Both the position numbers and the translations under genes were made by a program. Shown one piece after another: positions 1 to 64,000 of a DNA stretch of 64,000 nucleotides. Position 1 is the stretch's first letter. Each line of letters begins with the position of its first letter. The notes beneath the pieces were generated by a model that worked only from the letters and a program-made list of their open reading frames with translations, was not told where the DNA came from and ran no database searches. The DNA lies in assembly GCA_904063045.1 (NCBI GenBank), contig CAJFCJ010000006.1, forward strand, positions 2,594,946 through 2,658,945, read 5' to 3'. This DNA comes from Dimorphilus gyrociliatus (Eukaryota; Animalia; Annelida).

Positions 1-702
1 CTATTAACTTGTAAATTGTTGGCTACTTCCAGGATAGCCTGAGCTTCTTGAATATATTTACTTTTAGCTAAAATACAACCAACTTCTGCAAGTCTGGCTG
101 GCGCTTCTAAACTTAATAATACTTCATCGTCAACTAATTTTGAAACAAGATTAGCCAGTGATAAGGATAAAGAATCAATATTTTGAAACCCATTTTCTAA
201 AGATATTGTAAAGTATGATAAACTCTTCTCATAATCGTCCAAGTGAAAATTTATAATCCCTTTCAAATAATAACATTTTGGATTTAATTTCTGAACTTTT
301 AATACTTTGTCTAAATCTTCATCAGCCTCTCTATATAGACCTAATTGGACATTACAAGCAGCTCTAGAGTAGATTATTTCAACATTATTTTCATCAATTT
401 CTAAAGCTTCGTTAAATTTATCTGATGCAAGTTTAAAATCTCCCTTTAGAAAGGCTTTTTCACCCTTTGATTTAAGCTTTTTAACGGTTTTAATTTCTTC
501 TGCTTCGGATAATATTGAAGTAACTTCTGCAGTGTGTGGAAGCGACATTGATGAAAGTTTATGGGAAAGTTGAAAATCCATTTCATTTAAAAATTTCTTT
601 AAATATTTTAGTTGAATGACATTGAATATCCAGTTGTTAATACATTTTTTTTCATGTATCCAAAGTTTGTTTATATTTCACCGCCATGGCAAAAAACGCC
701 AT
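1..702 (-). CDS. Tetratricopeptide-repeat protein (TTC28-like N-terminus); 5' part only, runs off the left edge of the window
   Basis: Open minus-strand frame from at least ATG 581 to position 1: MDFQLSHK...KGEKAFLKGDFKLASDKFNEALEIDENNVEIIYSRAACNVQLGLYREADEDLDKVLKVQKLNPKCYYLKGIINFHLDDYEKSLSYF, i.e. three TPR motifs. A possible tiny first exon (in-frame ATGs at 702 and 687, then GT) precedes it; the start is uncertain. Confidence 0.7.
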
Positions 703-1780
703 CTTTTATTGGTATGACTAAATCGTAAAGCATATAACTACTTACACCTAAGGGAATACTAATTATTGAACGCCTGTTAAAAACTAATAGTTTGTTAAAT
801 ATGTAATACTAACGCTGTTTTATTATTATTCATTAATATATTTATTAAAGTTTGAGTAGTTTTAGATTACTTCTTGGAAAATTTAATTAAGCTTAATAAG
901 CGTTTTATAGAAACAAACAAGGATTTTAGTTTTAGAAACTGTAGTTTATATAAAGAAAATGTTCTTTTTAAATAATTGATATTATATTTCTTAATTACTC
1001 TTGGGATAATAAAGAGAAGAAAAGGGGAAGAGAAAGTAGAGAAAGATCAGGATATATTAATAATAATTAGACGAAAGATTGTCTCCCACCTCCTTCTCCT
1101 CCTCTCCCTTTCTGTGTGTGTCTTTGTGCCCCCTCTTTCTCTTAATAAAGTTATTCTTGAATGATAAATCTTTATAATAGCTAATAGTAATTAATCCCAA
1201 AATTTTACAAGATTAGTCAATAATATAAACCCACGTGTCCATTAACACCATTATTTAAACTCATATAAGAATTTAAGATTACTTCAAAAACAACGTTAGG
1301 ATGTAATAGTGATAAGTGATATTACACTAAGGGGAATTATTTATATAGCTTTCAGGAATAAACGAATAAGATATCTTTCTCTTTATTCAACTCCTTCCTC
1401 CATTTTGCCTATCATATTTTTTCAACATATTTTTTATTAAGTACAATTCTTATTTACTGAATTTTAAATCCGGTTGAATAAATATTTATAATGAATATTT
1501 ATAATCTATAAATATTTAAACGGAATGTAAAAATATCTGTTATTTACTATTTAATTTAACATCTATTTACATTTTTCCTACACAAAAATCGATTAATTAG
1601 TATTTTATGTGATATTATGGATTGAAATTCAATATTTAAATGTGCACGCAAGAACCAGTTTTTTTCATTGGTTTATCGAAATGAAATCTGGTTCCTGTCA
1701 ACTATTTTTAATAATGATTTTCATTAAATAAGCAATATTATTTAAGAACCTCTTTTCTAACAGCTGTTACCGAATACTAT

Positions 1781-1791
1781 TGCGCATGCGC
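1781..1791. promoter_or_regulatory. NRF1-type palindromic site TGCGCATGCGC
   Basis: Exact GCGCATGCGC consensus about 230 bp upstream of the SLC7 ATG, in the divergent promoter region. A related ACGCGCATGCGT lies at 18132-18143. Confidence 0.5.
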
Positions 1792-2021
1792 CAGAATCAA
1801 CGTGTATTTTTTTTTATTCAATTTATAATAGTGTACAGATGTAGATATTCGTATACCAATGCATAAAAAGATGACTTAAAAAAGGATACAGTTGATATTA
1901 ATTATATACTCGGATATAGTCTCAAAAACATCATTCATTCCATTGCGAAAGAATTTGTATTAAAAATACATTGAAATTAAGACTTTTTTACTTGCATTTA
2001 TTAAGTATTTAAACAATAAAA

Positions 2022-2310
2022 ATGGTTCTGAATATTTTGAGTTCTATGTTAAGAACAAAAACTTATGATAGTCATGAAACGAAATTGCACAAATGTTTAA
2101 ACATATGCGATTTAATATTACTTGGAATTGGTTCAATGGTCGGCTCTGGAATTTACATTGTTACCGGAGAAGCTGCAAAAGAACTTGCCGGTAAACATTT
2201 ACTGTTTTATGGAACGTTTTAGAAAAAAAATTCTATTCTGAAATAGATCTTTTCAAACCAATAAACATTAGATATAAATTTATAAAGAAAGAAAGAGAAG
2301 GAGAGAGAGG

Positions 2311-2343
<33 letters not shown>

Positions 2344-4284
2344 TAAAAGAATGAAAGAAATCGCAAAAGATTGTTAAATTGAATATCTAAGTCATTCAGA
2401 ATATTTTAACAAAATATACATTTATTTAATTTTACTATAAAATTACCGGATATACTATAAAGCAAGTTTTTTTTATTAATAGACATAGCATTAAAATTTC
2501 ACAGGTCCTGGTATCGTATTGAGTTTCATAATTGCTGCAATATCAGTCGGTTTAAGTGCTCTGTGTTATGTGGAATTTGCAGCTCGAGTTCATAAAACGG
2601 GCGGCATCTATTTATATACTTATATGTGCCTTGGAGAATTTTGCGCCTTTTTGATTGGTTGGAGTACCTTAGTTCGTAAGTTGAAAATTTGATTAGTCAA
2701 CTTTCGTTACACTTTACATTTAGTTTTATATAAAGTTAATAAGTTTCTATTAACCTATATATATATTTTCATATGTTTTTTCCTTTATTTCTTTTAGTAA
2801 TTTCCGTTGGAGGAGCGACGAATGCCAGAGCTTGGAGTTCGTATTTGAACAGTTACACCGGGAATAGAATTGAAAATTGGACGATTCATCATGTGGCAGA
2901 TTGGAGATCTCTATCAAGACCTCTAGCTGGTTACCCAGATTTTGTTGCATCAGCAGTACTTATTGTTTTAGTTGCTATTGTTTCAATGGGAGCCAACTGC
3001 TCTGGAAAGTTTATGTCTGTAATGACAACTTTAAATATATCGGTATTATTGTTTGTTAGTATAGTTGGTTTCGCTGGTACAAAATCATTCAAAAACTGGA
3101 CATTTAATGGATTTCTTCCATTTGGAATTTCAGGTGTCATTGCAGGTGCTAGCAAGTGTTTTTGGGCACTATCCGGATTTGAGGCTATATTTACGGCAGT
3201 GGAGGAAGCAAAAACACCAAAGAGAGACATTCCTATTGCTACCGGCTTATCAATATCTGCTGTTACCATCCTTTATGTCATGACTTCAGCAGCCATTACA
3301 TTAGTGAAACCTTACAATAAATTAGATCCACACTCCCCTATTCCGAGTGCGATATCGTCGACTGGCTGGGAATGGGCAAGGCATATAGCAACAATCGGTC
3401 CTCTTCTTGGACTTACGACTACATTATTTACATCTATTTTCAGTTCAGCTAGGCAACTTTACGCTATGGGCGTTGACGGCCTTCTACCTCCTATAACAGC
3501 CAAGGTTAACGACTGCTCGAGGTTACCTCTCTTCAATATCTATTTTGTTGGGATTCTAATGGTTGTCTCTGCTTTGCTATTTGATCTCAGAGATCTTTTA
3601 TCGATGGCCGTTACAATAACACTCTCCCAGTACCTTCTTGTGAGTGCTGCAGTAGTTTATCTACGTTATAAACCAACTGTCCCAGTTCAGGAAAATGGTT
3701 TTTTACCAGTTAATGGGACAGACGAAGACGGTTATGCCTCAAGCGAAGAAACTAATCTCATGTCAAAATCAAAGGTTCGAAGGTCTAATGTAGGCAGTTT
3801 ACGACAGTGTATAGTAAAACGTGGCTGTAAGTCATCAGTTCCACAAGGGCACTGTGTTCTTCTCTCCATATTGCTTTATATTGTCGCCTCATTTATTTTC
3901 GGACTACTTATTAGATTAAACGCTTTCAGCTTTATGCTTAATGGTGATGAGCCTAGTGCAATTCTACTCACTATAGTATGTGTGGCCTTAATTGTCCTAA
4001 TTATCGTAATCTACATCCATGAAAAGTCAGATGCCAAAGATTTCGTTGTTAAGACGCCTTGCGTGCCTCTAATTCCCTGTCTTAGTATATCTACTAATGC
4101 TATACTGTTAGCTGTCAGTGCAAGTTGGTCAAGTTGGATAGTCTACGGTGCTGTTCTACTAAGTGGAGTAATGATTTATTTTCTCTATGGCATACGACAT
4201 AGCACACTAAATGATGAAAGGACAACAAAGACCTCTTCAGAACTGGAATTGCCTTTAATCGAAGATGACGACGACGAGTTATAA
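2022..4284 (+). CDS. Cationic amino acid transporter (SLC7/CAT family, APC superfamily), 3 exons
   Basis: Exons 2022-2190, 2505-2675 and 2798-4284 with GT-AG introns and matching phases. Motifs LGIGSMVGSGIYIVTGEAAKELAGPG, ALCYVEFAARV..TGG.YLYTY, FWALSGFEAI, and the C-terminal KTPCVPLIPCLSI typical of CATs. Confidence 0.93.
2285..2343. repeat. (GA)n microsatellite in SLC7 intron 1
   Basis: Directly visible GA run with interruptions. Confidence 0.9.
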
Positions 4285-4620
4285 GATTTTCCTCAGTTCT
4301 CTGACAAGTATACTCTGAAATTACTAGAAATTACTATAAGTCTGATCTTAACAAAGTAATGAAAATCATATTTTGACTTATGATTTAGGCTCTTTGAATA
4401 GTTGAATATAAAATATTAGTCTCTTTGTAATAAATATATTCATAACAAAAACATTCACAAACCAAGACAATATCTTTTATGTACACGAGTCCCATTTAGG
4501 CATGTATAAACGAACAAACACTCGTTTGCAGGTTGGACGTACTCTTGATATACTAGTAAGGCTTTTATCCTAAGCTGTCACGTGATGCTAAGATAAAATC
4601 CTCGTTTGTAAAAAATTGTG

Positions 4621-4661
4621 TGTATATATATATATATACTGTATATACATACATAAAATAA

Positions 4662-4706
<45 letters not shown>
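4621..4706. repeat. (TA)n microsatellites, representative of many in the window
   Basis: Long TA runs here and near 8548, 8750, 19958, 46348, 55861 and 57030. Confidence 0.9.
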
Positions 4707-4709
<3 letters not shown>

Positions 4710-4860
4710 AATAATTATCTTATTTAGATATAGACAACGGTCTCTAATAAAAAGACTAGATCAGGCTATAACAACGAGAAATAGTTTGTGTTTGATTTTC
4801 TCAAAAAAGTCCTCACTTCCTTGTCTGCTGTTTCCTCTCTTATAAAAAGTTTTTATCGAG

Positions 4861-7800
4861 TCAGACATGAGCTATGGGAGCTGAGAAGTGCGATCTGGAA
4901 TCAAACATACCCCCGATACTTCCTAGCTTGACGATAGATGAAGAATTGTGAGATTTTACACTAGCTGGAGGGGACGATGGTTTAAATCTACCGTATGAGT
5001 TGGCCCCAATGCTACTTGATAGTTGAGTAGTACCTGTAGAACTATGATTTGAACCTTGATTAGAGCTGTGAGATAGTTCTGCAAGACGATCGGCAAATTT
5101 TGTCAGCTCGTTTAGTAAACATAGGAAACTCGGTCTTCTGGTAGGTGATTCGTTCCAACAGTCAATCATCAAAGTTGAAATGATTTGTGGAGTGTCTGGT
5201 GATGGTCCAAGAATATGACGAAGTTGAATCTTTTCCATGACCTCTGCATTTGAGCAACCTGCATAAGGTTGAATACCCTGATTCCACATTTCCCAGAGAA
5301 GAACGCCAAAGCTCCAAATATCTGAGAAAGTCGTAAATTTACCATACATAATGCTTTCGGGTGCCATCCATCTTATAGGCAACATAGATGAATTTTGCAC
5401 CCTGTAGTAATCGCAGGAGTAAATGTTTCTGGCTAGGCCAAAATCTGATATTTTCACATTGAGACCCTCCGTCAAAAGCACATTACGAGCAGCTAAATCT
5501 CTATGAACAAACCGCCTGTCTGATAAATAAGCCATCCCAGAGGCGATTTGAATAGCAACAGTTGTCAAATCCCTGTTAGAGAGAGGCTCACCGGCCAATC
5601 TTCCATTAATTGAGTGAAGAACTAGTAGTTCGTGAAGGTCGCCCTGTGTCATATACTCGAATAGCATACACCATGGCTGTTGGCGAACAGAAACCCCAAT
5701 GAGGCTGACAACGCAAGGATGTTTGAGATCACGTAGAAGACGAGCTTCCCTCTCGAATTCACTAATGAGCCCATTATTCGGCCCGTCGTACTGTTTGAGC
5801 GTTTTAATTGCCACAGTCTGTCCTGTATATGACAATTCCCCCTTGTAGACTTTTCCAAAAGCTCCCTCACCCAGTTCATGGAGGAAGATAATTGAGTTCA
5901 AAGGAAAATGAGGTATATTCGGTAAGTTACTATGTCTATCTAACGCGTGTTGATGTTGACGTATTTCGACTGCTTTCAGAGGGGTTCCACTCCACGAATT
6001 GAAACGTCGCTTTCGGCACCAGCAAATGCAAATAAGGCCAAAGGTAAGGAAGAAGACGACAGCTATAGATGGCACTAATATCACCATTAGAGTATTGAAG
6101 CTCTTCTGTTCTTCTCCTGAGTCGGCTATATTTAATTTTAGGGGAGAAAAGAATAAACAAATTATGAAATATTCGTATAGATGTCGCTACGTATTATTGA
6201 TTCTGTCAAGTTGTAGGTTAAAAAAAAAAAGAAAAAGTAAAGCGCAGAGATTATCTAGTCTTAACTTTAGGCCTATATAATTATTAATACGATATAAAAT
6301 ACTATAATAGGCTTATCTATCTGCGTATTTTTTTTTTTGTTGACGGGAGGAGAAAGGAAGGAAATAATAAATTACAAGAGAAACAATAAAAAACTCACAG
6401 CATCTTTTGATATCGCATTTTTCAACTATTATCCCACCAGGAGATGCCTCTCTATAACACCAGGGGGCATCGTATTGGCCATTAGGATTTCGGCAATAAT
6501 TATGACCTGCGTAATCCTTGTAAGACTTCCCAGTCCACTTTTTACAGACCTTGCCAGAAATTGTCCGACTAACAAATCCTTTATATGAACTGCCATTGTC
6601 CTTGTAGCAGGACGGTTCGTAGTTATCTGTACAAAATACGTATTGATAAAGGTTTTTAGATGATTATTGTACCTGACATGTGCTTGTCAGTTCTTTTTTT
6701 TATTTTGCACTTGTATGGTAGCTTTGAAGGAGAGATAGAGAATTATATCTAATTTTATTCAAAATAACAAGTGTACCGTAACAGATAAATCGTAAAGGTT
6801 ATAACATTATTAGATAATGTTTATTATTATTTTTTCTCCTATATATTTATTATTGTAAGGTTATGTTATCATTAACTTCTTAATAGTTTAATTATAGGAT
6901 ATTTTATAGAAAGGGGCCCGGAATTTATAGGAAGAAAGGATTTTCTTTGGGTCAACGATTCGTTCGTTAACATTTAGTTGACAAATCTCCTCCCTCTAAT
7001 CAGTCAGTAATACTAATCTTTCTGATTAATCAATTGCATCATAATCCGTCTTCTTTATTTTTCTGTCGACTAATTGGACCCTACACTGCATTGTGTTAAT
7101 TACGTAAGGGGTAGGATACTAATGGGTAGAATTTATACATGCAGTCGTAAATATCCCTAAAGCAATAATGATTAGCTTGAAGGAAAATGCGTTATTCTAT
7201 ACGTCTCTCTTCTCTTGCTACCCAATGGTACTTACAATTTGATGTGGGTAATTTTACACAAAGACGGTTATCTGGCAGTCCTTCGCACGACGGTAGTTGG
7301 TGAGAGTACTGATCATATTCCCGAGAACAGAACTGGCGCTTAACCCATTCGCATTCGGATTTACATAACAATCTCGGCTGAGAGTTGGATGAGCAGGATG
7401 TGTAACGAGTAAGGCACAAGACTCGCTTGAGATAACTCTTACAGGTTTCGCCCAATTCATTAAGAAATGGCAGGCTCCGGGAATTGATCTCCATCAGTTT
7501 ACTTTCGATTTGTGATTGGGTCGATTTGCTGCCGACAAATACCATTTTATCCCCAAGATATTCTGAACAAGTTTCTCCCCTATACGGTTCGCAATAGCCA
7601 TCGCTGGGAGGATCCCTGTCCAAATGTACAATTTCCGGTGGTCTGTTAATTAAACAAAATATTATAAATCTCTCTTCTTTGTATGTATAAACACTCGTAG
7701 AATGTTTCAATTTGTCTTGTGGTGATAGAAAATCATTCATTTTAACGCCCCATAGTTGAAATGTGTAAATAAGCTTTTCGTGACTGAACTAACAAGTATG

Positions 7801-8543
7801 AAAAATAGCCTATTCTATTTTCTCTGCAATCTTTTTCTTTAGAAAATCTATCTTTCTCCTCACATCTATTTTCAAACGTCTAGCAACCGCCTATACAGTT
7901 GAAATAGCAATATTTACGTAATAATCCTTACTCATTTCGTCATACGACAACGATTTATTAACAGGAGAACCGTGTATTGAACTTCAAATAGATTAATCGG
8001 ATATGCAGTATACGTAAAGTAGGCCTGCATTTTCCTTAGACTAGTGTTTCCAGCTATTCGCCGGCTTTCTCTTTAGCGCCTTATAACTAGCGTTTCGTAT
8101 ATCTTTTAAGTAAATTAGTTTACTTCTATATCGAAATAGTCCGTATACAATTTCCTGATTATAATTAATCAAGCATAGAGAAAGAGTAAAAATGGAAAAG
8201 ACAGAGAGAAAGAGAGGTAGAAGGACAGCTTTAGGAGAGAATGAGAGGAAGCCCACGCATTTTATTGAAATATTTCCCGTTCAACTGTCTTAACTTGAAT
8301 GTTATTTAAGAGCTTCTTCTGTCTTTAATTAAAAACAAGAAATGACATTTCATTATATATAGAAAAATTGCTAACTGTTCACTGTGTAAATGAAGTGAAT
8401 AGATTTATTTTTTCTCTTTTTGCCAAATAATCACGTGACCCAAGTCTTTGGATACAATGTATATAAATAGGAAAATATGCAATAGGAGGTAAACAATAGA
8501 AATATAAATAACCCTATTCACACATATAGGCGTATATACTGTT

Positions 8544-8582
<39 letters not shown>

Positions 8583-11486
8583 TTATGTTTATATTTATAT
8601 ATATATATGATTATTAATAATGTATGAAGAACATACTAATACTATGCTTACATTTTGTATTTATTCACCAAGCATCTGCTGGGATTTTTTTATTAGACAT
8701 TTTTTCTAGTTGTTAATAACCCTTACATCTGTCTTAAAAATCGAACATTCATATATATATATATATATATATTAAGAGTCTATTATGTTAAATTGTCGGT
8801 CAATAATAAACTGGGACCCTTGTCTAAAGTAAACTAATAAGAAAAGTTGCATTAAATATCAGGTAGAACCGTTAATTAATCGTACGTTACTTTTTAAACT
8901 GTCAATTTAATCTCGGTATATCAATCGACAGTATGCAGGAAAAAAAGGAACAGTCGAAAGCAAATTTTAAACGGTCGATATAGTTTGCACAATCAGTTTG
9001 TTCGAGTAAACGCTTCGTAAAAAACGCTGGGAAAAAAATATAGAACAAAGACGCCTCGACGGCGAGCGTGTGTGCACGTGCATCTGAAAATAGGCTATGA
9101 CTAATCGACCACCCGCCGCCGTCACGACATTCAAGTGTAATCATCATGCAAATTTCTGGAATCGGGTCAACGCGCACGAGTATTGTTATTATCTTTTTCG
9201 GCTCCTTTTTTATATATAAAAAATGTTATTATATACATTAGTATCCTTAAACGAGACAAAGATTTATGTTTAATTGATTAGTGTGGTACTCGACAATAAT
9301 AGAACTATTCTCTCTAGTCTAGGCTATTCTATGGATAAAGCATAATCTTAGGGCTTCAAATTTCGTCATTTATCTTATTTAATGTACCCTATTTAACTTT
9401 GTAAAAAGGAAAATAAAGGGACAGTAAGGGGCTTTCCATTTTCCTTACCACCTACAACGTCTAGATACACTTTCGCTCTTTTTTCTATTCATTGCACCTT
9501 TCTCCACCTTTTCTCTCTTCTTTTATTTCAATGCTAGCTGGTCTTATTAAGCGGAGTCAATACGCGTGCAATTGTCTGACCCTACATGACCTCAACTGGT
9601 TTTCCATTACCTATTATTACAGAAAACTAGCGTATAAGTTGATAAGCATGCAGTATTACGGGGAATAATTTTACTAATATACAATTTACGGTTGTAAAAC
9701 CCTTTAATATTCGAAAGCTTTTAAATGAGCTTAATCTTAAAAGGGGAAAAGATGGTAAAGGAAGTTGCTTTCGTGAGCTTAATAAAAATTTTAGCGTTAT
9801 TATCGATTATTATATACTTCACCTTTTAAATGGCATATTTTAGTATACAGGGCTCTTTAGCCTCTTTTTTTTATAATAGCTTAGCAGAATTATCATCTTA
9901 TCAACGTTATCTATTATGATTCTTCAATTCTGATATATATATATATATATATAATCTTATATGCATGAATGCATGTAGGTTGAAAGTTAAAATTATAATT
10001 ATAGGCCTTACGCAAGGTTGAATATATGGCTTTTAGAAGTGTTAAGAAAAGATTGTAAATAGGTAAGATAAAAGCTTTTCTCTTTTTTATGTTACAATGC
10101 TTAACAGCCACCTTGTTGGCAAGGTCACGTGATGGCTATAAAACACCTTCAATCATCGCAACAAGTGTTACAAAAAATGGCTGCTGATTACCACCCCCTA
10201 GTTGCATAGGCTTGATAAAGAATGGAAAGAATAGAGAGGGTGAAAGGCGGCAACGAGATTTAACGACTCAAATGAATCGGAACACCCAGCTGGCGCATAT
10301 TTTCGTCCGTTGTTAAGAGCTGTCGGGGCGTTACTACCGTCTCATTATTATGTCATTTTTCTTCCTATTGACAGAGTACCCTCCTCTTATTTTACATAAC
10401 ACATCTATATGTTATATATAGACCCACTTAGATAGATAGATATGAGAAAATTAAAGTAGAAATATAGGGTTCTAAGGTCTCGTATACCCCGAGCTATACT
10501 TTCTTAATAGCTCTATATAAGGGATTTAATAACTAATGCTTAGAAATAAAAAAAGAAAGGTCTCTTAAATGGGAAGTGATTTTTATCAGTCTTCGCTTTG
10601 AAAAGAGACAGTCATCATTATGTCTAAAAAATCTTTCAATCTATGATCAAGTTATTGGCATCTAGTCAGTCAGGAGTATATCTCCTTCCATTTGACAGCT
10701 GGTAATTCCCCCGTCCACCGTTAGGGAATTAGTCTGCCGTCTGTACGAAGGAAACTACCAGCTATAGGCTATAAGAAAATATTGCAAAATACATAATAGT
10801 AATAATATGTCGTGACTATCCTTTTACAACTACTGGAAAAGATAGGCTGATAGTTTCTGTTACTAATAGCAACGTCTTTTGTCTCCCCCTACGTACACTT
10901 TAATAGATGAATATAGACTAGAAAAAAAAAAGAAGATTTTTTTTACCTTGTAACTCCTTCTCTGTTCTTTTTGTGTTTTCTTCTACCTCCCTTCTTTTTC
11001 GGTCGATCTACTTTTTCTTTTTTTAATTAAACGACGAATAAGGGATGAAGTACTAATTAATTATATGCTTACTCTTCGGAGGGCCGACTGTTAGCGTTGC
11101 TGTCGTATTTCTCTCACCAAATTCATTCCTACCAATGCAAGTATAAATTCCGGCGTCTGATTTCTTCAAGCGTTTTATTGATAACCTTTTTTCGGAGAGG
11201 AACAATAATAAAGCATATATTTTTTTCGTTAAATAAATTGATTCTTTTCAATGAGGATAGAAAAGGGTACTCGAAAGAGAAAAAAAAGTCATGTGATCAA
11301 CTTACTCTCCCCCGTAGCTGGTAGTATGAATAGAAATTCGATCATTATTCTTCGAATCCAGGACAATATTATTCTTTAGCCAGATATATGTAGGTTTTGG
11401 ATCTCCAGTAATATCGCAGACGAAGATGGCTTTTCTGCCCTCGTTGGACGATATGCTCGTCATATTATTTGTATTTCGAATGTTGC
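4861..11486 (-). CDS. Ror: Ror-family receptor tyrosine kinase (Ig, Frizzled CRD, kringle, TM, kinase); first coding exon not firmly located
   Basis: Phase-consistent exons: 11486-11306 and 11185-11073 (Ig: CDITGDPKPTYIWLKN...DAGIYTCIGRN), 11016-10947 (basic linker), 7642-7236 (CRD: YCEPYRGETC), 6626-6399 (kringle: NYCRNPNG..APWCY) and 6125-4861 (TM plus kinase: GEGAFG, VAIK, HRDLAARN, DFG, YxxDYY, Ser-rich tail). A weak candidate first exon lies at 12238-12136. Confidence 0.93.
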
Positions 11487-13469
11487 CTGAGGAAAGAGCG
11501 ATTTCGTATAAATAAATTAGCAGAAGGGACGAAGGGATTAGCGGCAAATTTCATTAAGCGGATGGGACGGCTTAAAGCTCAGTAATAAACTAAGCAGTAA
11601 AAAAAATGAAGGATTTGTACAAACAATTTAAACGCCTTACATAACTACCTACAATTGTCGAATTTATCACTAAACTATCCTTTCGGTACAATTAGATTAG
11701 ACGCAATATACGATGCTATATAGTCTGTAAATTGAATTTATTTCAGCTTCCGTTTGCCGGTCAGGTGTTTACATCATATAAGTGAAAGATAATTAAAAGA
11801 ATCTATCTATTTGTTAGTTTACTAGGTGCCGGAATTTTTCTTTTACTAAACCAATGTTAACTTTCCCTTTTTCCTTTTCCTCTTAAATATATACCTACAA
11901 GTGTAAACACCCTTTCCAAAAAGAGTTTATGGTTCGTGGCAAGTATGAGTGCTGTATAGACTTTATATAAAGTAAACAATAAACAATATTATCCAGATCT
12001 TAAGCCCCGCACTCTTCACCTTCTATTGCTAGTGCTTGTATAAGGATTATATTTATGATATTTTGTAATGGGTGATCCGATATTTTGCTTTTCATGTTCC
12101 TTTTAAAGTAGCTAATGCTCATTAACAAGTTGCACCTGACCCGTTAATATAGAACTGGTTGAAAATTGATGCGCAAGGAGCAAATGTCAGATGAAGCGCG
12201 TGTTTCCAGAGTCTGTAAATTAGTTTTACGTGCCGCATTAGTCGAGCGACTTATCTTGATACTGACGTTTTCCATTCGAGGGCATTTAGTTGCGGTAAAA
12301 AAAGGAGTACACTTTAGCCGATTTAAGTCAACTCTTATCAGGACTTGCCCGTCTCCACGTCTACTTCCCTCATGTTAATGGGGTTTCAAAGACCTACAAA
12401 CATTTCACGTACAGTGAAAAGAGTAGAAGGGCCAGGCTTATAAACCCTTAGGGCTGACAAACAAATCGGAGAGAGTTCAAACGCTCGAAAAAATCGAAAG
12501 TTTGCCTCATGAAAGGAGAGACCGGAGAATGAAATTTTTTCGCCAGTTAATTTCCTATTCATTATTTTTAAATTGATGATAGTAGAATAAAAAAAGAGCT
12601 ACAACAAGAGACGAGATCTATTTAAATCTCCTTCATGGAAGATATATATGGTGGTTGGTGCCCATATTTCAACGCACAAAGGGCAGATCTGGAAAGTATC
12701 ATTTCTAGTTTTAAATTATAGATGAAAACTGTAAAGCACCCGTTAGCTGTCAAAATTCATAAACACAAACTATATTATGATGAAAGCAGGCATTATGTTA
12801 TCAAAGTCTATTTAATATCAGTAAGATGAAAATAATAGGTAATTACGTAAACAAGTATTGGATTATATTGAAAAAAAAATCAATTAACAAAATATAATTA
12901 AATTCAACGTTTCTTTCATCCTACTTATTAGAAGTTGATGACAACCGATTTGGAAGACGTTACAAAAGACGCCCAAACATGTAACATGCTACATAAATGG
13001 GCGACAGAACAAATCGTCTAATGGAAAACTTTTAGGGCGGCATCCGGTCTTTGTGGCTTTTTTCTATTGAAAAACTTTCTATATAAGAGACGCTCATTTC
13101 AATTTCTATTCATAAAAGTGTTGTAAACTAGCAGAATCAGGTTTCGGTTACAAAGCTTAGCGAAATAAATAAACTATCGAGGATAATAGGTGAAAACAAA
13201 ACAACGTTCTAATTATGTAAAATTAATAAAAGGACAATAAAGATAAATAGAGAGAGAGAGAAAGAAAGGCATAAAATAAGAGAAGTGGAGATGGAATGCT
13301 AGCTATAATTAAGGAATTGTTTTTTCTCTTAGCCAGTCGGTTGCATTTCTAGTTTCTAAACAAGAACAGGGAAGACAAACATACTGACAGCTGGATAGCA
13401 ATAAAGGGCGAGCGTAGAAAATGTATAGGTAAAATTTTCATCTAAAAACACCCACACATACACTATACT

Positions 13470-13600
13470 TCTCTCTTTTTCTCTCGATCTTTCTTATTCT
13501 CTCTCTCTCTCTCTCTCTCTGTTCTCTTTCTCTCACATTCTTCGCAACTGTCATTCATTTCATATTTTCTTTCGTATTCTTTCTCTCTCTCTTTCTGTCT
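13470..13600. repeat. (CT)n / pyrimidine-rich microsatellite tract
   Basis: Visible CT run at about 13498-13520 within a pyrimidine-rich tract. Confidence 0.8.
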
Positions 13601-16600
13601 TTTATTTTCCATTCTATCTTTCATTCTCCTATTCTGATAGCTTGTTCGTTTTTATTTCGAGCGCGAAAGTTTGAGCAAACAAATTTTGTTTGAGGCGTTT
13701 AAAAAGGGAAAAAGCTTTAACAAAGACTACTGAACACTAAACTAACATTGGACTTGTGTGCAGTGTACATCTGCTCTCGACCCAACCGAAATAATTGTTC
13801 GTTCTTTTTCCAATTTTTTTTCCTCAATATATAAAAAAAAAACTCTCTAAGCAGGGATTTTTTCCTTATTTTTCTTTCTAAGATATCCTATTATTCCCTT
13901 TCAATTATTTCCGTAAATAAACCTTTTGTTAATCAAATGCCTTCTTTTCCCTTTAGCTACTTATTACGTAAATTATCCTTTTTCTAAATGAGAGAAAATG
14001 GGCATTTCTATCTCTTTTTTGCATAAAAAATTATGGATATTCTAGAAAGGGGGAAAAATTGAATTGCCTGCGTAATTAGTCTCTTTAGCTACGTTCGTGT
14101 AGTTCCCCTAATCCATTTAGTTTAAGCCCATGCAATTTTTTAATCCTTGGTTATTTGCATATGAACAACAATCTGTTCGGAGCTGATATTAGATCTAATT
14201 TAAGCGGTTACAATAATTATTCTAAAAATACATTCTGAAATTTTCTTCAAGTAGGGAATGAAATGATATTGTAGAAAAAAGAAAAACAATATGATTAATT
14301 TGACAGGGATAATAACAACAAAGTGTTGCCATCATCGATGAAGGATTACGGATTAATAGTTAAAGGGATCAGATTGGTTTTGTCAACAAAAGAAATGCAC
14401 TTCTAGAGTGGTCCACATTAACTCTTTGAGTAAGCTTTCAGTCTTTCCTCCTTCCTTTCGGAACAAAGGTGTCACGTGCACTATTTATACACTGAATGTA
14501 TATATTGAATATATATTTGGAATACTTAATGATTGTACCGTTAAGTTATTTAAAACCCTTCAACAAACTCAACAAAATGCTTTACTTATTTTCACGCCTA
14601 TTTGTTGAATCACGTGACTTCCTTTTTCTGATTATTGAAGTCGTATGTTGCTCAATGGGCATCTAAATACTAAAGTCATATGCCTAGTTGTTTGCCAAGA
14701 ACAAGTAGGTATATAAAATTTCAGAGTTATATCGTTAAATAACACATAGAATCACGTGATGAAAACATTGTGAAAAATTCCACCTCGCGTTTTATATAAC
14801 ATGCTTGTGTACTTTCTTTAAGAGGTGTTCTGCAATCGAATGTTTTTTACGTGTCTTATCCTTATTTGCGAGGAATTACCTTAAATTAGTAGGCCTGCCA
14901 GTTTTTAACAAATCCTATTCGTAAATTGTAAAACTAGACGGCTAAAACCTACTTTCCTTTCACCTGACTAGAGAAATTTTTTTTTCGGCTTTATTGACAA
15001 ATCACGCGGCGCGCGCATACTCGCTTCATCCTTCTAGAACGTCGCTGTTCTTTATCGATTTTTTCGTCGCTAGAATGTTCTTTAGTTTTTTTCTTGAGTG
15101 AAAAATTTTTCATTCATTCTATCGTTTTCTACAATTTCTTTTTACAGTACGCAATTAGGAGCTTGTTATTTGGAAATCGAATGTAAACAGTGGCGATAAA
15201 TAGCGGTTAGCGCTTTTGTTTATTTATTCGTGTCGTGTTGAACGCGCGAACGCGCGCCAAAAAATATTCTCGCGTAAGAGAAATAATGGAAACATGCATA
15301 GTGTATAATAGCATTCTATATGTAATTCTAACTGTGTATACACACTATAAATCTATGCATAAATGGAATAGATGACTTTTTTTATGCGCAAAAGAGAGTA
15401 TATGTATGTATATATAAGGTATAGATGATGGATTTTGTTGTTTAAAAGATAAGGAATTTATTTCTGGCCGACCGTTAAAATACTTCGATACCATTAGCAA
15501 CGGCTGATTATTTTCCAGTACAAAGCCGTCGGCGATGATCAAACGCCTAATTTGACCTCAAGGTTAGGAGGCTATATTTTTACGCATAAATTAGTTAAGT
15601 TAATTCACTTAAAGCGGAAGTTGCGTTTACAATACGTTAAGCGATGATGGACAAATCAATTTCAAACCGAGGGAAAATAAAACATGCAACTAGTAAATGG
15701 TTTTGAACATCGATTTTTAGCGGTTTATTGGTTAAAAAATTAAATTCTTTTTGAGTATAACGAGAAAAAAAAAGAGTAATAAAAGAAGTACAAGGTAAAA
15801 GGGGGAGGGGGGAGGGGAGAGAGAGAGAGAAGTGGAGAAAGAGAGAAAAGAATGAATAGGAAAGTAATCAACTGGCCTATTGTCGGAGACAACGGCAAAC
15901 AATCCTATCAGTAAGATTTACTTGTATACATAGCATTATTATAACATAAAAACGTATATAACACAGTAGGAGAAAAAAATAATAAAGTTTACGTTAAACA
16001 TTGAACTGCTAATTGCTTGGTCTTTGTTATAAGCTTAATCAAACCGTTGTAAGTTCTTTGACACTTCAAACAACTTTACATCAACATGCATTATTAACTA
16101 AGTGTTACGGGTGGAGGAAGAAAGAGGACAGAGAGAAATCTTAAGAAAGAAGGATCAAAAGTGACGGTAAGGTGAAAAAAATTTAATTTCTATGTTTCGG
16201 CAATATCTATGGGATTTAATCAGGTGGAAGATTTCTATTTGACGAAGCATGCTTGATATAAAGATAAAGTGGGGGAACTGAATGGGGGAAAGAGCAAAAG
16301 CGAGGGAAACTATTCGTTCTATTACATATATTATTCTCAGTATGGTTTTTATAGATGTGTGAATATCAGATTTTTTTGGACTTGGGGTCAAATTATCAGA
16401 ATGAAAATACTAGTAGGGCCAAGATAAAGTGGAAGAAAAACGTCCGGCGAGAAAAGGGTAGAAAAAAACATACCCAAGCCCGAACGCGCAAAAGAAATAT
16501 ACACGTACTATAAAACGTCTGCCAAACTAGATAAACAACGCATCCAAAACAAGCATTACCCTTACGATAACGGCTATCGTATTTTCAAACGGTTCCCCCT

Positions 16601-17672
16601 GGTTACATAGGTGAGGTAAAGGGGTACGAGAATAAAAGGAGAGCGACGGAAAATTTTTCCACTGAAAATATTCGATAAGAAACGCAATACTTGACAAACA
16701 GATTGATCAGGGGCAGGTGTATTTAAGACCAAGGAAGGGAAAGGAATCGATTGGTTGTGTTCTGTTCTCCTTCTTTTCCTACCTTTTCTTTCATTTGATT
16801 TTAGCATTACTTTAAACTAAAAATACTCGAATAAACAAAATTTACGGTTAAATGCGTCAGTTATGATCAATTTGATTTGGAGGGCAAGACGCGGTCGGGT
16901 CCATTTTACTATATATATATATATTTATATATGTATATATATAACACGTTTTTTTACCATTAACTTTTACTGGAGTCTATATTTAAAGAATTTACTATCC
17001 CCTATCACCTTTGGAGGCTCCGGGGTTTCGAAAAGGATTTTTATTACAGGGGCGTCGAAGTATTTACATCCTCACCTATACTTAATTAACTTTTTTAATA
17101 CAGTAACGCGTGCTATTTTCCCAACCTTCAACAGGCTTGTTACACCCTATTGGATTGCTGAGTAAACTGTAAAAGTTTGTTACGTAATATGTCTCACGAC
17201 GTGTACAATTAACTTTTAACAAAGCCTAGTATTAGGGCGATTAAAAATTATTTTGATTTACCACGAAAACGTAATTAATTCGACCTACTCTTTGGTATAA
17301 AAGGGGAAAAATAGAAAAAAAATAAACCAACCTTCACCTAGGGCACCAGGTGCGAAGAAAATATAGCAATGAAAAAGGAGAGAGACAACGACGAACATCC
17401 TTGCCGACTATTTACGCTCTAATGACCCTTCTTGTCTGCTAGACATTGGACATATCGGCGTATAAATTTTCCAACTTGGGAACAGATAGGAGACGTCTCA
17501 TTCAAGAGAGAAATTTAAGACGAAGAACATAAGAAGTTTAGCTTTAACTTTCCACTTACACAGTCTGTCGAGCGAATAACGATTTGTGTACGTTGAATGT
17601 CAAGACTGTCGCTAGCGCCGACTGGCGGTCCTACGCCCTTTCGGCGGAGATTTGACTAATTTTTAAAAGAAT

Positions 17673-17686
17673 AGCGCCCTCTATTG
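17673..17686 (-). promoter_or_regulatory. CTCF-like site (AGCGCCCTCTATTG on +)
   Basis: Matches the AGRKGGCGC core of the CTCF motif. Similar sites lie at 27158-27171, 52944-52957 and 56720-56733. Confidence 0.5.
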
Positions 17687-19196
17687 TACGCACTTTTCAA
17701 CTAAAGAGAACATTTCTTTTTTAGAATTTAAACATTTGTTCAGCTAGCTCACAGTCATCGCCTACGGGAGGTGGAAAGAGGCGTCCCTAAACGCCCACTA
17801 CTCGATTGTACCAATTAGAACCGATTTATCGTCCTAATAATTACCTTAGTAAAAAATATAATGAATTATTTATTGAAAGGGAAAGGCGTACTTCATTTCT
17901 ATATATTGTAGATATAAAAAGGATGATAGTTGAATAAATTTATATATATATATATATAATGGTCTTGTTTGCTTCGATCACAATTTATTGTCAAAAATGA
18001 CAAGGTTTCTTTAAAAAAAACAATAAAAAAGAATAAAGAAAGACTTTTTGTATATTCTTGAAAAACATCGATTACGTTATTATTATGATTCCATTTAGGA
18101 ATTAATGCTGAGTGAAAGTAATTCCATTTTTACGCGCATGCGTATGAAAAGAGAGAAAAGATCAGAAAGTTTATTTGAAGAGCAGTAAAAATAAATAGGT
18201 TAACTATAACTTATCACTGTTATTAAGATGAAAAATGAAAACTGGTATTAATCAGGGAGGAGAAAATATTTAAAAATTGAACCACGCCCCTCTGACTTTA
18301 ATGACGGCGTAAAAGCATGCCTTCCGCATTAAAGCATTTATATAATAAAAATGCCTACACCTGCCGCAACAATCGAAGAAAATTGTAGCCTCGTAAATCA
18401 TTCCAAAGGCACACGTTGCCCCGGCGGACCCTTGTAATTTTCTTTCTTTCACTCTCTTTTACTATTTTCATGTTCCCATAGTATTATGAAACAGTAGGAA
18501 GTCGGTCTGTTCCGTTGAAAGAAACGTGACGGACTGATGGTGAAGGAAAAGATTAAGAACAATTCTTTGCAATCAATCTTTTCCCAGGATTCTAAGCACG
18601 AAGGCAGGCTATTGCGTAAAGTTTACACAAACGAAAGCCTTAAAGTCAGTTTCCATGCAAAATTTCTGTCTCAAAAATAACTGTTTTTACCTCTTTTTAT
18701 ACGGAAAGGAGTCGCAGATATATAAATACTTTATATAAACTTATATTTAGACATATTGCATATATATATATATAAATTGTGTCTATATATACTTTTTATT
18801 AGTGTTAGTTATTCGACACTGTGCGTTGAGATTTAGATCGGGATATAGCATCATTTTGACAAATTTGAGATTGTTTCCTTTGTTCGAGAGCTTTGCTATA
18901 TTGCTCCCTGGCAATTAAATAATTATGTAAGTAATCCTTAAATTAGATATATTCGTTTTTATAACCCTTTCAATCCTTTAATAGCCTTTGTGTACTTAAA
19001 ATCTACAATACATACTCATATTTTATTTAAAACTATAACATTTATTAATCGGATTTAATAGGTAAAAGTTTAAGCTACGAAATTGAGCACTTTTAATAGT
19101 GTATGAATTGTTCAATAGACAACAGAGTACTTTTACTTTTTTATGGTAAATTTTCGACATTGAACATACAACAAGTACGTTATATTACGGTGAAAT

Positions 19197-25476
<6,280 letters not shown>

Positions 25477-25821
25477 GAAACTAGATAATAGATCATTATG
25501 CTACAATTGAATATATTATTCCTCTTCTATTATAATGAGTTATACTGTATTCTACGATTTTTCTATATTTCGCTTTACATTTTCCTTTCAATTAAACAAA
25601 AATCTTATCATTAAAAGGGTTTAAAAGTATACCATCGGCATCTTTTTAGTACTATACTTGATGTTATATCCTAGTGACATCTACAATATTCGGATAAAAC
25701 TAGAAAGGAAAGATTGCATGCGTTTATTTGAAAGTTTATTTTAAAACATCTTATAGCTTATAGCTAAAATTGTTCAATCAAGTATTTTATAATAAAAATT
25801 GGTTATTTGTATTCGAATTCT

Positions 25822-27042
25822 ATGAATAATATAAGATATCTGGTTAGGACCACAATAAGACTAAGTTCCAATATTCGTGGTGGTTCTTTGATTCCGCGTT
25901 CTACTTCTAGTGTAAAATCTCTTTACGAAGAACCAAAAATTCTCAAAGATTTAAGTAAAGTCTCTACAAAAATTAAAGATGTTAATAAATTTCCGATGGC
26001 AAGAGAAGAGATGACAAGTATAGCTGATCATATTCAAGAATGCAGCGCTGACGAAGTGATGGAGATTCTAATTAACCAACGACAATTAGACAAAGTACAT
26101 TTTGTTTTCGCAGTTAAGCAGCTAGATATCGTATCACAAAATTTTATAGGGGAAGAGGAGTTTGAAAGATATAAGAAATGGATATGGCAACAACCAGGAT
26201 TTTATGTGTAAGTTATGTAAAATCTCAAATAATACAACTAAGAAAGATCTATACCATCAGATTGTTAGAGAAGCTTGCCGAAAAATGCGTGTATTTTAAT
26301 GCAGAATCTACATTACAAATATTTACTAGCTTAAGGGCTTTAGATTTTCCAAATGACAGCACTTTAATTCAGGTTAGACAACCAAGTAGTTATTTTATAT
26401 TGATACTTTTGCGATTATCCTTTGTTTGTCGTAGGCTTATCTAAAGCTTCTAACGAAACACGTAAACGATCTACACTTTGATCAAGTGGTTCAATTGTTT
26501 GCTATTCTTACAAGTTTTGACAATTCGCTACCTAAAGAAGTTGGTATTCTGAAGAAACTATGCAAGAAGATATGCGATTGTAGAATTCTTGAGTCATGTG
26601 ATGTATTGGATGCTTATGGATTAATATTTCTTTTGGAGGTTTACAATGCCGAAATCTTTGAGAGTGAAGATAAAATTATTAGAATTTTAAATTGCTTGTC
26701 AGAGGAGAGAGCGTTTTTAGATTGGGAAAATATCATTGATATCTTATTGATAATGCGTAAAGATATCTTTGAGCTTTGTCCTGAATTTGCCAACTTTGTA
26801 ATTGATTACGCTTGGTGCGAGATGCCCTCTGAACTCACTCAAAGGTGATTTGATACTGAATGAATATAAATTTATTCAATTATTTACTTCTCTTTTCCTC
26901 TAATTTTAGGGAATCGGAAAAAATTATCCAAGTATGCAGAATATTTCCAGAACATTTGTATCTTAGCGAAGAAAAGCTAAATACTATTAAACTTAGGACA
27001 TTCAATTCAGAAACAACAATAAATACAAACGACAGCACATAA
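25822..27042 (+). CDS. Uncharacterised ~346-aa helical protein, possibly mitochondrial and FASTK-family-like; 4 exons
   Basis: Exons 25822-26207, 26261-26372, 26435-26844 and 26910-27042 join in frame. The Arg/Ser-rich, acid-poor N-terminus resembles a mitochondrial presequence. Leu-rich helical segments (LRALDFPNDSTLIQ) recall FASTKD N-termini; the family assignment is inference. Confidence 0.6.
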
Positions 27043-27363
27043 AAAATTCATATTCTCTCTTTTATACTCAATAAAAACATACTTTTTGTAATAATATTTT
27101 TTAATTTATTAATACTCTAAATCATACAAAGTTCAAAGTCAGTGTTATGTAATCCATCGACAGAGGGCGCTGCAATCGATATTACAGCAATATTCAAACT
27201 GAATGTATGTCTCCTCTAAACGTACTGTCCTTGACCAGTTTTGTAAGAGAGGTTTCTTTTGTACATACAAACTCAGTTTGTTGATTAGAGAGTAGAAGTG
27301 CTGTGTATTTTCAATTACAAACAATTTATGGATAAATAACGGCCCCTTAATTAATATGGTTTG

Positions 27364-30300
27364 ATGGCTATCGATCAAACTCTCTTATTCTTTCTTTCCA
27401 CTGCAATTTTTGGGTTGTGGTGCATCCAATGGCTTATCCACTTTTTTGCTATAGTTTATGCGTGAGTATAAGTCTTTTATTATATAAAACGCTGTATAGT
27501 AACGATGAATATGGTAATAAATACGAACACGTCATTGTCATCAGATGATATCGCTGACTCAATCTTCTACTTTCCTCTGAGTTAGGTCATCGATAAGATC
27601 GCGTCATTCAAATAAATCGGTTCACAAATAGTACAAAATATATTAAAATACACCAATGATATTGGTATTACTTTCAATTCTTGTTCAATAGAACGTTTTT
27701 ATTTTATTGACTACTACGAGAACTTTTTAACATGTATATTTTAGATGATTTTTCAATATTATGGAACATATGCTTGCTATAAACTATTGAGAATGTCTTC
27801 ATTTTTATCAATCTGACAATCAATAAACTATATTTCCCAGATATTTTTTCTTAGATATAAACATAGCACAACCGGAAATTAAAATCAGTAATGTTCTTTT
27901 AATAGAACACTTTAGAATGTTCTCTTTTCCATAATTTAGTAGAATGATGAACGTTTGTATTTTATTGGTTGTAATTCTATAAATGTAAAACGTTATTATT
28001 TATGTTTTATGATTAATCAATCGTATGTTTAAATATTTTCTTTATTATTTTTCTAATATATAGTAAATTGAAACTTTACAAAAAAGAAGAGGTAACGATA
28101 GATGGCTATCCCGGTGTTTCTATTCTTAAACCGTTAACCGGAGCGGATCCTAATTTATATGGAAACTTGGAATCATTCTTTACTTTGGACTATCCTATTG
28201 TAAGTATTTTTTTTTTGTTTATATCTTTCAATAGGAAAAAGTCTTCGCTTAAAAGATAAAGGGACAATATAGTATAAAGTATCTTTGCTCGAATGACAAT
28301 GTCTTCATTATTTTTATTTTTAAACAGTATGAATTACTTTTATGCGTTGCTGAAGATCTTGATTCTGCTGTTCCAATTGTTGAAAGTTTATTAAAAAAAT
28401 ATTCGAAAGTTAACGCTAAATTATTAACATCAGCTGAAAATGTTGGTGTTAATCCAAAGATTAACAACATGTTACAAGGCTATAACGTAGCGAGTTATGA
28501 GCTTATTCTTGTTTCTGATTGTGGAATTAAAGGTAAGATTTTATCGTTTTCTTTTGATTTATATCCTATCTCCTTTTATGACTGTTTTTGTAGTTAAACC
28601 AAATAGTTTGTCAGATATGGTAGAAAAAATGACAAAAGACGTAGGCTTAGTCCATCAAATGCCATACGTTTGCGATAGAAGTGGATTTGCCTCCTGCATA
28701 GAACAGGTGAGAATAAATGACGTTAGATATAATTTAATATTTTTTATACTTAAACATTTTGCGTGTAATTAAAATTACGATTAAACTATATTCATATTAG
28801 AATATATAGTATAGGAAAAAATTGTAGACACACTGAAATAATCGCTTTATATTATTACATAGAAAAGATGATGGCCTAATATTCACTTTTTGACAGTGTA
28901 TCTACTTTAGGGAAGAATACATTTACTTCTGATTATTGTCCAATTCAAACTATTTCTTATAGAAAAATGTAAAATATCCTATATCCATATATTTAATCAA
29001 TGAGTGTTTATTAAATTATTTCTTGTTTTTTTGTTGTTTTATTAAAACAACAAATCATTTGGATGAAATTTGATAAAATTATTAAAAGAATTCAGATCAA
29101 TTTCTTTCTATTATAAGGTCTTATTATATTGTTTCCCCTTCCTATAACTAGACTTCCTGTAGCTTCTCAGCTATAAAACGAATTAAATTAAATAAGAGAA
29201 TATACAGATCAATTGAGAGCTACAAGTATTTTTGTCTTAAGAAACAACGGCTCAGTACTATAAAATAGTAACAAATAATAAACAGAATAAATATCTAGTT
29301 TTCTATCTAAATAAAGCCTTGGTAGTTTATTTCGGAGAAGACTGCTTTCCTTTCTGCATCATATTGTTACCTCTTCAAAAGTGCCTCTAAAAGAAATTGT
29401 TTTCTCCTTTATGAGGTTCTACCAGTTTGCAAGACAAGGCATCTGAAGTTTGTTTCATCTACAGAGAGTGATGACTTTTGCTGCAGAAGCGAATATTGTG
29501 TTGTTGAAAGAAAGTATTTTTTTCTGATCGGTTCTTCTATTAGAATATTTTTAATTTTGTCTTAAGTCTTCCAAATAATTCTAATCTTCAAAATTGTTTC
29601 TAGATTTATTTCTATACAATTTTTTCTCTTTCCACTCTTAAAATCATAATTATGGGAATTGTTTGGCAAAATCGAGGTGGCAGCATTATTTATATCAATT
29701 TACAGGCTTTTAATGAAATTTTTTTCATGCTTTTATGTAAGGAAATAGTTTGAATTAGTTTATATAAAACTGTAAACATCATAATACCTTCTTCCTGCTT
29801 ACAGAGAAGATTCACTGTTTACAATAGACGACTATTATGTCATCGTATTCAGAAACAAAAACTATATACAGTTTTAACATGTCCATAATTCTCACCTTAC
29901 TATATATAAGCTGTACATATGTGAATGAAATTCCTTCATTGTAGAAAATTTTTTTGCTAGATTTTCTTTGGTTCCCGGTTTGCTAAATATTATCTGTTAT
30001 GTGATTTATTGGTAATCAACTGTACAACGGGAATGTGTCTATTATGTAGGAAAAGTTTAATTGATGAAGAAGGCGGTTTAGGAGCTTTTTCGCAGTATCT
30101 AGCAGAGGATTATTACTTAGCTAGTACAGTTTTAAATCGGTAAGAGAGAAGAAATCCCAGATAATGAACACTAACTATTTTCCCCATAGTTTCCTATGCA
30201 AATACGTAATTTTACTAGAAATAGTTATTTTTTTATATTTAATAAGCAATTAAGTATTACTAATCATAAATCATTAGTATTCTTATGAAGCATTTAACAT

Positions 30301-31152
30301 AAGGCTATAATAGTATTAAAGCTTAGCATGCTCTTTTTTACTTTATAGGTTTACTTCGGAACTCATCACGCTAAAATATACTTGAATGCTCAAATTTTGG
30401 GTCAAAACTGTATAACTGGAATGTCGGTAATGGTGCGAAAAAGTATCATTGACGAAGCTGGAGGCCTGCAGGCCTTTTCATCCTATATAGCTGAAGACTA
30501 CTATTTATCAGGAACAATTTTTGATCGGTTGGTTATATTAAATTAATTAGTTAACAATAGTTAGACAATCACGCTTTAATAAATAATGTGATTGATATAG
30601 TTTGCTTGGATTTAACATAGATGATTATTCACGATCATTTTGAAGTCTTTTTTCTTTGAAATATTTACATTTTACATAAACGGATTAATCTTTTTCCTAT
30701 TATTCAGAGGTTGGAAGGTACGTCTAGCTAGTCTTCCTGCCATGCAGAATCATGGAAACTCGACTTTAAAATCTTACCAAGCAAGAATGACTCGTTGGAG
30801 TAAATTACGTTCAGTTTTAGTACCGTTCGCGCATACTGTTGAACCAGTGACAGAAAGTATAGTCTTAGGAATCTTATCCTCTTGGGCGGCTTGGAATATA
30901 TTTAATTGCTCACCCTTAATCTTTTTCACGGCACATTTATTAGTGTGGATGATGCTGGATTATATTTTGTTACGGATAATTCAAAATGGAGAACTATCAT
31001 ATAGTCTTTTTAAATTTGGAACAGCTTGGGTTGTTCGAGAAATAAGTGGTATAGCTTGGTTTATTGCCTCCTGTACAGACTCTACTATTATATGGAGAAA
31101 TCGAAAATATAAAATAAAATGGGGGGGAATAGGAGAAGAAATAAAAAAATGA
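27364..31152 (+). CDS. UGCG: Ceramide glucosyltransferase (glucosylceramide synthase, GT21) with a duplicated alternative exon 5
   Basis: Exons 27364-27461, 28064-28200 ([22 protein letters not shown]), 28328-28532 ([14 protein letters not shown]), 28594-28706 (VGLVHQMP), 29961-30139 or 30349-30527 (AED), and 30708-31152 (RMTRWSKLR, the (Q/R)xxRW motif). Confidence 0.95.
29100..29890 (-). mobile_element. Highly decayed non-LTR retrotransposon 3' fragment, antisense in UGCG intron 4
   Basis: Minus-strand frames, broken by stops and frameshifts, give LYKLI, ..[37 protein letters not shown]. This resembles the post-RT C-terminal Cys/His region of LINEs. No database match was run. Confidence 0.5.
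29961..30139 (+). other. UGCG: UGCG alternative exon 5A (179 nt)
   Basis: TTTTTGCTAG acceptor and GTAAGA donor; stop-free; encodes [60 protein letters not shown]. Confidence 0.85.
30349..30527 (+). other. UGCG: UGCG alternative exon 5B (179 nt)
   Basis: CTTTATAG acceptor and GTTGGT donor; stop-free; encodes [60 protein letters not shown]. Confidence 0.9.
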
Positions 31153-31817
31153 AACACGTTAGAAAATTGTAATTATAGGAATAATTCATCTTTAATTTGA
31201 TTTTAAATGATTTAAATGATAAATTTGCATAAACGAAACAATTCCAACACCTCAAATGTTCAGTTTTCAATATCTAAATTGTCTAAATCAGTTTTTTCAA
31301 GTGTCCTTTAGAACTACATTTGACAAATTGACTTTTTACTGTGAGTCTTCTTAAAGATTTAATGAAAAACTGTTGTCCCTGGATAAAGTCAACAATTACA
31401 CAAATTTTGGTTCAGTAAGCCAGTACTTTCATCAGATTAATTTTGGTGTATTGTTCAAAATATGCCTAACTAAATGTGATTACTACAAGTCAATATGTTA
31501 ATTAATAGCATTGACATTATTACTTTTTTCTGACATTGTCATATACAGTCTACCAATATGTTGTGATTGTAGTTTAGTATACTTTTTGTACTTCCTTGTA
31601 GAAAATTTTACAAAAGCCAATATGTTATCATAATGATTGTTTTTCTAAATGATTATAACTGTTTTATATACATATATATATATATATGTATATAAGAAGT
31701 AAATATTTCAAGAATTTCTTCCACGAAACTTTATCAATGACAAATTGTTAACTTTATGTTTTCTTTTAAAACTACTGTTAAATAAAAAAATTAATACAAA
31801 TGCTTAAAAACTTTGAT

Positions 31818-32751
31818 TTATAACAATCGACACAAAAGACAGAAAAAGAAGGCAATTGAATTCATATATACGTAATCTATATAATTTAATTTTAATCTTT
31901 TAACGTATATATAACCAACTAGCAAAGTTAAAGCATCAGCGATAAAGAGACAAACATCTCGTGATTGCTGATATAATGCACCTTGACCATTAATTACGTT
32001 ACTGATAAACTGATCAAAACTAGCACCGTAAACATGGCATAGACTTATAGTAAATATAATTTTACAGCTTAAGGAGTCGGGTGTTTTCCTGTTATCACTG
32101 TAATACGTAGCTAGAACAGTCGATATCATTTCAGTAAGTGAGAAAAGCAGCTGGTGTAAAAGCTGATTGTAAAAGTTATCATTAAAATAGTTTATCAAAC
32201 ACCAGAAACTATAGTAATGAGAATAGATGGAAATAAAAGAGGAAATAGCCATCAAATAATTCAGTTGTTTTTTGAGTAACAATTTCACCAGTCGACAACA
32301 AATTTCGTAAACAGAAATAATAAATAAAACTATAGTAATCCATATAAATGCCGATTCTTTAGTTGCGTTAAAGTATATGTGATGATAAATACCGGGTTGT
32401 TCTTCGTATACACCTGTGATTATCTTTATATAATTCGAGAATTTAATGTATTAGGCTACCTTTAAAAATAGAATCCCAACACGAGCATGAGCATTCTTCT
32501 TTATCTATTGTAAGCTTATACGGAACCCAGTATCTACGTAAGACATATTATTTATTTCCAACTATTAACACTAAATAAACATTAAAAATCTTACATTCTA
32601 TAGAGAGATAATTGAATTATTGGGATAATTATAGGTAAAAACACACCTGAAATATGAAAGATATAATAAACAAAAAGTGTTTAAATAGTTGGCAACAGTT
32701 TTTTTTACCAATCGAGAGGCTACTTATAAATATTAGCGCATTTCGAAACAT
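31818..32751 (-). CDS. Uncharacterised 254-aa multipass membrane protein with a CxCxCWD motif, 4 exons
   Basis: Exons 32751-32709, 32646-32595, 32533-32460 and 32413-31818 are phase-consistent: MFRNALIFISSLSIGVFLPIIIPIIQLSLY..YWVPYKLTIDKEECSCSCWDSIFKGVYEEQPGIYHHIYFNAT.., followed by several hydrophobic helices. Confidence 0.8.
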
Positions 32752-32970
32752 ATTAGATTTACAACCATTTGAGAGGTGTAATTGTCTTCAAACGCGAGCG
32801 ATAATATAAATTTCGTGAATAAAAGAAGGACAACGTGAAATTAAAAGGTATTCCAATTTAAAGTTGCCAAAAAAAATATTTAAGATAAAGATAAAAATCT
32901 TAAATATTTCTCTAAAGCTGATAAGCACCTTAAATCGCCTAACTATTTTGTAGGTGTGTGATAGTTCCGT

Positions 32971-33031
32971 GTTGTTAATGGCAACTAATTAAACAAACCG
33001 ATTCAGTAGGTCTATTGGTGGCCGTAGCAAC
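32971..33031. promoter_or_regulatory. Two RFX X-boxes (GTTGTTAATGGCAAC 32971-32985; GTGGCCGTAGCAAC 33018-33031)
   Basis: Both match, one imperfectly, the X-box palindrome GTTNCC-N(0-3)-RGYAAC and lie 60-120 bp upstream of a ciliary axonemal gene. Confidence 0.7.
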
Positions 33032-33091
33032 TCAAACAAAACCTCTATTAGCAGGGACTAAATACCTAGAAATATTCTTGAGATACGAACC

Positions 33092-34963
33092 ATGACAAAA
33101 TACTGCGTTTGTCAAATATGTAACTGCGGGTAAGTTGAATAATAATGATTTATTAAATAACTTTGATCTAGTCATAAAGAAACTAATAAACTTTTATGTG
33201 AAATTAAAGGAGACACCATTGTCCGGTTCATAAGCGTGGAGTTTTACGGGCAAAGAGTACTGGACCATGTCCAATTACGGAATATAATCAGAGATATAAG
33301 GAACATCCCTTACACCCTACTAAAACAGCCAAACCCGAAGCAACAGCTTTTAGAAGCGAACACCCTTTGGATGATAAAACGACACATAGGTAAATTATTT
33401 GTTATATCTATTGTCATTTCATATTTTCTTCCTTCTAGTTTTTCACTTTATTAATTTTTCGGATAATTCTAGATAAATATAAGACTTTTAATAAGATTGT
33501 TATCACTTTGCTACCAAATAACACTTCTTTTGAAACTTTTCTCTCATTTTCAGGAGAGATTTCATTAAACATCCTCTTGAGAGACCACATGTTCATCAAG
33601 CAGAAGATTATAAGAAGCCAGAAGGAAACTTTGAAGACATGACAAACTATCGCAAAGACTATGACCGTAAGTGAGCTTGTAGCTAAATTTAGACTCGGTT
33701 AATTATTTGCATACCTAAAATACCTTAGGTAAACAAGGAGAAAGGGCTAGAGCTGTGAAACCTGTTGATTTGAAGAAGGCCTTAGGACCATTTAAAGGGG
33801 AACCTACATATAAAAGTTCGTTTTATTTTGCTATTTGCAAAATTATGGATTATCATTCTTTAAAATAGGATTTGATTAGATCGATAGATTCTAATTGTCT
33901 TATCGATTCTATCTAATAAATATGAATATAGTTGTTCTGCCTTGTTTTAGGTGACTTCAGGAAATGGCCAATAGACCGCCATCTTCCTCATGTCAAAACT
34001 GATTATGCTCCTCCAGAGGCTAAATTCGAAGGTTTACCTACTTATAAGAAAGATTACATAAAATATAACGAAGCCCCAAGACAATCAATGAAACCTGTTG
34101 AGTTGGCTAGAGGACCAGATCAACCGTTTGACGATAGAACTGGATACAGAGATCATTATATTAAACATCCTCTACCAGAGAAAGCACTTAAGGAAAAGGA
34201 ATGTTGGAAACCTAACAAGGCTCCATTGGATGGATTATCAAATTATAAGAAGGATTATGTTGAAAAGCACGGCGGACCTATGGCCAGCTGTAAACCAGAC
34301 GCATCGGCGTTTAAGAGTGGCGCTCCACTGGAAGATACGACTACACATAGAAATGACTTTAAGAAATGGGATGCTGAACGACCCTTCGTTCACGAACCTG
34401 ATCAGTATCGAAAGCCAGAAGGAAATATTGATTTAAATACAACGCATAAAACAGATTTCACTCAAAAACCTTTATCTAAACCAAAATCGATGAAACCACT
34501 CGATGCTAAGAAAGTACCGGGAAATTTTACAGATAAGACAAATTATAAGGATGATTACAAGAAGTGGCATATGGAAAGGGAAAGACCAGTGGTTAAAGCC
34601 GATTACTCCCCTCCAGAAGCTCCTTTCGAAGGCCTACCTACGTACAAGAAAGACTATGTTAAATACAACGAAGCACCGAGAAAATTAATGAGACCAGCAG
34701 AAGGCGGTATTCAAAGCGATGCTCCTTTCGATGATCAAACAATGTACAGAACAGAGTACATTAAGAAGGACAATCCACCTTGCCCTGCCGCTATAATAGA
34801 ATCAGCGAGTTCAAAATTCCAATTTAAAGAGCAGGATGACAGCGGTCATAAATGGTATGAACCTGTAAATGGTAAGTCGTCAATGACAACTCAACCAGTA
34901 CCAAGAACTTACAGCGCCTCTCAACAAATTAAGAATAATAACGAAGGTCTAGTATGTGCTTAG
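33092..34963 (+). CDS. SAXO: Stabilizer of axonemal microtubules (SAXO/FAM154), Mn-repeat microtubule inner protein, 5 exons
   Basis: N-terminal MTKYCVCQICNCG|RHHCP motif of SAXO1/2, then twelve T-x-Y/H-x-x-D-Y/F Mn modules. Exons begin at 33092, about 33210, 33555, 33730 and 33951. Confidence 0.9.
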
Positions 34964-35721
34964 TTGCAAATTCTCTTTATGCTCCTTGAAATACACAACA
35001 ACAATTATGCCATATACATTTAAGATATATAAATATATTCACCATATATTCAGTATATATACTGTATATATATATATAAATTTTATTGATTCAATTGACA
35101 ATTTAATCTAAATTTTACAATGAGCAGGTTAAATCGAAATAAGATATAAATCATCTTTTATCTTATGCACATAAAGTAGCAGAAATTTTTTTAATGTTGT
35201 AATGTCCAAATAAACCATTATCTGATAAATAATTCATTTTATAACTATATTTGAAATGTTTTGAAAACTACTTGAACAAATATGAACTGTTAGAAAAGAC
35301 TTGTTCAAAACATTCTTTTAACAATTCGCCATTGCTACTGAAAACAAATTGATAAAACTAAATATATTTAATAACATAAGTGAAGTTCAATGGTTGACAT
35401 TTACTTTGTCATAGTTAATTAAGGAATTTTTTCAATTCATTAGCTTATTATCGTATCATTTAACTTTCTATATTTTATGAATTTCATTATGAATTAATCA
35501 AGTGTTAAAGGGGTAAAAATATAATATCGTTTCTATGGTTACGAATTTGATGTAATACTATTTTTTTGGGAATCTTTCGAAGCATTTTCTTAAGTTAAAA
35601 GGAAAAGATAATCAAGGTGTCGACAGGCTCTATTTATTGAATATTTATTACTAAAGGGTGATTAATTAGATATATTCCTTTTTTTTTCACGAATCATCAT
35701 TAGTGAATTGATTCTCATTCA

Positions 35722-35731
35722 GTCACGTGAT
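35722..35731. promoter_or_regulatory. RTCACGTGAY E-box (USF/MiT-TFE CLEAR-type), one of eight in the window
   Basis: GTCACGTGAT about 560 bp upstream of the PGD ATG. Confidence 0.5.
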
Positions 35732-36288
35732 AATCACCTGAATTATTACTTTAATATATTTTCCGTAAGCTCTTACACTTTTTCCCAATAATTTTTAAAG
35801 GAAGCTGTTAAGAATGGATAAAGGGATTTTTAACAGTATTCTTTCTACATTAATGTCCACATAGAGAAAGGTTAAATTGATTTTTATCTCGAGATAAAAG
35901 TTTTTATAAATGTCAAGGTCATGGAAATGCCATCGAGGCGCGCAATAAAACCTCACAGTTAATTGTACCGAACATTTGATTAATTGGGAGCTAAGAGTAA
36001 GCATTTCAAATATAGCGATTGAATTATATAATATGTTAAATTGTTAAATATACTAATTTATAGTTTTAGAATGTATCAATCTATTAAAAAGTGAAATAAT
36101 TATTCGATTTTGTCATTTTCTGATGAAAATATAATTTACAAGTAGTTTGGATATTTATATTAATTATTACTAATTTTTTTGTAAATTAGTCATATTTTAA
36201 GTAAACCTAATAATTTCTTTAAATCAGAAAATTATTTAATCCAGTTTATACGAAAATCTAAATCGTCTGCTTCAGTTGTAGATTGAAA

Positions 36289-39103
36289 ATGGCTGCAAAC
36301 AGTAAAACCGCAAAGTAAGTTACTTTATTTAATACTTTAACGTTTAAATACGATTTGACAATGAATTGTTTTTAGTTAAAGATATTCTTAACATGTTAAA
36401 CATTATTTTTATGTGATTTATAGGCCTTAAATCATCTTTATGATTGCTTAATATGTAAATTATAATATCGTACGATAAATTTCATAAGGGACGTTCCGAT
36501 TCTTTAAAATATAGCCTGATTGTTAAAGAAATATGAAGACATTTAACAAAGATATTTAAATGTCTATTAATTTTTTGGAAAATGTTTAAATATTGCAAGG
36601 AAAGAGGGAAACATTTAATTAAATTAAAAAACTGATGTTCACAAAGAATTTAACATCTGTGTCCTTTCATAATGAGGGTTCAATGCTATTTGTACCACAT
36701 CCTGTTACATCCCTAAAGTCAATCTGTTTCACAAAAAATTTTAATTAATGTAGTAATTTGATGACCTAATTCTATTTTATTTCCTTATTAATATTGTTCT
36801 ATTTTTACATACATATATAATTCTTTTTTTTATCTATTTCAGGGCTGACATTGCTCTCATAGGTCTGGCCGTTATGGGCCAGAACCTGATACTTAACATG
36901 AACGACCATGGCTTTGTTGTAAGTTATAATTTTTTTTTCGATTTTATGTTTATAGAATAATTATGATAATTACATAATCGTTCATTTTCACAGGTGTGCG
37001 CATATAACAGAACCGTTGAAAAAGTAGATAGATTCTTGGAAAATGAAGCTAAAGGAACCAAAGTTATTGGTGGTAGATCGTTACAGGTTAATAACTGTTT
37101 AATTGCAATTAATTGTCTCAACTAATATTATTATTACATAAAAACTATAGGATATGGTTAGCAAGTTGAAGAAACCAAGAAGAATTATGTTACTCGTAAA
37201 AGCAGGTTCAGCTGTTGATGATTTCATTGACAATTTGGTACTTGAATTACACAATATAATTATTTATAAATAGTCATTGCAAAAAAAACATTAATTTTTT
37301 TTTCGTTTAACAGTTGCCTCTATTGGAGAAAGGCGATATTATAATTGATGGGGGAAATTCAGAATACAACGATTCTATTGTAATTAGCTTTTTTTTTTGT
37401 ATTAAATTATTTCTTATCAATCATTTGATAATAACTAATATAATGCTAACTTTTTTGTTTAAAAATATCTAATTTAGAGGAGATGTAAATCTTTAGAAGA
37501 GAAAGGATTTCTTTTTGTTGGTAGTGGCGTTAGTGGAGGTGAAGACGGAGCTCGCTATGGTCCATCCTTAATGCCTGGTGGTTCAACTGCTGCTTGGTAA
37601 GAAAAGAGCTGTTTGACCTAACTAATTCAAAATAAATCTTTGAAACTTTTCTTATAGGCCACACATTAAAGATATTTTCCAATCAATTTCGGCAAAGGCT
37701 GACGGAGAACCTTGCTGTGATTGGGTAAATCCAATATCTTCAATAAATCCCCAATACTGAATAATAATTTGTCTTACTTTAACATATATATATATATGTA
37801 GGTTGGTGATGAAGGAGCAGGCCATTTTGTTAAGATGGTTCACAATGGTATTGAATATGGAGATATGCAGTTGATTTGCGAAGCTTATCATCTTATGAAA
37901 CAAGCTTTGGGTATGTCCTGCCAGGAAATGTCCGAAGTATTAACTGAATGGAACAAAGGAGAATTGGAATCTTTCCTTATTGAAATTACCGCTGATATTC
38001 TTAAATTTAACGATAAGGATGGTAAGCCTCTCGTTGAAAAAATTCGTGACACTGCCGGTCAAAAGGGAACTGGAAAATGGACGGCAATTTCTGCATTAGA
38101 TTCGGGCATTCCTTTAACTCTCATCGGTAAGATTAAGAGAAACTGTGTTAAAGCATTGAGTAAGATAAAATTATATATGATAAATGTTAAAAACAGCTGA
38201 AGCCGTCTTTGCTCGTTGCTTGTCATCTTTGAAAGACGAGAGATTAGAAGCTGCAAAGCAATTAACAGGACCTTCAAATGCTAAGTATGCTGGTGACAAA
38301 AAGCAATTTATTGAACATATCAGAAAGGTAAAGGCCATTTTGATTTTTCAAAAGGCAAATTGTTACTATAATATCTTTTAATTTCCTTGATAGGCGCTTT
38401 ACGCTTCAAAAATAGTCTCATATGCCCAGGGATTTATGCTTATGAGGCAGGTAGCCAAAGACAAAAATTGGAAATTGAATATGGGTGGTATAGCTTTGAT
38501 GTGGAGAGGCGGTTGCATCATCAGAAGGTTTTATTTTCATATATATACCTAGCCATACTCATTAATATTTTGTCTTTTTTATTGTTAATTTAGCATTTTC
38601 CTTGGTGAAATAAAGAAAGCTTTTGACAAAAATCCAAGTTTAAGTAACTTAATCTTAGATGATTTCTTCAAAAAAGCAATTTTGAATTGTCAAGTAAGAA
38701 TTTCTTTTTACTTAATCAATGAATTTTAATGATGCTAATTATAAATCTCATGAAAGGAATCGTGGCGTAAAGTCGTTAGTGAAGCTGTTTTACTAGGAAT
38801 TCCAACCCCTGCGTTCAGTACGGCTTTGGCCTTTTATGATGGATACAGATCAGGCTGGCTTCCTGCCAATATGATTCAAGTAAGTTCCCAGTCAATAAAT
38901 ATATTTATAATCATAGACGGCTTTAACGATCTCTTTTAACGATGTAATTATTTGTATTCTATAATTTAACTTTTATTCAATAGGCTCAAAGAGATTACTT
39001 TGGAGCCCATACGTATGAATTATTGTCGGAACCTGGTCGATGGATTCATACTAATTGGACTGGACACGGTGGAAATGTCGCTTCATCTACGTACAACGCG
39101 TAA
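36289..39103 (+). CDS. PGD: 6-phosphogluconate dehydrogenase (decarboxylating), multi-exon
   Basis: [83 protein letters not shown], and the C-terminal [17 protein letters not shown] introns lie between these segments. Confidence 0.97.
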
Positions 39104-39200
39104 TCAACACTATTGTAGATCAAATTTATCCACGCACTTATCAAAAATATAGAAATCTTACGATAAACAACATTAATTTACGATTTAAAGTTTTCTTTTA

Positions 39201-40304
39201 TTAACCAGTTGTACTAATTATAGTTGTTCTTGATATACTTCTTGTAAATTCTATTCTACCATGAGTTTCCTGTTGACTATATCTCCAAAACTTTAACATA
39301 TCCATATAAGATTCTCTAAACGTTTCCAAACTGAATGCGTAAATTATCGGATTACAAACGCTATTTAAAAGTAGCAAAATGAAAACTGTCGATAAAAGCC
39401 AAGAATCATTTGACCAATTATACTCCTCTTCCTTATGATCCACTCTAATTAGATAGATGATGATAAATGGTAGATTACACATTAAGAATAAGAACACAAG
39501 TGGGCATAGTTTTAGAGCTGTCCTATTATGGCTGTGCTCCCTGTCAGTTGTTTTGAAAATTGGAGCTAAAAGTTTGTTCTTTTTCGTCTTGTAAATAATT
39601 ATAAGGTATATAAATATGGTCCCGAATACCAGAGAAGAGAGAAATATCAAACTCGATACTATATATTCCTTTGTAAATACTTTTACGTAGGAGCATTGAT
39701 CTTTCCAATCCTTAGTTTCTAAATATTTCTCAAAGAAGAATGGTACAAGACAAAAGCATAAATTAAAAACAATAGTACAAATAACAAGGATAATTATCCT
39801 TCTTTGACTTAGAAGGAATTTATAGTGAAGAGGACGTAGGAGAGATAGCAAACGATGAACGGAAAGTACTGGAAAATCATGTATAAAAGAGAGAATAAGA
39901 TTACAATGTATATTAAAAATTAACTTACGAAATATGAAGGATATAGAACAGGAAACTGGGATCATAATACACGTAAATTTGAGTATGCATACATGATAAT
40001 TCTTTTGTAGTTCAGGTTGAAGCTTTATAGATATATTTAAGAGAGCAGTAAAACCAGTCACTAAGTCACTCAATGATAAGGCAGCAACAAAAATATTGAC
40101 TCTTTTTCTAACTTTTCCATATTTATAAAAAACCAGCAATACTAGTATATTACCTAGAATGCTGGCAAAGGCTATTACTGTTTGAGCAACTATTTCAACA
40201 GTCGTATTCTCACTTATTCCCGACTTTCTAGAATTCGATATTAATTGGTGTATTAGGTCCTTATTTGTAACATTTTCCTGCACACTGTTACTTCTCATTT
40301 CCAA
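39201..40304 (-). CDS. Orphan class A (rhodopsin-like) GPCR; one 60-nt intron at 39869-39928
   Basis: Seven hydrophobic segments with GN..V (TM1), LSLSDL (TM2), HRL at the DRY position, CNLP (TM6) and CNPIIY (NPxxY). Confidence 0.88.
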   Translation of the reverse strand: MEMRSNSVQENVTNKDLIHQLISNSRKSGISENTTVEIVAQTVIAFASILGNILVLLVFYKYGKVRKRVNIFVAALSLSDLVTGFTALLNISIKLQPELQKNYHVCILKFTCIMIPVSCSISFIFRKLIFNIHCNLILSFIHDFPVLSVHRLLSLLRPLHYKFLLSQRRIIILVICTIVFNLCFCLVPFFFEKYLETKDWKDQCSYVKVFTKEYIVSSLIFLSSLVFGTIFIYLIIIYKTKKNKLLAPIFKTTDREHSHNRTALKLCPLVFLFLMCNLPFIIIYLIRVDHKEEEYNWSNDSWLLSTVFILLLLNSVCNPIIYAFSLETFRESYMDMLKFWRYSQQETHGRIEFTRSISRTTIISTTG

Positions 40305-40649
40305 CGTGCAATAAAAATTCCAAGTATTAAATTAAACTGGACGCAAATGGTTTAAATACTTATCTATGTTAAGTAGGAAAAATAGTACGAATAGATAACT
40401 TTAATTACCACGCTACATCAACAACAAAAAAAGTGTAAACGAAAGATAAGATGGAATTTAAAAAAATGCTAATAAATTAACAAAGTTTTTTTTTAAATCC
40501 TTAAAATTTTATATGCCAGCGAAATAAGTATTTAACAATATATTTCAACTAATTTATACAAAGTTATTTCGTCTATTTTTCGAACAAGTGGCATATATCT
40601 GAATAACGAATACGAAAGAAAAAGAATAACATAATAAAGGTTCGTGCAA

Positions 40650-43061
40650 TTAACTTTCAGAATGCTTTTTCTTCTTTTTCTTTTTAACAATCGATTCTTC
40701 TTCGTCCTGTCCATTTTCCTGTGCCCTCTTCTTCTTCTTCGATTTCTTTACAGGTGTTTCTTCTTCTTCTTCTTCTTCTTGAACCTTTTTCTTTTTCTTC
40801 TTTTTCACTACAACTTCTTCCTCTTCATCTTCTTTTTGTTTTTTCTTTTTATCTTTCTTCTTTTTAGGAGTGGGTTCTTCCTCCTCTTCCTCTTCTACTT
40901 GCTTCTTCTTTTTGTCCTTCTTCTTTTTAGGTGTGGGTTCTTCCTCCTCTTCCTCTTCCTCTTCAACTTGCTTCTTCTTTTTTTCCTTCTTCTTCTTAGG
41001 AGTAGGTTCTTCTTGCTCTTCTACTTCTTCTGTTTTTCTTTTCTTATCCTTCTTTTTCTTTTTCTTTGTCTGGTTTGCTTTTTCAATCTCGAACTGCAAA
41101 AAAATACCTCAATTGCTTATAAAAATTTTAAAGGATATAAAAGCGTTTTACTTCAGCAACAGCCTCTTGCATAACGTCGTTATTTTTCTTTGGAATATCA
41201 CCCGACTCTAAAAATTTCAAACGATCCTCTACTTGTTTCTTCATATGTTCACCAAAAACTTTGGTTGGCATTTCATTGAAGCAATCAATTCTTGAGGCGA
41301 TCGAACATTTATTGGCGAGGTATCTATAAATATCATAATTGAAACATGAAGATATGACATTTTTAATTATTTTACCTGGAAATTCTGCCCTTGTTTTTAG
41401 CTACAGCTTTTGAAATGAAAGCTGAGTGAAAAATCAACCCGTATTTAGGTGTTGCGCCCCTTGTTTTAAGAGCTCTGAACAGAGCTTTCTCAGCTCCCAA
41501 AATTTGTACAGTTGAAGCAGGAAACTTGGCCAAATTTGTTAAACTTCCAGCGTGTGATATAAGTTTAGCTCCAACATTCTCACCAATTAAGGCACTCAAA
41601 TTTGGTGCAATGTCATTCATACGACCAGTAAAGTATGTATATAGCTGTTTTCTATAATCAGCCAACCGAATAACTTTGTCTGCGAATACCAAAATATTCA
41701 TCAAATCCATTTCAGCAATATCCATTCCCATAGATGACTTGGCTGCGTCTATGATCGCAGTAGCCTTTGAAGTATCCATAACTATTTCTTCCAATTTTTC
41801 CAAAGATTCACTTGTTAAGTCTTTTCGATTTTTAATGCATTTAATCACCTAAATATTAGTTAGAGGAAAATTAAACGAATGATCATCAAGAGTTGTTTGT
41901 CTCCTCACCTTTGCAAACATATAGTTTTCATTTACTATGGAAAAAAGCTCTGGAAAATGATATGAATACCATTCCCTGATTCTCATGGAAAATGTGTTGA
42001 TATCTTTATCCAATTGCTCCAGCAAAGCAACACTTTGAATGATCATGTTATCGACTTTATTGACGTTAAATTTCACTTTGGATCTAGAATAACTGTGACC
42101 CAAACCCAATTGAGCAGTGTCGCTAACTTTAGCATCCAGACCTTTAATAAGCTTTGAAAAATGTAATCTGATTCCTCTCATAAGTTCTACGGCAACGCCA
42201 GTATGTAGACATGGTACTTGTAATTCTTCATTGATAGCTCCTCCGATTTTAGGATCTCCCACTGCCAAAATAACTTTTTTCTTCTTTTTCGATTTTGGCA
42301 GATTCATTTCCAAAAAGTCTTGCAGTTCAGCATTCAGAACGCCTAAATGACAAAAGGAAAAAATCAGATGGTTTTGATAAAGTCATAATTGATATACCAC
42401 ATGCTTATAATCAATATTAATCGATAATTTCAACATTTTTAAAGCATAGAAATCTTTAACGATAGGTATTATAACAGTTACAGCATGTATCTTGGAAACG
42501 CTTCTATTAGAAAGGAATTAAGTATGAAAGTTTTACTGCGTAGAATATGAACACGATATTAAAAAACAGCGCCTTTGAAACATAGTGCTTAATAAGATGC
42601 AAATTATCTTGTTACAGCGACAAACATTCTTATAGGTAATTCCAGAAATTTGTGTACTACTTACCTTCCGAGATAGAGTTGATTCCATCTAGTGAATTTG
42701 CTTGACTTTTAAAGGGCTGAAACGCCAGCAACTGAACTACTGAATTAAATTTTCCCAAATCTAAAACGCTTTCTTCAACTTGTGGTTGCATTAAACCAAC
42801 CTCCTCGAATTCTTTAACAGTAAAGAGGGCAAAACCCACAGCATGTTCAAAAAGCACATGTGAGACCTGTAATACAACGTGACTTTTTTAAAATGTTGTT
42901 TTTTTATGAGTTTGAATGAGTTTTAAAGTTTAAAATTAAGCATCATAGATGCTATATAATATAATTATATTATATTAATATATTTCAAGACTTATTGCAC
43001 ACTTTGCTGTAAGATATTAGCTTTAATTGAGAGCGATAATGAAAATCAAACTTACCGCCAT
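40650..43061 (-). CDS. NOP56: Nucleolar protein 56 (box C/D snoRNP core)
   Basis: ATGGCG first exon, then [76 protein letters not shown], and a KKE/D-rich tail with [11 protein letters not shown] repeats. Confidence 0.97.
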
Positions 43062-43289
43062 CTTGAAATATAGAATGTCCATAAACTTCGGAAGATAATT
43101 CGATAACAATGTATCTCTTGATAAAATATCTTAAATTAAAAGGCTTGAAAGTTTTTAAAAATTCATTAAAAACTTACAAAAAGGGTTTTTAATAAAAAAT
43201 ATTTTACGAAATAACACTCCAAAAAACCGGACATAAAATATTCGCGCAGTGCACCATAGCCGACTTTGATAGATTACTAGAATTTGAAA

Positions 43290-44110
43290 ATGTCTGAACT
43301 GGAGTCATGGATGGAAGAAGCTGGTTGGATTAGTCGAAACAGCAAAAGCCGGCCAGATGCTTTTTATTATTATAACAAAAAAACAGGAAAGAGTCAATGG
43401 GAACGACCATCTAAAGAAGCTGAAGCAGATAAGGTGGGTAAGAATATTGATGTCTTGGTGATAAGTTAATCTATTTATATCAACACTTAATAAATGTAAA
43501 AGAAATGCAATAAAAAATTAATTTCGCATTATTCGGCTGGTTCCAGTTAATTTTGAAGTAAAGTTTCAGATATACTTGGATTACTTACTTAGCTGAAAAT
43601 TTTTGTAAAATTATCCTATCCTTTTACATTGAGTTTGACTTTGATTACTCAGATTCTGTCGAAATTAAATTTATATTATTATAATTACTATAACAACACT
43701 CAACTCAAGGTTGTAAAAGTTACTATGGAATCTCTAATGACCTGTAATACAGCATTAATGCTCTGAATGAATAATTTCAGGTTCAATGCCTGCATTTATT
43801 GGTAAAGCATCACAGAAGTAGGCGGCCGTCTTCATGGCGCCAAGATGTTATTACTAGGACCAAAGAAGAAGCCCTCGAAGAGTTGTTGGGCTATAAAGAA
43901 AAGATTGATTCTGGAGTATCTACTTTTGAGGAGTTAGCCAAAACTTACAGCGATTGTTCAAGCGCTCGAAGGAGTGGAGATTTAGGTTCTTTCGGACGAG
44001 GAGCTATGCAAAAACCATTCGAAGAAGCTGCATTTAGTTTGAAAATTGGTGAAATAAGCGACCCAGTCCATACTGATAGCGGAATTCACATTATAAAAAG
44101 GATTGCTTAA
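43290..44110 (+). CDS. PIN1: Peptidyl-prolyl cis-trans isomerase Pin1 (WW plus parvulin), 2 exons
   Basis: Exon 43290-43433 encodes the WW domain (GW...YYYN..T..SQWERP). Exon 43781-44110 encodes the parvulin domain ([38 protein letters not shown]). Confidence 0.96.
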
Positions 44111-44541
44111 TTAATTACTTGAAAAGCTGAGGAGTAAAAAGAGTCCGTGTTATATTATGGTGTATTCATTAAAATAAGTTTTTATTAAGATAAAGAAAAA
44201 CTTGTTAAAAATAAACGAAAATAATAAAGGTACTGCCGAATTCACAGAAGATGTTCTGTAGCATGAGAATTCGAATGACAATGTCTGAAACTTAGTGTAA
44301 ACAATGAAAGTACATTTATCATTTATTTCTTTACTAGAAAATAAATTCTTTAAATGACTGGAATAACTTAATAGAGTGTAATTTTGCGTTAGAAAATACG
44401 GAACCGGTATCCATACTTTTTTATACCCGGATGTTATTAATCCGCTGCTGAGCTTCCGGTTTTCGACTGTAAATATTTGCCTCATAACAAAAAATCGAGA
44501 AAAAAGCAGAATTTCAGACAACTTGATTATTTTTGCCTTAG

Positions 44542-46343
44542 ATGGGAGGTTGCGTAGGCAGTCCACGTAACGGATCCTCTAGAAATGGTGAATCGTCTGA
44601 TGGCCAAGGTATGATGTTTATAGATTTTTTCTGTAAATGGCGCGCCTTAGTTCATTGTTCATATTTTCTAATCTTAAATCTAAGCCTGACCCTTAAGTGT
44701 TTCTTGTAAGAAACGCTTGCTCCCACTGATGATAGAGTTGTTTAACAAGTACTCGACAGAGTCTATCTAAATACTTCAAATAGACTAAATGTTTAATCCT
44801 AGTTTGTTTTCACAAAGAAAAATAAATACACTCACTGTCTGTAATAGAGTATTGTTTACAAGACGTTTGTTACTTAATGGCCTTTTATGACCATACACGT
44901 TTAAATCTAGAAGACCTCTTGCAAAAATCCCTATTAGTATAAATTTACCATCTGTTTTGATAAACAATTAGGCTAATGTTGTGTATAATTTTTAGAACGT
45001 TAGGGTATATTTTAAATTTAAAGGTGTGTTCTTCTGTTGATCAGAGAAAAAGTCGGATTACTTTGCAAAATCGAACGTGACACGCCAAGGCAATCACAAT
45101 CGTCGCAGAATCATATAAAGAATTCTATTGCCTTAACATTTAAAAATATTATTAATAAATAAATATATATATATATACTTCTGGGAAGATTTTAAACGTT
45201 AGTTTATCCTCTAATAGATTTATTAAAAAAACAATTATTTGGCCCTTCCTTCATGCCTTAATCATGTCATAGGAGTGTTTCTTTTGTAAAATATGTGAAA
45301 ATTACATTGATAGTTTTCGTTGAACAAACTCGTCGTTTCTTTTATATCTAGATGAAATGAGAAAGTATAAAGGCCAAATGACAAGTTGTCAACCAACTAA
45401 TATTGCATAGCTATTAAACTACTCAATTTTACGTGCCCTTTTTCGTTTAATATTAAATATACATTACATCTTTTACTGGAAAGAAAAAAAGAATATATTC
45501 TCATTTTCGTGTTTTTTATAAATAAAAAAATTTAGTGCTTATATTATATAATCTACAGAAAGAGAAAGAAATATCTCAGATATATATATCGGATATATTC
45601 TATATAAATAGCTAATTTAATAAATAATTTTCTGCCTACTAAGTCCTACTTATTAGAAGAGTAAATAGAGGTCAAAACAAACTAGAGGCAAATGAAATCT
45701 TTATATATTATATTTGTTTTATATATCTAAATGCGCGTGTCTGGCCGTTGTTTTCTTTCTTTTTTTTTGTGTCTTTTTTAATAAATGTTGTCGTTTTTTC
45801 TCCCTTTTCTGTTAAAAAAAAGAAGAAAAAAAAACTAGTACAAATAGAACACGTCACGTTTACTAGAAATTACTGAAGAGTGTGTATGGCATAAAACTAA
45901 CTAGTTATCTATTGTAATAATTTTTTTTTTCTAGATACTTTATACCCTAAATTCTTTTTTATATCTATATATTTTGCTTCTTTAGCCAGTGTATTATAGC
46001 TTTAATTTATATATGTATATACAGTATATCTTCTAATACGATATAGAGAGGTTAATTTATCTTTAAAGAAGGAAGAAATTATACTTATGCATCTAATTGT
46101 AATACTAATACTTTCTTCTTTTTGTACTTGTTGTTATTTTTTTTTTAATTCAATTCTGTTAATATTTTTATACATATTGTATACACTTTAATAAAAAATA
46201 ATGGAGTATTTGATACACCGGCACAAACAAAAGTAATCTTTTTTTATATTATAAAAAGGAATTACTCAATATCATTCAATAGTTACTTTGTAATTTTTCT
46301 TTTACTATTACTGTCAACATTAGACAGTTTTCAAAGTAAAGTG

Positions 46344-46384
<41 letters not shown>

Positions 46385-47858
46385 TTATAAGCAATATTGT
46401 AGAAACATTATTCATTCAATAAACTATGTCACATATACTAGATTATTTAGGTGGATTATCAGATAGTCGGCTGTTTTATATTGGGTTAAACGTAGATTAT
46501 CGCAAATCAAATTCAACTGTAGGTATACATAAGATAACAAATTTTATACTAATGATGACGTCTACAATTATTTAATTATATTCAATTAATTTAATCACGT
46601 GATTTGACTTGCTTCTATTATTGATTTTCACAGGAAATTAAACAACCTTTGAAAATTATTATATTTTATTCTATTAATAATGCATAGTTAAGGGATAATA
46701 TTATAATCTTTATTATATCCCCTGTAAAGACGGTGTTTGGATAATAATGAGGGTATTGTTAGAAAAATAACTTGGAAAATGGTAGCGATCACGGATGACG
46801 TTCTAGTCAGAAATCAATACACTAAAAGAATAGAATTTAAAGAAGAGGTAGTACTAGTCGTAGAGAAAGAAAGGGCTGGTATTGTGGGATATAAGCGCAG
46901 AGATATCGGATACGCCCAGAACTATTAGCAAGAGGGAGCAGGGAGAGGTAATACACATATAGTAAAAAAAAAAAAGAAAGTGGGCGAGGGGAGGGGGGCA
47001 CAAGAGTGGGAGGAGAATGGAAGCAGGTGTTGGAAGGATTGTGGCCGTTGAACGCTGGGATTATACCGATTAGTTTTTTAAGTATCATAAAGAAGAAAGA
47101 AAATAATAAACGTCCCAACATTTTGATTCATTGAAGTGTAACTAGTTGTTTTCGCATAAAAGTCATTGTTACTCCCTTGCATGAGCAAATAATTAGTTGA
47201 TTTGAATGCTTAATTAAAACTTTCTCAACTCAATGAATTGGAAAAAGAAAATTGACAAATCTTTTATTGCACTTTCAGTTTAAACTAGTTATATAGATAT
47301 ATAACAATCATTTTAAATAGGTTATAAAAAATAAAATAGTACCATTCACTTCCATATACATACTTTAATAGGTTATATAAAAGAGAAATAGTAAAATTTT
47401 CATACATATTACTTGTTTAAAATATAGTTTTAAACATACAAAAGAAACAGAATATTGAATTTTAACATGTATTTAAATATTATATGTACATGTGTACAGT
47501 ATAAATTTATATATATATATATATATTATCATTGTTCTCGTTATTCCGCTTTTTCCAATAGATGAATAGATAAATTCTTAATTCTTAATACCAGTTACGT
47601 TAATACAAATATTATTAACTTTATGATTCTATTTTTATTTTATTGAAGATAGATAATTCCCCTTTAAATATATGTATTTCTATATACAGTATATATATAT
47701 CGTATAAATAGATATAATTAATTTTTTTTATATACAAGCTGCATTATTTATATTTTAAAATAAAATAACGTATAAACTATATATCATACAATATTAGCAT
47801 GGTTTAATTAAACCTGTAAAGTACAATGGGCATAAAAGTGGATAGAAAACAGAGAGTC

Positions 47859-47897
<39 letters not shown>

Positions 47898-47912
47898 GAA
47901 ACAAAAAAAAAG

Positions 47913-47951
<39 letters not shown>

Positions 47952-48873
47952 AAAGAAAGGAAGTAAAATAATTTACTCTCCCTTAATTAGATTAAAGTAA
48001 TTTTGCTATTGCTTGTACGTATATTTGAAAAATCAATTGTTCATGTATAAAAAGAAATCTATACAAGTTATTTCGATGTAAATAAACTCTAATTATATTT
48101 AATTTTCATCTTTACCTTTCCTCTTTTAAACATATTCTCGTCATTTGTACAAGATATTTATTTATTTTATAAATTATTACGAAATTATTATAATATTACT
48201 TATACGGATAATAAGTTGAAGTGTTTCTTTACTTAATACAGTCGCTGTTGGCCGTAATCAACCGTTAAAGCCAGATAGGCATCGCTGGTCGAGCGAAGTA
48301 CCATGGTCTAGAAAAAAATTAGAAGCTGAACGAGAAGCTTTTTGGGACACTGCACCTGCGTATGATGGAAGACGAGAAATTTGGGATGCCTTGAAAGCGG
48401 CTGCTGATGCAGTTGAAAGTGGTGACGTCCAAATGGCCCAGGCCATACTAGACGGCGCAAATGTTAGCCTCCCAAACGGAACACTTATGGACTGTTATGA
48501 TGAATTAGGTACTCATTATTCTCTACCAAAATACGCCGTTGTTCCACCAAATAACTTGACTAGCGATGAACAACTAGAAAACACACCTAAAGAAGAGAGA
48601 CAAGAATCTAGGTGCCCACCAGGTGCCCATGTACCAATAAAATTTCGACTGTATGGAAATCGGGATGTAAGATTAGTTGTTAGAACCACCGATACGGTTG
48701 CAGCAGTTAAAGAACAATTATGTAATGAGGAAGGTATCGAAGCTTCGAAGCAACGTTGGTACTTTTCAGGTAGACATTTAAAAGATAGAATGCGAATCGA
48801 GGAAGCTAAAATCCCTAAGGGTTTCGTTGTACAAGTTATCATCAACGACGCACCGTCTAGCGTATCCAATTGA
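44542..48873 (+). CDS. UBTD2: Ubiquitin domain-containing protein (UBTD1/2, DC-UbP), 2 exons
   Basis: Exon 44542-44608 (MGGCVGS...) joins exon 48242-48873 in phase 1 (VAVGRNQPLK..FWDTAP..GRREIWDALKAA, CYDELG..Y.LP, C-terminal ubiquitin-like domain). Confidence 0.93.
47848..47960. repeat. (GA)n / poly(A) compound purine tract in the UBTD2 intron
   Basis: Directly visible. Confidence 0.85.
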
Positions 48874-49885
48874 GAATCGTAGAATATTAATTCTTTTTTA
48901 TTTTTATCCCACCATCAAAAAGAGAACTTTTAAAAAAATGAAAAAATGGCTCTATTTCATAAGTCATTTCTCTGTCTCTCATTTTATCCTACTTAAAATC
49001 CTTACCTTAGTATTCCACCCTTTCTTCCTTATTAAACTATTCTCTATGTGGAAGACAACAGAGAATGAAAACTAGTACAAATTCTCTATTTTAGACAAAT
49101 AAGAAGGCGTTCAATTATAACGAACAAAAATACTATTTTATCCTAATTAACTTATTGAATTGAAATTCGAAAGCGGTTCTTAAAAAGAAATTGCTTCTCT
49201 TCTCTCTCGTTCCCACTTCCCACTTTTCCTCTCTCTCTCTCTCTCTCTCTCTCCCCATCTCTCCTTTTATCATCCCACCGCAACTCATCCATTTTTTTTT
49301 TTACATTTTCATTCATTCATTCTTTCTCTCTCTATCTATCTATCTTTCTGTACATATTCTTTATTTTATTATCATATGGAATAGTGCCATTTTTCTATTA
49401 TACCTTTTTTTCTTTATAACCCTTTCAAGAAGATAATGAAAAGAAAAAGAATAAAAAGGGATAAAAAAGAAAGGATATTAAAAATTGAATATTTTTTTTC
49501 GGAAACTATATGACAATAAAGAAAATGAATTTATAAAAAATTACAAATTACAACTAGTCGAAATTTATGGAAAATCTAAGCAAAATATAAATTGGAAATC
49601 AAATTTCTTTTTTTTTTTGTGTGCGTGTTTGTTTGTTTGTTTGTTTTATAAAAACAAAACAAAAAGGACAGTATGATATCTAATTAAATATAAATATTAA
49701 CAAATTAATTTATGCAGACTGATTTCATGAACAACTTAGATTTTTAACATGCTATTTGTTCAGTGTTTTTTTTTTTAAAAAAACTATGATAAATAATTAA
49801 TTTTTCTATTTTCTTTTATTTTTCTTTTTTTGTTTCTGCTGTAAATTTTTAAATATATTTAAAAGAATATAATAATATTGTTGCC

Positions 49886-49940
49886 ACTACTACTACTACT
49901 ACTACCACCACCACCAACAACAACAACAACAACAACAACA
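49886..49940. repeat. Compound trinucleotide microsatellite (ACT)n(ACC)n(AAC)n
   Basis: Directly visible stepwise change of repeat unit. Confidence 0.9.
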
Positions 49941-52900
49941 ATAGTTTAATTGGGGTAAAAGCGAAAGAAGAAAATAAAAAGAAAATATATTTAATTTTTG
50001 AATGAGAATAATAAAGAGAAATGTAATTTTTTGGTTATTTTTGTCTTGAAATATATAATTATTCCTTTATTTGTTTATTAATCTATTATTTTTTTTTTTT
50101 TGTTATTTGTGTTTCTTCTGAGTTTTACAGAAAGAAAATATTTTTTGTGTTAATTTCCATCTTGTGGAATACAAATTTGATACTCTATTAATTATATTTA
50201 TAAGGTTTGTTTCTTAAACGATGCAAAATATTGAAGGATACAAGACGTAAACATAAACGTATATATTTAGATGTTAAAAAAAAAAAAAAGACTAGGAAAA
50301 ATATTTTTTCGGAAAAACCTTGTCCCCATTGTACACTAAAAGGATAATACCTTATTTAAATAAATGTAATTATAGGGAAACGATAAAGAGGAGAAGATAT
50401 CATATATTTAATATCATATAGTTGTTAATAACACTTTGTATAGAATAATATGGAGACATTCTCTTTTTTTTCGGACAATTTAATAAAGTTTAAACGAAAC
50501 TTTTTTTTGTAAGTGTTTATTATATAATAATTATCTTTTTTTCAATATATTCACAGTAAATTCAGTAGATTTAATAGAAAATACAAAAAAAAAATAACAA
50601 AGGTATTATTAGCTATTCGACTGTTAAGTAATCTTTGATAGTAAAGTGTTTTCTTTTTTTTGCTACTTGTTTACCTTTTAAAGTACAAGGTTTAAAATTT
50701 ACATGATGAAAAAGCAGAGAAAAGAGAGAGGGAGAGAGAATTAGACTCTTGAAAAACACTTATTCAACAGGGAAAGAGGTGTGTGACTTGTTTTTCTTCC
50801 ACATGCTACAACTGTTTTAGTTTTAATTGGATATTTATTATTGGATAAATTTGCCAAGTTGTTCATTAATTATGTTTCTATTTTTACATTGTGTCCAGTA
50901 TATATACTGTATTTATTTATATATTCTTTATGAATGTCCTTTTTTTAGGAGTATAAAGAATAACAGAAAGAATACAATGTATATAATGTATATATATATA
51001 TATATATATAAATGTACACTGATTGCAGTTGATATAAAAAGAGGGTTAGCATATGGCGCTTAATGCTTTGAACTTTATTTATTTATACGTACGTACAAAC
51101 ATTTACAGCTTACTGTTTATATTCTATATACATTTTGTGTATATATATTTTGGATCTAATTCTAAAAGTTTTCTTAATTGCATTCCCAGGTTATAAAATT
51201 AATTACAAAAGATATATCGGTTGTATGTTAGAGAGATTATTTATAACACATGTACATACAGAATTACTGCTCCTCCCCCGCCTACTCTCTCTCTCTCTCT
51301 CTCTCTTTGTCTGTCTTTCCGATGTCTTAACTATATGTATATTATATACAGAGATTTACTTAAAAAATTATTTGACAGAGATAAAAACAAACAAAAAAGC
51401 ATAAACTGGGTAAAGGGGATTACAGGTTTTTTTCTCCCAGTTGTCCTTTCCTTCAATAGGGAGAAATAGTAATTTATTTCTCCAAAGAACAAACTCAATT
51501 CTTTCGTCCAAGTTTGTTTAGAATTAACAATATTTCTACTATTTATAATATGGCTCCGTCTTTTCTTTGTCAAGAAAGAAGTATATTATCATATTACAAC
51601 AGATAACTTAAGAATATCAATATTAAATCATCTTTCTATATAAAATGAGTGAATTTATGTTTTATTCTAACATTCTTTGCAGTGTTTTGTTGCAATTAAA
51701 TAGCAACTAAATGTTGTTGAATTTGAAAAAACTTACCGTTACTGATGAATATTTGAAAACAAGATTAATATTGAATATCTAACAAGGAAAAAGTTAATAA
51801 ATGACAAAACAAAAAGCTTGTTTAGAATTTAAAAACTCGCTTATAATCCTATTCAAGGTCTTCCCTTACATTATCATTACCCTTTTATGATATCCGACAT
51901 ACTTTACTAATAAAGTACACTAGGAGAGATGAAAATAGCATTAAACGAATATAAAACAATAAAGGATATTGGTGTAGGAAAGAAGATAAAATATAAAAGA
52001 AACTTTTTACCCCTCTGCCCAAGTTAACAGACTTAATTATATTTAATAAAAGGGAGCTTCAAAAGGAGGTACTTGGGTACTTGATGTTCTATTTAAAATT
52101 TAATAAATTATAAAGAAATAGCCAAATATAACTATCTTAAGAATGATTAGACTATAACAAGGAAATTAGCGGGAAATCGATAACCTAATTCCCAGTACTA
52201 AGGCATAAAGATGGAAATAGAGAGAAAGAAAGGGGGCGGGGGGAAAGAGGAAGAGAAAGAAAATAAAGAACGAAAGCTTACGAAAAATGATATTAGATTT
52301 TATTCTACTATTGTTATACCTCTTCCCCTAAAAGTTAAGCATGAATCTTTTATAAGTATTATAAATGAAGAATTAATTAGCTATTGACTTTTCGAAAGAG
52401 AAGCAATATATTTAACAAATATACCTTTAAGCATTAGAAAGTACCTTAAAAATGTAAGTATACTGAATACTTAGTATGTATGTAGTAATTATAAACACTA
52501 TAGAGCTGGTAACTGGATGACTGGTTAAGCTGTCTATAGTGTTTTTTCATTTATTTCCTTCATTAAAGCGTAAAATTGAATTGTCAGACAAAGAATTCTA
52601 ATATCATTTAATAAAGCGGAAGAAACAATGAAACATAAATATAATCATAATTGTGATTATGATGGCGATGATAAGAATAAATAATTCCTCTGTTATTTGT
52701 ATTTTTTTAATATTTTAAATCCGTATCGGTAGCTCTATGAAGAGATATTTCCTCTCTCCTAAATACTAAGATAGAGATTATTATTGTAAATATTCATAAT
52801 ATTCGAAAATTATTTATCATATTTTATATTAAATATCTTAATTATTCTTTGTTTGTAGTGTCATCTATAGACTATTTATATACGGAACATTAATTTATAT

Positions 52901-54738
52901 ACTAATATGTACAGTATATATATATATTCTAATTTAATACAGAGTACAGATGGCGCAAAAGTAACTTAATGTTTTAAAAGTCTTTTTCTTTGTTTCCTAC
53001 TTTAGTTCTACCATCCTACTGTATATACATGTTTTGTTTTATTATGAAAACGATGATGACATTACAGTTATCTTTCTACACTGATAAAGTAATTATGAAT
53101 ATTACAGTATGAGAAAATGAGAGAAAAGAAAGATAAGAGTATTATTAATAAATGAGTAATTAAAACTTTAACCATTCCTGTATTATTTTTTTATTATAAA
53201 TTTAATGAGTCCTTGAGATATCTATTTATTTATTATTACCATGTGTAAACATGATTATTAATGGTAGAAATATGCGGTTCTCTTGTTATTTGAACTCTAT
53301 CAGAATTGAACATTTATGCACTTAACAAGACGTTGTTTTTTATGTTTATCTATTGATATAACGTTTCTCTAATATAAATTTTGTTTTTATTAAAAAAAAA
53401 ATGTCTTCAATTGACTATCAGAATAATATTTACGTAATGATAAGATGAATATGTAGTAATGATTCAATGCAGTATATTTTAATATTATTATTATTCTTTT
53501 AAAAAGAATCGATATGATTGGAAACAAAGTTAAAAAAGGTTAACCCTGTAATGAATAGCGGACAGATGGAGAGAATGAAAAAGTAAGAATTTTCGTATAA
53601 TTTCTCTAGAAGATGGCTAATTAAATATTATTTCTCGTAGTTTTTTTAACATCTTACTAAATTTTTAATCGCTATCTTTGTACGATAGTTATCAGTTTAG
53701 AGCGGAGTTGTATTCTTCCTTGTATTAAAAACAACAATAAAAGTTTCAATAATAACTTTCAAGAACTTCTTAAAATCAAATCCTTATCAAAGCTAATGAT
53801 TAATTGTTTTCTTTTTTTAAATGTAATATATTTCTATACGAGTATTCATAGAATTTTCTGTTAATTACAATTAAATTATTATATGATTAAAACGTTTAGC
53901 AGAATTCTTTTGAAATTTTTTACACATCTGGTTATCGATAAAACTATTACTGCAATATTTTCAAGCCAATTCACCTCTTTTCAACTTAAACAATGGACAT
54001 TTGTTAACCATCGTGATATGTGAATGGACGAATTAAAATTCGTACAACTGTTTACATAAAGTTCAAAATTTAATTTATGCAAATGTAGCTTTTCTTAGAA
54101 TTATCATCTGAATTCAGAGAAAAACTAGTTTCTATATTTTATGATTTTAATATGATAAATTCGTCAACTTAGAATGTTAGCTCTGTTTTGTAGATATGTA
54201 AGTTTTTGTTAATTTAAAATTTTTTAGCAAAACATTCTGAAAAAAAACTCTAACAGTTTTCGGTATTATTGTTTTTATTTGATTGTCAAGGACACTGGTT
54301 TAGACGTAATACGCATCATTATCGAAAAACCTTTACCAAAAAACATCAAAATCTTCAAAATTTACATATTTCGGACTTATCAGACTAACATCTAAGAAAT
54401 TTATCTGTTTGAAAATACAACTTTGAGCCTCAAAGATGGCAAAAGTTATGGGAATTGGTTGTTGACGCCCTGTACTCATCTACATCATATACATTCAAGC
54501 TCGAGGAACGATTATTTATTGCTTTAGAAACAGACGATCATATTAGTAATAATTAATCTTGAAAGGTTAATTTTTGAAGGAGAAAATGCGCAATAATGCT
54601 GAACATTAAATTTGTGCTAATCATCGTTATATACTTGACTTTATTTTGCTACGAGAAAGGTTATTTACCCAAAAACATATATCATTCTTTTATTGTTGAA
54701 CCCAGTTATGGATATAATTAAATTTTAATAATTTCAGA

Positions 54739-55591
54739 TTGCTCTCCAACCCCCTGTATTGATAATGACCCATATAGAAATTGTACAGAGTCAACAGAAA
54801 AGCCAGCGTCCAGAGCGAACTTGGCTTGGCTAGTAACACCAGCCGTGTTAGGTCTGTATAAGTATAATCTTTATTATAAACATATATATTGTATATATTA
54901 GGTCTGGAAAGAATTATTTCCGATATCAGTTACATTTCTATTGTTTTTGCGTAACATAACTTTCGTTTTGTTTTCTATTTATGGAAAATAGTTTATGAAA
55001 TATGATTATTTAAGTCTACTGATATTTATAGGACTGGGACTGGTGTATCTTGTTTATAAATGCTGTCGAGATGGTCTCTGCAATTGGAAACGGTTAAGGG
55101 AAAGTCACTTACCGCATCCATCTTATAGGCCAGTCGAATCCATATCGTCTAGAACAACGAGTCGTTTTACTGCTGGGGGAAGAGATCTGATGTTGGTAAC
55201 AAATCATCGATTATCGCTCTCCGTCTACGATCCGTCACCACCACCACCTTATAGCCGTGATGAAACTAGATTCGCTTTTGATCTAACTCCAATTCCTCCA
55301 GAATATGTAGAAAGAAATAATAGTTGTTTACCCCCTCCGTTCCGATCAAGGAATAATACCGGTGAAGAAAATTCAGATAAAAGGATACGACATAGTTCCG
55401 AAAAATGTGAAAGGAGGAATACATGGTCTGGAAGGCGACGAAGACATGCAAGCCACGATAACGGTGTTCTCACATCAAGATTGAGAAGGAACACCGGCGA
55501 AATGATGTCTGGAAATGTTAATCCCTTAGCCCTTGAAGTAACTAATCTAGATGAACAGGAGAATCTTTTACCGATTACAATAGAAAAATAG
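54739..55591 (+). CDS. Single-pass membrane protein with cytoplasmic PY motifs; 5' exon(s) not located
   Basis: Exon from 54739 (CSPTPCIDNDPYRNCTES..LAWLVTPAVL) spliced to an exon from about 55032 (GLGLVYLVYKCC..). This gives a TM helix, a juxtamembrane CC, PPPPPYS and PPEY. Confidence 0.7.
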
Positions 55592-57432
55592 AAGCTCATA
55601 TTTGGGAAGATATAAACTGAGTTCTTTTTTTTTTGTATTTCTTTACACAGTTATTTTTTTCTTGTATGTTTCTTTTTTTGGCCAGCTAAATAATACTTGT
55701 TTTTCTTTTATCAATCTCTTTGACTCTTCTCCTAGCTTGGGAGAAGACGAAATAAGAAATCTCTTCTTTATTTTTTTAAACAAAGCTGACAGTTGACATT
55801 AGAACTCGATTTTTAGTTGATAACTTGAGCAATAGAGAAAAATAATACCCTGTATAATAATATATATATACAGTATATATATATATATATATATATATAC
55901 TGTATATGGCACATATTGTGTATTATTCTTTCATCTCATTTCTAACAAAAGATAACGTTCTAACTTAAATGCACTTCCTCTTTCCTCTCTATTTAATTGA
56001 AATGGCTATATTATATTCATAATTTTTTCTCTCCGCTTACTTTCAACCTTTCTTTCTCGGGTTTATTATTATTATTATTATTCATTTTCGCTTATAATAT
56101 CTATATTTTTCTTTTTAAACTTTCTCCTAATTTTTTCTAAAAGAAAAGCAAAAATAGAGTATTGCTATTTTATGATGTTAAACATAAAACTATATAAATA
56201 TGAAATCTAAATGAACGAAGATATTAAAAAGTATTAGTATTTTATAGCCGCGTTTCTGAACACAAAAAAAAAATAAAACAGCTGCCATAAAATTATATTC
56301 CATGTAAATTTTATACAGTAAGCAATATACGTTTATCTCAACGTAGTACTATTGAATTTTTCAATTTATCTATTATCTAAGCTCGGAGATCTTTACTTTT
56401 ATAGATTTCCATTTGTTAAAATCTAAAAGGTAATATCTTGATTTTTGCTCTATTTTAATTCCAAGATATTTTATAATTTACTAAAGGATCTATGTCTCTT
56501 CTTACATTTTCAACCCTATTTACACATTAAGATAAGTAATCAAAGTGAATGATCTGACAAGGGACTGGTCAATGTAGTATGACGTAGTTTCTTTTAAGCT
56601 ACTGTCTTCACTTAAAATTACTATAGTTTTTTATATACTGCAAAGGCTGAGATTTTCTTCGGGGAAAATGATGGAAAATAAACCGAAAATGATTATAAGA
56701 AAAGAGGCCGCGTAAGCTTCGTCAGATGGCGCTTATTATCGTTTTAAAACTAGTTGACAGTCACTTTAATATATAATATCAAAGTTATCCTTAGACTTTT
56801 ACCTATTACCTGATAAAATCGAGAACGATTTGTACCTGTTATAGAGGATCATGATAAGGCGACCTGTTTCTTTTAGTCCGTTGTTGAACCTGTAAATATT
56901 GACGCAATTATTCACTTTCAATGCGCAAATTATAAAGACATATATTTAGATTTAAAGCATATATTTACGAGATTTATTTTTTTCTCTGGGGATTCCACCT
57001 GCTTATCTCGTACGCGTAGGTTTATGTACTATATATATATATATATATATATATGTAGGTTAGAATCAATTGAAATCTAATGCTTTCAGATTATTTAAGA
57101 GTTATACTAATGGTTAGGGAACATAAAATTAAAAAATGATTTGTCAACAGAAGTGTTGGGGGTTAGGGTAAGGGAAAAGTTGTAGATATATTGTATTACA
57201 TGTATTATCCTGTATATCAAAATATAAATACTTTGTATACAAAATACATGAATACTAATAGGTTGTGTATATAAAAGAAATTGCAAGTTAATATTTAATA
57301 TAGTACATTCAAGGTATACTTGATAATTCTCGAAGTAATGTTAAGTATATACACTTTTTGTATTGGATAATTAAGTTTACATATACACATTAGTTTTCTC
57401 AATACAATTATATACATGAAAATTAGGCGTTT

Positions 57433-58862
57433 TTACGTTGGTTCTTCGAATTCTTCTGCAAGAAAACTTGTTAAATTACGGGGAATTAATGGGCTAACAA
57501 GGCTTGTAATCTCTTTGGCTTCTTCAGCTCCGCCTGTCTTATTGAACAATTCTTTGCCCAGATCGAATATCCTTTTTATTGTCTTTTCCTCAATGAGAAT
57601 AAGGGGTCGTTCTCCGTCAATTGGCTTCCTTGGTTCGTTTATTTTATCCAATTCTTTCCATGTGTCTCTTTCCCATAGCTCCCTCATAACATCAGGTATG
57701 TCAAGGTCTGCGTATCGATGCATATTTTCGTAATCTACTTCACCAATTCTGTCTGCTACTGGTCGGAAAGCTAGTAATATGTCTAAAAGTCGGCTCATTG
57801 TCTTCCGAGAATCATTTCGAGTTCTATCCAACACAGTTTGAAGGCATCCCAACATTTCTGATCTCATTTTTTCAGCTTTTTCTTTAAATTGTAAAGTACA
57901 TCGGTCAGTTGTTAACAGACTCACAGCTGCAAATAGTGCCCTCTCTTCGCTTGTTAAATGCATCTGTTGTATATTTCCTATTAGCTCCAAAAGACGAGAT
58001 GCAACAGGTTGGCGGGGATCATTGTCATCTAGAACATCCAATTGAATCTTATGCATAGCTCTATGACCGTTTACGTAAATAGTTTCCTGAGCTTCGTCCG
58101 TTGTAAAATTAGCAGCCATAAATATAAACTCTCTATGATTATTCTTAACAAGGCTAACTTGATCACTTAGTGGTATATCTCTCCAACCTGGAATGCCTTT
58201 TGCAAAGGTTATTAAAGCTTTCGTACATAATGCCATATTTTCAGCTTCGTATCTGATGAATTGTTTCTCCCTCTCAGGATAAGACCTACTTACTTCTCTC
58301 CTGACAACGGTTGCATCAATCCACCTTACCCTGAGTAGTTCAAGAGATAGTCTAGTAAGTTCTGATATGATTTTTTCTTGCTCATTGTCATTTGTAGGAG
58401 GAGAGCTCGAAGACGAAATGGACGCGTCTGACATTGACGAACGTCTCTTTTGTAATTGAGCGTCTCTGGCAGTTTCTGCTGAATAGCGTCCAAAACGACT
58501 TTTCGTCCTGGACATTCCCAAAGCAATACATTTAGCAGCTCTACACGACATACAATTGTTCCTCCTTCTAGCCTTAATTTCACATTTTCCATCTTTTCGA
58601 CAGGCAGGGGGTTGTTGAATAAGAGTTCGTCGAAAAAAAGACTGGAATATAATTAACAAAGATGTCACAAATCAATAAAAACTACGTAATAATGCCGTGA
58701 AAGTTGATCACCTATTAAATTATTTTAAGCGAAATTATAACACCTTACCTTACAAGCTTCGCAAGTGAAGATACCGTAATGTAATCCTGTAGCCTGATCT
58801 TGACATACTCCACATAATGGCATATCCAAATCGGTTGGTTTTGTTAACTTTGAATCCGTCAT
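57433..58862 (-). CDS. Orphan nuclear hormone receptor (DBD plus LBD plus long F domain), 2 coding exons
   Basis: Exon 58862-58749 (CGVCQDQATGLHYGIFTCEACK) and exon 58641-57433 (SFFRR..CRKDGKC..CMSCRAAKC..GM; LBD signature FAKGIPGW..IPLSDQVSLV; AF2-like PDVMRELWE). Confidence 0.93.
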
Positions 58863-61800
58863 ACCTATCGTAAAAGTCAACCTTATCTATAAAAGAATTT
58901 TTCGTTGAATTTTAACTCTATATATATATATAACATATCTAAGGTATATATAATAATGATATATTTACATACATTTATATAAAGTTTATTTCCGATATGT
59001 TATCGATGAGAAGCGACACCTACTGCTAAAATATGTCATATAGAGAGCCTTTATTATATATTATCAAATACATATATTCTTAAATCATATATCTATATAC
59101 AGTATATTGATTTGGAAGCAAAATATTTAAGTTTTCAATTAAGTATATTTTTATCTATTTAACTATTTATACACATTTATATATTAAGGTAGGCTTTATA
59201 GCTGTATATACATAATAATTTATATATATATATATATATATATTTACATATTAGTTTTAATAATTTTTTATTTTCTACATCTTTTATAAAGAAAAACATA
59301 ACCCACATAAGGCGTTTATATCGATTTGTACTCAAAGAGACTTGTAGTCTTTTCTAATTTCGTCCCAGTTACATACATATTTATAAGTATCTGGAGAGAA
59401 ACTTTTGTTTTTTTTAATAATAAAAAAAAGCATACATTTAAAAAAAAAACATTATACATTTACATAAACAAAAAGAGTACTGTACAGAGACGATAAAGCA
59501 TTTCCTACCTCTTTATAGGTAAAGATGTGCTATATCTACGAATTCCCTATTGGTATATATACTCTCTATATCACACATTCATATTTTATATAGAATATAG
59601 TACACACATGTATATTATATATATATAGTTAAGAAGGAGTAATATTAGTATTGTAGAAATTTTTTGTAATAAAAGGTTTTGAAATAATGATTTCCTTTAA
59701 AAGAAGAGAAAATAATACCTTTAAGATTATGTCTTAAAAAATAAAGAGAAAGAGTAGGCAGAAACTTTTCTTATTCGGAATATGAAAATTACACGATATA
59801 ATGATAGTATATTGTTATAACATCTATGCTAAACATAATTTTACAAGTAGATTAGTATATCACTGTTAATTAGTCCTTTTGTACATAGTATATGTATTAC
59901 ATTCTAAAGAAAGGCAATCTTAAGGGAGAAAAGTTCAAGATGAAAGATAATTTAAAACCGTCTAAATAAACTACTCATTTTTTTAATATTCAAGGCATAT
60001 TTATTTATTTTTGTAGTTTTCTACAACAAAATCAAATATAGACGATCATATTCTTGTGATTGTTACACTTTCCTATTTCATTTTAATGAAATTATAAAAC
60101 AATAAATTACAAATATAATGATTTTTTCTATCTAAATATTTAATAATTAATTAATTAATTAGAAAAATATGGATGGGAAGAGCGCCATTTTTCATCTTGC
60201 AATTTTCTTGGAAGATGTATAGCGAAGAAAATAATGTATAAAACATATTGACTATACTTTAGATTATAATATTCTGCTAAATGCTGTTTCTAGTTTACCC
60301 CTTTCGATCCTTTATTGTTTATTTTATTCTATGTGAATAAATAACAATAGCTCCTACATTTTATACATATTACAATAGATGCCTTTTAATTATAGTATAT
60401 ACCCTATATTTTGTACGGACAATATTTTTCTATATTTATCGTATACGATACATATTTTTCAATTTCTAAGTTATGAAAGAGATTTTACATCTCTCCTTTT
60501 AGGTTTAATTAATTAAGGAAGGTTTTTTAACTCTGTATCCTTTCCGTTGTCTCCTATTACTTATTTATAATCCTCTCTATTCTATGCTCCCTCCATCCTC
60601 CCCCCCCCGCATTCTCTCTCTCTCTCTCCCTCTTCCTTCTGCCCTTCTCGTAAAAATCATTGTATAAAAAATTTCTCTTTAGTATAACCACAATCCACAG
60701 GTAGTGGCAGTGAACCAGTCTATGAATAAAGAAAGTAGGATTTTGTATACGACATGTCAAATTTAGTGATCTTTCGCAGAGGTACAATACTTAACTTAAA
60801 ACAAATTAATAATGAAATAAAATAAGTCATTGAGATACATTAAATGAAATATGATGTAACTCTCTGATTTATTTGTATTTCGTTACTGCCATCTCTCCGA
60901 AAAAGAAAGTAGATTACAAAAAAATGACACGATAAAATGTTTAAATCGAATGGTAAGATAATGGACGAAAATAGAAAAATTCTTATACTAGATGGATCTA
61001 TATCTTTTAACTTAAAATCCTTTATTGATTGAGTTGTTCAAATATAAGTAGAAATAACTCAGACAAAAAGGGAATTTACGTCAATAGGAAAAAGCTGATG
61101 ATCTTACAATATAATTCCAATATTATATATTAATTATTGAATGAATATTATCCATTTCGTTGATATATGAAAACTATGAGAAAGAAATAGACTATTAATC
61201 ATGAATTCGGTTATGGTAAATCGTTGTTTGGGAATAGAATATAAATAGAAACGGTATTTAACAGCTCTGTAATGTATTATAGTTGTACTGAAAGCGTACA
61301 TATTGTAGCAAAAATGCGTTTGAATGTTAATATATATATATTTATACTAATATACAACACTCATAAACCTAATTACTTATATAACTAGAGCACATTTGAA
61401 ATAAAAGATTCACTTTTTATACGAACTATATACATAATACAGTATATCTATTAATCCAAGTGGGTTACAGGGGTAGTAAACTAAGTGAAAGGTTAATAAC
61501 CTTTTAGTACTACACAAAAAAGGATAACAACGAGCTAAACACAAACCTGCTTTGTTCTTTAAATGATTAAGAATTTTTGTCTATCCAAGTTCATTTAAAT
61601 AGGAATGGTGAAAATGATGATGAAAAGTTACTTTAAATTCGTTAAGCTGACCTCTTTTTATTTATATCTTAAAAGAATCGTAAAATGAACGCTAAGTTTC
61701 TATATTAGAGGAGAACAGCACAAGAAAAATCAATATGACTATACACTGTCAAGTCTGAATAATATTTCATAGGCTTTTTTAAAGCGCGTGATCAGATCTT

Positions 61801-62282
61801 TCATTTTATACTTTGAAAGTTTATATTGTGTTTATTCTGATAAGGATTTTCAAATCTAAAAAGGCTACATTAGATAAGATAGTAAGAATATTCTAGTGTT
61901 TTGCGTACTTTGAAAAAGTTGTTTTACATAGCTACACATTATATAAGTCGATAACAATAAACGCTTTCCAAGGACAACAAATATCTTTATTTTTCAAAGA
62001 AGTTTCTCTATACTTCATTGATTTTTCTATATTTTCTTACTATATTCATAATAGATCAATACTGATTAATAATAGCGCAGGTACATAGTAACAAGAACAT
62101 TTCGTCCAAGGAAACGGAACTTCACTTTTTTAAAAACAGTGACATCTCTATTCCTCAATTAGAACTACAATTACGACTTGTTATGAAATTTTGAAAGGCC
62201 TTGTAAATTGTATTCACAATATTAAAACACATTACAACACTTGTTAGTATAAATTGACCAACTTCACCTCAATTTGTTGAAA

Positions 62283-62941
62283 ATGGCAGAATCTAACGAA
62301 AGTTGCGATAATGGTGATAAATCCTTCAAAAGTGCAATTATTCTGATGCCACCGGAAACAGAATGGACACAAATACAGAATATAAGAGAGTAAGCACTTT
62401 ATTTAAAATTTGATATGCCTTTGTTCTATTTATCTTGAATAGTTACGAACCTTACTAATTCCTTAGAAAGCACGACAAAGCTTACAACCGATGGATGCCT
62501 CATATTAACTTAATATGGCCGTTTGTTCCTGATATGGATTGTAACTTCGATTTAGAATTTGTAAAAATTAGTCAAGCTCTTAGTAAATTAGCACCTTTTA
62601 AAGTGAAATTCACGCAAAAATCATTCAGTTTTTTTGAGCACAAGCAATGCGTTTTGTGGTTAAATCCATTAGAAAATGATCATGATGACAACCCACATCC
62701 TTCCGTTATAAAGCTACAGAAAATCCTCCAAAATCTTTATCCTAACTATTACGATGGAACAAAGGAATTTGTACCTCATCTTACCCTAGGAAGATTCCAA
62801 AGGAAGCATATTAATAACGTACGAGAAAACTTCCAAAAGGATTGGAAGGATATTGAATTTGAAGTTAATAAAATTTATCTGATTAGTCGGAAAGGATTTG
62901 AAGATCCTTTTGAAATTAAGAAAGAAATTAGCTTTAACTAG
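62283..62941 (+). CDS. 2H phosphoesterase (LigT / 2'-5' RNA ligase superfamily; LENG9/AKAP7-like fold), 2 exons
   Basis: Exons 62283-62389 and 62467-62941 join in phase 2: KSAIILMPP..WTQIQNIREKHDKAYNRWMPHINLIWPF ... FVPHLTLGRF. Two His motifs about 90 aa apart. Confidence 0.85.
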
Positions 62942-63541
62942 TTACTTTTTGTATTTTGTTATTATATTGTTTTGACGAATGTTTATTGAAACATTCTATA
63001 GAGATTATTCGATTAAATGTAAAAATTCAACAAGTCACCAACAATCAAGAATAAAGCTTTTTAAATATTCCATCTTACAAACATGTTCAATGAAAAATAT
63101 ATTAAAAATGCAAAAAAAAAGGAAACAAAAGCAAAACCAGCAAAAACGAACAAATAAATCTGCAAAAATTCTCATAAAAAAGCCAAGAATCTTTTCAAAG
63201 TATCACCATCATTATCTTCATAAGCGATTAAAACTGGAAGAGAATCTGTTAATTTTTCTCTTCCAAAATTAATTTGTTTAAAGAATAGATTATCAATTTT
63301 AAATAGATTATGTTAAACACAACTAAACGATTCAATTAAATGATTTTGTTTGTTTTTGAACATTAAAACATAAAAAAAAAATTAAGGTATCATTTGAGAC
63401 AAACTAGTTTTAAAATTAAATTAAAGAGAAGATTATTCTTTGGCAATGTTATTTTTTTTTGTTTGTCTTAAGGGAAGAAAGGGAAAGAAAAAGAAGGTAC
63501 CAGGAAATAGTTTCTTCATTCGTAAAATGACCAGAAAATTA

Positions 63542-64000
63542 TCACTTCGTAGCCGTTCCCACAAGTCCAAACTTCATAAAACGAACAAATATTGGGACAG
63601 GAACTCTGCATTGTTTAGTATCAATACTCGAGAAATCAGCTTCCTTAACAATTTGTTTTGTATCTGAAAACGTTCTGCAATGCCCAACTCTCCACCAAAG
63701 TCCTTTGATGAGATATTGACATAGTTTTGATAGTCCAGAGGGTGCGGCAACGTGTTCAAAAAAGTAAAAATTCCTTCCCTATGCAACAAACAAAGGCAAT
63801 AAATATAATTTATTACTTTATTACAAAAAAAGAATGCTGTTAAACTTATACGTACAAAATAATAACGTTTATTGATTACTCACAGGTTTTAGAATTCTCT
63901 TTATTTCAGCTAAACTTTGAGCTTGATCGTCTACGGAACAAAGTACTAAAGTGCAAACAACTGCATCAACTGAGCCGGTTTTTATTTTCCCCATATCCTC
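63542..64000 (-). CDS. METTL7: METTL7/TMT1-like SAM-dependent thiol methyltransferase; 3' part only, continues past the right edge
   Basis: Exon 64000-63884 gives EDMGKIKTGSVDAVVCTLVLCSVDDQAQSLAEIKRILKP. Exon 63778-63542 gives GRNFYFFEHVAAP...GTATK*. This matches the METTL7 motif II and post-II region. Confidence 0.85.

Follow-up and report, generated by a model that had tools for sequence, protein, structure and literature searches.

The window analysed (64,000 nt of the annelid Dimorphilus gyrociliatus) contains a gene for glucosylceramide synthase (GCS) in which one coding exon is present as two adjacent copies, named here 5A and 5B. On the basis of its family match and catalytic motifs, the gene product is a ceramide glucosyltransferase (UGCG, GT21), and the transfer of glucose to ceramide is predicted for it. 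The following parts of the gene can be differentiated:

27364-27461, plus strand: GCS exon 1, with the start codon at 27364 (translation; joint 27461>28064 in RNA contigs)
28064-28199, plus strand: GCS exon 2 (joints 27461>28064 and 28199>28328 in RNA contigs)
28328-28532, plus strand: GCS exon 3, corresponding to human residues 81-148 and including the equivalents of D92 and D144 (RNA-contig joints; gap-free alignment to solved UGCG)
28594-28706, plus strand: GCS exon 4, ending in phase 0 (joints 28532>28594 and 28706>30349, after cut shifts; PF13506 positions 44-81)
28707-29960, plus strand: GCS intron 4, 1254 nt, of which about 1.1 kb (28720-29957) is lineage-specific, intron 4 of the relative having 139 nt
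29226-29960, plus strand: intronic stretch transcribed and joined to 5A (RNA contig 4), with an in-frame TAG at 29958-29960
29961-30139, plus strand: exon 5A, alternative active-site cassette, equivalent of human residues 187-246, in which positions 200, 207, 212 and 215 are Cys and position 193 is Phe (counterpart in L001 at 6109-6287)
30140-30348, plus strand: intron between 5A and 5B, 209 nt (30142-30346 uncovered in the RNA-contig depth table)
30321-30332, plus strand: conserved 12-mer GCTTAGCATGCT, identical in L001 at 6464-6475, with the sole GCATG of the gene, ending 16 nt before 5B
30349-30527, plus strand: exon 5B, canonical cassette (joints 28706>30349 and 30527>30708; contig depth 541)
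30708-31152, plus strand: GCS exon 6, carrying R272-x-x-R275-W276, stop codon TGA at 31150-31152 (gap-free alignment to UGCG residues 247-391)

The worm protein aligns without gaps to solved UGCG over residues 81-148, 187-244 and 247-391 (for exon 6 against residues 247-391, E 6e-32). All of D92, D144, C207, G210, M211, E235, D236, R272, R275 and W276 are present, with E-D at 235-236 in both 5A and 5B and R-M-T-R-W at 272-276. The mutagenesis of Marks et al., as cited in PMC9996764, covered D144, D236, R275 and W276. Regarding the long intron 4, its stretch 28720-29957 has neither a counterpart in L001 nor a second copy in the window (blastn), and the sole ORF of at least 40 aa wholly inside the intron is one of 41 aa on the minus strand. 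No known RNA family was detected in the window (Rfam).

The tandem exon pair

Both copies have 179 nt, are free of stops in frame 1 and run from phase 0 to phase 2, their boundaries being AG|ATTT...TCG|GTAAGA for 5A and AG|GTTT...TCG|GTTGGT for 5B. They share 107 of 179 nucleotides and 32 of 59 amino acids, or 33 of 60 if the shared split Arg codon is counted, which is the figure given in a preliminary description of this DNA. The profile PF13506 (Glyco_transf_21; curated cut-off, 21.7 bits) is matched by exon 4 (35.1 bits), 5A (45.4 bits) and 5B (49.2 bits). Since 5A and 5B match the same profile positions, 83-137, with E values of 8e-12 and 6e-13, respectively, a chance resemblance between them can be ruled out. 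Each copy can also be aligned gap-free with the solved ceramide glucosyltransferase (residues 187-244), and in both of them the aligned segment comprises C207-x-T-G-M211 and A234-E-D236.

The pair has the full anatomy of a tandem exon duplication: the copies are adjacent, homologous, equal in length and phases, and each of them fits both flanking exons. The same is true in the relative. The length of 179 nt is not divisible by 3, so that an mRNA is productive only with exactly one copy. Joining exon 4 to exon 6 through either 5A or 5B gives, on translation, an intact protein of 391 aa; inclusion of both copies leads to a stop after codon 255 (12 codons into 5B), and skipping of both to a stop after codon 191. 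The observation in the preliminary description is confirmed: (i) the two homologous 179-nt exons; (ii) their stop-free, AG/GT-bounded, phase 0 to phase 2 structure; (iii) the frame shift caused by including or skipping both; and (iv) the location of the AED motif (human Asp236) and C-x-x-G-M in this segment, as borne out by the gap-free UGCG alignment.

An assembly artefact, raised there as a possible objection, can be ruled out because both exons are present, at 100% identity, in RNA contigs from run X1 and an independent genomic contig of a related worm (L001) carries the same tandem pair. L001 is syntenic (order GCS-SAXO-6PGD), its two exons have intact AG/GT sites, and both of its isoform ORFs code for 391 aa.

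Selection on exon 5A and age of the duplication

Stops, frameshifts or a relaxed dN/dS in the relative's 5A had been named as signs of a dead exon. Actually, that exon is intact and keeps its AG/GT sites. In the comparison with this one relative (L001), and hence averaged over both lineages, dN/dS amounts to 0.06-0.07 for 5A (at dS ~0.8), 0.01-0.04 for 5B and 0.044-0.055 for the constitutive exons. When the 27 changes observed in 5A were placed at random, 0 of 20,000 placements gave seven or fewer amino-acid changes (mean, 17.3), and 65% of these neutral placements introduced a stop; the Monte Carlo p value is <5e-5 for 5A and for 5B each. Exon 5A is under strong purifying selection at the protein level. 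Furthermore, its third codon positions diverge less than those elsewhere in the gene (25% vs 39%, Fisher p=0.044), as is often the case in regulated alternative exons. The 5A branch of this worm (0.046) is shorter than that of the relative (0.12) and, in consequence, there is no sign of decay of 5A in this lineage.

The two worms split at dS ~1. The 5A/5B duplication predates this split, with a dN between the paralogous exons of 0.39-0.41 and saturated synonymous sites. The exon pair is real, old and selected, and the earlier suggestion of an old, selected duplication is thereby corroborated. The exon itself is ancient, since its boundaries are the same in the GCS gene of the horseshoe crab, where it is present in single copy; in the flatworm Macrostomum, GCS has a single copy as well, without an intron at this site. 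One homologue search was queried with an insect protein (P0088) and reached arthropods only, and none of 20 GCS cluster representatives was from an annelid or mollusc. Other records consulted for older relatives had no gene entered or consisted of short metagenome contigs. A tree of the 59-residue segment lacks resolution and shows just a long 5A stem with short tips.

Transcripts of the pair and competing readings

In the preliminary description, it was proposed that one gene makes two GCS isoenzymes by exon switching, and junction reads were named as a way to check it. The transcriptome is one run (X1) in the form of assembled contigs, which drop rare variants. Within these contigs, the path from exon 4 through 5B to exon 6 is found (joints 28706>30349 and 30527>30708); the joints from exon 4 to 5A (28706>29961) and from 5A to exon 6 (30139>30708) are absent, as is the joint between both copies (30139>30349). 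In other words, the 5B half of the proposal is seen in mRNA, and the 5A half is strongly implied by selection.

The region of 5A is transcribed. The sole contig bearing 5A (contig 4) comprises 29226-29254 and 29317-30141, a 62-nt GT..AG mini-intron (29255-29316) having been removed; it retains 644 nt of upstream intron, with a TAG in frame directly before 5A, and its depth is 47 vs 9-22 in the rest of intron 4. The end of this contig lies 2 nt beyond the donor of 5A, in agreement with branching into the intron or 5B and not into exon 6. Likewise, contig 1 ends with exon 4 plus GT, which fits continuation into the intron or 5B, not 5A.

Very probably, judging from the conservation of its coding sequence, the gene makes a second GCS isoenzyme containing 5A, in a minor or conditional manner. 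The wider account into which this isoenzyme fits (an old tandem pair with one copy per mRNA, 5B as the default, 5A as a minor or conditional form, and a GCAUG-driven choice between them) is considered probable as a whole. According to it, the 179-nt GCS exon, which encodes residues 187-246 (the acceptor-side loop, the C-x-T-G-M strand and the catalytic E235-D236), would have been duplicated in tandem before this worm and its relative diverged, and both copies would have stayed protein-coding. The mRNAs with both copies or with neither would meet an early stop and presumably be cleared by nonsense-mediated decay. Exon 5B would be the default, canonical version; 5A would enter mature mRNA to a minor extent or under certain conditions, perhaps in one cell type, stage or sex only. 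The 5A version keeps the metal and catalytic residues and alters those modelled around the ceramide head and UDP-glucose, with a predicted enzymatic difference. Finally, the choice would probably be made by a regulator acting on the conserved GCAUG element just upstream of 5B: under a Rbfox/Fox-1 model, the regulator bound to this element would repress 5B, to the advantage of 5A with its strong donor.

Three other readings have to be weighed. It is improbable that 5A is mainly a regulated "poison" exon, that is to say, that joint inclusion of 5A and 5B shifts the frame and tunes GCS output through decay, the 5A-only isoform being irrelevant. The stop met 12 codons into 5B on double inclusion, the strong 5A donor, the GT at the end of the 5A contig (compatible with the joining of 5A to 5B) and the three introns adjoining the two copies, which at 139-211 nt in the relative are short enough for default splicing, would agree with such a role. 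Nevertheless, a poison exon would need no in-frame protein constraint, and the conservation of 5A is specific to codon position and extends to C207, G210, M211, G224, G225, E235 and D236, while the 30139>30349 joint is missing from the RNA contigs.

Slightly less probable still is an internal promoter in the lineage-specific 1.1 kb of intron 4, which would give rise to a truncated product from Met211 in 5A or to a non-coding RNA. Contig 4 does begin in intron 4, has its own spliced mini-intron, runs unspliced into 5A and exceeds the rest of the intron in depth. But the relative conserves 5A without having the 1.1 kb, the 24 codons before the Met are conserved (22/24) like the remainder of 5A, and a product without D92 and D144 could not be a transferase. 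In any case, an internal-promoter transcript may exist alongside the main explanation. The weakest reading, namely that 5A is a pseudo-exon, already dead or decaying, and as a relic of the duplication never enters a translated mRNA, is very improbable: the sole transcriptome has no 4>5A or 5A>6 junction and shows 5A only with retained intron, and no 5A-like protein was found in libraries, but against this stand the low dN/dS and the neutral placements reported above, the short 5A branch in this lineage, and the retention of splice sites and of all catalytic residues in two lineages.

Active-site residues, known systems and exon choice

Returning to 5A as a coding alternative to 5B, 19 positions conserved to 90% or more among 121 animal GCS are kept by 5B, and 16 of these are also kept by 5A; C207, G210, M211, G224, G225, E235 and D236 are all retained. 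The three 5A replacements at such positions (T191S, A200C and S212C) are fixed in both worms, as is F193. Three Cys have been gained, and the resulting pattern, C200-x6-C207-x4-C212-x2-C215, is conserved in both worms. Each of F193, C200, T208, C212 and C215 is seen in 0-3% of 121 other animal GCS.

According to modelling, the substrate sites of the enzyme include H193, F205, C207, V208, G210, E235, D236 and Y237 (PMC9996764). Among these residues, 5A and 5B differ at 193, 205 and 208: 5A has F193 in place of His, I205 and T208, as well as C212 in place of an otherwise invariant Ser. That the 5A isoform goes beyond a kinetic variant and is a chemically different enzyme (one that accepts another lipid, uses another sugar donor or responds differently to inhibitors, or else a GCS switched by redox state or metal) is a tentative and rather doubtful suggestion drawn from these replacements and the Cys pattern. 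Among the representative proteins of the libraries searched, no sequence exceeded 61% identity with 5A, and of 150 matches, 133 were closer to 5B. The short-protein search with 5A gave no match, a result of little weight since the 59-codon ORF escaped gene callers even in L001, and no match came from metagenomes scanned with the 5A alignment.

Most glycosphingolipids have glucosylceramide synthase as the only entry point to their synthesis. It is also a drug target and is usually regarded as one enzyme per gene. No paper linking it to mutually exclusive or duplicated exons was found in the literature, nor one on the solved UGCG structures. Three known systems can be compared: (i) vertebrate UGCG (solved structures 26qf and 26qs) aligns without gaps and shares the catalytic residues, but 5A has F193, C200, T208, C212 and C215, which are rare (0-3%) in other animal GCS; (ii) whole-gene GCS paralogs (several Caenorhabditis genes, "ceramide glucosyltransferase-B" and the tandem fused models P0001 and P0002) also provide more than one GCS version per genome, but they are complete copies, whereas this worm duplicates only a 59-residue active-site cassette inside one gene, so that promoter, N-terminal half and C-terminal membrane part are common to both versions; and (iii) C. 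elegans egl-15 (FGFR), exons 5A/5B, has adjacent homologous exons used one per mRNA, a swap that alters the substrate or ligand side, and a conserved GCAUG-type element just upstream of one exon (PMC2777236). The last system differs in gene and phylum; in worm GCS, the frame also forces exclusivity, and the role of the element and the use of 5A are only predicted.

If the 5A isoform is made, the animal would diversify the GCS step via splicing, not gene duplication, and the second selected cassette would constitute a natural experiment on the residues for acceptor, donor and inhibitor specificity, in which the catalytic Glu-Asp is kept and His193, residues 205 and 208 and the invariant Ser212 are altered. 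The pair would also be a compact system for the enforcement of an either/or exon choice, with introns of 139-211 nt in the relative and one conserved GCAUG element, in a genome where introns mostly have ~66 nt.

As for the signals of this choice, the 5A donor is strong in both worms (GTAAGA here, GTAAGG in the relative) and the 5B donor weak in both (GTTGGT and GTTTGT, respectively). Among the means of exclusivity, competing RNA stems of the docking/selector type found no support: 28707-30707 contains only short, AT-rich inverted repeats of no note, and in neither worm do the top-ranking duplexes between introns surpass shuffled controls in stability. Steric hindrance is unlikely with a 209-nt intron between the exons. 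Both donors are U2-type.

A candidate signal is the 12-mer, which contains AGCATGC, is identical in both worms and has its end 16-23 nt upstream of 5B. Shuffled intron pairs shared a 12-mer or longer in 28 of 2000 cases, and GCATG occurs once in the 3.8-kb gene, as against 0.28 per kb in the window as a whole. Fox-1 proteins act as repressors of an exon via (U)GCAUG in its upstream intronic flank, e.g., in C. elegans egl-15 5A/5B (PMC2777236), and a conserved motif of this kind in an intronic flank, as expected of Rbfox/Fox-1 exons, is found upstream of 5B. The conserved 12-mer thus suggests Rbfox-type switching, although the element, a single AGCAUGC rather than UGCAUG, may be a mere part of the 5B branch-point region.

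The exon pair and its gene

The window is AT-rich (31% G+C) and contains a six-exon gene for ceramide glucosyltransferase (GCS). Exon limits come mainly from the spliced contigs of X1 (2017), the only run holding this stretch, which was judged to be RNA because its contigs are spliced. Residue numbers are those of human UGCG.

Features of the window (positions, strand, identity)
~21000-25500, +, formin-like gene whose FH1 stretch is long and rich in proline
25800-27000, +, unidentified gene directly upstream of GCS, with an RNA contig common to both
ends 27461, +, GCS exon 1 (X1 spliced contigs)
28064-28199, +, GCS exon 2 (X1 spliced contigs)
28328-28532, +, GCS exon 3 (X1 spliced contigs)
28594-28706, +, GCS exon 4 (X1 spliced contigs)
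29961-30139, +, GCS exon 5A, a second exon copy inside the 1,642 nt separating exon 4 from 5B
30349-30527, +, GCS exon 5B (X1 spliced contigs)
from 30708, +, GCS exon 6, with a TGA stop at 31150-31152 (X1 spliced contigs and sequence)
33932-34960, +, SAXO/STOP-like repeat protein, single exon
~36900-38000, +, 6-phosphogluconate dehydrogenase (6PGD)

Exons 5A and 5B are each 179 nt long, free of stops in frame 1 and flanked by AG/GT, as the preliminary description had stated. They share 107/179 nucleotides and 32/59 residues (33/60, the identity first reported, when the common split Arg codon is counted). The pair exists at these positions, and chance is impossible as its origin. Both exons match Pfam Glyco_transf_21 at identical profile positions (E 8e-12 for 5A, 6e-13 for 5B), and their alignment with the solved enzyme, over its residues 187-244, is free of gaps. 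The aligned stretch of both includes C207-x-T-G-M211 and A234-E235-D236, so that the homology and the catalytic motifs originally ascribed to this segment were confirmed. Over the rest of its length, the protein is collinear with that enzyme, and D92, D144 and R272-x-x-R275-W276 are all present; with every motif looked for in place, the gene reads as a bona fide GT21 ceramide glucosyltransferase.

Spliced translation gives an intact 391-aa protein from 5A alone or from 5B alone. Inclusion of both exons leads to a stop after codon 255 and skipping of both to a stop after codon 191, which bears out the claimed frame shift. In anatomy as well as in evolution, as read from sequence, the pair conforms to mutually exclusive tandem exons.

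Age of the pair and selection on exon 5A

A search with exon 6 yielded one protein of the Logan assemblies, 86% identical (P0151). It lies on contigs L001-L003 of a related worm, which stem from three runs, are near-identical to one another, and have the gene order GCS, SAXO-like, 6PGD in common with the window. In L001, exons 5A (6109-6287) and 5B (6499-6677) have intact AG/GT sites, and both isoform ORFs encode 391 aa. Because L001 holds both intact exons, the tandem pair is older than the split of the two worm lineages; by the same comparison, it is neither an assembly artefact nor young. Between window and L001, dS is ~1.2 over the constitutive exons, with synonymous sites near saturation, while dN reaches 0.39-0.41 between the paralogs 5A/5B vs 0.06-0.08 between orthologs, in agreement with the old duplication proposed earlier. 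No long identical tract points to recent gene conversion. As for the exon itself, residues 188-246 form one single-copy exon with the same boundaries in the horseshoe crab Tachypleus tridentatus (L006, 29447-29626), which places the ancient 179-nt exon before the chelicerate/annelid split; a flatworm gene has one copy and lacks an intron in this region.

Between the two worms, 5A shows 27 nucleotide and 7 amino-acid differences (52/59 identical), with E235-D236 kept. Its dN/dS is 0.06-0.07 (dS ~0.8), compared with 0.01-0.04 for 5B and 0.044-0.055 for the constitutive exons. Random placement of 27 substitutions on 5A, at the transition share seen in the data, gave 17.3 amino-acid changes on average (20,000 trials); a stop was introduced in 65% of trials, and 0/20,000 gave <=7 changes. 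In the segment tree, the 5A stem is long (1.13) and its tips are short (window 0.046, relative 0.12), which suggests a burst of change after duplication followed by conservation, with no sign of decay in the window lineage. Within the limit of one relative, the selection data and the short branch rule out a dead pseudo-exon and favour the selected duplication originally put forward. Regulated exons commonly show extra synonymous constraint; third-position divergence in 5A is the lowest of the whole gene (25% vs 39%, p=0.044), a marginal sign of such constraint.

Transcripts and exon choice

X1 supports 5B as the major form in the sole transcriptome: its mRNA shows the joints 28706>30349 and 30527>30708 at a contig depth of 541. 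The joints 28706>29961, 30139>30708 and 30139>30349 are absent from X1 contigs, which drop rare paths, and these contain no proven 5A mRNA. The contig covering exons 1-4 stops at 28708 (exon 4 + GT), compatible with intron (GTG) or 5B (GTT) and not with 5A (ATT).

Exon 5A is nevertheless transcribed, in an 854-nt contig (29226-30141) of depth 47, vs 12-22 for neighbouring intron contigs. This contig is unspliced from 29317 to 30141, i.e., 644 nt of intron 4 plus 5A, with a TAG in frame directly before 5A; upstream, a 62-nt GT..AG mini-intron (29255-29316) is spliced out, preceded by 29 further letters. It stops 2 nt past the 5A donor, an end compatible with intron (GTA) or 5B (GTT) and not with exon 6 (AGG). 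Intron 4 measures 1254 nt in the window vs 139 nt in the relative (window 28720-29957, L001 5970-6108); the ~1.1 kb carrying the odd transcript is missing from the relative, unique in the window and non-coding. Introns of 61-62 and 128 nt agree with the median of 66 nt reported for this species, which is adapted to short introns (PMC7854359); against that median, intron 4 is unusually long. The contig may be a splicing intermediate of a slowly removed long intron; alternatively, it may come from an internal promoter, the extra ~1.1 kb then perhaps being an insertion of this lineage that has promoter activity. Selection on 5A speaks in favour of the proposed exon switching between two isoenzymes, and X1 contigs show only the 5B mRNA; 5A probably functions as an alternative coding exon in place of 5B.

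Regarding the choice itself, the 209-nt intron between 5A and 5B makes steric exclusion unlikely, and both donors are U2-type. No competing intron-intron pairing was better than shuffled controls. In both worms the 5A donor is strong (GTAAGA, GTAAGG) and the 5B donor weak (GTTGGT, GTTTGT). A conserved block lies directly 3' of the 5A donor (window 30140-30175, L001 6288-6320; GAATCCC..TAATGA.CAC), to which neither a partner nor a motif could be assigned. In addition, the 12-mer GCTTAGCATGCT (window 30321-30332, +), identical in both worms, ends 16-23 nt upstream of 5B; a common 12-mer arose in 1.4% of shuffled intron pairs, and its GCATG is the only one in the 3.8-kb gene. (U)GCAUG is bound by Fox-1/Rbfox proteins, which at the upstream flank repress an exon, presumably via branch-point masking, as in C. 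elegans egl-15, where exons 5A and 5B are mutually exclusive (PMC2777236). A regulator-based switch is the best mechanistic guess, of which we infer all beyond the conserved sequence features: 5B would be taken by default; a regulator, when present, would block 5B so that strong-donor 5A is chosen; and transcripts with both exons, being frame-shifted, would be degraded.

Differences between the cassettes

In comparison with 121 animal GCS, mostly arthropods, 5A keeps F189, G190, Y197, L198, C207, T209, G210, M211, K217, G224, G225, F229, Y232 and A234-E235-D236. Near-invariant residues are replaced in 5A only: T191 by Ser, A200 by Cys and S212 by Cys, position 212 being Ser in 100% of the compared GCS. 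Position 193 is F in 5A, His in 5B and human, and Gln (61%) or His (31%) in other animals. The replacements at 191, 193, 200 and 212 are identical in window and relative. Exon 5A has cysteines at 200, 207, 212 and 215 (C-x6-C-x4-C-x2-C), all TGT in both worms; among these positions, 5B and the 121 other GCS have only C207. As a curiosity, a weak, sub-threshold Pfam match to an iron-sulfur-binding motif (E 0.068) overlies this stretch.

An in-silico study of human GCS predicted (i) a metal site at E235 and D236; (ii) orientation of UDP-glucose by V208 and G210; and (iii) a ceramide head surrounded by H193, F205, C207 and Y237 (PMC9996764). The cassettes agree at 207, 210, 235, 236 and 237, and differ (5B/5A) at 193 (H/F), 205 (Q/I) and 208 (I/T). 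On that model, 5A would keep catalysis with an altered acceptor side and sugar orientation; that the isoforms actually differ in chemistry is, at present, rather doubtful.

Either/or exons in tandem are well known; the interest here is that the cassette forms the active site of an important lipid enzyme, 5A being unusual and conserved, cysteine-rich and without His193. Full-text searching turned up no paper that ties GCS to exon duplication or to mutual exclusion of exons. Other animals have diversified GCS via whole-gene copies, whereas here one exon was duplicated within the gene. Two library proteins, P0001 (639 aa) and P0002 (2355 aa), each contain two complete tandem GCS copies, which reflect either a fusion of gene models or genuine tandem genes.

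Follow-up and report, generated by a model that had tools for sequence, protein, structure and literature searches.

A ceramide glucosyltransferase gene with two copies of exon 5

We analysed a window of 64,000 nt (the whole stretch of DNA, in whose numbering all positions are given) from the genome of the annelid Dimorphilus gyrociliatus. On its + strand, at 27364-31152, lies a complete six-exon gene for ceramide glucosyltransferase (UGCG, family GT21), in which exon 5 is present as two tandem copies, here called 5A and 5B. Exon 1 (27364-27461) holds the start codon and, as read from the sequence, an N-terminal hydrophobic segment; it is followed by exon 2 (28064-28199), exon 3 (28328-28532), exon 4 (28594-28706, ending in phase 0), exon 5A (29961-30139, donor GTAAGA), exon 5B (30349-30527, donor GTTGGT) and the last exon, exon 6 (30708-31152), with the stop codon at 31150-31152. 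All of these exons, including those downstream of 5A, are on the + strand and have AG/GT borders, and the coding sequence, counting a single exon 5, amounts to 1176 nt, i.e. 391 codons plus stop. An exon-by-exon tblastn search found a counterpart of every exon, exon 2 included, in the UGCG genes of five spiralians.

The Pfam profile PF13506 (Glyco_transf_21; curated cut-off 21.7 bits) is matched at consecutive positions 3-137 by exon 3 (positions 3-41, E 1.1e-8), exon 4 (44-81, E 1.2e-8) and both copies of exon 5 (83-137; E 7e-12 and 45.6 bits for 5A, E 5e-13 and 49.3 bits for 5B), each exon scoring 35-49 bits; exon 6 extends the match to positions 141-174 with a score below the cut-off. Among the motifs of GT21 enzymes, E-D-Y (residues 235-237) occurs in each copy of exon 5, and R-M-T-R-W, a form of (Q/R)xxRW, in exon 6; S-D-C-G, the putative first catalytic Asp motif, was read directly from the translation of exon 3. 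The alignment of both exon 5 peptides (5A being translated from 29961 to 30140) with the solved chains 26qf and 26qs is gap-free and covers residues 187-246 end to end.

5A and 5B are each 179 nt long, share the same phase and have their own AG and GT splice sites; they are 55% identical as protein (E 8e-26) and 59% identical as DNA. A tblastn search with both peptides found no third copy in the window. Neither double inclusion nor double skipping keeps the frame: the first meets a stop after 11 codons of 5B, the second after 7 codons of exon 6. Because either event ends in an early stop, 5A and 5B would be usable one at a time only. With regard to the splice sites themselves, 5B, the exon in use, has the weakest donor of the gene (GTTGGT, 30528-30533), and the unused-looking 5A has a strong one (GTAAGA, 30140-30145).

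The G+C content of 31% and the UGCG introns of 61-209 nt agree with the published description of the Dimorphilus gyrociliatus genome, in which splicing is tuned to short introns, with more retention in long ones (PMC7854359). The intron before 5A (1254 nt) is unusually long for this species, since the median intron of its genome measures 66 bp (PMC7854359). No RNA structure that might govern exon choice stood out when 29900-30760 was folded (z = 0.63, no better than shuffles), and a search of 27000-31700 against Rfam (E up to 0.1) returned no known RNA family.

Same-strand ORFs upstream of UGCG include a formin FH1-like piece (22737-23342, Pfam PF06346), and the RNA contig that carries UGCG exons 1-4 (contig 1, 5551 nt) has 4833 nt before window position 27200 that are continuous with these exons; the upstream gene and UGCG may abut or read through in this compact genome (22337-27461). 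Further ORFs with Pfam matches (within 2773-7740, 33932-34960, 39204-40304 and 57436-58668) include an amino-acid permease (+), a SAXO1/2 axonemal microtubule stabiliser (+), a rhodopsin-type receptor (-) and a nuclear hormone receptor (-); a neighbouring tyrosine-kinase domain (-), close to a Frizzled-type domain, resembles a receptor of the Ror/MuSK type.

Distribution, divergence and selection

In the five spiralian loci compared, three from annelids (Lamellibrachia, Owenia and Helobdella) and two from nemerteans (Tubulanus and Lineus), with no dinophilid among them, UGCG has a single exon 5 with the same 60-residue borders, and the duplication of exon 5 looks lineage-specific in this comparison. 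The full-length word searches, with a copepod and an Owenia protein as queries, gave no close relative among the best 120 matches of either, nor the annotated protein of the gene itself; the best protein match reached ~55% of the self score.

For a survey of exon 5 we combined an exhaustive HMMER search with 5A and the two full-length word searches, which yielded 300 distinct segments from 354 proteins. The HMMER search gave 224 matches, none of which exceeds 59% identity or is specifically 5A-like, and among the short proteins (33-105 aa) of a 5.8-billion collection, to which a further search was confined, none shares three 5-residue words with 5A. Two HMMER matches with two matched stretches were considered as exon pairs and rejected: one (P0001) is a doubled gene model, and the other (P0002), a Bulinus truncatus model of 2355 aa, contains two GT21 copies that have diverged from each other. 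P0018, the sequence closest to 5B, was likewise discarded as a carrier of an exon pair; it lies on an 827-nt, CA-repeat-rich contig with one exon 5 and no second copy.

Of all exon 5 sequences in this sample, 5A is the most strongly derived. At position 212, where all 300 segments have Ser, 5A has Cys, and its Val204 is found in none of the other segments. Residues that occur in less than 1% of the family number seven in 5A and three in 5B, the maximum among 252 near-complete relatives being six. In a tree of exon 5 peptides the terminal branch of 5A measures 1.08 and that of 5B 0.50 (plus 0.37 shared with one relative), the median being 0.23. The tree is a star that places neither 5A nor a sisterhood of 5A and 5B; measured from its unresolved base, the path to 5A is about 1.5 times that to 5B, not many-fold longer. 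Nine of the ten family positions that are fixed at 99-100% are retained in 5A, which keeps Phe189, Gly190, Cys207, Gly210, Met211, Gly225, Ala234, Glu235 and Asp236.

Comparing 5A with 5B, we obtained a pS of 0.78 (saturated) and a pN of 0.30; third positions differ in 35 of 59 codons, and the 60-nt flanks of the two copies are 38% and 28% identical, which is the chance level for their base composition. Neutral drift was simulated with the base composition of the introns in 20,000 trials, counting sequences that kept an open frame and at least 32 of 59 identities to 5B. Such sequences arose in 0 of 20,000 trials when half of the third-position distance was assigned to drift, in 1.3% when a quarter was, and in 20% when a tenth was. 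Since the open frame and the protein identity have been kept while third positions and flanks were randomised, the comparison indicates that protein-level selection acted on 5A during most of its history. Recent relaxation or loss of function, with the final tenth of the third-position distance accrued by drift, would be compatible with the same data.

The two copies in the RNA of run X1

One public run contains the stretch (X1, from 2017). It is kept as contigs, and these are spliced, which identifies their source as RNA. Contigs of this run drop rare variants and carry one mean depth each, so that an absent joint is weak evidence and parts of a contig cannot be ranked by depth. Contig 1 (depth 122) joins exons 1-2-3-4 (e.g. 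27461->28064 and 28199->28328), and contig 5 (depth 541) leads from the end of exon 4 into 5B (28704->30347, cut +2), from there into exon 6 (30526->30707, cut +1) and on into the 3' UTR. 5B is the copy used in the RNA seen. No joint from exon 4 to 5A or from 5A to exon 6 is listed in the contigs of X1, and contigs 1 and 5 are unbroken beyond the points where 5A junctions would branch off. The splice switch in glycolipid output that had been proposed in a sequence-only reading of this DNA does not find support here, the sole run showing exon 4->5B->6 and no 5A junction; a minor exon 4-5A-6 message is possible alongside these contigs.

The 5A region is transcribed, and it is found in RNA solely in contig 4 (+ strand, 854 nt, depth 47). 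This contig begins with a short piece of intron 4 (29226-29254), which is spliced over a 62-nt GT..AG intron (29255-29316; joint 29254->29317), and then continues from 29317 to 30141 without a break. Within it, 644 nt of upstream intron (29317-29960, without a long ORF) lead straight into 5A, and at their end an in-frame stop (TAG, 29958-29960) directly before 5A closes the 5A frame. The contig ends at 30141, two bases past the end of 5A at its donor, and coverage of the 5A-5B intron is zero, which suggests that the 5A donor is used. The last two letters of the contig, GT, are compatible with the intron and with the beginning of 5B, but not with exon 6; from the breakage of the contig, rather than from a reported joint, we infer that some of this RNA is spliced from 5A to 5B, out of frame. 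Depth is zero over 29072-29215 and then 47 over 29226-30141, the other intron contigs having depths of 12 and 22. A transcription start inside intron 4, or a splicing intermediate, may lie behind contig 4.

The main rival to the reading favoured below, possible if on balance somewhat unlikely, is that 5A no longer makes protein. It would then be a relic or a poison exon, skipped or included together with 5B or with retained intron, and the resulting early-stop messages would be degraded or would lower the output of enzyme. The joining of exons 4 and 6 to 5B alone fits this explanation, as does the presence of 5A in RNA with upstream intron, behind an in-frame stop; the end of contig 4 at 30141 with GT is what would be expected from a 5A->5B junction branching off unspliced RNA, and such double inclusion meets its stop 11 codons into 5B. 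The strong divergence of 5A, including the replacement of the invariant Ser, points the same way. However, a poison exon need not preserve enzyme sequence, and 5A has kept nine of ten fixed positions, its exact length and an open frame; moreover, the absence of a joint from one small contig run weighs little.

We regard as improbable that contig 4 represents a separate transcript that starts in intron 4 near 29216-29226 and is either non-coding or encodes no more than a shortened C-terminal fragment without catalytic activity, in which case 5A would owe its coding look to an older role. Such a transcript would agree with the rise in depth from zero to 47, two to four times that of the other intron contigs, with the removal of the 62-nt intron at 29255-29316 and with the lack of a long ORF in 29317-29960. 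Yet the contig depths are single means, which cannot rank parts, and the depth gap adjoins a low-complexity stretch skipped in mapping (29014-29053). No Rfam family matches, and the retained protein sequence of 5A would be left unexplained.

Position 193 and the active-site residues

The sequence-only reading described 5B as VYFGTHHAK, with His at position 193, and 5A as IFFGSRFAK, with Phe there. The translations and the alignment to 26qf and 26qs agree with it, residue 7 of the exon being position 193 because exon 5 aligns without gaps to 187-246. The residue before 193 is indeed Arg in 5A and His in 5B, and the cysteines that 5A was said to have gained are there: four (exon positions 14, 21, 26 and 29) versus one in 5B (21). 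The interval 29961-30000, to which this comparison had been tied, spans the start of 5A alone; 5B starts at 30349.

For the human enzyme, in silico work assigns His193 to a hydroxyl of the ceramide head and describes a headgroup pocket with Phe205, Cys207, Tyr237 and Leu284; UDP-glucose is oriented by Gly210, Trp276 and Val208, and the metal is held by Asp144, Glu235 and Asp236 (PMC9996764). According to the citation of Wu et al. 1999 in that paper, His193 was placed in the UDP-glucose- and PDMP-binding region and its replacement abolished sensitivity to PDMP. In a docking study, His193 is critical for inhibitor binding and the Thr209-Gly210 stretch lies at the sugar nucleotide (PMC11900012). 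The assumption that 193 is a pocket site is thereby upheld, since the modelling in PMC9996764 and the mutagenesis that it cites (Wu et al. 1999) both locate this residue in the pocket for the ceramide headgroup and PDMP. Cys207, Gly210, Glu235, Asp236 and Tyr237 are identical in 5A and 5B. The positions of the pocket map that differ between 5B and 5A are 193 (His/Phe), 205 (Gln/Ile) and 208 (Ile/Thr); from 5B to 5A, 204 also changes from Gly to Val and 212 from Ser to Cys. As the metal ligands and Gly210 are unchanged, the differences fall, on this map, mostly on the acceptor and inhibitor side, with the exception of 208, which is a listed UDP-glucose-orienting position.

Position 193 varies widely in nature. 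In the 300 segments it is His in 175 (58%), Gln in 79 (26%), Phe in 16 (5%), Leu in 13 (4%) and Val in 6; Met and Ala (4 each) and Tyr, Pro and Asn (1 each) are rare. Phe193 occurs in the ostracod Cyprideis torosa and in the annelid Lamellibrachia satsuma, in Lamellibrachia in the sole exon 5 of the UGCG locus, and the Leu193 sequences with a named source are gastropod UGCG-like genes (Bulinus, Batillaria). One further Phe193 sequence (P0007), considered as a 5A-like alternative exon, was rejected, since it proved to be the only exon 5 (6049-6225 in the numbering of that locus) of a UGCG-like gene on a 1.1-Mb contig from a eukaryote in an ENA metagenome assembly. A degraded second copy of this exon (P0092), with motif residues lost, lies on another long contig from the same kind of assembly. 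Among the insects that carry a name in the sample, which represent Diptera, Coleoptera, Hymenoptera, Orthoptera, Hemiptera and Odonata, Gln193 is the rule. Insects build their glycolipids on glucosylceramide, which speaks against a change of sugar donor on loss of His193.

The view that a conserved donor-binding residue has been lost in 5A is therefore not supported, as animal enzymes naturally have His, Gln, Phe, Leu or Val at 193; on the sequences compared, replacement of His193 is ordinary family variation, and because of this variation its absence alone implies no new sugar donor. Positions 193 and 208 co-vary in animal ceramide glucosyltransferases, His208 being found in 61 of 79 Gln193 segments and in 4 of 175 His193 segments; judging by this pattern, insects seem to have shifted the His from 193 to 208 inside the pocket. 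In Drosophila larvae PDMP serves to inhibit GlcT1 (PMC6202054), indirect evidence that fits the idea that His193 is not indispensable.

That the 5A isoform uses another sugar (UDP-Gal, UDP-Xyl or UDP-GlcNAc) through the loss of His193, with splicing switching the kind of glycolipid, is highly improbable: 193 and its neighbours do differ, His193 was placed in the UDP-glucose/PDMP-binding region (Wu et al. 1999, as cited in PMC9996764) and the unique Ser212Cys adjoins the Thr209-Gly210 stretch docked at the sugar nucleotide (PMC11900012), but the named insects have Gln instead of His193 and further animal homologues have Phe, Leu or Val there, the modelling paper assigns it to the ceramide hydroxyl and not to the sugar (PMC9996764), Gly210, Glu235 and Asp236 are unchanged in 5A, and the 5A isoform is not seen in run X1.

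Interpretation of the exon pair

In our reading, to which we give a probability of about one half, 5A is an alternative coding exon that is maintained by selection and used rarely or conditionally, 5B is the default, and the enzyme made with 5A probably still produces glucosylceramide. 5A and 5B would have arisen by tandem duplication of exon 5 in a single UGCG gene, in the worm's own lineage. 5B would build the standard enzyme and be the default choice, and 5A would be retained by selection as a coding alternative for rare or particular conditions. Its inclusion would swap one acceptor-side wall of the active site (His193 to Phe, Gln205 to Ile, Ile208 to Thr, Gly204 to Val and Ser212 to Cys), with no change in the metal and UDP-sugar residues of this exon. 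The 5A form would most likely be a UDP-glucose:ceramide glucosyltransferase that differs in ceramide handling, kinetics, stability or sensitivity to PDMP-type inhibitors. The exon anatomy, the residue differences, the selection on 5A and the use of 5B are observed here; splicing of 5A between exons 4 and 6 at any time, and any difference in biochemistry, are our inference. The altered donor, acceptor and inhibitor profile suggested for 5A in the sequence-only reading survives in part: 193, at the headgroup/PDMP pocket, differs in an intact, selected exon, and a change of sugar donor does not follow, given the natural variation at this position; Gly210, Glu235 and Asp236 are unchanged.

A bolder version would have one gene encode two glycolipid synthases by an active-site exon swap, the 5A form, with Phe193, Cys in place of the invariant Ser212 and no His208, having a different acceptor or donor preference (another ceramide class or sugar), perhaps redox-sensitive through its three extra Cys, in particular cells, stages or the dwarf male. 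This we consider a long shot; if true, the entry step of glycosphingolipid synthesis would for the first time be seen to offer a choice set by splicing.

Synthesis of most glycosphingolipids in animals starts with this one enzyme, UGCG, at which drugs are aimed (eliglustat, miglustat, PDMP), and a natural exon pair that swaps residues 187-246 would be a ready-made experiment on which residues of the acceptor pocket tolerate change. If 5A is used, UGCG joins the enzymes with a splicing-edited active site; if it is unused, 5A shows that a spare exon can stay conserved for long. The survey also advises caution with His193, which is often treated as key and is His in only ~58% of the animal sequences compared.

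Comparison with known systems

The worm gene has the same family and architecture as mammalian UGCG/GCS (GT21; 26qf, 26qs): exon 5 corresponds to residues 187-246, 5B keeps His193, the R-x-x-R-W motif is common to the mammalian enzyme and worm exon 6, and Cys207, Gly210, Glu235, Asp236 and Tyr237 are present in both worm copies. The UGCG literature that we found includes no account of the solved structures and describes no alternative active-site exon, whereas the worm gene has a duplicated exon 5 whose second copy carries Phe193, Cys212 and Val204.

5A and 5B most likely form a lineage-specific mutually exclusive exon pair, a fresh example of a known gene architecture; a literature search found no report linking mutually exclusive exons with UGCG. 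They resemble other mutually exclusive, tandem-duplicated exons in adjacency, homology, equal length and phase, separate splice sites and the rules of frame. Unlike that class, the pair shows 5B alone spliced into mRNA in the run seen, has no competing RNA structure in the fold, and is absent from the annelids and nemerteans checked.

With regard to position 193, 5A resembles the Gln193 enzymes of insects (usually with His208) and the Phe193 genes of Lamellibrachia satsuma and Cyprideis torosa, all of which do without His193; the Phe193 enzymes also do without His208, as 5A does. In these natural non-His193 enzymes, however, the residue lies in the only exon 5 found and Ser212 is kept, whereas in the worm it lies in an alternative exon in which Ser212 has been replaced by Cys.
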